A program made the position numbers and the translations under genes. A stretch of 63,967 nucleotides of DNA, the filler included. It is 13 parts of 13 records of this genome, joined end to end, with 100 filler letters (N's around TTAATTAATTAA, not from the genome) between each part and the next. Parts side by side here need not be neighbours in the genome. Positions count along the whole stretch, not along the records: positions 60,884 to 63,967 come from SRR15195285_7781; 12 more parts are not named here. One strand, written 5' to 3'. The notes under the pieces were generated by a model that ran no database searches, had not been told where the DNA came from, and saw nothing but the letters and a program-made list of their open reading frames with translations. Numbering within the stretch: position 1 is the stretch's first letter; each line of letters starts with the position of its first letter. This document shows, piece by piece, positions 1-63,967 of this stretch.

Positions 1-28
1 TGTGTGTGTGTGTGTGTGTGTGTGTGTG
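1..28. repeat. (TG)n microsatellite at contig start
   Basis: 14 TG units read directly. Confidence 0.95.
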
Positions 29-98
29 GAGGACTTGAATTGGTGCCAAGCTTGGAGCCTGTTCGAATCCTGGTTGCGTACGCGCGGCCGTAGGGACG

Positions 99-1670
99 AT
101 GGCGAGTGACACCTGGAACGGCGGTACACAGCTGGTGCAGATGCCTGCTCGCTCGTTTGAGGAGGACCGCAAGTTCATCCACGAGGACGGAACGCAGAAG
201 GGCATGTATCACATCCGCGAGGGGTTCGTCCCGAACATGCGTGTGCCCGGAATTTTCTACGTGAACGACCACCTCTCGGAGCTGATGTTTGACGAGCTCA
301 AGCACAGCTGCGCCAACCCGAGCGGGCGCGGCGGTTTTTTGCCAGCTGTCAAGCAGATCGCCAATGTGAGCTGCCTGCCAGGCATCGTTAAGGCCTCGAT
401 CGCCATGCCCGACTGCCACTCCGGGTACGGCTTCGCTATCGGCAACGTCGCGGCGTTTGACATGGGCGATCCGGAGGCCGTCGTGAGCCCTGGCGGGGTG
501 GGATTCGATATCAACTGCGGCGTGCGCGTGCTGCGCACCAATCTGACGGAGGCTGATGTGGCTCCTGTCCGCCAGGAGCTGACGCAGGCACTCTTTGACC
601 ACATACCAGTCGGGGTTGGGAGCGAAGGTGTGATACCGACCACGATGAACGACCTCGAGGAGGCACTGGAGATGGGCATGGACTGGAGTCTCCGCGAGGG
701 CTACGCATGGCCGGAGGACAAGGAGCACTGTGAAGAGTACGGACGCATGCTCAATGCAGATCCATCCAAAGTTAGCAAGCGTGCAAAGAAGCGCGGCTTG
801 CCTCAGCTCGGGACACTCGGAGCGGGCAACCACTACGCTGAAATACAAGTAGTGGACGAGATTTACGACGTTCACGCGGCGGCAAAGATGGGAATCGACA
901 AGGTTGGGCAGGTGTGCGTAATGATTCACAGTGGTAGCCGTGGCCTGGGCCACCAGGTGGCGACGGACGCGTTGGTGAGCATGGAGAAGGCAATGAAGAG
1001 CCAGGGAATCAGGACAAATGACAGACAGCTGGCCTGTGCACGGATTGATTCGCCAGAGGGTCAAGACTACCTCGCGGCGATGGCGGCCGCCGCCAATTAT
1101 GCTTGGGTCAACCGGTCTTCTATGACATTCCTGTGCCGGCAAGCGTTCGCGAAGCAGTTTGGCAAGACGCCGACAGAGTTGGACATGCACCTGATCTACG
1201 ACGTCAGTCACAACATAGCAAAGGAGGAGGAGCATGTCGTTGACGGCGAAATCAAACGGCTCCTTGTGCATCGCAAGGGAGCAACACGTGCTTTTCCACC
1301 GCACCATCCGTTGATACCACTAGACTACCAGTTCACTGGCCAGCCTGTACTAGTCGGTGGTACCATGGGAACGTGCTCCTACATACTGAGTGGCACCGAG
1401 CAAGGGATGGCAACCACCTTCGGTTCAACCTGCCATGGCGCAGGCCGCGCTGCAAGCCGCAACAAGAGCCGCCACACGCTCGACTACATGGATGTGCTCC
1501 AGAAATTGGAAGAAAAGGGCATTGCCATTCGTGTCGCGTCTCCAAAGCTTGTGATGGAGGAAGCTCCGGAGAGCTACAAGGACGTGACACAGGTAGTCGA
1601 TGCATGTGATGCAGCAGGCATTTCACAGAAGGTAGTCAAGCTGCGCCCTATCGGCGTCGTCAAGGGGTGA
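99..1670 (+). CDS. RTCB: RNA-splicing ligase RtcB (tRNA ligase catalytic subunit), intronless, 523 aa
   Basis: Motifs [91 protein letters not shown]. Confidence 0.97.
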
Positions 1671-1805
1671 CGGCGGCATGAGAGCCATTCCAAGTGCTAA
1701 TCAATACGATCGTGCTTAATTTTGCATCACGTCACAAACATTCATTTTGTCGTCAAGAATGGCATTCGAGGCACAGCGCGCGGCGCCAAGCACCGACGAC
1801 CAGTG

Positions 1806-3143
1806 TCAGCTTTGCTTCCGAAGCTGCTCCATGTTTGTGACTGACATTTGGTTCCGCACTTTGGCACGGTGTCCAATACCCTCAGCCTCCAATTCCTTCA
1901 GTCTTTTGGACAGGGTTGTCGCGCTCAGTTCAGCTGGCGAAGTCTGTAGGATCGCTTGGCATTCCGATGCTGTCTGAGTCTCGAGCAGCGGCACTGAAAG
2001 CTCTTGCAGCACGATCGTACATGCAAAAAGCACAGCCTTCAGCCAATCCTGGTCTTGCACACATCTATCCCAGATTAGAAAGAGGCCATCGGCCTGCAGC
2101 ACGCCAACCATTGCCCCTGTACACCACTGGAGGAGCATGTGTTCAGTTACAACGCGCCAAGGCTCTTGTGAAAGGTGCTTCCCTAGCGCTGGGTTCCGTC
2201 TCGCCACACTCGACATTATTGCTCTTGCTGCCTTCTCGCAGATTGTGACGTTGACCTGCTTTGCTTGCTGCTCGAGGATCTGATGTGCCATCGCTGCACA
2301 GGCCTCTGGTGGCTCGGCTGGCATGGCCATCGTGACTACCAGCGCGGTCCGCAACGCCGGCAGCGTGAGGTCTTCGCAGAGCAAGTAAAGGCATCCAAAC
2401 GACTCGATCAGACGCTGTGCACGTGCCTGCGTGGTGGCGTAAATCTGCAGACTCGTCGCCAGCGCTGTAGAGACCATCTGCCCCAGCAGCGCTGGGATAG
2501 GCTGGTTGCGTGCTGTATCGCCACGTGTGCGTTCCACCTTGCGCGATACTGCCTGCAGCTGCTCGAGAGAGGCAAGGCGCTGCCGCCAGAGCAACCGACG
2601 CATTCGCGGGGTGAGTCGACGTCCACGTAGGGTTGCTAAGATGGACTCAGCCTGAGCCGGTTGACGTTGCAACACTTTCTCGAGCCCCGCTCCAAGTGCT
2701 TCCAGCTCCAGCCGCAGCGCCGCGCGCCGTATTTCGCGCTTTTTATTCGGGCGCGTACCTGGCGGTATCTGAGGCACCACCACTCCATCGCGGTAGTGTG
2801 CCATGGCCACCGGGAGGGCATCCGCGACGACCTGTTTCCACTCGTCACTTCTCTGAAGTTGCATATCATCAGCACGAGCCTTCACGTGCGCGACCAGACC
2901 CGCACGCAGCTCTGTCTCCAACTCTGCGACGTCCGCACCGGACATGAACGGTCTGCCTAGCGCCGTGGGGTTGGGCGATACGCTCGGGTGCCGGCGCGCC
3001 ATGTACTGGCTGCCACACAGTCGGTGCATAATCTCGGCCTCCTGTGGCTGCCCGACGTGCTTTCGTGTGAACTCCTCTATGATGCCTTCGAGTCGATCGG
3101 CTAGCGCGGACTCGGCGACCGGGCGTCTTGTGTCATCCATCAT
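1806..3143 (-). CDS. Hypothetical helical protein with a degenerate Rab-GAP/TBC-like C-terminal half; may be 5'-partial
   Basis: 445-aa ORF; RMRRLLW and LLQW..GAMVGVL....LFLIWD resemble TBC-fold motifs; catalytic IxxDxxR not seen. Confidence 0.5.
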   Translation of the reverse strand: MMDDTRRPVAESALADRLEGIIEEFTRKHVGQPQEAEIMHRLCGSQYMARRHPSVSPNPTALGRPFMSGADVAELETELRAGLVAHVKARADDMQLQRSDEWKQVVADALPVAMAHYRDGVVVPQIPPGTRPNKKREIRRAALRLELEALGAGLEKVLQRQPAQAESILATLRGRRLTPRMRRLLWRQRLASLEQLQAVSRKVERTRGDTARNQPIPALLGQMVSTALATSLQIYATTQARAQRLIESFGCLYLLCEDLTLPALRTALVVTMAMPAEPPEACAAMAHQILEQQAKQVNVTICEKAARAIMSSVARRNPALGKHLSQEPWRVVTEHMLLQWCTGAMVGVLQADGLFLIWDRCVQDQDWLKAVLFACTIVLQELSVPLLETQTASECQAILQTSPAELSATTLSKRLKELEAEGIGHRAKVRNQMSVTNMEQLRKQS

Positions 3144-3151
3144 GCCCTCCA

Positions 3152-3251
3152 NNNNNNNNNNNNNNNNNNNNNNNNNNNNNNNNNNNNNNNNNNNNTTAAT
3201 TAATTAANNNNNNNNNNNNNNNNNNNNNNNNNNNNNNNNNNNNNNNNNNNN
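3152..3251. other. Artificial contig spacer (44N-TTAATTAATTAA-44N); also at 10417, 16878, 23161, 28436, 32045, 35866, 39512, 44975, 51133, 55719, 60784
   Basis: Identical 100-nt structure with stops in all six frames, repeated 12 times. Confidence 0.98.
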
Positions 3252-3723
3252 CAATTCTAGAATTCTCATGCGTGGTACCTTCTGTAGGTACGCCCCCGCG
3301 GCTCGGGCGGCATTGGAGAAGATGACAAGAGACACGGTACCAGTCAAATATCGCAGTCATCCCGAGATCGCAATTAATGTGGGAAATATCAGTGGTGTCA
3401 TTTTTCGGCGAAATCCTGGATCCGGTGTTCATCAACTGTCCATCATCTCGGAGCGATTTCCCTCGAAGAACTGGCTCGACTGGAGTGGACTGTATGGCCA
3501 ACGCATGCCAACGGCGCCGGTAGACAAAGAAATGTTCCGCGGCGCTGCGGTGCTCGGGCGGAGCCGCCGCAGGGTGGGCTGCTTGGGGCTGCTTGGGGCT
3601 GGGGCTAGCACTGTTCGCTGCGTTGCTGCTGGTGGTGCTGGTGGGGCTGGAGGGGCGAGGGGCGAGGGGTTGAGGGGGATTGTGACGGGGCTGGGAGGTA
3701 GGAGGACGCGGGGAGAGGGAGGG

Positions 3724-6280
3724 ATGGGGAAGCTGGTGGGGAGTGTGGATCAGGGGACGTCGTCCACGCGCTTCATCCTGTTTGACGAGGTAAGGGTTGC
3801 GGGTGGTACTGCTAGGCTGTGCTATGAGGTGGAGGTTGGCTGGAAAGATCCGCTGCGGTACTGCGGGCGGGTGCTGGGCGCTGCTGCTGCTGCTGCTGCT
3901 CTGATGATGACGACGATGCTGCTGCCACACCTGCTTCTGCGCCCACTCAGCTACTGCGCGCCGGCACAGTTGCTGCGCGCTGGCTTGCCGCGTGCTGTGT
4001 TGTACTGTGCGTGCTGAGTGGGTGCCTGATATGGCACAGGATGGCAAGATGGTCGAGAAGCACCAGATCGAGCTGCCCAATATCTACCCGCAGGAGGGCT
4101 GGTGCGAGCACGATCCGATGGTCATCATGGACGCCGTGACGACGTGCATCGACGAAACGATGAAGAAGGTAGAGGGTCGCTTCAGCCCTGCCGACGTCGC
4201 CGCAATCGGAGTGAGTCAGAGCGGCTGCGCCCAGCCCGATACTGCCGTCGCGTGCGCTGCCATCTAACCTTCCGTGTCGCCCCGGCTAGATCACAAATCA
4301 GCGCGAGACCACGGTCGTGTGGGACAAAACTACGGGCAAGCCCCTCCACAATGCCATCGTATGGTTAGATCTCCGCACCACCGAAACCGTGGCGAAGTAC
4401 TCCGCCGAAGCGGATGGTGGCCAAGATCGCTTCCGGGCCGTCTGCGGCCTCCCACTCTCGTGAGCAGCTGCTGACCCCGACACAGCCCCGCACCTCCACC
4501 CCACGCGCGCGCAGCGTTTTCATATCCCAGGCCCAGACCGCGCCCTGCATTACACAGCTGGCTAGTGCATCTGCTAAGCTCTCGAAATACGCTGGTTTTT
4601 TGTCGTCGTTGTGTGTCTCCTGCTGAACAGGACCTACTTCTCTGGTATGAAGCTACGCTGGATGCTGGACAATGTCCCTGCGGTTGCGGAGGGCGTGGCT
4701 AACGGTACCGCGCTGTTCGGCACCATCGAGTCGTGGCTTATCTGGAATCTTAGCGGCGGAATCCAGGGTGGCATCCATGTGACTGATGTATCGAACGCCT
4801 CGAGAACGATGCTGATGGACCTCGCTTCCTGCACCTGGCATGAGGAGACCTGTGCGACTCTCGACATTCCTATGACGATGCTGCCGTGAGCACTCAAGCA
4901 CTCACGTCTCGTGACTATAGCTGGCTAAATAGCGACTGCTGCTAGCTGCTCGTACTGCCCAACACCCCAGCCGCGCATCGAGTCGGACATCGCTTTGAGC
5001 TGGTGTCCTGTCCCGCTGTCGTGGCTGACGTGACATGCGGCGGTATCATTCAATGAACGGTCGCAGGAAGATCGTCTCCAACTCCGAAGTCTACTGTAAG
5101 CTCAGCAGTGGCGCACTTGCCGGTGTGCCGATTGCCGGTGCGTTGGGTGACCAACAGGCCGCGACGCTCGGCCAAGCGTGCTTCGAGGCAGGGCAGGCAA
5201 AAAATACATATGGTACTGGCTGCTTTATGCTCATGACCACCGGTCAAGGCACTCCAACTCACTCAAAGAACGGACTCCTCTCGACTGTGGGCTTTCAGCT
5301 TGGCCCTGGCCAGCCTGTGACCTACTGTCTGGAGGGGTCAGTTGCGATCGCAGGGGCGGGAGTGCAGTGGTTGCGCGACAAGCTCGGCATCATTGAATCT
5401 GCAGAGGCCATTGGCGGTGACGGAAAGGGTGAGCTGAAACAAATGTCTCACAGCTTCAACGCGCTGCCGATTGTCTTGACGTGGCGTGACCGACTTCGGC
5501 TTGATTGTGCGCAGGACTGATTGACACGATCGACGGCACGCACGGGCTGTGCTTCGTCCCAGCGTTTACTGGACTTTTTGCGCCTCACTGGCGAGACGAT
5601 GCACGTGGTCTGATCATTGGCCTCACACAGTATCACACATCTGCGCACATTGCCTTAGCCATGCTGGAAGCAGTGTGCTTTCAGACTCGAGAAGTCCTCG
5701 ACGCAGTGAGTTCACCTGTCCTGGCTTCACGTCCTTTGCGCGCTCGACTTTCGCGTTATTAGTCGCTGCGGCAACTCACAGCGTTGTACTGCGATGTGGC
5801 ATGGGATGCGCTGGTGACGCTTGCATGTATGGGCAGATGGGGAAGGACTCAGGAGTGTCGCTGGATTTGCTGAAGGTGGACGGAGGAATGTGTGTCAACA
5901 ACCGGCTCATGCAGATACAGGCGGATCTGCTAGGGGTGGTGAGCACTCACTGGCAATTAAATTTCTGATTCACATCGCCAGAATTGGCCTACATGTATAC
6001 CTCACCGTGTGAGTTATCGCCGCTTGCGCAGGAGGTGGTGCGCCCAGTGATGGTCGAAACGACCGCTCTCGGTTCTGCTGTCGCCGCTGGACTGGCAGTG
6101 GGGGTCTGGTCAGGCACTGACGACGCTAGATTGGCCAATGTCACTGCTGCAGAGCAATCTTTCACCCCTTCTATCGACGCAGATGAGCGAGATAAGCGAT
6201 TCAAGCAGTGGATGCGTGCTGTAGAGCGTTCGATCGGCTGGGCGACTGTGGACGATGAGGATGGGAAAGCTAGCATTTAG
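3724..6280 (+). CDS. GK: Glycerol kinase (FGGY family), 8 exons: 3724-3789, 4040-4210, 4290-4459, 4631-4885, 5067-5428, 5515-5705, 5837-5938, 6032-6280
   Basis: [61 protein letters not shown] and ETTALG are joined in frame by seven GT..AG introns. Confidence 0.95.
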
Positions 6281-6500
6281 CGCCGCAGTGGCGCTCTCTG
6301 GGGTCAGTACTTTCATCTTCACGACAATCGTGCTGATCAGCCTTGTCTGAGGTCTATTCACCTGTAAATAGATACGTCGGTAGACCCGACTACTCTCGCA
6401 TTCGAATAGGAGAGTGAAATGTACCGTATGTGAGCACGGCAGCTGTAGTGAAGGAAGCAAGGAGCGGGCATACGATACACGATTTATGTAAAATTACCGG

Positions 6501-9449
6501 TCAGTCATCTTCAGACGACTCGTCCGAATCAACGATCACCATCTCCGCCATTGAGTCGGCCACGCTTACAGCGCCACCCGCCGTCCCGGTCACCGCCCCG
6601 GTCGCCGCTCCCACCACTCCTGCTGCCACTCCAACTGTCGCTCCAAGTGCCGCCCCAGCCACCATTGCTTCCGCCCCCGTTAGTGGTGAGCTCATGTCAT
6701 CTGACTGCGCGGACCACATCGGGTTGGCCACGGCACCTTTCTTGCGTTGCCGAGCGAAGTCAGCCTCCTCTGACTTGGTGTTGAGCACCGTATAGTACGT
6801 CCCGGCGCCCGTGGCCAACAATATTGCCGTGATGAAGGTCCCAATCAGAATCAGGACTCGGAAGGACCCCCTTGCAAGTTCAATGAACTCGTGCTTCTGC
6901 ATGTCTGAATAGTCATGCCTGATCAGCGATGAGTTGGTCAACTGCAGGTTCGGCGCTATCAGCACATCCCAATACTCATCTGCGATCTCGTCGATGTTAA
7001 GCGCGAAGTACGCAGCAGCTCCAAACAAGCAGCACGACAGCAGCAGCGACACAACCACCATTCCGAGATACACCCGCAACAGGATTCCACCTTTAGCGCT
7101 GTTTGTTCTACACAGCCCCAGTAGCCCTAGAATGCTCTGCAACACCATGAAAACACCCATCCAGATGAGCATGTTCCACAACGACAGTGCTTGGAGCTGT
7201 CCTTCCACATCATCGGCATCGGCTAGCTGCTCGCCCATCGTAGCGAAGCCATTTGCAGCGCCCTTGACATCAGACAGGGCGTCGCCAGTCGATGAGCTGA
7301 GCACCTTGGCGATGATTGCAATCAAAAACCCTTGGATAAAGTTGAGGCACGTCAAATATGTCGTCAATTTGTTGACCAACAGGTACGTGCCACCAAGCGA
7401 ACCGCTGCCTGACAGTGCACTAACCATGGACGTGATAGTGACGCCCCATACGAGCTTCACTATTGTCTGCAGCTCGCCGTGGATCCACTTGACGTTATTG
7501 CAGGTCACGCCAGACTCGAATCCACAAACCGGGGTATCCCAGCCAACACCTGCTGTCTCGCAGTCGAAACACCGTGTAGTCGCTTCGCGCGTGATGGCGC
7601 TACAGTACCACAGGCGCCGCGGGGGTGGGGGCGAAGGTGTTGGTGCGGGACACTCCGCCTGACTGGCGGTGGGGTACAGGATCCCCGAATCAACCTCGGA
7701 AATCTCCAATCGCGTGCAAGGCCGAATCGAGTCGCGGGGCTCCATCCATTCGAAGCCTTCTTGCGTGCTGTCAACAACATCTGGACGATCAGCTGTAGTG
7801 CAGTTCGTTCCACCTGTGGTGTAGCAATAGCGTACAGCGTTCCCGTTGTCGTCGCGGGCACCAGCCCAGCAGTAGGAGCCGTCACCATAGGCAGTTTCGT
7901 TGCCCTCGAAAGTACCGTCGAAGCGTGGCACCATCTCAGCGTTCGGAAAGCCGCTGCCAGCCCCCACGCTCTGCGTGCCAACACGTGACCAGTGACATTG
8001 GCAGTCGAAGCACGCTCTGTTGCATGACCCGCCGCAATCCACATTTTCCTCGTCATTGTTCAGCAGGCCGTCGTGACACTCCTCTCCATCCCACCAGCTG
8101 CTGTTGGCCAGCATGATCGCCTCGGCGTTTTCTGTTCTGTACTCATCTGTGTCCGTCTCTTCAACTGGCTCTGGAGGCTCATTCAGTGTATCGCAGCCGA
8201 TGGGAAGCAAGTGGAATCCGAAGTTCTGGTTGATGATAGGCACGTCGACGGCTGCGATCTCTTCGCCGCCAACGGTCATGCTGAATAATGCGCTACCGAT
8301 CATGAATGGCCACAACATGCACACGCTGAGTAGCAGCACTCGGCGCTGAAACTTCCACCTGTCGCTGCCAACGGCGCTAGTTTCGACACGGATGAAGGTC
8401 GTGAAACCAGCAAGTCCAGTGGCCAGGAAAGCAAACACCATGAGCCAAACTCCATAGCTGAAAGCATCTTCGCCAAAAGTCGTGTATGCGTCTAGGTAGA
8501 TCATCTCGACGCACGCGGCAATCAGGCCAAGGGCAAACGTCAGCAGCAGGACATCAGACACGGCACCGACGGTCTTGTACACGTCCTCCGAGAGTGACAT
8601 CCGTAGCTTGTGTAGTGAATCGCGGTTGGACTTTGCTTCTTCCTCCTGGGAGTAGGACTGGACAACCTTGTTGATATTTTTAATAGTTACAAGCATGTCA
8701 GCAACCGGCTTCAGGGCGCCGTTCAGCGCGCGAAACGGGTCTTCTTTCTTCCCGGCTTTGAAGAGACTCACTTGTACGACCGCTCCGATGCAGGCAAGAA
8801 ACACGAAGAACGACATGGTCCAAACGCACAACGTATTTTCGCACCCAAATTCGTGTGTGATGATGCGGCGCCACTCCAGTCCCTCGGTGGCGGAAAAACC
8901 CATAGATGCAAAAAACTGCAGCCCCACGAACGCTCCAAAGAACGAGTGCATCAGGGACTCCGCTATATCCACCATGCCAGGCATCCTGCGGACGATGTGA
9001 ATTGCGCCCGAGACGGCGGCGACAACGAGGAATGTCAGCCACTCCATGTACGACACCACACCGGGGCGCTCCCTGATCACCTCCTTGTGAAGATGTCCCA
9101 TGTAGTAGCTGCTCGCCATAATCGTAATCAGGAATCCAATGCCAATGCTTTCAATCCTCTTGCCAATGTTGCTCCGCTTTATGCAGACGTACACACCGGA
9201 AAGGCTAGCCCACACGGCCCAAATGATCGCTACCACGTACGTAGCCGTGATGTCCAGCGACCCCTGATCTCCGCTGAGCAAGCCCTTGCGGTACGAGCCA
9301 CCGAGGATGACGTAGCCAACCAGAGGGCACGTAATCACCAGGAATGCCATGGTCACGCGCAAGACATGCGAAAACATCCGGCCAAAGAATATAACGAACA
9401 CGCAGCATATGAAGGGGAACGAGTTGAAGAACAGCTGCGCCGCGGCCAT
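6501..9449 (-). CDS. Multi-pass membrane protein: N-terminal TM bundle (DUF4203-like), Cys-rich extracellular region, C-terminal tetraspanin-like TM block; an upstream exon is possible
   Basis: 982-aa ORF with many hydrophobic spans; CHDGLLNNDEENVDCGGSC motif; a CAG acceptor immediately precedes the ATG. Confidence 0.7.
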   Translation of the reverse strand: MAAAQLFFNSFPFICCVFVIFFGRMFSHVLRVTMAFLVITCPLVGYVILGGSYRKGLLSGDQGSLDITATYVVAIIWAVWASLSGVYVCIKRSNIGKRIESIGIGFLITIMASSYYMGHLHKEVIRERPGVVSYMEWLTFLVVAAVSGAIHIVRRMPGMVDIAESLMHSFFGAFVGLQFFASMGFSATEGLEWRRIITHEFGCENTLCVWTMSFFVFLACIGAVVQVSLFKAGKKEDPFRALNGALKPVADMLVTIKNINKVVQSYSQEEEAKSNRDSLHKLRMSLSEDVYKTVGAVSDVLLLTFALGLIAACVEMIYLDAYTTFGEDAFSYGVWLMVFAFLATGLAGFTTFIRVETSAVGSDRWKFQRRVLLLSVCMLWPFMIGSALFSMTVGGEEIAAVDVPIINQNFGFHLLPIGCDTLNEPPEPVEETDTDEYRTENAEAIMLANSSWWDGEECHDGLLNNDEENVDCGGSCNRACFDCQCHWSRVGTQSVGAGSGFPNAEMVPRFDGTFEGNETAYGDGSYCWAGARDDNGNAVRYCYTTGGTNCTTADRPDVVDSTQEGFEWMEPRDSIRPCTRLEISEVDSGILYPTASQAECPAPTPSPPPPRRLWYCSAITREATTRCFDCETAGVGWDTPVCGFESGVTCNNVKWIHGELQTIVKLVWGVTITSMVSALSGSGSLGGTYLLVNKLTTYLTCLNFIQGFLIAIIAKVLSSSTGDALSDVKGAANGFATMGEQLADADDVEGQLQALSLWNMLIWMGVFMVLQSILGLLGLCRTNSAKGGILLRVYLGMVVVSLLLSCCLFGAAAYFALNIDEIADEYWDVLIAPNLQLTNSSLIRHDYSDMQKHEFIELARGSFRVLILIGTFITAILLATGAGTYYTVLNTKSEEADFARQRKKGAVANPMWSAQSDDMSSPLTGAEAMVAGAALGATVGVAAGVVGAATGAVTGTAGGAVSVADSMAEMVIVDSDESSEDD

Positions 9450-9789
9450 CTGGCCGCACGTGTGGCTACGAGCCCTTGTACTGCACCGCAGCTATCTCCC
9501 AATCTCTTGCTCTTCTCTCCGACGTTCCCAGCCCGTAGCCTACGATATCTGCGGACACCGGTCGAGTCTAGCCACGCGGATGCCCAGACAAGCCGGTCAG
9601 CAGGCCAGGTGGCTGTCCAACCGGCGCGCCCCGGGGGCGAGCCGTGAGCGCTGAGGGGCGGCAAAGAGAGTCAGACACGTCACGCAGTCGCCAGCCGCGC
9701 CAAGATCGTCGTGGCAGCAGTTGCGCATGACTCGAGCGAGCACACTCGTTCGTCATCGATTGCGCAACTCAATCAAGATACAGCAATTC

Positions 9790-10330
9790 CTATTACGGCT
9801 GTAGTACAAATGGTGGTACTATGTATGATAGTACCATACCATTCCCAGCGGTACTGGTACTTAGTATATTGTAATAACAACTGTAATTAGTACTAAGGTA
9901 CTATTCTACTAGTACTGTAGTACAGCCGTACTCGTAGAAGGTTCTGGTTCTGGTCCTGGTACTGTGCTACTCATACTATACTTCTCATACCATAGTACTG
10001 GTGCTACAAGTACTAGTACTCATACTAGTGGTACTACCTACTAGCTAGCTAGTAGTGCCCATGCTAACTGAGTACCCTACTGGTATCCAGCTGGTACTGG
10101 TAGTACTCAGAGTACTACTCGAGTAGTAGTACTTCTGGTACTCAAGTATAGATCCTATTGATAGTCTCGAGGAGTCTACTACAGGTACAGCTATGTACTG
10201 TACAGTAGAGCTCTACTCAGCTCAGAGTAGTACCGTACTGGTACGTACTACTATGAATGGTACTTGGTAGTACTCATCGAGTACCTAATATTTATTGTAC
10301 TCCCTATATCAAACATATACTAGTACAAGT
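9790..10330. repeat. Low-complexity TAGTA/GTAC/AGTACT-rich non-coding tract
   Basis: No ORFs; dense AGTACT, ACTAGT, GGTAC and TAGCTA words. Confidence 0.8.
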
Positions 10331-11050
10331 CGTCACGCTTGTACGCACTCACTTCTATCCCGCCCATAAGCTCGTGTGAACAAACATTAACACCCCGTTC
10401 GCCTTAGGCGCACCCGNNNNNNNNNNNNNNNNNNNNNNNNNNNNNNNNNNNNNNNNNNNNTTAATTAATTAANNNNNNNNNNNNNNNNNNNNNNNNNNNN
10501 NNNNNNNNNNNNNNNNTCTAGCTTACCATACTTGCTAAAGGTTGCAGGCATGGGTTTACCCTCTCATCATTACGCAACACTCTTATCCAGAGTGCTGTCG
10601 ACGTCGCGCCTGCACTGGTGCAGTCTCACGTGAGAGCAGCCCAATCACACCCGGCGCTCAGCAGTCCCATGCGCAGCCGTAAGCGGCCGTATGCCCTATG
10701 TGTAATGCTTTTCAATATGTTCCGGCGCTTGACATTGGTGATTAGGGGCATGCCGACGCATAGTGAGGGCATACTAGGTGGATAGCGTAATTTTACCACG
10801 ACAATTGATTTTCAAAAGCAGTCAGGATTCCGAAGACGGAAGAGCGCCCCGAACAATTGACCCAGAATATGATTCGAATCACATTTTCACCGGCGAGTTA
10901 ATTGACCCGCGCGCCCGACGACGGCCCGCGAGGATGGATCGTGTGTGCCGCGCGGCGCGTTCCGTCGCCGGCGATAGCTCTTGCGAGAGGGAGCAGGGAC
11001 GCTGCGGGCGAAAGTTTCCGTGCGGGGGTCTCTACCGACTACTACGTACC

Positions 11051-14000
11051 ATGCTGGGCCTACGCAACCAGCTGGTGTCGGTCGTCGTGATTACTTGTGC
11101 AACTACACTGGCCGCTGGTACGGCCAGCGTTACTGGACCTCGACCGGTGGCCACCTTCCCACCGCACCTCGTTGGCAGTGTAGACGCGGTTGTCGATCTA
11201 CTACAGCGCGTGCTGCCCGGCTCAGCTTCACACTTCGAGCTGGCCATCGAGCCACGTTGCCCTGGGATTCCAGCGGGCAAGGCGTGCTTCACATTGACGG
11301 ACGGCGTCGACGAAACGATTAAGATCACTGGCACCAGTGCCTCGGAGATTACGGGAGGGATTGGCATCTACCTGCGAGAGCATTGCAACATGACTATCGG
11401 GTGGCCACGTGGTGGCGGCTCACGCATCTTCATTCCTTCGCCATGGCCTCGTATAGGCAGGCTGATTTCCCGGGTGCGCTCAGTACCGTACTCACACGTG
11501 ACACAGGTGTGCACTCACAGCTATACGCTGGTATGGCACGACTGGGAAGCCTGGGAAAAGTTTATCGACTGTAAGTAAAGCACCAGTTGTTCGAGCAACG
11601 CGAAAAGCGCTAGTTCGGATTCTATCCAGGCCTGACCACAGGCGGCCTATCAGGGATGGCACTGGCGGGCCACAACAGCATCGTCGCTCCCACCGGCCAA
11701 GAGGAGGTTCAATACAAGGTGCTAACTTCACCGCAGTTCGGACTCACAGACATGCAAGTCCGAAACTGGACGAACGGTCCAGCTTTTCTTACCTGGAGCC
11801 GCGGTCAGAACTCCCACGGTTCGTCGGGAAAAGACATCAGCTTTTGACAGTGCTCGTCGGATATGTACCGCTTCTTGTGAACAGTGCTACTTGCCAAACT
11901 GATGCTGGAATGCTGTTGTTCTCAGGCAATGGGATTGGAGGCCCACTGCCACGCTCATTCATGCAGTCGCAATGGGCACTGCAGAAACAGATAATGGCCC
12001 GCTATCGCGAGCTCGGCATCGTCGGCCACCTGCCAGCCTTTGGTGGGTACGCCCCGTGGGACTTGGCAGTCAAATTCCACCAGACAAAGCCAGGATCTGG
12101 CGCGACACGTGGCATTTGCCCGAACAAGGACTGCGACACAGCATGGATCGACGGGCGGGACCCGCTCTACACGAAAGTTGCAGATGCATGGATGAAACAG
12201 ATTATTGCCGATTTTGGAAGTGATCACGCCTGGCAAATGGATGCCTTCTGTGAGTCGTCGACAGGTTCAATCGCGTGTCGAGCTGTGCTTTGTCCGCTGA
12301 CGTCTCTAACACCGGCGCGCTATTGGTAGTTGGAAACGGTACTGGGTGGGGTGTTTATGACATGAAGGAGACACAGAATGTTGCGCTCAGCGATGGCGGG
12401 ACAAAGGCTCCAGTCACCTACACTAAGATTGAAAATACGGACAGTTACCTCCCGCATGCAAAGAAGGGCAGCTGCGACGATGGCTCATGATCGTCGCTTG
12501 GCTGTGGCACCCAAGTACCTTGTGGTGAGCACGGGTGTGCTGGGCCGGCCCCTGCTGTGCCCTGCGATGTCGTTGCATTGAAGAAAGAGTGCACTGCCAA
12601 TCCGAAATGCGGCGGGTTCAACACCGATGGATGGCTGAAGGGTTGTGTCAGCACTGGTTGTGGCGCGGACCACAAGTCTGTCCCGGGCGTGGATCTCTAT
12701 GTCAGCTCGAGACACATCAACCCACCGCCACCGTTGCCACCGCCTGGACCACCCCCCTCCCCGCTGCCTCCCGACCCTACGTTCCTTGCGCGAGCTAAAG
12801 CGGCGTACGATGCGGTAGAACGGGCGGATGGCCCGGAGGCGCGCTGGATTTACCAGGGTTGGGCGCTGCATGTGTCTGGATCTGGGATGACCCCTCCCGG
12901 TCCTGAGACACTGTCGCGCGTTCAAGGCTTTTCCTCTGCTGCACCGCCGGGCAAGTTCATTTTGCTTGATATGGCAGCAAGTGGACAGTGGAAAGATTGG
13001 CATGGCTCCTGGGGCTTTCCATACATTTGGACGTCGCTGCCAGACTTTGGTGGCGACCTCTATACGCATGGGAACCTCTCTTTGATCAATCAGGTATGAT
13101 CTTTCTCCCGTTTGCTGTGCGTGCAAATTGGTCAGCATACAACCTTGGTCAAAACTGACCAAAACACATGCTTCGATCAGATTCCGTTTGACGCACCGCC
13201 TCTGGCACCCGTACCAGAGGGCATGCGACACACATTCAACCCAGCGACGCAGGCGGTAGGTGTAGGGTACACTCCTGAAGGGCTCGACCAGAACCCAGCG
13301 TACTACGAGCTGCTACAGGAAGCTGCCTTCAAACTGGCCCCTGAGCCAAACCTCACTGCTTGGCTCGTCAAGCGTGCACATCGACGGTATGGTCTGACGG
13401 ATGTCAATGCGGATGTTGCATCGGCCTGGGCAGACTTAGGTGCGTCTGGGTATTCCAACGACGGGCCGGTGCACGATGGCAGTGGAGTTGGCAAGATGCC
13501 TGCAGTTGGATATCCAGCATGGATGGGCTTCTTCGAAAACCAGCCAAAGCCAGCGCTGTGCCTTGAGTGGCGAGCATGGGGTTCGATGATCTCAGCCGCG
13601 TCGGCGGTCGTCCATCCGCTGCCGAAGACGTTTACGTACGATCTAGTGGACGTGGGGCGCGAGGTGTTGTCGCAGCTGACCATCCCTGTTTCGCACAACT
13701 TCTCAGCAGCCCTGCATCTTGGCCGCAGTAATTACAGCCTGAACACTCTGAGGATCAAGGAGGCAGGGGGCTTGTACACAGCTCTGCTCTCTGACTTAGA
13801 CCAGCTCCTCGCGACTGACCCGGCGTTTCTTCTTGGAACCTGGCTAGCGGAGGCACGAAAACTTGGCGGAAATGCCACGGACTGCACCAACACTGTGCTT
13901 GGCGAGAAGCTCTTTAAGTGCGACGATTTTATGGAATGGAATGCACGGGCGCAGTTGACAACTTGGCATCCAGTAGACTCGCCGAGTCACCCGACGCCCA

Positions 14001-14308
14001 ACCCTGAAGGATCCGGGCACGAACCTTGGCCGGGACACATCAATGATTATGCGCGAAAGCAGTGGGCAGGACTGGTGGGCGATTACTACCTCCCTCGCGT
14101 TGAACAGTACATAGAACAAGGGCTCGAGGACGCGAATGCTGGCCGACCATTCGACGTTGATTCGATGGCAGTGCGGCAGGCCAAGCTGGCTTACGAATGG
14201 CAGACCAACTGGGGTAACAAGTATCCGACGGAACCAGTTGGCGATCCGGCGGAGTCTTCGCGCGCATTGCACTCCAAGTACGCAAGGTTCTTCATCAGCT
14301 GCGATTAA
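11051..14308 (+). CDS. NAGLU: Alpha-N-acetylglucosaminidase (GH89); exons 11051-11570, 11654-11818, 11926-12249, 12330-13093, 13181-14308; in-frame TGA at 12488-12490
   Basis: Signal peptide, QVCTHSYTLVW, WEKFIDWMALAG.N, GPAFLTWSR, GGPLP, LPAFGGYAP, WIYQGW, DFGG, TPEGLDQNPAYYELL, WNARAQLTTW, DYARKQWAGLVGDYYLPR. Confidence 0.92.
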
Positions 14309-14565
14309 ATTGTTTTGGTTTCAATCGAAGCCACTGACACCCATCTGGATACCTAGACTCTCAACGCTCCTGTCCTTCAAGATTTCCCTATATCCAGTAG
14401 TCACCCAATGGAACGTGCCGTGGCCTGGATATGCCAATCAAGTGCTCATTGGCTGCACATAATACTACTTCACCAGGTGCAATAGACTCAGGGCACAAGG
14501 GCCTTATGCCCTGAGCGACAGCTTTCCGCGGGAAACTCGTGGATTTCATTGTTTGTACACCCTCC

Positions 14566-16570
14566 TCACTTCGCTGTCGCTTCACGCGGTACCACTGCAC
14601 TAGCGCATTCTGCAGCAGTAGCACACAGTTTGATCAGTTTAGATGCACCCCCACCAGGTACGCTCATGGAGAAGCCGGCGCTACGCAGCGACGGAATTGG
14701 TTCAATCGGTCTGTGCGCCCATAGGTCCCTAGCAAATGCGCTGTCGGGAAACTCCGTCGGCAAGCCCATCTTGCGCACGCACTCGGCATCACACTTTACA
14801 TCAACTTGTTCGCTTTCGTCATTCAGCAGCAAGACAGCGTAAGCACCAGCGGCAGGGCTTGTTTTGGAGCTCAGAGGCCGCCCATATACGGCAGTTACAT
14901 TCTGGCTAACCGGAGGGCTGGCACCGTTTGTAAGGCAATGCGCTCCGTTCTGCAGCTGCCCATCAACTGCTTGCCACTTCTGTGCTGCATCACCAGTGTC
15001 GCAGGTTACTGCAGAGACTGCCCCGTTGCTCGGCGCAGCAGTCACACAAAGGTCGACTCCGTACTGTGTTTTCAGCTGGCCGGTGTTGACGTCTAACGCA
15101 AAGCCGAAATGCGAGTAGTTGCCCTTCCCCGCGCATGTGACTGCAGCAGGATCAAACGAACAACCGTCGTAGATCAGGTTTTGTGGGTTGCATCCTCCCA
15201 TTGCCAAGTAGGTCTTCGTTTTGGGATTGTAGACTCGGTCATTCGTCAAGTTCCACAGCTGCAAGTCGGGTTCGCCACCGCACTCAGCGACATGCGCTTT
15301 GACGTAGCTAGAGCTCTCACGCGAGCTTCGGGAATCCACTTCTGTGGTGGGAACTAAGTTAGGTCCAGAGTCCAATCGCCTGCCAAATCGATCTGCAGTC
15401 CATGACTCCGCATCTTGGTTTATCTGTACACCACGAAATACATTCGAACTCATCCAATAAGAGGTTCGACAGTAGACCTTGACTCGTGGCGTGTGCGAGC
15501 GCGCGACGCACCCAGATTGCTTCGGCGTTGGCCCACGTCGCCAATGTCGCGGGGTCTTGCGCATGAATCAGTAGCAAGTTACCTGTCATCACTAGGTTGA
15601 GCCCGAGCACGACCCATGCGCTGAATTGAGTCTGATGGCGCGCTGTTGTCATGCATGTCGTCGAAGAGTCTTTCCCTTGGGTACAAAAGCCACCGACGCA
15701 ATCTGCGCCGCCGCCACACTGTTGCCGGCTAGAGCACTTGCGCAACGCAGGACACCCAGTGCCAGGTGACAGCTGCAGGCTTCCATCATTCCAGTAGCCA
15801 CCGTCGGCGTGTGCCCCTGCGTACTTCCCGATGTCCCTCGTGTTATCGATATTCTTCTTGACCGCCATCCAGCCAGATCCGGTGTCAGGGCCGATGCGTG
15901 CAGAGTTCGCGAGCGCATTGCCTCCACCAGCGTGCGAGGCATACCACGGCTGCCATCCGCACAGCGCAAACCATATTTTCCGTCCGGTCGCGTTCAACGC
16001 ATCTCGAAAAGCAGCATAGTGGGCGATGGCAACGTCCTCATCCCCGCTGTCGTAGCACGAGTCATCTTTCACCCAATCGACTCCGATGCTGGCGAAGTAG
16101 TTTGCGTCACGCTGCTCGTTGTTCAATTCACCCGGGCGCTTGTCACAGTCCTTCTCGCCGCGGTCCGTGTAAGTACCGTAGCTCAGACCCAGCGCGTGAA
16201 TGTGGCGGACAGTTGGCTCGATACCATCCGGGTACAACAGGTGGTTCGGCACCAGTTCCCGAGTAGCGGAGCGGTTAAACTCATCCCAGGAGGACGAAGG
16301 ATTCACGTAGAAATAGCCCAGCGATTGCAGGGTCATCAGCTTCCCATTCCCTAGCCCCACGTCGACCTTTGTCGTGGCGATAAAGTCGGCAATCAGGGCG
16401 ATGTAGGATGCGTTCCCGCGCCCAGGACCGAGGGCGATCGGGTCCTGATAGTCGCCTTCCCAGCCCATCCCTGGCCGTGAGCCGTATCCATTCGGCAGGG
16501 CCTCCACCGTCATCGTGAGCGTCACCAAGAGCCACCACGCCAGGACGAGCCGCTTCATCAGCCACGTCAT
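14566..16570 (-). CDS. Secreted GH27 alpha-galactosidase-like enzyme with a ricin-B-like lectin insert; intron 15424-15511
   Basis: RPGMGW, LSYGTYTDRG, GVDWVKDDSC, ALNATGRKIWFALCGW, NSARIGPD, NAEAIW|INQD; QLW/QKW ricin-type motifs; ARDLWAH C-terminal beta-sandwich. Confidence 0.9.
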
Positions 16571-17388
16571 TGTCAACTGGCAGCGGATGCCCCTCGTTTG
16601 TAATACACACGCGCGCGCGCGTTGATTATATTTATATAGGGAGATAGACGAGGGGCGCCACGTCCGAAATTGGGTGAGTTCGAATATTGCGGAAAACTCG
16701 AGTTCTCGTCTGTACTACCAGTAGATCTAGTACCGGCGTGCATCACGATACATCGCCGCCGGATGGGGATGCGTCTCGAGCCCAAACTGAATCTGCGCGC
16801 ATAAAATTCGAGCGGAGGTCAATTCCCAATCGAGAATTTGCATGTTCTACTGTACCAGTCAGCGCACCCTGGAACGANNNNNNNNNNNNNNNNNNNNNNN
16901 NNNNNNNNNNNNNNNNNNNNNTTAATTAATTAANNNNNNNNNNNNNNNNNNNNNNNNNNNNNNNNNNNNNNNNNNNNTTTGGCGGTCTTTGCGGCATGTT
17001 CCCGCGAGTTCCCAGAATTCTCGACGCGCCGTCATTCGTCTGGGGCCGTCGTGAGAAATCACTGGAGAATACAATTCATTGTCGACTGTGTACACAGGGA
17101 CTAGAGAGCTTAAGCTAGATTCGTTCCGGACTACCGACTACGCCAGCAGGGAGCTCGCCGCCCGCCGGCTGGAGTGACGCGACGGAGCGAAACAAGTGCC
17201 GGAGAGTGTGGAACGCGCGCTGGGGGTCTCGGTAGCCTCTCAGAGAGGTATAGCAGTTCACAAGGGGCTAGGCTAAGTCAGAGACGCACCAGTGCCACGT
17301 ACCAGCCGCGCGTGAGCAAGACCAGACGCGCGAGGCAGTCAACCGACGTCTCGGCGCTCGGGTGCGCGATGCCGGCCAAGCCGAGAAA

Positions 17389-17803
17389 GGAGGGCAACTG
17401 GGAGACCAGGGCTGCGGCGCAATCCGAGTACAAAGAGAAGGCGCGCATCGCAGCCGCGCACCACCGAAGCGTCGGCATCGCGAACTCCGAAAAAAACATC
17501 AAAGAAAAGGCGGCGGCCAAAGAGAGGCAGAAAGTGAGGAGGGAGGCGATGGCAGCGGCGGAGGCTCGGGAGGCGAAGATGCTCGAGGAGCGCCGGGCCA
17601 AGACCCGAGCAGACCCCGCGTACCCTTTGAAGCAGCGGCTCAAAGAGGGAGAGAAGCTAGAGAAAAAACGGGACTACGAGGAGGCTCTTGCTGTCTTTGT
17701 TGAGACACTGGCTGGTTTCACGGCTCTAGGGATGGATCGACCAAATTTAGCACAAAAAGTGGCCGATATCACCAGATGGATTGACGAGGAGGCCACCTGC
17801 TGA
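17389..17803 (+). CDS. Small basic coiled-coil protein with a C-terminal TPR/MIT-like helix pair
   Basis: ATG at 17389; K/E/R/A-rich helix followed by GEKLEKKRDYEEALAVF. Confidence 0.65.
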
Positions 17804-18044
17804 CGGCTTGGGCGTGGCTCGCTCGCTGCTGCCAGGATCCGCGCATCGTGCTCGTGACCTCATGCAAACACTTCCATTGCATATGTACTGTAATTTCTTC
17901 GCGCCGTGGAGCCTGCAGCTGAGCCACCGTCGCTGCCGTCGCTCAGATTATCGAGCACCAGAGCCTGCACTGCGCCGTCCGGCCAATCCGACTAGTGCTG
18001 CAGCTAGTACAACGGTACAGACGCGCGCAGGGGCGTAAATTAAC

Positions 18045-18790
18045 TCGCTGTTTGGCATCACCGACCCGCAGCCCCGAGAGCTGCGGCCGTCGCCTAGTGC
18101 CCACGTCCATCCAGCGCTGGTCCAGCCGCCCTCGTGCCGTGCCCTTCGCCCGTGGCGGCTGGTGGAATCTTGTAACCCCACGCTGAGACATTTGTTCGGC
18201 CGTCGTCGTAACGACACAACTGTGGAGTGGCTGCGTCTTAGAGACAAGCTCTGAGTCCAGGACTAGCCTGTGCCACCAAACCCGCGAATCGCGTCCGACT
18301 CAAGACACCAATGTGGGCAGAGAGACGAGAGGAACGCTGGATGGACGTGGCGGACCGTACCGTGCGGTCACTGGCGCAGTCAGTTTCCCATCCTCTCTAC
18401 ATGTAGTGCTCCCAGAGCCCTCCCAAGACATTAGTGAGACGGGATCTAGTGTCTTCTGAGACCATTCTATGAGGGTCGTCGTGTTCAAGACTGTCTTGGT
18501 CTAAAAAAGTGGTTTTCCTCAACCACTTAAAAAAAAAAAGATCAAAAAAAGACCCACGAGGAAAAGTTGAAAAAACCTCAGGGCAAAAACAAAAAGCCTC
18601 ACAAGAGCGTCAAGGAAAAGCCCCAGCGAAGGGCGTACTGCAATGGTACTCTTTCTGAATCGGACAGGGTGTCCCGTCTTCGGCGGCTCTTCCCCAGGCA
18701 GGCACACACTTTGGCATTCGCAAGGAAACATCTCTCACTACTGACAGGTTCTAAGGCCTCACGAAGGCAAAATGCCACCTCGTTGTTTTC
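18045..18790 (+). ncRNA. Candidate large structured non-coding RNA, family unknown
   Basis: Perfect 16-bp helix 18101-18116/18335-18350, more than 10 further stems, G-U pairs on the + strand, cUUCGg loop at 18678-18683, possible pseudoknot 18513-18520/18558-18565; no credible ORF; ends approximate. Confidence 0.6.
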
Positions 18791-18937
18791 TTGTCACCAA
18801 CTCACCACGCGTGCAAAGAGTATACCCACACTGGAGCGATGACTAGCGCTACTATGTATACAGCTGTATGCTTCTAGTAGCTTGCTCCCCGACCGATGAT
18901 CGCTACCTCTCCCGTCACACTTGACCGATAGCGAAAC

Positions 18938-21900
18938 TCACGAGTCGGCCTTCTCCTTCTCTAGTTGGCGTTGAGTCTCTGCTAGCTCGGCATCCAGTGC
19001 TTGCTGCTCCCCCTCAAGTTGCTGCGCCGCACTCGTAGCCGCGATTCGGCGTGATCGTTCGTGAGCCGATGTGGTCTTAGCCATCCCAGCAGCCGCAAGC
19101 GCTGCCGCCGCCTACAAACCGGCAGTCCAGAGCACCCATCACACTAACTGAGTGCATAGAGCCTAAGCCATCTGAGCAACATACCAAGACCGCACAAAGG
19201 AAGCACCAGCGCGCGATACGACGACTATGGTGCTATCATGCGACAAGTTTGCTAGGTCACACCCGTTCAGCCCGAAGGTCTTCAAGTGACGGATCCTCAT
19301 ACACATCCATGGTCGCTTGCTGCTGCATCGCGCCTAGTTCCTGGGTCATGAGCACGTGCGGTACCGCAATCACAACACATGAGTAAAGCGGCCACGGCAG
19401 AGCATCGTCACGAGCAGATAGCAGCAACACAACAGCAAGCACGCGAAGCCGCGCATCGACCTACCGCTATGCGAACGGTGCTTCCAACAGATGTGCCACG
19501 CATCAACGCGTTCATATGTCTCTGCGCAAGCCATGCAGCTGAGCTGCTGGTTGTCGGCGAGGTTGTAAGACGTTGTGCCGTAGAGCCCTCATTTGCACTT
19601 TTGCTTCCACCGAAAACTTCATCGGCGCTCAGTGCTGGTGCTTTCGCCTCTGTGCCACTTGGAACTGTGGATCCTTCGCCTGCTCCGACGCTGCTGCCAA
19701 TGTCACCTATTGGGACGGCCGCCTTTTCAGCTGCAGCTGCCCACAGCTGTTGCCAGGCACCCTCCTGGGCGCGTAGCGAGCCCTCTTCATCTCTAGGGCC
19801 ACCAGTGTCCCTTGCCCATTCACTCCTGGCCGCCCAGTCTGCCAGGCTTGCGTTTGGACTACTGGTCATTAATCTACGCATGTCGTCTATGATCTGCACA
19901 GATACCTCGGCGTTGGTCGCTTCCATACGCGCAAGCATTGCAGCAGCCTCACGATCCATGGACGCGAGTTGCCCAGCTGTCGGTGGTGGTGCATTTTGCA
20001 TCGACGGAATCTTGTTCGTGTCCGGCTTCTCATCGACTTCGCTGCTGGTGAATGCTGCCGCCTCTTCGAGAGATACCCCACCGTAATTGCCATAATCATA
20101 TCCTTCTTGCTCAGTGTTTCCTAGAGAATCTTCGAAAGAAACGCCACCGTAATTGCCATAATCATATACCGGTACGTTGTGTTCGGCACTATCCAAGGCA
20201 TCCTCAAGGGAAACCCCACCGTAATCGCCGTAATCGTAAGATGCGTGTTGCGACGAGCTGTTGCGCGTTTTGGCCGCGACCTGCGCTACAGCGGTCTCAA
20301 GAAAAGTGTCAAGCTGTCCATCTTTTCGCATGTCGGCAAGCTCACGCAGCCAATCGTCTTCGGCGAGTCCCGCTGCTGCCAGAGCATCAACTGCAGCCTC
20401 AGCCAAAAACTTGGCTTTATCTTTCCCCTCCGATCCCAAGAAGTCCATCAATATCTGTTCGCGTAAAATTCCACCGTAATCGTCGTATGTGTAGCCATCG
20501 TCGTTTCCAACACCTGCCTGCGCATCGCTCAGAGTCACTCCAACCCAGTCTCCGTAGTAAGCTGTTCCGCCCCCCGCAATTCGACAGATTCCAGTAGATC
20601 AGGTACACCTGAGGCTAGCGATCGGATGCAGGCTTCGAACGCAGGCTCAAGGTCAGCACGCGATGCCTGCAAGCTGCAGCGCCATTCGTGTTGCAGTCGC
20701 CGCTGCCCTTCCCGTGGTACCGTAGGCTCTGGTTCTGCTTCTCCTAGATTAACCTGGCGTTCCATCTGCAGCAAAAACAAAACCTGCTCACCTTCAGAAT
20801 GCATGGCTCCAGCACGAGCACCGAACCGAAGTAGACCTTCGGAAGCATCCACACTATGCTTACGCTGCTCCACCCGTGCGACCAACATGACTCCACCGCG
20901 AGCCAAAGCCTGAACCAGGTCACTTACTTCTAGTTCGGTCCTTATCACGAAAGTCCTTCTGGGCATGATTGCGACATCTTGAGGATGATGTAGTTCAGAG
21001 TCAAGGATCGTGCCGCTGTCCTCAGTCGAAGGAGCCTGGCGCATAGCAGGCGGTGTGGGCTCGCAGTACACTGAAGGGTGTGGAGATTTTCCTCGAAGAA
21101 CAATTTCATGACCGAGGTTTTGCACCGTCCATTTCCCCTCTGCCTTCTTACCGACAGGTGCGTTCTTCTTCACGAATACCCAGTCTATCGGGAGCTTGGC
21201 TTGAAACGCAGGATTGCACAGAAGTGCTGCCCTCACTTCTGACAAAAGCGTCTCATCCTCGAAACGCGCCCATCCAATCAGTGGTCCATGGCCCTCGACT
21301 CGAACACATACTCGAGTGGTTCCACTGTATGCTCGACGGCGGGCCAGTGATTTGGCGTATCCTCCCGCTGCCTCATCGTGTGTATCATCGGTTTGGAATG
21401 TATCCTCGCCTGTGTGCCTGCGGTTGCCTGCAGAGGCTACCAGATTCCACTGATTATCAAACTCATCGTACGGCATGGTGTAGCCCCCATGCAGCAGCAG
21501 ATGATATGGGAGCTGCACCTCGATCACCTGTGAGTGTGCAGGTTCTCTGCACTGCAGAGAAAAGCGCACAGTATGCGTCGAGCAGTTCGCTGCATCTAGA
21601 GCCCAGCTGGCTGTGCTCCGTCTTATTTCAGATCCTGCTGAGTCCTGCCACTCGACTCCCAGTGGTCTGGAACCTGGCTGAGGTGTAAACGCACGCGAGC
21701 GTTCTAACCGCTCCGTGCAGAATGAATCAAAGTCTTCGTCGTCATCTTGGGGTCGGTTAGGACTTCGGGGTGGCACTAAGCTGGTATCTGCATCTTCCGC
21801 CAATCCCAGATGGACGAGGGTACTCGCTCCGGTGTGCGGCTGCAGCCTCGGCAGCACCAGAGGCACGATTCCAACCATTAAGCGTGTGTCGTCACAAGGC

Positions 21901-22915
21901 AGGACAGTCAGACGGATATCAGTGGCTGCGACGCTACAGTCGTTGCGCAACGAAACTTGAAACAAGCGCTTCCCATTTTCCCAGCCAAACAGGCCACGAA
22001 CCGTAAGGAACGCATCACGCGAACAGTCCATGGCAGCGGGAGGCTCAGTGGGCCACGCAGCTTGCAATGAACCTGCAAGCCATATGTCAGCAAACGCAGA
22101 AGCGTTTGCCCGGTCTAGCGCAAACGGTGTGGTCTTATCCAGTCGGTTGGGTGCCGGCGTGGGCTCGGACTGGGCTTCACTTTCGTCGCTTTCCTGGTCG
22201 CATTCGTCGCCTCGTGCGACTGCTGCTGCCGTTCCTAATAAATCGACCTGCGCCCGGCGCAACGCTCTCATCGGACCTTTCATTACACCACCCATGGACT
22301 GTGAGAGAAGTTCCACTTCCTCCAGCAGTGCTTTACGATTGGTGCCTGTTGCGGTGGCCAGCTGCGCCTGCAGAGATCGACGAACCTCGATGTGTGCGAC
22401 GATTGGATCGATGGCCGCAAGTTCCAAAGCAACCTCGACCTTCGAATGCAATGCCGAGTCTACGTGCGGGACTTTCGAAGTACGGCACCATTGCTGGGAT
22501 GCAGCGTGGTATGCGGTGACATCGTCGGCGACGCTACGAAAGCCGCTCAGTCCGTCGACAAGGCTGTCGGAGAACGCGCTGTGGCAGTCGCAGAACTGTC
22601 GCAGGCCATCGATATAGCTTCGAAGGTTTGCGACCATACTATCCAGCTGTCGTTGGCTGCGGCGAAGTCATCGTAAGCCTTGTCTCGTTTGAGTGCTCGA
22701 CGCATCCCGCCCATCCTCTTGCGTCTGCCCTTGCTGCGCCCGTCATTCCAATCGCCGACGGCATCATCCAGGCTCTCCGCACCAGCGAAGCCATCATTGC
22801 CCGTGTTCCCCTGCTCCCCTTGAAGGTCAGAGATCTCTCTGTGCGTCATATCCGGCCCGCGTGGAGTCCCTCGCTTGCCTCCCAGCTGCTCCATCATCTC
22901 CGGAGTGATCATCAT
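18938..22915 (-). CDS. BAR-like + beta-adaptin-appendage-like protein with Tyr/Gly repeats; needs two -1 frameshifts (~22648, ~20572) and introns 19341-19464 and 19112-19262
   Basis: Three overlapping ORFs read as one protein; LDSMVANLRSYIDGLRQF (BAR-like); LPYHLLLHGGYTMPYDEFDNQW (ear-platform-like); GT..AG introns near the 3' end; last exon uncertain. Confidence 0.65.
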
Positions 22916-23260
22916 GCTGGACGACCGCCGCCTGTAGGACGACGACGGCGACGACGGACGCCACTCACGCAGCGAGCGAGGTCTCAGCTCCGCGACGTGC
23001 GACCGGCGCCGGCGCTGCACCAGGCGTACGTGCGTTCGTGCTGCGCCCGGGCCATGACAATGTGATTCCCGGGTCGGGGCAGCAGGAATCCTACATGTAT
23101 GTGCCCTTCATAGCCCATATACTAGTATGGTCGGTGCCAATGGCAGTGTGCGAGGGAAGANNNNNNNNNNNNNNNNNNNNNNNNNNNNNNNNNNNNNNNN
23201 NNNNTTAATTAATTAANNNNNNNNNNNNNNNNNNNNNNNNNNNNNNNNNNNNNNNNNNNN

Positions 23261-26082
23261 CTGGCAAATACGCTCAGCCCGGCGCAGCGAACTGCACACA
23301 GTGTGAGCAGGGCTACTGGTGCCCTGGCTCTACGGACAAGGTTTCTTGCGGCGCCGGGACATGGTCGAAAGACACTGGTGCATCGAGCGCAGAAGCCTGT
23401 GCATCATGTGCTGTGCCAGCCGCTTGTCTATCGGGTGGTCGGTGTAGGAGCGGTCACCAAGGCGACTTTTGTCTGTCTTGCCAGGCGGATCCATCACCGT
23501 GGTATGCAATCGAGGACTTGTGCTCCCCGTGCCCGGCAAACACGACGCTGCGCATGGCTATCGCCGGGAGCACGCTGTTCGTCTTTGCAATCATTGTGCT
23601 TTGGATGGGCTTCGCTGGCAAAACGCGCACCAGCGGATTGGTCGGCAACAATATCACCGTGCCCTTCTCGATTCTGTTCACGAACCTGCAAATCGTCATG
23701 AAACTTTACGAACTCGATCTGCGCTGGCCAAACTTTGTACGTCCCTTCATTGAGGATCTAGAGATGTTTGTCGACCTGGACTTCGCTTCGCTCTCCATGA
23801 CAGACCCAGCATGCAGCTTCAAGTTCGAGAACGCTGGTGATGGCTACCGACTTCACCAGAACCTTGTGCTGCTTATGCTGCCAGTCTTCTGTCTTTGCAT
23901 AGCAGTTCTGCACCCAGTATTGTCCTGTTTGATGCCTAGCCGCGCTACGTCGGGCAGTGGGCGCATTCGGGACATACCTGGTGAAGTATCAAACGCGTGC
24001 GTAGCGGCATTCTCTACGATGTTCATGGGAATCGCTGCAAATGTGCTAGAAGCATTTCACTGCACCACACGTGTCCAGCCACAGCTGCACATGGACCAGC
24101 ATACACATATCATGTGCGACTTTACCAACGGCTCGTACTTGATGATATTCTCGGCTGGGCTGTTGATGTTGCTAATTTACATTCTTGGTCTCCCGCTCAT
24201 GATTTTCATGGCCCTTTCTGGTCGGAATCGACGATGGGTCCCACTGGACAAGGAGAACTATGTCGATCCACCAAACTCGTTCTTGGTGTGCTGGAGATCC
24301 TTGAAGAAATGCTGGGTGCACACGACTACGTCGCCGGCTCTCCTTTATGCGCATGCGTTTCAGGGTGAACAGAGTGTGCGCTTGGTGAGAAAGGATAAAG
24401 AAAAGAGACTTGCGGCGACAAAAGAGAACAACGAGAAGGTGGAACTGCAACTGGAGACTCGCATCAAAGGAGGTCGCAGTCATGTCTGCACGCACAGGTG
24501 CACCTTGCTTCCCGCGACCGTTGACCGAGAGTATGAGTCCGAGCTTGACTCTAAGACGCATCTATCCTTGGATTTATCTGAACGGATCCAGGGCGGAAAA
24601 AAAGCGAAGAAGGCCGCGATCAAAGCTGCCCGAGAGGCTGAGGAGGCGTACAAAGAAGAAAGCGATGAGGAGGAGAAGGTTGTCAAAAAGAAGATTGTCA
24701 AAAGGAAGCCAAAGAATACAGGAACGCTCAACAGCTACAGCTACAAGGACAACTCGTTTAAAGATGGCACTAGCAAACCGGCGGGGGCACCGGTGCGCTC
24801 AAAGTCGTCACGCAAGCTGCGATCTGATCTAATGGGTCCAACATCAGCACTAAAGGCATCATCGTTTGCGGATTTGCATCACGCAAAGGAAGCCAAAAAG
24901 AAAGCTGCGAGAGACCGACAATCTAACGTGATCTCAACAAGTTCTTGGTCGGAGCAAGTATCTGAGGGCGAGACGAAAGCTGCGAAGAGCTTCCGAGAAC
25001 GTCAGAAGGCCCAATCGGATGGTGCCGAGGGTGGGGTCAAAAAGGTCGGTCTCAAATCAGAGTCGTTTAAAAAGCGGATGGCGCAGATCGGTTCTGTTGG
25101 GAGTGGCTTCAGAGCTGGCGGCAGCTTCAAAGACAGTCGGGTAGTCCCTGAATCTGAGGCAGCCAAACGCGCGGCAAGAAAGCTCAAGTACTCGAGCTAT
25201 AAAAGCGGCTGGTGTAGACGGGGGCCTCCAGAATATGATGTGGACGAGGAGGAAACAGATGGTTATATCTACTGGCACGCAAGCACACGCGAGATGCTCG
25301 GCTGGGCTCATTTGCGATTCCGACCTGAGTGCTGGTGGTTTGAATTTGTCTTCATGGGACGTAAACTCGCAGTGGTCGCCGTCACCACTTACCTCGACAA
25401 TGTTGGAGAAGGTTACGTTGCGTTGTCTGCAATTGCTGCGATCACAGTGATAGCATTCGCTGCGCAGTGTTTCTTTACACCATTCCCAGAGGATCGGGCT
25501 GCGCGTTACTCCAAGGCGCTATGCCCCTGCTGCTCCGCAGCTGGTCTCTGCTCGCCGCACCAAGGCTTTTTCAAGTACCCTGTTCGAGTGCTGCTGGCCT
25601 TCTCGAATCCGTCACTGAACGACCTCGAACTTGCTGGGCTGACGTGCCAGCTGGCTATACTCTTATGTGGTCTTGGGTGCCTGGTCTGGGGTGAGGACAA
25701 TTCGATCAACGGTGACAACACGACTGAGCAGTTAACCTTTGTCTTTGGGGCTGCCTCTATGTGTTCGTCACTCCTGTTCGTCACCTTGGTGCTTATCTTC
25801 TGGTGCAACGCGATACGGCGCCGTGGGCAGAGCACGCAAGTGTCAACAGACGTAGGCAATGTGGGGATCAGTGAGGATGAGGACGAGGACGAGATCAAGG
25901 ACGGGGAGGAGGACGAAAAGAACAGTGCGGGTGGGAGTGACAGTGAAATGGTTACTCCTCTCCCACTGGACGTTGAGATGGCTGACGATAAAGCTGGAAC
26001 AGAGCAGCAATCTGAGGAACAGCCCGTGAAACAAAAACTGTCCGGAGGCAGTAGTACCCGCACCCGCAAGAAAAAGCGGTAA
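23261..26082 (+). CDS. 5'-partial Cys-rich (GCC2/GCC3-like) ectodomain + multi-TM (TRP-C-terminal-like) receptor with a long basic cytoplasmic loop
   Basis: CxxC repeats at the contig start; LQIVMKLYELDLRWP, EAFHC...HMDQHTHIMC, FRPECWWFEFVFMGRKLAVV, LNDLELAGL. Confidence 0.8.
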
Positions 26083-26223
26083 CGTGCCCCTGTTTGTGCG
26101 TGTAGATGGGCCTTTTGGAATTCATTCGTTGCTGCCTCGCGATCTCTGAACTCGGCGCAGATCAGCCTCAGCTCTACCCACGTGCAGCAGCTCATAGCAT
26201 CTCCTTAGCATCTCATTTGAAAG

Positions 26224-28114
26224 TTAGTTCTTGTCCCGGGTGTGCTTTATGCCTTCCATCGGGAACGCAGCAGGGAGGAACCCCCACCGTTTGTAGACAA
26301 GCGACAGTACGCTCTGATCATGCCGATGACCAAGGAAGCCGTGTGCCTCCACTGAGCTGCTACCTCTGGACGTTGATGGCGCATCAGTCAGCAAACGACC
26401 TCGCTGATCTGCGAAAGCACTCCAACAGTCTACGTTAGGCAGGCACACCCTTTGCTAGGTAGAAGCCCGGTGCGTGATGCGCATTAAGCAACGGGCAAAA
26501 CAAGATAGTCAAGAGTTTAGCACACACCGAGACAAGCGGACAGCCAGTCGTTAACAAACGCAATTGACTGGGGTGATCTTCGCACAACAACCCACGTTGC
26601 GCTGAGCTGACTGCTCTGGAGAATCTGCTCCCGCTTACTCGTGCCTTCAGTGCCACCATCATGACCGCGGTCAGAAGCACCACTACCGCCTGATGCTGAA
26701 GTGGTAGCGTCTCGTCTTGAGTCATTTCGACCATACGAATCACCCAGACCCAAGAGCGCGGCATTGACCAGGTCACGCTTCGTCCGCTGCCACTCTGGGC
26801 TCCCCTCTGCGTACACAAGCACATCCTGCCGAAACCCCTGTGCGGTCCGACTGTGGTTGTAAAGAAAATTCCACTCCGCCTCTCTGTGCGCCAACGAATC
26901 TGCCTTGAAGTATGTACCCGCATCTCCGTAGAAAACAAGGTCGTCATCCTGAGCCAGCTCCAGAAGTGTCCGTAGTAGGAAGTACGGCTTCCACGCCCAG
27001 TAGCCAGCACCTCGCGTCTCGTGCAGTAGATCATGGTAGGTATCAGCAAACTGTTTCCCATAGTGCTCGCGGCTGGGTTGCACAACTGCATCGAATCCAG
27101 CGAAAGCTAAGCCCGTCAACGCATTTAGGACCTTTGAGCGCATGCAGCAGTCAATTCCCACGCTCAGGAGCAGCCGCTGCGGCCGTAGTTGTGACGAACC
27201 AGCGACAGCGTGTTCCAGTTTTGCCCGAGCTTCCTGGAAAAGTCTCCCCTCATGCGATCGTGACGAGTACGTCAAGACATAGCTATCAGCAGTTTCGAGA
27301 CTTGCGGCAAATTCTGCCACACCCAATTTTGGAATGGGTATCAGCGTTTCGTGTTTATCGCACAAGTCTGTTGGAACTCGTGGCCGCAATTGCTGGCTCG
27401 CCGAGGGACTCTCTGCGTAGCCCTCCGTCCGGCCGACGACCATTCCAGAGACCGCCCCAGGGACATCCTCTGCATACCAGCCCCTGAAGACGTGGTCTCT
27501 CCCGCCTGCATTGTACCTTGCCCCTAGGTAGCAACGGCCAGCGGGGGTGAAGGTGAAGACCCAGCACGGCGGCCCATTGCCAACGCACAGGGCGCGACAG
27601 TGTGCTGCTGAAGGTACCACAACCACGGCCAGCAGACCAGGACAGATCAGATGGCTGAAGCCACTATAAGCAATGTGGACGTCTGCCCTTGCCCCGTCCG
27701 CTGAGTGCACGTCTGCCCGTGAGATCGCCTCTAGCGGGACGGTAAGTAGAGCCTGCGGCTCGCTGGCATAGCGCGCGTACCGTGCGGCTTGATCCGCCCC
27801 TCCGAAAAGTCCGAACGCTTTCCACGCCTGTACCAGGCAACAATGATCTTTCACAGCCAACAGCGCACACAGGAACTCCATTGCAAACATGAGATAATCT
27901 TGAACATCGGAGTCCGTACGAACGCAACGACGCTGGAGGCGGCACTGCCGAGTAGGGCACACAGGCTGAGCCCAAAGAGGACGCTCAGGGCCCGCAGCAG
28001 CCGCCGCCGCGCGCGCAACGGGATTGCCTTGCGGGCCGCCGCCGACAGCGCGCGTTTGCTCGCTCGGGCGTCGGCCCTCTGCTCGTGGCGACCCCCAGCC
28101 CCACTCGCCAGCAT
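26224..28114 (-). CDS. Type II membrane protein: PAN/apple-like module + putative glycosyltransferase (DUF1647-like); introns 27828-27919 and 26409-26527
   Basis: N-terminal TM; CRALC..CWVFTF..CYL; RGAGYWAWKP, FYGDAG, WQRTKRD, HRHDQSVLSL. Confidence 0.75.
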
Positions 28115-28882
28115 CCCGCCTGCGTGCCGTCACGGGCCCACCGTGTGGGGCCGGCGCGGGCGCCTCGCGCGCGGCATGTCCGCGTAGTCGCAAGTCGGCT
28201 CTTGGACAACGCCGAATTGTACTATAGTGTACACACCTGTACATGTACGGTACACATGCATTGGAATCAATGGAAATCTCCACCGATTTTCGGCCAACGA
28301 CTCGGAATCACCACAAATCCGATACTGTGTGTGTACCTTCTCCGGATAATACATATGGACCCGAGGGAGCCCTAGCGCTATCGCCCCTCTATTACAGCTC
28401 TATCCGGCGCCCCCCAAGGCCGAGTCGCACCACGCNNNNNNNNNNNNNNNNNNNNNNNNNNNNNNNNNNNNNNNNNNNNTTAATTAATTAANNNNNNNNN
28501 NNNNNNNNNNNNNNNNNNNNNNNNNNNNNNNNNNNTGCCGAACACTCACGATTCTTCAAGGTTCGCGTGGTAATATTCGAATATTCGCGAATAGTATCGC
28601 ATGGTGTATCTAGGATATCGGCTATCGCGCGATTGTACTTGGGTACTGTATAGTAGTTAGTACTACGGTAGTCGAGTACTAGCTAGATCTACTACGGTAG
28701 TAGATCTAGTACTCGGTACGAAAATGACCATCGGACGTCGCGGTAGCCAGCACGCACCCGCAGAGCGCAGTGCGCAGAGCGCAGTGTGCCGGGGAGTGCG
28801 GCAACGGCGCGTCTACGACGTGATCCTCGGCTCCCCTGCTGCCGTGATCGATGGCGCGGTAACAAATAACACGGCCCGGCCG

Positions 28883-30351
28883 ATGGGGTGCGGAGCCTCA
28901 GCTGCGCGGCGCAATGCCCGGGTGACCCGTGGTGGGTTGGAGCAGCGCTCAGGCATTGACGGCCTGCCGGCGCCAGAGCAGCGCCGGAAACTGGGTGTGG
29001 GCAGCAAGCACCGTGCGCGGGTCACTGCGGCGCTGCGAGACATGCCGCTGCTGGCGCACGTCAGCGATCAGGATCTCGCCGAAATCGTCCGACGGAAACT
29101 GCCGGAGCCGTTCGTGGTTTCGGACGGGACGGAGATTGTGAGCGAAGGCTTTGTCCCGGCATTGAGTGGCGACGGCACGATCGACGGCCTGTTCGTCCTC
29201 CTCGACGGTGCCGTACACGTCGTCAAAACCTTCCAGTTCGGTCCCCAAGGAGTGTGGGCCTTTCGGACTGAGGCTCAACAGCAGTCGTGTCCTTTCTTTG
29301 GCGAGCGTGTTTTGTGCGGGCTGTCTGGTGCTCGGGCTGCGACAGTGGCGGCAGTTGGCCACGCTGAGTTGTTGAACGTTCCGCGTGCAGTCTGGACGCA
29401 GGTCTTCACGCGCGCCATGGGTCGCGTGGTAGAGGAGCAGCAGATGCTGCAAATGCAGCGTGAGTACACCCTGCTGCTAGAAGGCGGGCACTCAGAGCTG
29501 GCTGATGAGTTTGGCGAGGACATGCAGCAATTTGCGCGCGACAAACGCCTGCCTGTGCCGGACGTGGTTGAGAAATCAAAGGGCAGGCAGCAACGGCAAC
29601 GCCGCGGGTCCGTAACTAAAGTTGTTACGAGAGACGAACTGCGTGCGAACAAACGCCGTGCAAGTGTTTGTGAGCTGGATATGGCGGCGACACAGCAACG
29701 CACGAGACGCCCATCAGCGGCGGTCGTTGATACAGCTCATCGTAATCGGCGTATGTCTGTGACGGAAAACCTCATTAGTGAGTGCGCTCTCTCGCCTACT
29801 GTCGCAACCTGCTTGCCTAACTGTGGCGTTTCTACTGCTGGTCGTTTGCTCTCGTTCACACTGCAGGCAGCCAGAGGGCACCAACGCGATATCAGGGCCG
29901 CGCGGAACGAAGAAAATCTGGTGGTGCGGACGTTCTCAGCGATGCCGATGGGGACAGGGAGAGGGACAGGGACAGGGACAGAGATAGGGGCAGGGGCAGG
30001 GACAAGGACAGCCATAGCAGGCGGCGCAAAAGTGTGGAAGATTGTGGCTCCCGACAGAGACGCAGCTCGTCTACAGCAGTAGACAGGAAACACTCGCGGC
30101 GGAGAAAGTCGGTTTCGGAAGGGCTCATTGAAAGTGAGCACAGCACAGACACGCACCACGGCCACCGTCGTCGGCGCAAGTCCGTCGACAAACCAAAATC
30201 ATCCAACCCTATCGGCGAGGACGGCAGTTGCGTGCAAAGCGATGGCGTGGCGTTACCAGGGCAATTGCCGCTGTCACCTGCAGAGGCCACAGGTGACGAC
30301 GATGGTGTAGAGGACAGAGATACTTCGCACAATCTCAAAGAAGTGACGTGA
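28883..30351 (+). CDS. N-acylated cyclic-nucleotide-binding domain protein with an RD/RS-rich tail; intron 29778-29866
   Basis: MGCGAS start; IVSEG...LFVLLDGAVHV, FFGERVL...ARAATVAA; repeated RRxS motifs. Confidence 0.8.
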
Positions 30352-30456
30352 GTTCAGGGAATAAAAATATACTGTATGTTATTGGCAACAGCAAACCGAC
30401 CTCTGTGATTACTACTTGCTGCCACTGTCGGATTTGCACGCCAACGCTGCGGACCG

Positions 30457-31458
30457 CTAGCTGTGGGCCGGATGAGCACGCGCCGACTGCGGCGGTAAGC
30501 CCTCCGCAACAGCATCCTCGGGTGTTTGCCTGGCGTGAAGTCGGCGAAGGTATTCCGCTGCTTCCGTGTTCTCGTGCTCGATCGCCACCCGCAATGGCGT
30601 TCGACCAAGGCGATCTTGGTGCTCGATGTCCGCCCCAAATACCATGGCCAGGGATTGGATCATCGCCACGCGATTCCACCGGGCCGCAACGGTCAGCGCT
30701 GAGAATCCATCAGCGTCGGTCGCATCAATCTTCGCTCCACGCCGTAGACACTCGCGTACTGACGCAGGGTCTCCTGACCACGCGGCGTATCGGAGCGCGC
30801 GGTTTGGATCCTTGTCCGTCTGGGTGACTCTTGCAGGACTCTGGCGTTCGCGTTCATCATCGAAGGAAGCGCCCAGCAGGTGCTCATTTCGGCGTGGCAG
30901 GCATCCTTCCAGCCCTACCACCTTCAGAAAACCTCGACCGACTTGCGTCGCGCGACCTGGCTTGGATGGCAGGGGTCGTGGCGGTGGATGTGACGAGCGG
31001 CGTTCCGGTGATGGTGATGACGGTGACGTCGCGCCTCGCGCCTTCGGCGACATGTCCTTCAACGCCAGCTGCTTCGCGAGGAACTTGATCACACTCGTGG
31101 CGAGGAAGTATGCACGGCCGTTCACTTCGACCGGCTCCACGGTCAGCATGTTGCGGAACGGCCTTCGCATCCCGTCGTAGTTGATCAGTGTGACCTGGAC
31201 TGTGGTGCGCTCCTTCACTGCTTTCATCAGGCGCCCGAGCTCCTCGGTGTCCGTTCGCGGGCCTTGAAGCAGCTTCAGCGTGTTGCCGACGATCTGCTCG
31301 CGCTCGAAGTTGCAGGTCGTGAGCCAGTTGTCGTTGACGTCCAACACGTGATGAGGTGCCACGCTGTCCATAAGCATCGCCGGTCGGTGCTCAATATCCG
31401 CACGCACGTCGCACACCCGCGGCGACCCTGTAGGCTCCTTCCGCGCGACGTCCGCCAT
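30457..31458 (-). CDS. LOV-like PAS domain + ankyrin-repeat protein
   Basis: VNDNWLTTCNFEREQIVGNTLKLLQGPRTD...LINY...PFRNMLTVEPV; ankyrin motifs DGFSALTVAA and LGRTPLRVA. Confidence 0.85.
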   Translation of the reverse strand: MADVARKEPTGSPRVCDVRADIEHRPAMLMDSVAPHHVLDVNDNWLTTCNFEREQIVGNTLKLLQGPRTDTEELGRLMKAVKERTTVQVTLINYDGMRRPFRNMLTVEPVEVNGRAYFLATSVIKFLAKQLALKDMSPKARGATSPSSPSPERRSSHPPPRPLPSKPGRATQVGRGFLKVVGLEGCLPRRNEHLLGASFDDERERQSPARVTQTDKDPNRALRYAAWSGDPASVRECLRRGAKIDATDADGFSALTVAARWNRVAMIQSLAMVFGADIEHQDRLGRTPLRVAIEHENTEAAEYLRRLHARQTPEDAVAEGLPPQSARAHPAHS

Positions 31459-32302
31459 CCCAGCTGTTCCGGCTCCAAAGAAACTCCACCCCCACGCCTC
31501 ACCGCCTCCCCCCTGCCCTGCTCATCTCCCCCCGCTGTTCGTGTGGTGTTAGACTGCTAGCTAGTAGGCCAGTAGGCTGTGCGTCCTGCGCATATGCAGC
31601 GCATTGGCAGATCCAGACGCTCTGGACGCTCTCACGCTCTCAACGCCGCACCCACTCATCCGCTCAATTTCCACTCAATATCTCAATTCTATGAGTGACA
31701 ATTTCACGACGATTTTCCCGACATGACCCGGTTCTCGGTGCACTGGCCGGAAATGCTAGTGCCGGTAAATACACATCAGAAAATCTGCAGTTGATCTGTG
31801 ATTCATGTTCAGACGTCTTTTTGAACAAAAATGGGACGCAAGTTGGGAACGGGCAGGAAAGGAGTCAATTTCCTAGCTAGCACAAGCATTTCCATCATTG
31901 CATACTGGTACACGTAATAGTATCATAGCTATACTAGTAGTAAATCGTATCCACATGCTTGTGTGATGTGATTCTGTTCTCACCCGCGGCATCGGGTGGC
32001 CAATTCGATCGATCTTCGATGAGTCGACCTTTAATCAGATTGCGNNNNNNNNNNNNNNNNNNNNNNNNNNNNNNNNNNNNNNNNNNNNTTAATTAATTAA
32101 NNNNNNNNNNNNNNNNNNNNNNNNNNNNNNNNNNNNNNNNNNNNTGAATAGGGCTGCGAGTACCATAGCTGCGCATGCGCCGGAAACACCGCCGATAACC
32201 CTGCGGCTCCGGCTGGGCCCCCCGGCCGCCGCGGCCGGAGATGCCGCGGCGCCGCCGGCCGCGATCCCGCGCGTCGGTCCGTCGACGGATCGCGATGAGG
32301 TC

Positions 32303-33241
32303 ATGGACAGCAAGATGCCCGCCGCCGTTCGAGCGTTCATCGGCAAAACACGCGACAACGACAAAGATCACCACAAGCACACACGCTACAGCACCACTGC
32401 AACAAGCAGCAGCAGCAGCGCATTGGCTGGAGTACGTATCTGGCTGTTCTCCAGTAAGCAGTGTCACCTGCACCAGCACGCAGCTCACTCCGACACCGAG
32501 GTCTCGTGCAGCTGGTGCTACACGTACTGCGGTAGTGCTAGCTCAGCGATTTGACAGTCTACTATCGCCCTGCCTCAACACTTGGCACTTGGTATCGGCA
32601 CGTGTGAGAACGCAGCCATGTTTTTACCGGACGCTACACACCTTAGCCCTGGCTCATTAACCCCGATCGAGCTGCGCATGAACACCGGGACGAGTTTTGT
32701 TCCGAACCAGAGAACAAACTTGCAGCTAGATGACGGCGCAGCTCGGATGAGAGCACAGCTGTCAACGACTGCCCGTGATGCGACCGGGCTGACACGACCG
32801 CCGACATCTGCACCGAGCACCCCACCAACTACCCCACTGGCTCACGATGCAAAAGCCGCAGATGCTCACAGGAGAAGCGGGAGTCATGTCCCTGAGTCTG
32901 CCTTGCAGTCGCGAGGCAGTAGCGAGAATCAGCGAAATGACGCACGGTTTCCCCGTGATCGAAACGACCCGTCGTGGTGGCGCATGATCTTGCGAGATCT
33001 CCGCCAAATTATGTTGGTACCGATGCAGCAGACTGGAACGAACAACTCGCGTGCCCTGCGCCGGCGGCACCACCGGCACCGCCCGCCGCAGCTGCTCTGG
33101 CAGGGTCCACATGGTACTAGCACGCCACCTACATCTAGCTCTGGTTCTCAGCTGTCCTCGAAGCAGACCTTGACGCAGGCTCTGGCGATGCAGCGATTTC
33201 AACAACACCAGCAGGCGGTTGGCCAAGAGTTGGCCCTCTAG
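32303..33241 (+). CDS. Hypothetical low-complexity protein; probable intron ~32432-32557
   Basis: GTACGT donor and TTTGACAG acceptor join two ORFs; no recognisable domain. Confidence 0.35.
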
Positions 33242-34449
33242 AATCTTCCCGGTGTGAAGTGGTGATGTTGAGGGCGGTCAGAGGCCGTCCGGTGACGCTC
33301 GCAAGTTCCTGATGTTGATGCTGCTCACAGGTCTGTGTCTGATGGTGTCGGCGTGTGCTTAGTGTGCAGCCATTAGCAGACTTGGATGCGTTGAATGAAA
33401 TCCGAATGTTCACTACTCTCGCCATCACCGAAGCCAGATTCGCCTGAACAGCAGCATCCACCATCAGACCCGGAAGCGATACTCCACAGACACAGGCAGC
33501 ACATCGCACAAACACAATGAAGAGCACCAACAGTGCCGTCCTGGCCAAGACCATAGCGCCACCTTTATCAGAAGATCTGAGTGATTGTACATATGTGTCT
33601 GCTTGTCAGCACCACACATTGGTTTACCAAAAGTGGATACGACGAGTAGTGAGCAGGTCAGCACAACGGTATTCGAGTTCATTTCTATGCTATGGGCATA
33701 AGGTTTATGGCCGGTGTCAACGGGTAGCGTATAGTACTAGTAGTACTCTAGCGCACTCGCGCGCTTGTTTAAAAGTGCGGAGGCCAAGCGTCGTAGCGCT
33801 AGGAACTCCGTTCGCGCCTCTCGCCCTCAAAGACCTGACATTCACATACCACCTGTCCGAACTGATGAACACTAGCGCTCGCCACGCTGGTCAACCTGCA
33901 CTCGGGATTCCTTGGTACCTGTGTTATGATGGAAAGGAGTCCGCAACGGAGCCCCAAAATTGGCCCAGGGCCATCACATCGCTGTCGAATTCGATGAAAT
34001 TCCAGCACTCGAATTAGACCGATCGCTCGAGTTAGAGGCTAGCCCCTTCCTCAGAGATACAAAATTTCATCATTTACGATCTCTCGAGGTGCTGCGATAA
34101 AGACACTGTCTGAAAAATTTACTGCAGACACCGCGAGGAAAAAGTTACTGCAGACACCGCAACTGCGATGAGTGACACTGACCCCGCCTGGCGGTGTCTG
34201 GACACCGGAGGCGTGCGCGGGGGCGGGACGCGACGGACGGACGCGCGCGCGAGCGCGCGCTGCTGCGCCGCGGTGCGTGCGCTGGAGCGCTGCTGGAGCT
34301 GCTGGAGCTGCTGGGGGACTAGGACCGGGCGGCTCTGGGCGGCTGTCGTCGGCCCGACTGAAGCAAGAACAGCAGCGGCGCGCACTGTCCAGCGTTTCAA
34401 TGTTTCAGCGGCCAGAACCAACGATTCTTCGAGCTCGAAGTGAACCAAC

Positions 34450-35865
34450 ATGGAAGTGAGCATGTCGGACGCACGGGCGAATCCACTGCTCGACAGCTCC
34501 GTCCAACTGTCAGTCCCGGGCCCGCTCTGCGATGAGGCGAAGCTACCAGTACCGTCGCTGGCGCCCACCACGATGTCGACGGAGGCGCCCACGCCAAGCG
34601 TAGACCCGACGCCAGGCGAGCGGGTGGACGCGATCTCCTGCCCAGGGTATCTCTTCTGGCTTCTGCTCCTGCTTCTGCTCTATAAAACCTTTGACTACGG
34701 GCTGGCTGAAGGCTGGTGGCTGGTGGCGTGGGGACTTTTGATAGTTTGGAAGCTCCTGCGGCCTACGAAGACGCTTGTGCGCATGTGCATGGCCAAGGAC
34801 TGCAATTTCTCACGGCCACCATCGACAGCGGACGACGCGATCGATCCGGAGGCGGCCTTCCCTACAGCCCAGCTCGTCGCGGCGATGAGGGCAAACGACG
34901 CGGAGTGGCGCTTTCCGAAGATCGGCTCGAACGTGGGCGCAGGCCCGGATATATACGCGCGAGCACTCGCCGGGGAGAAGGGCAAAGACTACCTCGCTGA
35001 TATCCTCATGGCCTTCGGCAGCTATTCGGAATCCAAACACGAAAGCCACACGGGTTCCATGGTTGCGCGAACCCAGTTCATCGATGAGCACCTCATGGAA
35101 GCGGTCCACACGAGGGACGTCCGACAGATCGTGATTCTCGCCGCCGGGCTCGACGCACGTGCCTTTCGGCTTTCCCTACCGGCGGACGCCACCGTCTACG
35201 AGGTCGACGTGCCACGCGCACACGCCTACAAGACTCGGATCGTGCAAGCGCAAGGGTGGCGCTCCCCGTGCCTACGCCGAGTCGTCGAGGCTGACCTCGC
35301 TGATCCGTCATGGTCGGACGAGTTGAAGGCGGCAGGTTTTGACCCGTCATGTCCGTCTTTCATCATCATCGAGGGGCTCCTGATGTATTTGCCGCCAAGA
35401 GCTCCACAAGCGTTGCTAAGCAGCATCTCTTCGCTCATGGCTCCTGGCAGCCAGATCTGTGGCGACTGCATGGTCAACTATTTATCTAGTTGTACATCAA
35501 TGGTCATGCAACAGGTGCTAGGCTTTTGGGGCACATCTTGGACCTATGAGGTGTCGACATTTTCTGAACTAAGAGAGTTGTTAGGCGGCGCGCCTGGCTT
35601 GGCTGCCGACACGGCCACTATCGTCGTTCTTCCAATCATTGAGGGAGGCCCTCCCACACCAGCACCGGAGGCGTGGGCAGCGAGCATTTACGCTCGTCTG
35701 GTAACTAGCCTTTGCTGTGGCGTTGCCATCATAGTTTCATTTCCAACCCATGGCTGGCGAGCATGTTGCTCGCCCGTCGCAACGTGCAAAACGCTTCTAT
35801 GTTGTCACGATTCTGGCTACTCAATGTACCTTGTGGAGAAGACTGGCGATGCAGATATCAGTCGC
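34450..35865 (+). CDS. SAM-dependent methyltransferase, LCM/TIGR00027-like, with N-terminal TM helices; 3' end truncated by the spacer
   Basis: ARTQFIDE, QIVILAAGLDARAFRL, VYEVD, VEADL, GFDPSCPSFIIIEGLLMYL. Confidence 0.88.
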
Positions 35866-36538
35866 NNNNNNNNNNNNNNNNNNNNNNNNNNNNNNNNNNN
35901 NNNNNNNNNTTAATTAATTAANNNNNNNNNNNNNNNNNNNNNNNNNNNNNNNNNNNNNNNNNNNNGTATGTGAAGTTAGCTCGTAAATGACGGTAGTGCT
36001 ACAGTTCGAGTGTAAGTGCCCAGGTTTGAGGTTGAAAAGCGCTCAACGGCGGCACTAAGCTATATACCTCTCCATTTCATATGTCTGGGCCCTGTACTAG
36101 TACGTTCTCAGTCATAACTCAGCAGTCAGGGCGACTCAGAAGCTGTACCGTACCTCGTTGGGTTCCCGGGAGTCTCGGGAACCCCGCACCGTGGATTTCG
36201 CGGATCGAGTCAGTCATCCAGTCGATCCGCCGCGGCGATTTCTGCATGTTCTGCGCGCCGGCGGCAGTGCCCGGAATGGCCAGTCACCGGAGCAGTCAGA
36301 ATCGGCCGCGCATGCAGTGAATCAGAATTGACTCGAGTCAATTCTGAATCGACAAAATAGATCTATCTCAGAATCAGTGAGAATCCCGGTGATTGAGAAT
36401 CGGGCCCAGACATATGAAATGGAGCGGTAGCTGTTTTTTTTTGCCGCAGAAAGTGCTGGCGATGGCGCTATTAACCGCGGCCAGAGAGTAGTGAACACGC
36501 TAACGGCGCGCGGGAGGCAGGGCAGTGCTGTGCAAGGG

Positions 36539-38128
36539 ATGCTGCATTCGCTGTTCTGGGCTGCTGTTGCATTGTCGAGCGCTCATGTAGCAGCCCGAGC
36601 AGGCTACGTGCACCACCGTGGGTTCATCCCGCTCGGCGATGACTGCTTCAACGCGTCAGCCGCCACCACCACGCTGGCAGCAGCGCTGCAGCGGTGCAGC
36701 GACTCGGCGTGCTGCGCTGCGTTCACATACAGGGGCAATGCGAGCGGGCCAGCGGATGGGACAGTGACCGTCTACTTCAAGAATGCGACGGGTGCGCGGA
36801 GTTTCATGGGGAATCTGACGTCAGACTGGATCACGTTCCTACAGGCTGGCGGACCGTGCGACATTCTGAATGATGCCGTCCCACCCACGCCTTGTGTGGC
36901 AGCGCACAGCCTTACCCGCCCATTGTACGGCAACTACACGGGTCCTCTGTACGCAGTCAAGCGTGCTAGCGATGATCGTGAACGAAATATCAGTGTGTTG
37001 CCTGGGAACGTGGCAGATGCACCGGGCCAGGACGAGTTCTGCGCCACGACGAGCTGCACGGTGACGCGAATTTTCGATCAAAGCCCACAGGGCAACCACC
37101 TAGACATTGCGCCGGCGGGAGGACACGTACCACGCGCTGACCGCGGCGTCAACGCTTCCCGCGCTGCTGTCAGCATAGGTGGATCGCCGGTCTTTGCGGC
37201 GTACTTCGAAGGGGGGCAAGGCTACCGAATAGACAACACATCCGGCGTGGCGACCGGGAACGAGGAGGAAACGATTTACATGGTTACGAGTGGCCAACAT
37301 TTCAATGCCGGCTGCTGTTTCGTGCGACATTCTGCGCGTGTAGCTCTACGCCTCTGTGTGCTGCGCTCTTCTCCCCTACCTAATCCAAGGCGCTGTGCTG
37401 TAGGACTATGGCAATGCAGAAACCAACAATCACGACGATGGCACTGGTACAATGGAAGCAGTGTATTGGGGCAACAATAAGATATGGGGCAGGGGAAGTG
37501 GGCCAGGCCCGTGGGTGATGGCGGTGAGATGAAAACCACTTCTTGTGCGCTGGTCAACGGCAGACTTACCTTAAAACTTGCCACCCCAGGATCTCGAGAA
37601 CGGGCTGTGGGCAGGGGAGCAACGCGTTACACCGAGCAATACCGCCCTCAACTACCCGTTTGTGACCGCGATGGTAAAGGGTGGGGCGCACGGTTTCGCG
37701 CTCAAAGCCGGAGATGCCACACAGGGGCACTTGCAGACCATGTGGAACGGACCGCGGCCTCAGGTGGGAAAGAACGGCACGGCCTACCAGCCGATGCAAA
37801 AGCAAGGGGCCATTATACTTGGCATAGGTGGTGACAACAGCGACCAAGCCATAGGGACGTTCCTTGAAGGTAGGCACTGCTCGCCGTAGTTACAGCCTTA
37901 TTAGCTCCTCAAGCCTGATTCTGGTGCTCCGCTGCCGTGTTCACCACATTTGTTCATACATTGTTTATCACGCGTGGTCATTTTGCCTTTCTGCCAGATT
38001 TAGAGATTGCTTTGATTACTGGATTGTGTCTCGTGGTAGGTGTTGTGACCAAAGGCTACACCTCCGACGCAACTGACGATGCATTGCAGGCAAATATTGT
38101 CAACGCAGGATATTCTTTCCGAACATAA
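36539..38128 (+). CDS. Alpha-L-arabinofuranosidase B (GH54) with an N-terminal Cys module; exons 36539-37321, 37404-37523, 37590-37869, 38040-38128
   Basis: GPCDI, TPCVAAHS, IFDQSPQGNHL, NAGCCFDYGNAE, GTMEAVYWG, PWVMADLENGL, MQKQGAIILGIGGDNS, GTFLEGVVTKGY. Confidence 0.93.
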
Positions 38129-38667
38129 AACCAATCTGGATCGATATTGCTCTCTTCTTCGGTTCTCCAAGGAGGAAGCCAACAAATTTTCTTCCTAGCT
38201 AGTAAGCCCGATCCAAACTAGTGGCTCACGTTTCCAAATTTGCGATTGCATCGTTACGATTTAACGAGCACAGTACAATGCTATCCTCGAGCAGCCTGAG
38301 CGTTATTAGTTCCAAGCGATGGTAGCGGCCTGGCTGCGTCTGTTCTGCCCCCGGCGGGCGAAAGACCTTTTGCCCAGGGGCAGGGGTGACACTGGGCAGA
38401 AGGGGGCCCTTATGCCCAGTGTCACGCACGTCTGACCGGGCATAAAGAGCCCCTGAAACCGCGCGTCGGCTGCATGCCAGATCGTGAAACTTTTTTCCGG
38501 CACGCGCGCGTTGCATGTACCAGTGTACACAGAGTGAGAGTGACGACTTTGACCGCAATTCAGCACAGGTGGTGGATGGATCGCTTGAGAAACTGGACGA
38601 GGAACTGCACGCATGAGAAGAACAATAGAAGGACCTTTGGGGGGGAACGTTGGTTGCATTTCCTTGC

Positions 38668-39511
38668 TCACAGGCAGCAATACACCATAGAATTCCCGCA
38701 ACTAGCACTTCCCCAACCCGGATTGTTCGGTTGGTGATTGTAAGGGCTGCAGATGGGGGTTCCCGTGTCTGACACAACTAAATTGCTCGCACACCAAGGG
38801 CAATAAGATCGGGCAGAGCCGGTCCAACTGCATATATCATATGTCGAAATCCCGTCCGCAAGCCATGCAGAGCAGCGCGATGCTTGGGCTACCCCCCAGC
38901 TCGTCACGGTTCCTGCTGGTGGCTCGCTGCCATACCGTGGTGGCTCACTTACCGCGCTGCCATACCGTTCGGTCCATTCGGATTGCGTGCACACATGCCA
39001 GCCGGTAGCGCACGCCTCGTTGTAATTGCTGGCGGAGAATTGACCACCACATTGCACAGCATTCCGTTGCGCAGTAGTCCAAAAAGGGTGCTCGGCCTCT
39101 TGCACGGCGCAGCCTGCCGAGTTGACTGCCGAGCATTGCGTTGGAGCAACCCCACTCCAGGTGTGATCAGCCTGGCACGTTCGAGTCGCGTCGCCGCCGG
39201 TCGGCGAGCTGCCACTTGGCGTGCAAGTGTAGACCGCCGTCTCGCCTCGTTCCAGCCCGCCGTTCAGTGTGATCATCATGCCAGCTACCACTGGCAGCAA
39301 CGGGCACTGCGTGCGACTTTGCGTGTAAGTGGGCCGCGGCATCTCGATGCCTGCGCAGGAGGCATAGCACCCATACTCGCTGCGGCAACTTGCCGGCATG
39401 TTGGTCGTGACGATGGTCTCCGTCGTGATGACAATCGAGGCGACTTTCACGCCGGAAAAGCAGAGGGTGCGGATGCATCCTGCCGCGTTGTTGGCCAGCG
39501 TGTCCGACACG
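38668..39511 (-). CDS. 5'-partial secreted Cys-rich protein with a Sushi/CCP domain
   Basis: TAVYTC...GDATRTCQADHTWSGVAPTQC; Cys-rich C-terminus ending VYCCL. Confidence 0.75.
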
Positions 39512-40188
39512 NNNNNNNNNNNNNNNNNNNNNNNNNNNNNNNNNNNNNNNNNNNNTTAATTAATTAANNNNNNNNNNNNNNNNNNNNNNNNNNNNNNNNN
39601 NNNNNNNNNNNATTCCAATGAATTTCTGATTCTGATTCTGAACCGTGACTCCGCGGTTTCAAGGACTTTCTCGAGCGCAGCATTCACACTATTGAATTTC
39701 AATGGTGATTTCCAATTCTTCAGAAAAAAGTTTTCTACCGTCCTGTCGGGTCGATTCTCATGCATCCAAAATCAGGCGCCCCCACCGGTGTATTTTAAAA
39801 TGCTTTTCTTTTCAATGTTTTGCGCAGTCTGTATTGGAAAGTAGTACCATTCTGTTGTACCCAGAAATGTTTTTGAAAAGGGTACAAACTCAGGTCGTAC
39901 AAGAGTCTACATGTAGTACTGAGAATCGACCTGGCTGGGTGGCGGAAGAAAAAGAGAGCCTCCCATACAGTTGACTGGGAGGCGCTTTCTTTCTTCGTGC
40001 TCAGCCAGTCGATCTGTGAGTGGACTGTCCGGCTCTGTGTGTTTCGCATCTGATCGCTGCTTTTCATCAGCCCAATCACCGAGTCACTCCACGACGAACG
40101 GGGTTTGCGTGTGGCGATCGGTCGTACAGTACTGTCTCATACTCTGTGGTTTGACGCGGCGGCAGAGAGTACGGGATAGATCAACAGG

Positions 40189-43100
40189 ATGCCGCTGCGG
40201 CAGCGATGCGGCACGCAAGCGGTGGAAACAGTCGGGGACGATCTCGTGCTGCAGAAGGGTTTGGCAGACGAGGAGGCTTTGGCGGCGCCCACTGCGGACG
40301 GTCAGACAGGCGGAGGGCTGCTGGCATCGATGCTTGTGCCGGACTCAGCGCTCGTGCCGGACGAGTACTGGGCGTTCCGCGGGCTCACGACGCTGCTTGG
40401 CGTGATTTCGACTGTTAAGGCGGCGCTGACTGCGCAGGCACTTATGATTGCGATCGGTGTCGGCGATGAGGACGCCACGCCGCTCAATTACCTAGTGATT
40501 GCTGAGACCAATGCCGCGATCGGTCGCTTCGTCGGGCTGGCACTGACCTCGTGGGCGTCGCCCTCCTTCTTCGCGATGCACGCCAAGCGGACGATGGTGC
40601 TCAATGCAACAGTAGGGAAGCTCGGTTCTATATTCCCCGTCTTGCTCCTGCTGTACCCGGCGCAGCTGCGGTGGATATCGCTCTCGGAGACGCTATTTAA
40701 TGTGCTGATGAGCCTCATGGTGTCTCCTGCAAACGCAGCACTGTGGGAGCACATGCAGCTGAGCCCAGATCCAGCGAAGCGCGCGATGGTCGGGCAAATT
40801 AACGGGAACCAGGATCGGTTGCGCACGTTCCTCCACATGGCCTTGCGCTACTATGCTGTCTTCATTGTCTTTGCCGAGCCGCCGGAGGATTTCACGCACG
40901 TGTGGGTCGGCGTGCTTGCCGGCAGCCTGCTCGAGGCCACAGTGGAGATCTGGCGAGTATTCATCGCGGCACCCGTAACGTTCAACCGCGCGACCTTTCG
41001 ATCCGCTTGTCGGATCTGGATGGAAGAGGGTGGAGCTGCGGCTGTAGCTGGGATAGACAATGCAGCCAACTGGAAGGCGGCCATGGAAGATTTCGAAGAA
41101 TACTTCCAACGCGGCGAGCTGTTCCCCGAGCTGCAACCGCGTAGCGTCGCGAGATTAGAGAGAATTCTACCTGCCGGCATCATGGGCAGCGAGCTGTGGG
41201 GTGATGTCCAGCTTGGCGTCTCGCTCGAGCAGCTGCTGCCGGTGCCACCCGACAGCGGAGTTCCTGCGTGGGCTGCAGCAAGCCTCGTTAACCGCCTGCT
41301 CGCGGTGCACCGCGATGAACGCTATGTTCTCGGGGCTAACGCAGACACGCGCATGCTACAAGTTGTTCTGAGGCAGGATGCAACTGCTGAGGACCAGCTT
41401 AAGGCGGGTTTTCACGCGTACATCTCAGGAAAGCGCCTGAACGCTGCCGAAACTGGATCTTCACTTGAGCTGTCTGCCGTCGTGCGCTGCATCACAGAAG
41501 CCTACCCAGAGGCTGATAAAATGTGGCCTAAATTCGTCGGTACGCGTACCATCGTCACCTAGTCTCATCCCTATCGTGCTGGATAGAATGGCTGTGCCCC
41601 CCTAAGCCTCACTCCCGCTGTGTGTCGGGGCATGTCGATTCTGTCGCTGATGTGTTTTCAACTGCGTCTGGTCTGCAATCAGCGGTGCTGGTGCGACTTG
41701 GATGGAAGACGACGGCGTGTATTATGCATACAGGCGAATGGCGACTGCAGTCAGAGCCACTTCCAGCGCACTCGAGCCTGCGCAGTGCGAAGCTGCAGCG
41801 AAAGAAAACCCCAACAACTTGGAGGGAGTGGGATGACCATGAACCACACAGGCTCACCCAGTCTAAACCAAACCCAGGTGGTGACCCGGAGACTCAGACG
41901 TTTTACCTACACAGATTGCTGCCAGCACTGCCCCCGACTTATGTTGACATGCAACGAGGCCTCAGGACCACGGAACTTTTTTCGAATAGCGCAATCGTGC
42001 TTGAGGATCCACAGCCCCAGGCTTTCGAAGCAGGCGTGGAGAGTGACGAAGATGGTCAAGGCAGTGGTGGCAGCTGGCTCTACTCTGTCCTTCTCCCGCG
42101 TGGCTTTCCGGACTCCGTCGCTCCAGAGTACATGCAGTATCAGCTCTGGGATACGCTGCAGGTGATGATGGCAGACCTCCGCAGCATTCTGATTTCAAAC
42201 GCTGGGCTGATTGGCCAGGGCGTAGGTGTGGAAGGAGCGACACCGTTGGGAACGATGTGGGTCGACTTTCAAGTGGAGTTGTTCTCCACGTGTCAAGGAT
42301 TGGCCGTCGGCGGTGAGAAAACAACGACTGGTGCACTGGCTTCTGCTCCTTGACAAAACCCCGTTTACTTGCAAGCCAGCAGCGAACTCATGTGGCGGCC
42401 TGACGGACTGGATCGTTGCATGGATGGAAATCAGGTTTTGCTGATGCCGGAGCCTCAGCTTCGTCGATGAAGCGGTGGCGAGTCTACAAGACCCTGCTCT
42501 CGTACTTTGAAACCACATGCACGTTGCTGCAGGGAATGTACCCAACCCACCGTGCGTGCATGAAGCAGAACTGCATCGAAAGTTGCGTGTGTCAGTGTAC
42601 TGACTTGGTCCAATCGCGGTGTCCAGGGATCCACGCGAGGCTCGCGCAGACTGGGGTTGCCAATCTGATCAACCCTTTTGCTGGCGGTGCTGACCAGGCG
42701 CTGTGAGACATAGTCGCTTGTCTCTGATTCCCTTGCGTTGCCGCAGCCTCTAAGCCAGCTGCAGTGGAATAATTGGTACTCTGAACAGCCCTAGCTTGCG
42801 TACTTCACACTCACTATTGCAAGAGCTCTCATGGCTGAGCTCGGGCAACCACACTGTGGACTGTGTCCGGCCGCAGGGTTCTGCACTTGTCGAACGGCTC
42901 ACAGGACCCGGCCTTTCGGGCTGACGTGGCCGCGAAAGAGAGTAACCAGGACCGTGCCCTTGGGCTGATTTTGATGGTGATCCGCTTCGGCCTACTGTTC
43001 TGGGTAGGCACGGACTGGCAGCGCGCGTGGTTGGTTGTGGCTGTACTCAGTGTTGGTCATATTTTGCTGAACTACATGGCCGCACGCATCCTTGTGCTCA

Positions 43101-43810
43101 AGACTCTCAACCATGCAAGATTTCAGCTAGCATTCGAGGGATGGTGTGAAATAAATGAAGGTGGCGACGACCGATTCGCCGACGAGCAGCTGGCTCCGAA
43201 GACAATCGCCGAGCAGGAGTCTGTGCTACCAAAGCTGTTTTCAGCTTCGTGGTCTTCGTTCGAGCTGGGAGTCTCGGCTACGAAGCTGCTGCCGGCACCG
43301 GCCGATCCACAGCTGGTGGCAGGTGCGCTCAGCCACGCATGCACCTGACAAAAGATCTAGTTCACACGCTTGACCTGTTGTCCCGTATTGTTTCGCGGTT
43401 CTCACAGTTCCACTCCGCAGTCTTTACATCTAACTTCATTCGTTTCTGGCGGATCTACAGTGCTGTTCAATGTTCACGAACAGGAGGGATACGTTCTTGG
43501 TGGCCATCCGTCTGGGGAGTGGCTCTGCGCGATCCTTAAAGACACTGTGCCAGCCGGCAGCGACTTCACCAGCGTGCAGTTTCGGGCGGCTTTGCATGCC
43601 GCGTTTGTCCGGCGTCAACTGCAGGAGCAGTCGGAGCCAGTGACCAGCCGTTGGCTCGTGGAGGTGATTGTGAGAAGTCACGCCCTGATGGATGAACAAG
43701 CAGAGGGCTTGAATGCTGCGCTGACAGCATCTGGCTGGCGCTGCGGGAGTAGTGGATGGCTACAGTTCAATCCGCAGAAGTGGCGCCTGCTCGTCGACAA
43801 GACAGACTAA
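40189..43810 (+). CDS. Tandem RUS1/DUF647-like membrane protein, multi-exon (first intron 41540-41682; later boundaries only partly resolved)
   Basis: LLPRGFPDSVAPEYMQYQLWDTLQ, ADVAAKESNQ and LKTLNHAR in the second unit; degenerate equivalents (LVPDEYWAF, VTFNRA, LGWKT..GEWR) in the first. Confidence 0.8.
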
Positions 43811-43887
43811 ATCAGCTTTAGAGTGCAATTGCTGGCTAGTCGTTGCACTTCTTCCACCAAGAAAAAACAAAACTTGCATTTTGCCCA

Positions 43888-44901
43888 CTAGCTGTTGCTG
43901 AGCGTTTGCAACACACGTTCACCAGGCCTGAACCCTATCGCTGGCAATGACTGCAATCGAACTGTGTAGCCAGGAGTGGCGATGCCAACAGCCCAGCAGT
44001 AATCGCCGTGCAGACCCGACGCAACCATCACTCCTAGCTGGACGTTGTTCTTAAAAACAGTTACGCTACCCTCGTCAAAGTCGAGCATCAAGCCAATGCA
44101 ATCGCCCTCGGCTGCACGCGCCATCCCGGGCCACTTGCGCTTTCCCTTGCGCTTCCCCAGAAAGCGCTGACCACTGCCGGTGTGGTAGAAAACGTGATGT
44201 CCCTGCTCGTGTGCGTGCAGTTCAGAGACTGCATCCCAGCTCGGGCGAACCACACCGAGCATCATGAATCCCCCTTCGACCAGACTGAATTGCCCAAAGT
44301 GCCGGCCCGACCTCATCACGGTGCTACACGCCGCAGCCTGGTCCATCCACCGGGTTGCAGTAACTAATCTTCCTTGCTCGCCCACAGCAAAGCCGTCGGG
44401 ACAGAATCTACAAAACACCGGCGGAAGTCGTAGCTGCTCTGCCTCATGCATCAGGCTGATCCACCGCTCTGTTCCGCGATGTGGCACCTGCGCACGCGCA
44501 TACGGGCTGCAGGCTGTCAACCACCGGCATGCCGCCTCCTCCACCAGCGACCGCGTCTCTGTAGTCTCCACCCCTGTCCAGGGCCGGATAGCATCGCATG
44601 GGGACGTCTGGACCGCACCACTGTTTCCCACTGCGGTCTCTCCTGCAAGCACTGCGCCGGGTATCGCGAAGCGTCGTGAAGTGCACGCCAAACACGCGAG
44701 TTCGACTGCGCCCAAATGGCCGATAATGTGCAACGCTAGGTCCTGCGGAAGAGACTCAAGCGTGACAAGCACACGCTCGGGGCGACTCGGCGTTGATTTC
44801 ACTGTCAGTGCTGCTGTCATTGGGCCCGGGTTGCTCCTCAACCTTCGGGCGCCACTGTCGTGAACTTGTAGCCACGGCAGTACGTAGCCAATCGATGTCA
44901 T
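43888..44901 (-). CDS. F-box + SPRY/B30.2-like protein
   Basis: LESLPQDLALHIIGHL..LACTSRRF; VMRSGRHFGQF, GDCIGLMLDFDEGSVTVFKNNVQLG; start may be the downstream ATG at 44820. Confidence 0.82.
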   Translation of the reverse strand: MTSIGYVLPWLQVHDSGARRLRSNPGPMTAALTVKSTPSRPERVLVTLESLPQDLALHIIGHLGAVELACLACTSRRFAIPGAVLAGETAVGNSGAVQTSPCDAIRPWTGVETTETRSLVEEAACRWLTACSPYARAQVPHRGTERWISLMHEAEQLRLPPVFCRFCPDGFAVGEQGRLVTATRWMDQAAACSTVMRSGRHFGQFSLVEGGFMMLGVVRPSWDAVSELHAHEQGHHVFYHTGSGQRFLGKRKGKRKWPGMARAAEGDCIGLMLDFDEGSVTVFKNNVQLGVMVASGLHGDYCWAVGIATPGYTVRLQSLPAIGFRPGERVLQTLSNS

Positions 44902-45491
44902 GTGGCCATGCAGCTGGCGCGCGCACTGGATGCGTGACTCACTGCAGCACGCATTCCTCAGAGCCGTGAGTTATNNNNNNNNNNNNNNNNNNNNNNNNNN
45001 NNNNNNNNNNNNNNNNNNTTAATTAATTAANNNNNNNNNNNNNNNNNNNNNNNNNNNNNNNNNNNNNNNNNNNNTAGAGTGGTTCTGGCCCCGCCTGTGG
45101 ATCGGGAAACCACCATCGCGAACCAGGAGCGCGTTTGAAGATCGTATTTCCAACCAGTGAACCAGTAGGTCAAAATCAAGCGCCGGGGTAATTTCTTTTA
45201 AATTTGCCTGCAGTCTGTACTGGAAATGAGTACCATTCTGTTCTACCCGCCCCCGGCTTCTCGGCGGGTATCAACCCAGCGCTCACAGGCTGGGTCAGGA
45301 CAATCCATGTAGGTGGGTCCAGAACCATCCTAATATCAATACGGGTATGCGAACAAATCCAGTGTTCTGGGGCGGTCCGCGGAGTTTTCTGCATTTCTCA
45401 GTGAGTTCTACTAAATGTAGTATGTACTCCAGGGAGACCCCAGCCAGCAGCCTGTGACCAGAGGCAGTGGCAGTGCCGCCTGAGCGGCGCG

Positions 45492-46363
45492 ATGCGGTGG
45501 ACGCGCAGCTTGCCGATGCGCTGGAGCCGCAGCGCGTCGTTGCGCTGGACGGCGGCAGTGGGCAAGAAGAAGAGTACGCCCATCACGGAGATGAAGGGCT
45601 TCAAGCACAGTCCGAGGAAGTTCGTCGGCTTGCTGGCTCCGTACGAGAGCGCGCTGGCGACGCGGCCAGTGCTGACGAAGTGTGTGACGGGCGGCGTGCT
45701 TGCTTTTCTAGGCGACCTGGTTGCCCAGAGAGTCAACAACGTGCAGAAGGGCAAGCTTCAGTTTGACGAGCGGCGGCTTGCCGCGTTCACGGTGTTTGGT
45801 GTGGGCTGGACCGGGTTGTTTAACCACTACTGGTTCGGGTGGCTGGCAACAGTAATTCCAGGCGCCGGCGTGACTGCTGTGGTCGGCAAGACAATTGTCC
45901 AACACGGCTTCTGCAACCCAGTGCTGTACCTTCCACTGTTTTACGTGTTCAACGGTGTGGCTACTGGGCTCAGCCAGCCCCAGATTTTGGAGAAGGCGCA
46001 AGCTGAGTACTGGCCCACACTCACCAAGCTGTGGACTATCTGGGTGCCCTCCACGGCGCTCCAGTTCTTTCTAGGTGCGCGATGATTCTATCGCTTAGAG
46101 TTGGGTATGTAGCAGTCGCCGCTCCAACTTGCAGACAGAACAGGTAACTTGGGCTCCAGCGAAACAACTCTGTGCTACGCTGACATGGGAATTGGACAAT
46201 CGTTGCTGTTGCTTTGTTCGATGGAACAGTGCCGACGCGGCTACAGGTTTTGTACGTAGCCGGCGTAAGTTTTGGATGGAACGTGCTGCTTTCAGTGAGC
46301 TACAACGCTCGTGAATTCAACGCGTCGTTTGCAACGCCGCCTGGCTCGGGAGAGAAGCGATAG
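45492..46363 (+). CDS. Mpv17/PMP22 family membrane protein; intron 46075-46229
   Basis: LATRPVLTKCVTGGVLAFLGDLVAQ, HYWFGWL, WVPSTALQFFLVP.RLQVLYV..VSFGWN. Confidence 0.9.
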
Positions 46364-46380
46364 GAGCGCGAATGATTTAT

Positions 46381-49300
46381 TCACCCGACAGTGACAAAGC
46401 GCTTGCGCTGCGGAGGAGCTCTGCTCGTCTCTGCTGTTGCCCCAACCTCCTCGTGGAGACGGCTTCGCTCGTTCACCAATGCGACATCCAAAGCTACTTT
46501 TGACGGATCTCCAATAGCAACCATCATTCCTCGAAACGTTGCGTAGTTGACTGCCTGCTCCGGTGCTTGACCACCAGCGGGTTGCAGTCCCCCAATCGGA
46601 TTCTGAACAACACCACTCGTGCTGCTCCCGTCATCTGTGGCGTGTGATACGCCCAGCGCAGCCCCAGCTGCAAATGTCACGCTGTCTGGCGTACCATCTA
46701 CTTCAATGCTGTCGTCCGTCTTTATCTTCGCTGGAGCGAAGCGGTTTGCGACCGTAATCATGACCTGTGCCAACTCTTCCTGCTCTGATGCAGGCGTAAG
46801 ATCGGCATCAACAAGCCCTTCGCGAGTGAGGAGATACAGAAGGATCTTAGGCGTAATCGGCGGCTCCGCAAATCTCCCGTTTTCCCGAGCTACATCGCTC
46901 TCGACAATCCCGAACTGTAGCTCTGCTTCATACGCCGATTGTACAAAGGCCTTGTAGGCTTCCTCAAGCTCCTCGTCTCGATCAATTTTTTTCTTCTCCA
47001 GTACCATCATCTGTAGGAACTCAGGAAAACTGACGTCGCCCGATGCATCCGCGTCGAGACCGAGATCAGCAATCATCATCCGGATTATGTCTTCGTTCCG
47101 TATTCTCGACCCCCCAAGTGAATCAAAAACGAGTTGTAATTCTGAGACTTCAAGCATCCCAGAGCCGTCTTTATCGAAACAGGCAAATGTCTCAAAGTAC
47201 CGCAGAACGTCAGCTGTGGTCACACCTAGGTCTTGCTTGAGCTGATCGATTTGCTCGAGGTCCTCCGCTGAAAGATCTTTCAGCCCTTTCGTTACCCGTG
47301 ATTTTGCAGTGATATCCTCGTCAAACACATCCGCTGGTAGCTCGTCGTTTCTTTTGACGCTGAGTATTTTCGGCACCCGTATCGTCTGTCTTCCAGTAGT
47401 CCAAATGTTTTCCATGGCCTTTCCGATGTCTCCAGGCCCGGTCGTCTGAGTGCGCTGGAGCGATGCAAGCGAAGCCTCAGACATCGCTCCTTCTTGCGAG
47501 CCTTGTAGTCCTTCCACCTGGGCGTCATAATGTACTGACAATTTTGCCACAATCCCACCGAAGTCTGCTTGATGCACCTTTGCGATCTGCTCGCGAGCCT
47601 GTCTTTGGGAGACCCAGACTGAGATCACAAACAGCACCGCCAGAGATAGGACAACCAGATTTGGAGCAAGCTCAGACGAGCCAAGCTTCCACGTAGGCTG
47701 AGTCAGTGCGACGTTCGCATAGAGCACGCAAAGGAGCATCGTTAGCGTCGTCTGTTCTAGCGAGTTGTCCAGATCAGAGGCAAACGGTCTCTCCCAAGCT
47801 TGCAATAAAACGAATATTGCAACCACGAAAAATGGCAGCACTCGCCAGTCGATCTGACCACCACGCGTTCCTGGCACAGAAAGTGTTCCCCCATGCATGC
47901 TTCCGATCTGAAACACCGCAACAAGTGCTACGCGTCGCAGCATGAGATACGCCATCCATCCACGGTGCTTCGATGTAAAGATGTAAGCAACACGAGCCAT
48001 GGTCGTGAATCTCGGAGCCTTTGGCCCTGCCCGTCCATTTGTATCCACTGACTGAGCAGCATCATTTTGGCCCATCGTATCGCCCACTTTCCACAAGATG
48101 TAGGCAGGAAAGCCTGCTGTGAAGACGAGCAACAGAAGTACACTGATGACTTGAACACTGTAGGTCTCGCTGCACGCCATCTGCACGTCCAACGAGGAGT
48201 ACCATTTTCCGTTTATATACAAGCACGCCGTTAATCCAGGGATAAGTTTGAAGGCTTGCTTCGTTGCGCCCATATACCTGTTCCGTCCAATATAAGTATA
48301 AACAGCCAGAGACAAATGGCCACAATGCTCTGCAGAAATTAAACACGAATTTCTACCAACATTGGACCATATCGCTGATCAGTATTGTTCATCGTTTGTG
48401 TTCTTACGCGAACATGGCAACCTCGAGCACCATTCGAAACCGATGCTTGTGGATCATCTTCTTCTTCAAAATGATACAACTCAGCCTCCACCAGGTGAGA
48501 AGAGCTCTGGCCTCGGCCGCCTTGCTGCCATTAATCAGCCCAGCGTTATCGGGACGATGGAGAACGCGTAGGCGCAAGAAGTTTAAGTCTGTCGCGGCAG
48601 AATATTTGACCTTCAGTTTCTGCACTGCACGCGATGCCTTCCCACCATCCTCTGCGTCGTTGTTGGCATCATGCGTTGCATCCTCCACGTCTTGCAGTGC
48701 TACATCACCACCATTCGCAATTCTTCGAGCATACGAGGCCTCCTGCAGCTTTAGCACCACCGCTGAGCAAAAGCAGATATACATAGGGACCCAGACCGCG
48801 GACATAAGCCATGCACCTGTCGGACCGATGTCAAGCAGGCACTGCGGTGTGCCCTCCTCGGTTTCGACAGCAGATATCAGGTCCATGTTAATCAGTCTCG
48901 CAAGCCCATAGATAGCATTATCTCCTTTTCTATCGGCAAATAGTGCCAGGCTCTGAAAGAAGAACGTGAGGATGCCTAGTGCCGCTCCGTCTTCGTGCAC
49001 ATTGATTTGTCTCGCTTTGAAATCTACATTGGATCAGTGGAGTTGGACAGCAGGATTAGAACAGGAGAACAAACAAGGGCGTAGTCACTGTCCACTGGGA
49101 TGAGAGAACATGCGGTTTCAGCTATGCGCACGAGGGTGGGACACACCTAGGAACAGTGCGAACATAGCCCAACTCACGAGGAGCGCGAGAACGTACCACC
49201 CATTTGTTCCCTCACAGACTGCACACCGGTGGTCGGCAAGTTTCTGCATGGGCAGTCCGCGTGGGCTAGTGCAGGTTCCACACAATACACCAGAATGAGT

Positions 49301-51132
49301 ATGCGCGCAGACGGATCCGCGAATGCATTGCCCCGTAGTTGCTCCATCGTTTGCTTCACACAGCGCAGTCATTTCCGTCTGGTTCAAACTTGTTGCTGTG
49401 GACAGATTGACGTCTGGCAGAGCGAGCCGATCACGTTGCTGATGGCTACTCAGATAGAATCCTGGACAAATCACCGAAGAAGAGCAGTAGTACACAAAAT
49501 CGGATATTGTCGGCAGGCTTGTGCCCAGGGTGAAGCCCAGCTGTGCGTAGAGATCCTTCGTCTCCTTCCTCTCATCCAACGCAAGCTCGATTTTTGAGAC
49601 GCCTTTGTGTATCGACCAGTTGCCGATCCAAAACCCGGGGACTGCAAACATATTTGACCTCCCACCTGGCCGCCACAGACCACCAGGGCAAGTTACCCGG
49701 TTCGCGAGCTCTCCCAGTGTCCTCACATCACACGGAACACACCCTGGCGACGCTGATGGATACATGGAGGGATACAGACTGGCGTTGAAGTGATCGGTTT
49801 TGCACACGCATCCCGTCTGTTCGAGATTTGGCTCAGTCCGGCCGAGGCACGCCATGCAGTCCGAGCCGGCTGTCTGCGAATGGTGACCCTCGGGACAGGC
49901 TCTGCAGGTAGTGTCCCCGGGGTTGGCAGTGCGACCGGCCTCGCACGCCTCACAGCGCTCCGCCAGGTGCAAACGACTTGGCGCACTGCCTTCTGCGCAC
50001 AACATGCACTCGTCGCCTGCTGCGATCTTGCCGGCTGGACAAGCTTGGCAGTGATGGTCACCACTCTGCGACACGTGCCCGAACGGGCAAGCCTCGCAGA
50101 GCGTCGCTTCTGAATTCGGCGCCGTCCCGGCAGGGCAGCGGTCGCACGATCCCGCTGGCTCACATGTTTCTTGCGTGGCGTTGATAGATGCCACGCACGA
50201 AGGTGATTGGCCGCCATCACAGACGCGAGGGACATGCCCCGCAGGGCACGCGTGGCAGCTACCGAACAGCGTACTATAGTTGCCCGCAGAACACGGGCGA
50301 CATTGGCTGCCGTTTGTGGCCTCGCACCCGGGAGGGCACGGCTCACACTGTGACTGTTCACCGTTGGGTATCCTGCCGGCTGGGCAGGCATGGCAGTCTG
50401 ATTGTGTGGTTCCGGAGACGTGGCCTGCCGGACATTCCTCGCAAGCCGTACGGTTGGCACTCGGACGCTCGCCGGCCACACAGCGCACGCAGTACGCCTG
50501 GCCCTGTGACGGGACGTGTCCCTCGGGACACCCAACGCACAGCGACTCATGCGTGCTGTACCGCCCGGCGACGCAGTCCTCGCACTGCCCTGCCGTACTT
50601 TCCTTTCCCGGTGGGCACAGCTCGCACTCGCTCTGCTCGGTGTTCGTTACCCTGCCGGCTGGACAGGCGTGACATTCGGCCTCCGACGTGAGCGAGACAT
50701 GGCCCAGCGGACAGTCCTCGCAGGCTGTGCGGGCCGCGTTGGGCTGCTCGCCAGCCACGCAGCGCGTGCAGTAGCCCTGCTGCGCCGCTGGCACGGTCCC
50801 TTCCCCGCAGACGTCACACGCACCGTGCGTCAGTATGTTGCTGTACCGGCCGGCGGGGCAGCTCTCACACGTCGCGTTCAGCGGCGCCAGCGGCCGCGTC
50901 CCCGCCTCGCACAGCACGCAGCCGCCCTGCCCGTCAGCCGGCACCCTGCCCACCTCGCAGGGCACGCATGGCTGTGCGCCACCCCATGAAACCAACCCCA
51001 CGCTGCAGGCGACGCAGCCGCCACCCACCGGCTCGCTCCCCGGCGCGCACTGCAGCGGGCAGGAGGACGGTGGCCCGTCCTGGGCTGCGCCACGCTCGGC
51101 GAGCAGCAGCAGCCGCAGCAGCCGCAGCCGCA
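46381..51132 (-). CDS. 5'-partial receptor-like protein: GCC2/GCC3 (ephrin-receptor-like) Cys repeats, multi-TM domain, cytoplasmic calmodulin-like EF-hands; introns 49024-49146 and 48278-48407
   Basis: About 18 CxxCxxG repeats; HSGVLCGTC; FFQSLAL; WERPFASDLDNSLE; EF-hands DKDGSGMLEVSEL and DADASGDVSFPEF. Confidence 0.85.
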
Positions 51133-51463
51133 NNNNNNNNNNNNNNNNNNNNNNNNNNNNNNNNNNNNNNNNNNNNTTAATTAATTAANNNNNNNNNNNN
51201 NNNNNNNNNNNNNNNNNNNNNNNNNNNNNNNNCACTTCGACCCTTACAGGGTCAAAGTATCCAATACTCCGTGGGATCAGTCAGCCAATGAGCACACCGG
51301 GACGACCAATAATTCAGTTCTACGCTTTGAGAGCTCTGCGGAGCGAAGGCCCGATTCTCAAGTCATCAAGTCACCGGCACGTGGGGGCGAGGGGCTATCG
51401 TTTCGCTCGAGCGGACGAAAAAAGGGCCAGAGCGAAGATACGGGATCAAGTGGCAAGGAACCC

Positions 51464-54400
51464 ATGCTTTCCATTCGAGGCATGCAAAGGCGCCCGACGC
51501 TAGGTGACACCATTGGTGGCGGCATTAGTCGAACGATGTTCAGTGACCCTGGTGGGCACAAGCTGAGGCTTGCGGCCAAGGAAGGTAGGCTGGAAGATTT
51601 GCGAGCGCTCCTGGACAAGCAGAGCGGCGCCGTGACTATGTTCGATTCACAGGGCCGCACACCGCTTTTCCTTGCAGCTGAAGGTGGTCACAGTGAGTGT
51701 GTTGATGAGTTGTTACGTCGAGGCAGCGATCCTAACTTGTCTGCGAATCAATCGGAAGGCAAACACTCACCTTTAACCGTGTCGGCAAAGAACGGGCATC
51801 ACGCTTGTGTGAAATTGCTGCTCGGAAAGGGTGCGCACGCGGACCATGTGTCCGACCACCCGGATTCAAGTGGCTCGGCGTTGTTGCTGGCGGTGAATGC
51901 TGGGCACATTCCGTGCGTGCGCGCTCTGCTCATAAACAAAGCTAGTACGGAGACACCAAACAAGTCCGGCCATAAGCCGTTGTTCTTAGCTGCTGCACGG
52001 GGTAGATTGGACTGCCTCAACGCGCTCCTCGAACAAGGCGCAGAAGTCGACGTGCAGCACAAGGACAACGGCCGGACGCCGTTTATGGTTGCCTGTCAGC
52101 TGGGCCGAGAAGACTGTGTCATGGCGCTCGTTGACGCGCACTGTAACAAGGAGTTGTCAGATAAAAATGGCCAGACTGGACTGATGCTGGCTAGCTCTAT
52201 GGGGAACCATATTATCGTGGAGTACCTTATCAAAGCTGGGTGCGATCCGCAGGCCAAAGATAACGAAGGCAAAACTGCAAGTGATCTCGCCAAAGCTGGA
52301 GACGTAGCGCAGTATTTCGAAGAAAGAAAGAAACTTGCCGAGGAACGTTCTGCAGGTGCGGCAGAAGAGTTGATGGCCATGATAGAGCAAGAAGAGGTGA
52401 TCGTCCAGACCAAGGAGAAGAAGCAAAAGAAGAAGAAGCAAAAGAAGAAGAAACAGAAACAGCAAGAGAGCACACCAGAGAGTGGGCCAGAACTGGAGCC
52501 GAGCCCAGAGATTGAGAGCGAACGGCAAATGCAACAGAAAACCAAAGTTGGACAGGGCTCTGGGTCGAACTCAGAGACACAGCTTTGTGCTGAGCGTGAG
52601 ATAGAGTCGATGGCAGCAAGTTCAGACCGTAGCTCGCTGCCCGAGCCAAATATCAATGCCGGAGATGAAACCCAAGCGGGTTTGCCTCCTCTAAGCCAGT
52701 CTGAACTGCGGGAGAGTGAACATGCACTCAAACCTAGCGTGCAGCCGAAGACAAAGAAAAAGAACAAAAAGAAGGCGAAAAGTGCTACTGATGTGCATAG
52801 TGGCAGTGAGGAGCTAGCAGCTACAGCCAGCAGTCAGAGTTCGGGTGAAGACGAGCTTCGTCGACTCCGTCAAGGGTTGGCTGCAGCAACTGCAGTGTGC
52901 GGTGACCAGCAGGCTCAGCAACAGATCTCAGCTCTCACACGCGAAAACAAGGCATTGCAGTGGAAACTGGAAGCGCTGGAGCAGCAATTAGCGAAGCAAG
53001 CGGCGGCAATGGCCGCTCAGGAGGCAGATTTCTCGGCACGAATTGAAGAATCCTGGCAGGATTCAACAAACCTGCGGGAAGAGACTGCCACGTTGCAGCG
53101 GGATCGTGACATTGCACAGCATGAGGCAGCACAATATCGTCGACAAAAGGAGGAACTTGAGAATGCACTTGCGGAGAAAAAAGACGAGACTGATGTGAAT
53201 CGGCGCGCAAGAAGCGAATCCGAAGTTTTGCTAATGAACGAAAACAAGCGACTACGGGCAGAGAACAAGGAGCTCAATGAAGTGCTAGAGAAGGAACGGA
53301 CTTCAGCCACCCATGCTAATCAACAATTCCAGGCACACATGCAGCAGATGAACAGGGCGAGTTTTGACCAGGGCACGCGCCTACAGCAAGCCAATAACAT
53401 CATTAGGCAACTCCAGACTGGCAATGCCGTTGAGCATGTGGATGCGGATGCGTTGCGTCGACAACGAGCAGACTACATGCTCCACCAGCTGCAAGTTATC
53501 ACGAATAGCTGGATTCATGACCTTGGTGACGCCCGAGGCGTGCATCAAAGTGGCGCTGCACAGTTGCGGGCTTATCTTTTCACCTTTGGATCCTTCCGAC
53601 TTGAAGTTGACGATGCATCGGCTGATGTCGATGTGCTCGTTATGGTTCCTCCACTTGTGGACCGCGAGGCCGACTTCTTCGGACTAGGGCCTGACCGTAC
53701 ATACCAGTCTCCGTCCTTACTTTCGCGTTTGGAGCAAGACGAGCGCGTGTGTGGTATCGTAGCTGTCGTCGATGCCTACGTGCCTTGCATCAAGATGTCC
53801 TTTGGTGGTATTGACTTCGATCTCACCTTCGCCAACGTGCTTCGTTCGGATCTGCCGCAGCAATCAGAGTGGGGAGATGACATCAACAGCTGGCGTGCTG
53901 GACCAGGCAGCTTTGCCGTAGACGGTGCGATGCTTGCTCTGGCACATGACCTGCCTGCAGTGCGCTCGTTCATAGGAGTGCATTCGACGCACTACGTGCT
54001 GCGGTCAATGCAACAGCACTATGACACGTTCCGTCAGACGCTTGTGCATGTGAAAGCGTGGGCAAAGCAGCACGGCATCTACGGAAGCATGATGGGTTAT
54101 CCTGGCGGCGTCGCATGGACCATTCTGACTGCTTTCTACTGCAGAGAACGTTTCTCAGCGATACCATCCGGCAGCTCCACCCCACCGACAGTAGGTAGTA
54201 TGCTCGCTGGGTTCTTTGCCACATGGGCAGAATGGCAATGGCCGCAGCCGGTGGAGCTTGTAAATCGGTCGGCTCCTGCAGAGCAGCAGAACCCTGTGTT
54301 GGATGCAGAGGTATGGCATCCTGGTACTGGTGGTACTGGTGGTACTGGTGATGCGGTTATGTCGATCATCTCACCCGCCTACCCGCAGATGAACACAACC

Positions 54401-55179
54401 CACACAGTTGGGGCAGCGTCACTCCGGGTAATTCAGGAGGAGCTGTCGGCCGCTGCGTCGCTGAGTTCTTCTGCTGGGATTGGTGGTTGCTGTGCGTTAC
54501 TTTCCCGCTGCGACTGCCTGATATCCTAGAAGCAATTTGATTGAATCTCATTCAGCGCAACTGACTGTGCTGATAGTGCAAAACGTCTTCTTCTTGCGTA
54601 AGGTTCCATTCTGTGCGTCGTGCACACTTCTAACTGGCTGGCTCATGCTCTTGCGCAGACTCGCTGGACGAGTGGCAGGAGATATGCTCGCAGCAGGAAC
54701 CGGCGCATCGCAGATTCTTGCGCAGATATCCGTCCTACCTGTACATTGAAATTTCTGCTGATCGTGGCAACCCACGATCCGCGCAGTGGTGTGCGCTGGC
54801 AAAGGCTCGGCTCCGGCATATCGTAACAATGCTAGAGAACCGCGACGAGCTCGCCACAGCGCATATTTTCCCGTCGTCTTTCGACCCGAAGACGATGGAG
54901 TTGCTCAACGAACGCAGTGCGACGGGGATAGACGGGACGCCTCCAAACGCACAATCTGATGATCCTCTGCTATTCTGCGTGGGGTTCACATTGGTGGATG
55001 CTGTGGCAGGGCGTGGAAATGTCGAACACGTGGAGCTGCTGTGCGTCGGCGCGGTTGAGGAGGTTGCAGCGCAGATTGTCACGAAAGCCCAGCGTGGGCA
55101 TTGGCACACGCCTGACATGACGTGTACAGGGCGAGTTGTCGCGGCAGACAAAGTTGCAACTGCGAAGGCGCAGCACTAA
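51464..55179 (+). CDS. Ankyrin repeat + coiled-coil + canonical-type poly(A) polymerase fusion; one intron ~54483/54486-54658
   Basis: About 7 ANK repeats; FGSFRL..ADVD, DAYVPCIKMSFGGIDFDLTFA, GIYGSMMGYPGGVAWTIL, WQWPQPV, IISPAYPQMNTT; C-terminal RYPSYLYIEI..ARLRHIV. Confidence 0.88.
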
Positions 55180-55961
55180 TCCGTACTCAGCCGCAACGGC
55201 TTCCGACGATCAATGTAGCATAGTTCTACAGACTGTCGCACTTTTCATTGCCTTGGGGCCAGGTTGTTTTGTGGTGCTAGCTAGCCACTCCACATCTGTG
55301 CTCGCTGATCCCACGAGCATGGATTACAGCATTAGACCCTCACACAGGGCATACAGGCCGTAGGTCCTCGGGTCTGTCTCAAGTGGCCTACTACAATTGT
55401 GCTACTAGCCCTAGTCTAGCTAGTACAGTTCAGTACAATTGTCATAGCATTCAGACTTACCCGCCCGTGCGTCGTCTCCACGGACCGCGACAATTGATTT
55501 CGTCAGAATTGATGCGTAATTCTATCAAATGAATACGAGCCATTTTTTTTAAAAACGGAAATTTCCCCCACATTTGACCCCAAATTTGGGATTATTGATT
55601 CCTGAAATTCACTGAGAAATCAGAACCGGATAAAGTTTTCCAGGTCCAAACCCCCGATCTCAGAACGGCAGGATCTAGTACTACATTACCACGCGAACTC
55701 TGAAGAATCATCAGTGTTNNNNNNNNNNNNNNNNNNNNNNNNNNNNNNNNNNNNNNNNNNNNTTAATTAATTAANNNNNNNNNNNNNNNNNNNNNNNNNN
55801 NNNNNNNNNNNNNNNNNNGCGGTCACTTACAAGTTCGTACTCATAGTGATTAAATATCAACAAATTCAACTGAACAAATGCAAGTCTACAACGATGAATT
55901 CAGGCTGAGGAGTTCCATACCGACCCGCCTGAGCGCGCGCGGCGCTGCGCATCGCAGATCG

Positions 55962-58116
55962 ATGATGGTGGTGCTGGCCCTGGCGGTGCTCGTGCAGACC
56001 CTGCCGCTTGGGAGCAACGGCGGCGCATACTCGCGGCTCCCCGTCATGGGCTATTCAAATTGGTACGGAGCCATAAAGCAAAGCCACCGTACTTCTGTTC
56101 TCTGACGGACCCAGCCGGTTTCAGCTGAAATGTATTCGACCAGTGAAATCGGTAGCGTAGCCGGTGGTATACAGCTACGTTGCTGCGTCTTTAAAGCCTA
56201 AAGAGCGCCGAGCTTGCTCGGCCTTTGCGACTGGGATGTCGATGTAGGTACGACACCAAGTGTGACGTGCACGCAGAGCGCTTCGTCGAGGCTGCGAATG
56301 CGCTGGAGAAGCTCGGGCTGCGATCGCTCGGCTACACCCAGATCAACATCGACGCTGGGTGGGCGCTGCCGCAGCGTGACAACACAACACAGGAGCTGGT
56401 GGCTGATCCGCGTTTCTTCCCGCGTGGTATAGCTAATCTGAGCGCTGAGCTCGCGGCACGGGGATTCATGCTTGGAGGCTACACAGATCGAGGGACGCAG
56501 CAGTGTGGACCGTCACCTGGGTCTAAGGGTCATGAGGAGCGCGACGCGGAGCTTTTTGTTCGCTGGAATCTGAGCTATGTCAAGAGCGACGACTGTTCCA
56601 GCACACTAGACTACGCTACGGCGATGGACGACTACAGAAAGTTCGCAGCATCGCTAGCGGCGGCGGGGGCAGACCATGATCGTGATGGTATCTACTTTCT
56701 CATTTGCGGGTGCAAACTTGGCGTCGGCTCGCCTGACCCTCGCAAGGGATGGGAGCAGTGTCCACGGGACGCCTCAGAGGCAACTGGGATCTCAGCCTGG
56801 CGGATCGCGAGCGACGATTATACGTGGGGGAATGTGCTCGTCAATGCCAACATATACGCAGGTATTGCGCAGTTTTCGGGGCATGGAAAGTTCAATGATC
56901 CTGATATGCTTATCAATCAACCCATGATCGGTGCGGGTTGGCCAAGCCCTGACACCTGTCCGAATCTACAGGCATGGAAAGGAGTGCGTGGGCGGGGATT
57001 TCCGCCGTATTCCATCACGCGCAAACAAGCGCGGCTCCAGATGGCGTTGTGGTGTACGATGGGGGCACCGCTGATACTATCGATGAATATTCGTGAGCTC
57101 AACGACTACGACCTCGAGACTTACAGCAACGCAGAGGCAATCGCAATTGATCAGGTGCGAACGCCACATGCTGTATGCGAGATCACTGCAGCAAATGCAC
57201 AATAGTTCCGCAGCACATGGATTCTTAAGACTGACTTAATCAATTTTGTGGGGAGCCAGGATAGTTTGGCTCAACCAGGCGTACGTCTCCAAGGGTACAA
57301 CCTCACCACTAGTCCGAGTGCACCCCATCCCCCTCCAGCACGGCCAGCGCCGCCATTCAATGGTACCGTGATCCCAAACTACAACGTCGTCCGCCAGCAA
57401 TGTGATGCTTGCAGCCAAAGTGCTACTGGTTGCTGTATCAAAGGTCAGCCAAATCTACGTGTTCAATACCTCAGCCACAAAGGAGCAACCACATTGAATG
57501 GATGTGCAGAGCTGTGTAGCACTTGCACGGGCTGTCTGCAGAATGGCAGCGGCACCGGCGATCGATGTCACTCATTCGTCTGGAACTCGAACAACTATGA
57601 CTGCTTTGGCCGCCTAGATTCACTCTTCGATACACACAACCCGTTCTACAGCCACTCGGCAGGCTTGTTTTCAGGAACTTTTGGGAACGAGTCAGCGGCT
57701 ATGGCAACCACGGCGTCCGGAGCACCATCAGGTAACGCACAAATGCATTTTCTCCCGTGTGTCATACTAGAAGTAACAGAATCTAGTGCTGTGTCTCAGG
57801 AAACTTTTCTGCTACAAATATTTGGGGGAAAAAGCTCTCGAACGGCAGTTTTGCTCTGCTGTTCATCAACGTCGGACCAGAAAATGTTTCTTCGCTGACG
57901 TGCGGGCCAGACTGCGTTGCACAGCTGTTGCTAGGTCACAACGAGACCGCCCCAGAAGCCGCCACAGCTGCCCTGCGGCCTGGGTTGCGCTATCGCGTTC
58001 GAGACATTTGGGCAAAGACTGACCTACCGGATCAGTTAGCGCCACTGACCATTCGCTCACCGCCTCTAGAGGCCGGCACTGGAGTATATATGGTGCGACT
58101 GTGGCCCTCAAGCTAA
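55962..58116 (+). CDS. Secreted GH27 alpha-galactosidase-like enzyme with a PAN/apple-like insert; exons 55962-56062, 56248-57154, 57260-57731, 57800-58116
   Basis: LPVMGYSNW, GYTQINIDAGW, DPRFFPRG, YVKSDDC, WRIASD, FNDPDML, APLILS, NAEAIAIDQD, VRDIWA. Confidence 0.92.
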
Positions 58117-58220
58117 TCTGATCCGGCTGCTCACAGTATGTTGATGAATGGGGCTGGACGGCATGAATTGAAACACTCACAAAGAGGAGCCAGTATGGGC
58201 ACTAAACAGATGAGGTTGTC

Positions 58221-60636
58221 TCATTGCTCACTCGAGCTCAACTGAATCTCGGCCGTGCACAGTCGCTCATACTCTGCCACGAGCCGGCATACCTCAACGA
58301 TTGGGACCGCGTCCGCGTTCTCGTATAGCAAAAAGGATAGGTCGGGAGCAGATGGTTGCTGAGTCGCAGGCAGCCAGCGGTGGGCGGTCCCCACCACTGC
58401 AGGTGTCCCTCCGCGGACCAAAGTTTGCCAACGAGCCACCTCTGCGAGTTTCAAAGCCTTGATAGACGACAATATCGTCTCGACGTCCTTGAGCGGTAGC
58501 TGCTGTGGATCGATGCTCTGCGCTGGATTGTAGAGTTGCAATGCTCGCTGGACGGTCAGAGGGAGCCCGCCCCAACGTGCCCGACCCTCCAGCTCTTCGA
58601 TGTGTTGATCAGACGCTATTCGGTCAACCTCTCGAGCATCCTCACGCTTCTTGATCTCCGCCTCACAGGAAGCGACCATCCCGCGATAGTTGGCTTCCGA
58701 CTGCTGAGTGGTCGCAACGGTAGCGCGTAGTTGGGCACAGAGCTGCACCGCTGCCTCAAGCTGCCCAGCCATGGACGCCCCCCCCTCCGGCTGGACCAGA
58801 TCCTGCGCTGCCCACACCAATAGTTTCACCTGCAGCTTGACCCGCAGTTGGTAGCAGCGGTTTGTCCGGCGACAAATTTGGCCATGCTTCCATTGAGGAA
58901 GCAGAAATCGTACTCTCCAGGGCTATCGGAGGCACGTTATCGTCACTCGCAGAGGCCGGTCCAACAGGCTCATCACCGTCTGCAATGGTACTGGTGGGCT
59001 CACCATTACCAAAGAAGTCCTCGAGCTCAAGCTTCTTCAGAAACGCATCTGCACCAGCAGCATCATCGGTGCTGGCTGCCACACTGGACGGCGGGACCAG
59101 GTGCTCTGGCATCGATTCATGGTCGGTACTACGGTTGTTGTGACGGCTAAAGTTCAGATGCCAAGTCACAATCCAGCTTGCGTCATCCCGTTTAACCGAA
59201 CCACTAGATCCGATGCCACCAAGCACCAGTATGTCTAGATTCTCATTCTCAGCCGTCTTCCCTCCCATGGTGTGCACTACAGCCCTGTGGAACGAGCGAC
59301 CGGTCGGACAGCTGAGCTCAGCCGGGGGGCCCTTGTCTGTTGCAGCACCACCGCCACCACGTGACGCTGAAGAGTGGTGTGTCACATCTGCATTTGTGAT
59401 GAGTGTGTCGCGCCATCGCAGCCGCAGCCGCGCGCCGACGGAGTTAGCCGGTGTGGGAGATGGGAGGAGCAGCAGGTGCTCGTGATCTGTCGATCTGTCG
59501 CCGCTGACACTTCTATCGAGCGTTGCACTCACCACCACCGAACGGGGCAGCAGCAGTTCAGCGTGCCAGCTGTCGGCGTGAAACGTGTCCTTCGACGACA
59601 AGGGTAGATAACCCCGTGCCGTGGCACTCTGTCCGCCCATAACAAGCAACGACCCCACGGTGACCAGGCCATCATTTGGGCCACATCCTACTCGTTTCTC
59701 GGTATCCACATCGTCCTCTTGGCACTGCTGCGCGATGGCGAGTGCGACGTGACCAGTACGAGGCAGCGGTGGGGGGATCCCTTGCTCAGTCTGGACCTGC
59801 ACCCAGAGATGATGGTCCACGTCAAAAGCCCAGAGGTCATTGAAGTGCGAGGAACTGCTTGCCCCTGCCGCACCCCCGAAGATAAGCATCAACCGCCCCA
59901 TCATGCTTGCACTATGGCCACCTCGGCCTGGAAAAGCCGCGCCACTGGGCTCCGCCTTCAACCAGAGCAGAGTGTCGAGGTGAAAGATCCAGATATCGCT
60001 AAACGCCTCGCCAGATGGCAGGTGCTGCCCTACTCCGCCGCAGACGAAAATCCGACTCTGGTCGACCAGCACTGCAGAGTGGGACTGCCGTGGCTCCGGA
60101 TAACCGGGTTCTTGCATCGCCTCCTGCCGCGACCATGTGCACGGGGCCTGGGTGTGCAGCGAGGTGCAAGACAGCATCGACCGCGGTGCCTCTCCAACGC
60201 CGCCGAGCACGACGACCTGGCCCTCCGCCTCGCTGCCTGCCATCGCATCGCTCGCACCCGACGGCACGAACGTAGCGGTGTGGAAGCATAGCCCCGTCCG
60301 TGCTGGGTAGTCAGGTGCGCGGTGCCAGGCCATCGTTCTCGTCTCCAGCAGGTGGACGTCGCGCAGCGGGCCTCGGTCACTATGCGAACAAACGCCGCCG
60401 ACGACGAGCACGCGCCCCCCTGGAATCGTAGTGGCGGTGTGGCCGTGCCGACTCGCGGCGGCCTCATCACCTGAATAACCTGGCGCTGCGGCAGCGGCCG
60501 CCGGCGCCCAGCGCAGGTGCGTCACAGCTGGAGCGTTGGAGTCGATGGCGGCCGCTGAAGAAGCGGAAGAACAGGAGGAGGAGGCAGTGGTCGTGCCAGA
60601 GTCACCCTCGGTGCGTCCGAAGCCGAGGCTCCTCAT
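58221..60636 (-). CDS. Kelch-repeat beta-propeller + C-terminal coiled coil; one frameshift at the G8 run (58778-58785)
   Basis: SRHGHTAT..VLVVGG, PRQSHSAV..IFVCGG, GRGGHSAS..LIFGG..FNDLW, PRTGHVA; second ORF 58221-58829 is coiled-coil. Confidence 0.8.
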
Positions 60637-60883
60637 CGATCCCGTGAAGGCAGGGGACGGGGGCGCGCGCGCCGCACGCAGCAGAAGGCGGTTCTGCTCC
60701 GCGAGTCCGTCGCGCCGCCGGGGCGCGCGGGCCCGCGCTACGTATACATGTATCTCGACGCACCCGAAAGGACTTGACGACTTNNNNNNNNNNNNNNNNN
60801 NNNNNNNNNNNNNNNNNNNNNNNNNNNTTAATTAATTAANNNNNNNNNNNNNNNNNNNNNNNNNNNNNNNNNNNNNNNNNNNN

Positions 60884-60925
60884 GCAGCAGCAGCAGCAGC
60901 AGCAGCAGCACGGAGCAGCAGCACG
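60884..60925. repeat. (GCA)n trinucleotide repeat at contig start
   Basis: Read directly. Confidence 0.9.
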
Positions 60926-61315
60926 GAGCCGATTCTCGGGAGCAGCAAAAGTCCCGAACGGAGTGTTCAACTGCTGGCCCCCATTTTCGATTTTGGCCTT
61001 CGAGCTTCGTGCTTCGATCCGCCGTGACCAAAAGAATCGCGTGGTGAATCGTGTGTGGAGGACGCAAATCTCTGGATTTTAGAATTCATTTGCGATCGGG
61101 TTCTGCGAGTCGTGACGCTGAGACTCGCGTGGTGAGCCATGGGGGCTGGCGTGCTCACGCGCTCAGCCGCGGGAGCATGTTGGAAGCGACACGAATGACA
61201 GTCGAGCCAGCTGCGCGAGCTACGGATGGTGACGGCGACATCTATAGGCACTCACATTGCTAGGCAGAGTACGTTTCACTTGCTTGCTGCCTTTTCTGGC
61301 GGCAGGCCCAACAAT

Positions 61316-61425
61316 CACAGCACACACAGCACATCACAGCACACAGCACGGAGCACAGCACACAGCACGGCACACAGCATAGAACATAGCACAGCACACC
61401 ACAGCACAGCACACAGCACACAGAG
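61316..61425. repeat. Degenerate (CACAG)n pentanucleotide repeat
   Basis: About 20 imperfect CACAG/CACGG/CATAG units. Confidence 0.9.
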
Positions 61426-61747
61426 CAGGTAGGCAGGTAGACAGACGCACCAAGCAACGGGTTGTATGAGGGGCAATTTGAATCTGGGGAGGGGCAATTT
61501 GACTTCTTGGGGTGATTTCATTGTGTTGAGTCAGAACCCCCCTTTTCCCTACTACTGCCCAGGTCGCATGCACCAACGGCGTGGCTGCACCTCGCAGTCT
61601 GCAGCTCGCTGGCGATGGGGCTGGACGTGCAGTTATGGCGCTCTTGCGGGTGTGGAGGGCCTGCGCAGGCCATGCGGACTGGGCGGCGATGGCTGAGATA
61701 GCGCCCAGCACGAGTTTGTACAAATTCAGCTGCGGCCTGCGCGCAAA

Positions 61748-63806
61748 TCATCCGAGCTGCCCGCTAACGTTGCGCGAGTCGAGTGGGCCACCACCACTGC
61801 AACACTTCTGCACGTCGCATGTGTGCAGGATCGTCGCATTCGCGGATCTGGGGAACTCCGCAGCCCCAGTCTCGCCAGGTTGTCCAAAGCAGTCGTCGCC
61901 AGCTATTGGATTGTAGTGGGCAAGGGTGCTGTTCACCTTACCCTCGGTCGCGCAGTCCACACTCTTACAGCTTCGCTGGCAGCAACTCCTCACGTCGCAC
62001 GTATCCCAATCGGCATCACTGTCGCAGGCATAAAGTTGCATTCCTGCTCCCCACAGAATTCGATCAGGTCAGCATGCAGTTGCAAACTGTCCTGAAAAAG
62101 TGAGCTGCTTTCAAAACACCAGCTGTTCGCATACCAGGAAAGTAGATGATTGCAGCATAATCCAACTCTGCGTTGCGCTCAAGATATGGCCAGCATGTGA
62201 CTTTGTAGCAGCTTCGGTGAAAGACTCCGCTTGCACTCGGAGTGAACGTTCCGTTCTCCGTCGCGTTAGAATCCAAACCCGCCGAGTCAACCTGCTCTAT
62301 GGCTTGATCTTGATCAGTGTGTGGGAAAAAAATCACTTCAAGCGAGTCTACTACGGCAGCGACAACTGCTGTAAGCATTACCACCAGGGCCAGCCGCCAA
62401 AGTGTCGCTGCCCGCCTCGCCAGCGAGCCGACAACAGTTTCTGCGGGCGAGACGACCACGGCTTGAACGAGGTGCCAAGATGACACCGCATTACCACTCG
62501 CCACCGCGTATTCGGAGCTGTCAAGAAGAACGCCAACACGCGAGACACCTGCTGTCGCCGGAACCAGCACAGCTGTTCCGTCGTGCCGTCCTGACGGCAC
62601 CAGCAGCTGACCAGCCTGCGGAGCTGGGCAGTCACACGAACCTGCCTGGTTCGACACCTTAACTGGCACGACTCCTTGGTACGCCACCGTCTCGTAGCGG
62701 TGCCGCTCATGCGCAGGCGGCGCCGATCCTTCAACAACAGCCTTTCGCGACACGATCCCAAGCATGCTGCAATGTCGAGTGTTCCGAGAAATTCTCCCAC
62801 GGTGGAAACCCACCACATCTCCTTCACTGAGCGACAACTCCCCGTCGACCATGCGGTGCCACTCTGCAAAGTCACCCTGCGTGCTCACGAGCTTAACGCC
62901 GCCTTGGTCCGCTCTCACGACTGCACCCAGCTCAATGCTGTTCGGGCTGTCATGGGTCGGCTCTGTTCCAAACGAAATGAACTGCTGCCCTGCGTCAGCC
63001 CGAAGCAGCAGGGAGGGGGGTGCCACTTGGGAGCTCGATCGTGTGCGCGAATGCACGCTGAGCCCGCTCGTCGAGGCGAGAACTCCGGGCACTGCGTCGT
63101 CCTCAGGGACACTCGGGTACAACACAAACAGTCCGGCCCCGCGAACCTCTTCAATCGGTGCGTCTGCACCCTTGCGTCGAATCACCGCGTATTGCGCGAA
63201 CTTGAGCTTCTCACTGTCGCTGTTCTTCTCACGGTCGAAGCGAACGACACGACCGTAGCGCTTGCGCAGGCCCTGTTGCGGAGAGACCCAAATATCAGTC
63301 GCGCCCTTGCGTCCTCCGCTCGTGATCCACTTGTCGAAGCCCTTCTTGCGCTGGACCAGCGGCTGCTCCACAAAGATCTGGCGCGATAGGACGCTGTCGT
63401 CGTCCAACTGCGACGGTCGTGGATTGACGGCGTCCGCATCGTCGAACATCTCAAGGTACATCTGCGCCTCGATCATCCGCGCTTTATCAGCGCGCTGGTG
63501 TCGCTGATACCGGCCCCTAGCTTGCTTGCTGGACCGCTCGGGTTCGAGGTTCGATGGAGCAAGCGCAGCGCCATCGGTGCACACGTTCGGGACTGACTCG
63601 GCGCCGGCTGGCAGAGATCTCTGGCCGCGCACTGGCATAGCAGACGGCACCAGCGGGAGGTCCAGACGTTTATCAGCCAGCATGGCGGGCTCGAGTTCGA
63701 CTTGAGTTCCCTGTGCCACCTCTGCCACCCTTGAGTTCGTGATAGAAAGCGACGCGCCAGGCGGCGGCGGCCACTCTTCATGGGCATGCTCGTCCGAAAA
63801 CATCAC
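61748..63806 (-). CDS. Single-pass protein: basic N-terminal domain, Peptidase_G2/IMC-like autoprocessing domain, TM helix, Cys-rich C-terminus; intron 62044-62134
   Basis: QGDFAEWH..LSEGDVVGF..LGIVS..VAYQGVVPVKV..AGQLLVPSG; TM LALVVMLTAVVAAVV; GTATGC..GAGCAG intron joins the CDVRSCC/CDVQKCC exon. Confidence 0.7.
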
Positions 63807-63967
63807 GGGGCCGTCGTCGCTCGCATCGTCGCTGCGACTCCACCGGGGTGTTCAACTCCAGCTGGCCCCATTTTCGTTCGTCGCCGGTGGCCTTCGATCA
63901 TGCAGCGACTATCTACTAAATAGTACCAGAGGATAGGTCAGAGTGGTGAACTCCCAGCCTGAATTCA

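Follow-up and report, generated by a model that had tools for sequence, protein, structure and literature searches.

A candidate self-cleaving membrane factor of marine protists combining a NAC-like domain with a phage-type Peptidase_G2-like domain

A gene located in a 63,967-nucleotide stretch of DNA (the whole stretch analysed, here called the window) encodes a predicted single-pass membrane protein in which a NAC-like domain and a Peptidase_G2-like (G2) domain precede a transmembrane (TM) helix and an ectodomain. We interpret the protein as a MYRF-like self-cleaving membrane factor and assign this explanation as a whole a probability of about 0.55. The architecture of the protein and its G2 homology are very probably correct. 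In silico analysis provides the domain architecture, the G2 fold with its motif, the NAC-like fold, a predicted trimer, topology indicators and conservation. The order is read as a variable N-terminus, a basic NAC-like domain, a beta stalk, the G2 domain, a TM helix about 10 residues further on and a presumably glycosylated Cys-rich ectodomain. In the proposed mechanism, three chains would come together at the cytosolic face through their stalks and G2 domains and the assembled trimer would cut its own backbone between G311 and D312, with D312 and E315 serving as equivalents of D692 and E695 of phi29 gp12. The cut would free a trimeric N-terminal fragment (residues 1-311) carrying the NAC-like domain, which would leave the membrane and most likely bind DNA in the nucleus. 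Assembly or cleavage might be coupled to an outside or luminal signal via the ectodomain, as suggested by the variable receptor-like ectodomains found in the family.

Gene model, genomic context and membrane topology

The main open reading frame (ORF) occupies 62064..63806 on the minus strand and comprises 580 codons counted from a GTG at 63806. An ATG is located at 63803, and the database copy of the gene (P0002) begins MFSDE, consistent with a start at this ATG; residue numbering takes the GTG (63806-63804) as residue 1. The lower bound of the first-pass annotation, 61748, is the stop of a second reading frame (61748..62041), which holds the Cys-rich tail and would be joined to the main frame through a 91-nt GT..AG intron at 62044-62134 that we infer from the sequence. 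Intron removal leads to a 654 amino acid product with zero internal stops. Splicing joins ..IIYFPG to MQLYACDSDADWDTCDV.., matching ..VIFLPGLQISSCGDGVDWKTCDV.. of the homologue P0009, which is uninterrupted at this point and whose tail matches the exon 2 translation with a BLASTP E value of 7e-17 (37% over 89 amino acids). The database protein of the gene, P0002, and its three nearest relatives that look intron-bearing, P0004, P0005 and P0006, all end no more than 30 residues past the FFPG/FFAG point, a pattern expected from intron read-through, and are probably truncated predictions reading into an intron at a conserved position. Contigs of the RNA libraries X12, X15 and X18, which can hold DNA, cover parts of the gene; the spliced joint was not seen in these libraries and the one contig that spans the intron (X12, 62015-62543) crosses it unspliced and colinear with the genome. 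The features of the gene are as follows.

62135..63803, minus strand: coding exon 1, residues 2-557 and the first base of codon 558
63510..63803, minus strand: variable N-terminal region, residues 2-99, gapped and unconserved in alignment A1 (see below) and probably disordered
63087..63509, minus strand: basic N-terminal domain (N-domain), residues 100-240, based on an AF2 model and structure matches
62877..63023, minus strand: pre-cleavage beta segment, residues 262-310 (PPSLLLRA..FISF..IELGAVVRA..GGVKLVSTQ), putative trimeric stalk with three strands in the model
62859..62876, minus strand: G-D-F-A-E-W, residues 311-316, predicted autocleavage site G311/D312, based on conservation and superposition
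62436..62873, minus strand: G2-like domain of the phi29 gp12 C-terminal, intramolecular-chaperone type, residues 312-457
62340..62408, minus strand: single TM helix, about residues 467-489, with RR ahead, D/E behind and a Kyte-Doolittle 19-mer peak of 2.32 at 474
61751..62339, minus strand: extracytoplasmic tail, residue 490 to the end, spanning the intron, with 12 Cys and 5 N-x-S/T sequons
62044..62134, minus strand: inferred intron, 91 nt, GTATGC...GAGCAG, donor GT at 62134-62133
61748..62043, minus strand: coding exon 2, Cys-rich end of the extracytoplasmic tail, stop TGA at 61750-61748

The translated ORF contains every sequence motif that the first-pass annotation had listed. The basic N-terminal stretch is represented by RKKGFDKWITSGGRKG (residues 153-168) and LRKRYGRV (180-187), GDFAEW lies exactly at 62859-62876, GDVVG (329-333), GIVS (350-353) and GVVPVKV (378-384) are all present and the one TM helix corresponds to a single hydrophobic segment at about 467-489.

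The window consists of 13 short contigs placed end to end, in the manner of a metagenome-assembled genome. Twelve N-flanked TTAATTAATTAA six-frame-stop linkers, with zero expected by chance, are found at 3196, 10461, 16922, 23205, 28480, 32089, 35910, 39556, 45019, 51177, 55763 and 60828, each within an N run (e.g. 60784-60883), and the contig of the gene spans 60884-63967. Gene order across linkers consequently represents no real synteny, and synteny was dropped as evidence, the eukaryotic neighbours (RtcB, Kelch, PAP and others) being located on other linker-separated contigs. RtcB is also uninformative about the organism, its relatives in animals, green algae and protists all being 74-80% identical. 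A Cys-rich ORF on another contig (49118-51028, minus strand) encodes ELAPOR1-like TNFR, NCD3G and ephrin-receptor-like repeats and is unrelated to the gene. The gene's own contig starts with a (GCA)13 repeat (60884-60929), and its 3' flank contains an array of imperfect CACAG/CACACAGCACAG repeats, about 108 bp long (61316-61423), approximately 325 bp past the stop codon. The stretch is found near-identical in marine and seawater metagenomes, whole or in part in 19 of 23 rows from 14 studies.

The distribution of sequons, cysteines and ectodomain modules indicates a cytosolic N-terminus. All five sequons lie behind the TM helix and none in the 466 residues ahead of it, the 12 Cys are also located behind it and the protein carries no N-terminal hydrophobic segment. 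Pfam matches behind the TM helix comprise Sushi (4), EGF types (4, 3 and 1), TNFR (2) and LNR (1) in the 37 aligned relatives, and HRM (3), fn2+ShK+PAN (1) and EGF (1) in 34 distant relatives, 25 of which have no Pfam match at all. These extracellular-type modules are the only Pfam matches behind the TM helix and are confined to C-terminal parts. Because sequons, Cys and extracellular-type modules all sit behind the TM helix, the N-domain and G2 domain are predicted to face the cytosol, the compartment in which phage assembly domains ordinarily act. The sequence features support a single membrane span in type II (N-in) orientation for this marine protist protein, and the luminal N-terminus that would have told against the first-pass proposal is not indicated.

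The G2-like domain, its motif and the predicted trimer

The motif and its surroundings are conserved across a large protein family. A word-indexed database search identified 54 relatives of the window protein, and alignment A1 was built from 37 of 55 sequences, the longer ones being chosen. Positions invariant in these 37 sequences are G311, D312, A314, E315, E328-G329, V331, G333-F334, A356-V357, E359-G360, P381 and P404-S405-G406 as well as S163-G164-G165, G168 and W173 of the N-domain. Given 54 relatives and such invariant positions, the motifs do not result from chance. The G, D, A and E of the motif are also invariant in 50 aligned sequences. No paralogue of the gene is present elsewhere in the window. 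Searching 1.84 billion representatives with the A1 profile returned 2055 clusters at E<=0.001, of which 929 reach <=1e-10 and 146 reach <=1e-30; the weakest of the 2055 may owe their score to Cys-rich tails. In a survey set of 179 sequences (the 54 word-search relatives plus 125 new ones from the best 150 profile matches), G-D-[FVIL]-A-E-[WYF] is found in 149, 113 of them with GDFAEW, and a hydrophobic window is located at least 100 residues after the motif in 117 of the 149 and before it in 2.

Profile comparisons, weak but concordant, and structure prediction relate the domain to the C-terminal part of phi29 gp12. The Pfam profile PF11962 matches the window protein with an E value of 0.032 and 14.1 bits, below the curated cut-off of 25 bits, and matches 15 of the 37 relatives at E<=0.1 (best 2.5e-5). 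Three further matches were found among the 34 distant relatives, one of which covers positions 162-224 in the C-terminal part of the profile, so that the resemblance extends beyond the motif. The gp12 motif context reads ..GGNTWSDFAEYFESLDGQVIETGYLVTLEKGKIRKAEKGEKIIGVISETAG.. and is paired by hhalign with ..VKLVSTQGDFAEWHRMVDGELSLSEGDVVGFHRGRISRNTRHCSMLGIVSRKA.., GDFAEW being placed opposite SDFAEY (probability 46%, E 2e-4). Comparison with a profile built from 22 genuine G2 proteins, drawn from 403 matches, resulted in a probability of 57.9% and an E value of 1e-4 over 60 columns, and both hhalign alignments (52-60 columns) are centred on GDFAEW/SD[FY]AEY. D312 and E315 align with D692 and E695, which are invariant across the 22 G2 proteins and which we take to be catalytic in gp12. 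HMMER searches of PDB sequences with the protein and the family profile returned only chance matches (thrombomodulin, E 0.78) or none.

The structure model of the G2-like domain (pLDDT 77.5, moderate confidence) adopts the fold of the gp12 C-terminal fragment. The gp12 structure 3suc aligns from model residue 36, corresponding to gp12 residue 685, and D312 overlies gp12 D692, with which the released fragment 3gqh begins. Xiang et al. (2009) reportedly found gp12 to be cut between Ser691 and Asp692 in a reaction that needs ATP, and gp12 is classed as a glutamic peptidase; the phage G2 domain reportedly forms the C-terminal end of the tail spike and is discarded after assembly. The earlier assignment to a Peptidase_G2-type self-processing domain agrees with both the modelled fold and the invariance of D312 and E315, at a Pfam score below threshold, and the structural similarity to G2 intramolecular chaperones that it calls for is seen in the model.

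Residues 258-462, modelled in three copies, are predicted to assemble into a trimer. This model, suggested in the first-pass annotation, reached an ipSAE of 0.84 (0.81, 0.86 and 0.84 in individual runs) compared with 0.00 for the best of three controls, with a contact agreement of at least 73% and pLDDT of at least 70. In a calibration based on two copies rather than the three modelled here, 21 of 30 solved one-chain pairs passed the mark used for this score, as against 0 of 23 single chains. GDFAE and the invariant AVVEGSAP of a neighbouring chain both lie in the predicted trimer interface, which also includes fragment residues 45-56 of the pre-cleavage segment. The score may reflect the model's memory of the solved gp12 trimer.

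Self-cleavage at the motif is somewhat more likely than not. The G2-like domain could instead only trimerise or chaperone. The protein would then be a trimeric receptor at the surface or in the ER, its NAC-like domain held at the membrane to signal through a protein or lipid partner there, but we consider such a non-cleaving scaffold unlikely. Related phage capsid decoration proteins do have the same fold and do not cleave, yet gp12 itself lies 2.5 Z units above them in the structure comparison. Similarly, gp12 E733, nearly invariant in G2 domains, is not kept in the family, where R/K is found opposite, whereas D-x-A-E coincides exactly with the scissile bond of gp12, is invariant in both the 37 and the 50 aligned sequences and occurs in 149 of 179 relatives; without catalysis, such conservation would be difficult to account for.

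The NAC-like domain, family architectures and origin

The basic N-domain is predicted to adopt a NAC-like fold. Its AF2 model (pLDDT 89.9, pTM 0.83) consists of a long helix followed by a twisted antiparallel sheet, and its conserved pattern is RRKGxDKWxTSGGRKGAxExW...GVxKRYGRV...KFAQY. A Foldseek search, one of the checks named in the first-pass annotation, placed the NAC domains of ANAC019, SNAC1, ANAC and ORE1 at ranks 1-4 (E 0.03-0.09, TM score about 0.4-0.5). The top 7 structural entries are all DNA-binding NAC domains, DNA complexes among them. Residues 130-232 have a pI of 9.99 and their R/K runs are conserved in A1. No match to NAM (PF02365) was found at E<=10 in the N-domains of the window protein and 12 relatives, and the family profile matched no NAC domain among PDB sequences. 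Searches with the N-domain found no match at E<=0.001 among BFVD viral structures and a best value of 0.78, below lead level, in the ESM Atlas. The released fragment may bind DNA, for which we see slightly less than even odds. A self-cleaving protein whose NAC-like fragment has a cytosolic role or a ligand other than DNA, such as RNA or chromatin proteins, seems quite improbable to us given the DNA-binding NAC domains that fill the top 7 entries, the strongly basic character and conserved R/K runs of the domain and the fact that its closest working analogues, MYRF and plant membrane NACs, are transcription factors (TFs).

The arrangement of N-domain, G2 domain and TM helix is consistent throughout the family. 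Architectures were called with two local HMMs (N-domain and G2), many of the incomplete ones being short fragments: 74 sequences contain N-domain, G2 and TM, 51 contain G2 and TM, 21 G2 only, 19 N-domain and G2 and 14 the N-domain only. The N-domain is located upstream of G2 in 93 of 93 sequences having both, and 125 of the 165 sequences with G2 have a TM helix behind it, beginning a median of 12 residues past the G2 domain (n=125). When 23 long sequences without an N-domain match were re-searched, 10 showed a weak match upstream of G2 (E<0.01), 7 were doubtful and 6 had none. Six G2+TM proteins, P0232, P0245, P0258, P0278, P0280 and P0289, possess 280-420 residues ahead of G2 without an N-domain HMM match (E<=10); P0280 is 523 amino acids long and the other five 1114-1773. 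Pfam lists no match in the pre-G2 part of P0232, P0245, P0258, P0278 and P0289, and an ESM Atlas search with the N-terminal 420 residues of P0258 returned nothing usable. All six may carry another cargo domain on the same release module. P0242, a soluble protein of 763 amino acids, has neither a G2 domain nor a TM helix and combines a PARP catalytic domain (88-163, E 9.5e-9) with two N-domain copies (309-404 and 614-697). The presence of two copies beside an ADP-ribosyl transferase, without G2 or TM, indicates that the N-domain is an independent module.

Six relatives carry the EukProt names COSAG01, COSAG02 and SAG22, which are Picozoa single-cell genomes according to bioRxiv 10.1101/2025.05.06.652364. 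Viral relatives were not found: a tblastn search of 50,697 phage records with the G2-like part gave nothing significant (best E 0.7), PHROGs contained nothing below E 0.04, the matches at that level falling in the TM/tail region, and a pattern scan of 2.9 million viral contigs in IMG/VR resulted in 180 pattern matches, 0 of them confirmed. A misassigned origin or gene model, with the 3-kb contig being viral or bacterial and its product an appendage or envelope protein of virions that carries a G2 chaperone, has very little probability, for even though eukaryotic neighbours give no support in a window of 13 linker-joined contigs and G2 domains are otherwise found in phages and prophages, the Picozoa-named relatives, these three empty viral searches, the intron-like interruption and the TM helix and EGF/Sushi/HRM/fn2 ectodomain following a G2 domain that in phages is C-terminal and discarded all speak against it.

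Significance and comparison with known systems

A literature search, with subscription journals largely outside it, found no eukaryotic G2-domain membrane factor and no link between Peptidase_G2 and TFs or membranes. Judged by titles and abstract starts, the papers found on peptidase G2 or PF11962 concern only phages, Bacillus or carboxypeptidase G2, and 'pre-neck appendage' papers with eukaryote, TF or TM terms were unrelated. Peptidase, PF11962 and phage do not occur in a 2026 NAR survey of membrane-bound regulators (PMC13294678). Tentatively, the family could represent a large undescribed class of membrane-bound TFs of marine protists, Picozoa included, in which a NAC-fold trimer is released by a domesticated phi29-type G2 domain under the control of receptor-like ectodomains. 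If true, eukaryotes would have captured a self-cleaving assembly domain from phages a second time, independently, and put it to use in signalling from membrane to nucleus. To our knowledge, MYRF is the one established eukaryotic TF whose release from the membrane depends on a self-cleaving domain of phage origin; the same design reached by another family with non-homologous parts (G2 vs S74 as the phage domain, NAC-like vs Ndt80 as the DNA-binding-type fold) would mark it as recurrent and not a single accident. The NAC domain is, as far as we know, regarded as plant-specific, and a NAC-like fold in non-plant lineages bears on NAC origin: the fold, its membrane-tethered use included, would exist outside and possibly before streptophytes. 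Hundreds of candidate signalling receptors/TFs (929 clusters at E<=1e-10), with EGF, Sushi, TNFR, HRM, fn2, PAN and ShK modules in their ectodomains, would be added to poorly known marine protists.

The self-cleaving factor proposed here resembles MYRF in design and differs from it in every domain. According to PMC3742443, MYRF is auto-processed into two trimers, the N-terminal one of which enters the nucleus, and the Ser/Lys residues of its self-processing domain of the intramolecular-chaperone type (ICA) are S578/K583. Animal and Dictyostelium MYRF/MYRFL follow the same logic and the same order: a variable N-terminus leads to a DNA-binding-type domain and a beta stalk, after which come a self-cleaving intramolecular-chaperone domain of phage tail-spike type, a TM helix a short way on and a luminal or extracellular C-terminus. 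However, no domain is shared. The window protein possesses a NAC-like domain instead of Ndt80 and a gp12 Peptidase_G2 fold with D-x-x-E instead of an endosialidase-type ICA (Peptidase_S74) with Ser/Lys, and the ectodomains of its family are variable and receptor-like. Neither Ndt80 nor Peptidase_S74 is listed by Pfam for the window protein (E<=1) or the 37 relatives (E<=0.1), which places the protein outside the MYRF family and fits the convergent, MYRF-independent system envisaged in the first-pass annotation.

With phi29 gp12 (PF11962; PDB 3gqh, 3suc), the window protein has fold and motif in common at an identity of about 16%, the Pfam threshold being missed. In contrast to gp12, its G2 domain would stay in the membrane, with TM helix and ectodomain following, and the N-terminal part would be the product. 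The plant membrane NACs ANAC013 and ANAC017 consist of an N-terminal NAC domain and a C-terminal TM helix and undergo proteolytic release, being cut in trans by rhomboid or other proteases, as described in PMC10242721 and PMC9237531. Plant membrane NACs resemble the window protein in carrying a NAC or, in its case, NAC-like domain at the N-terminus of an anchored protein (ER or plasma membrane in plants), although the N-domain of the window protein has no detectable sequence similarity to NAC (PF02365). NAC proteins function as dimers; for the window protein the prediction is a trimer. Plant membrane NACs are tail-anchored and carry neither an autoprocessing domain nor an ectodomain, while the window protein is predicted to have both.
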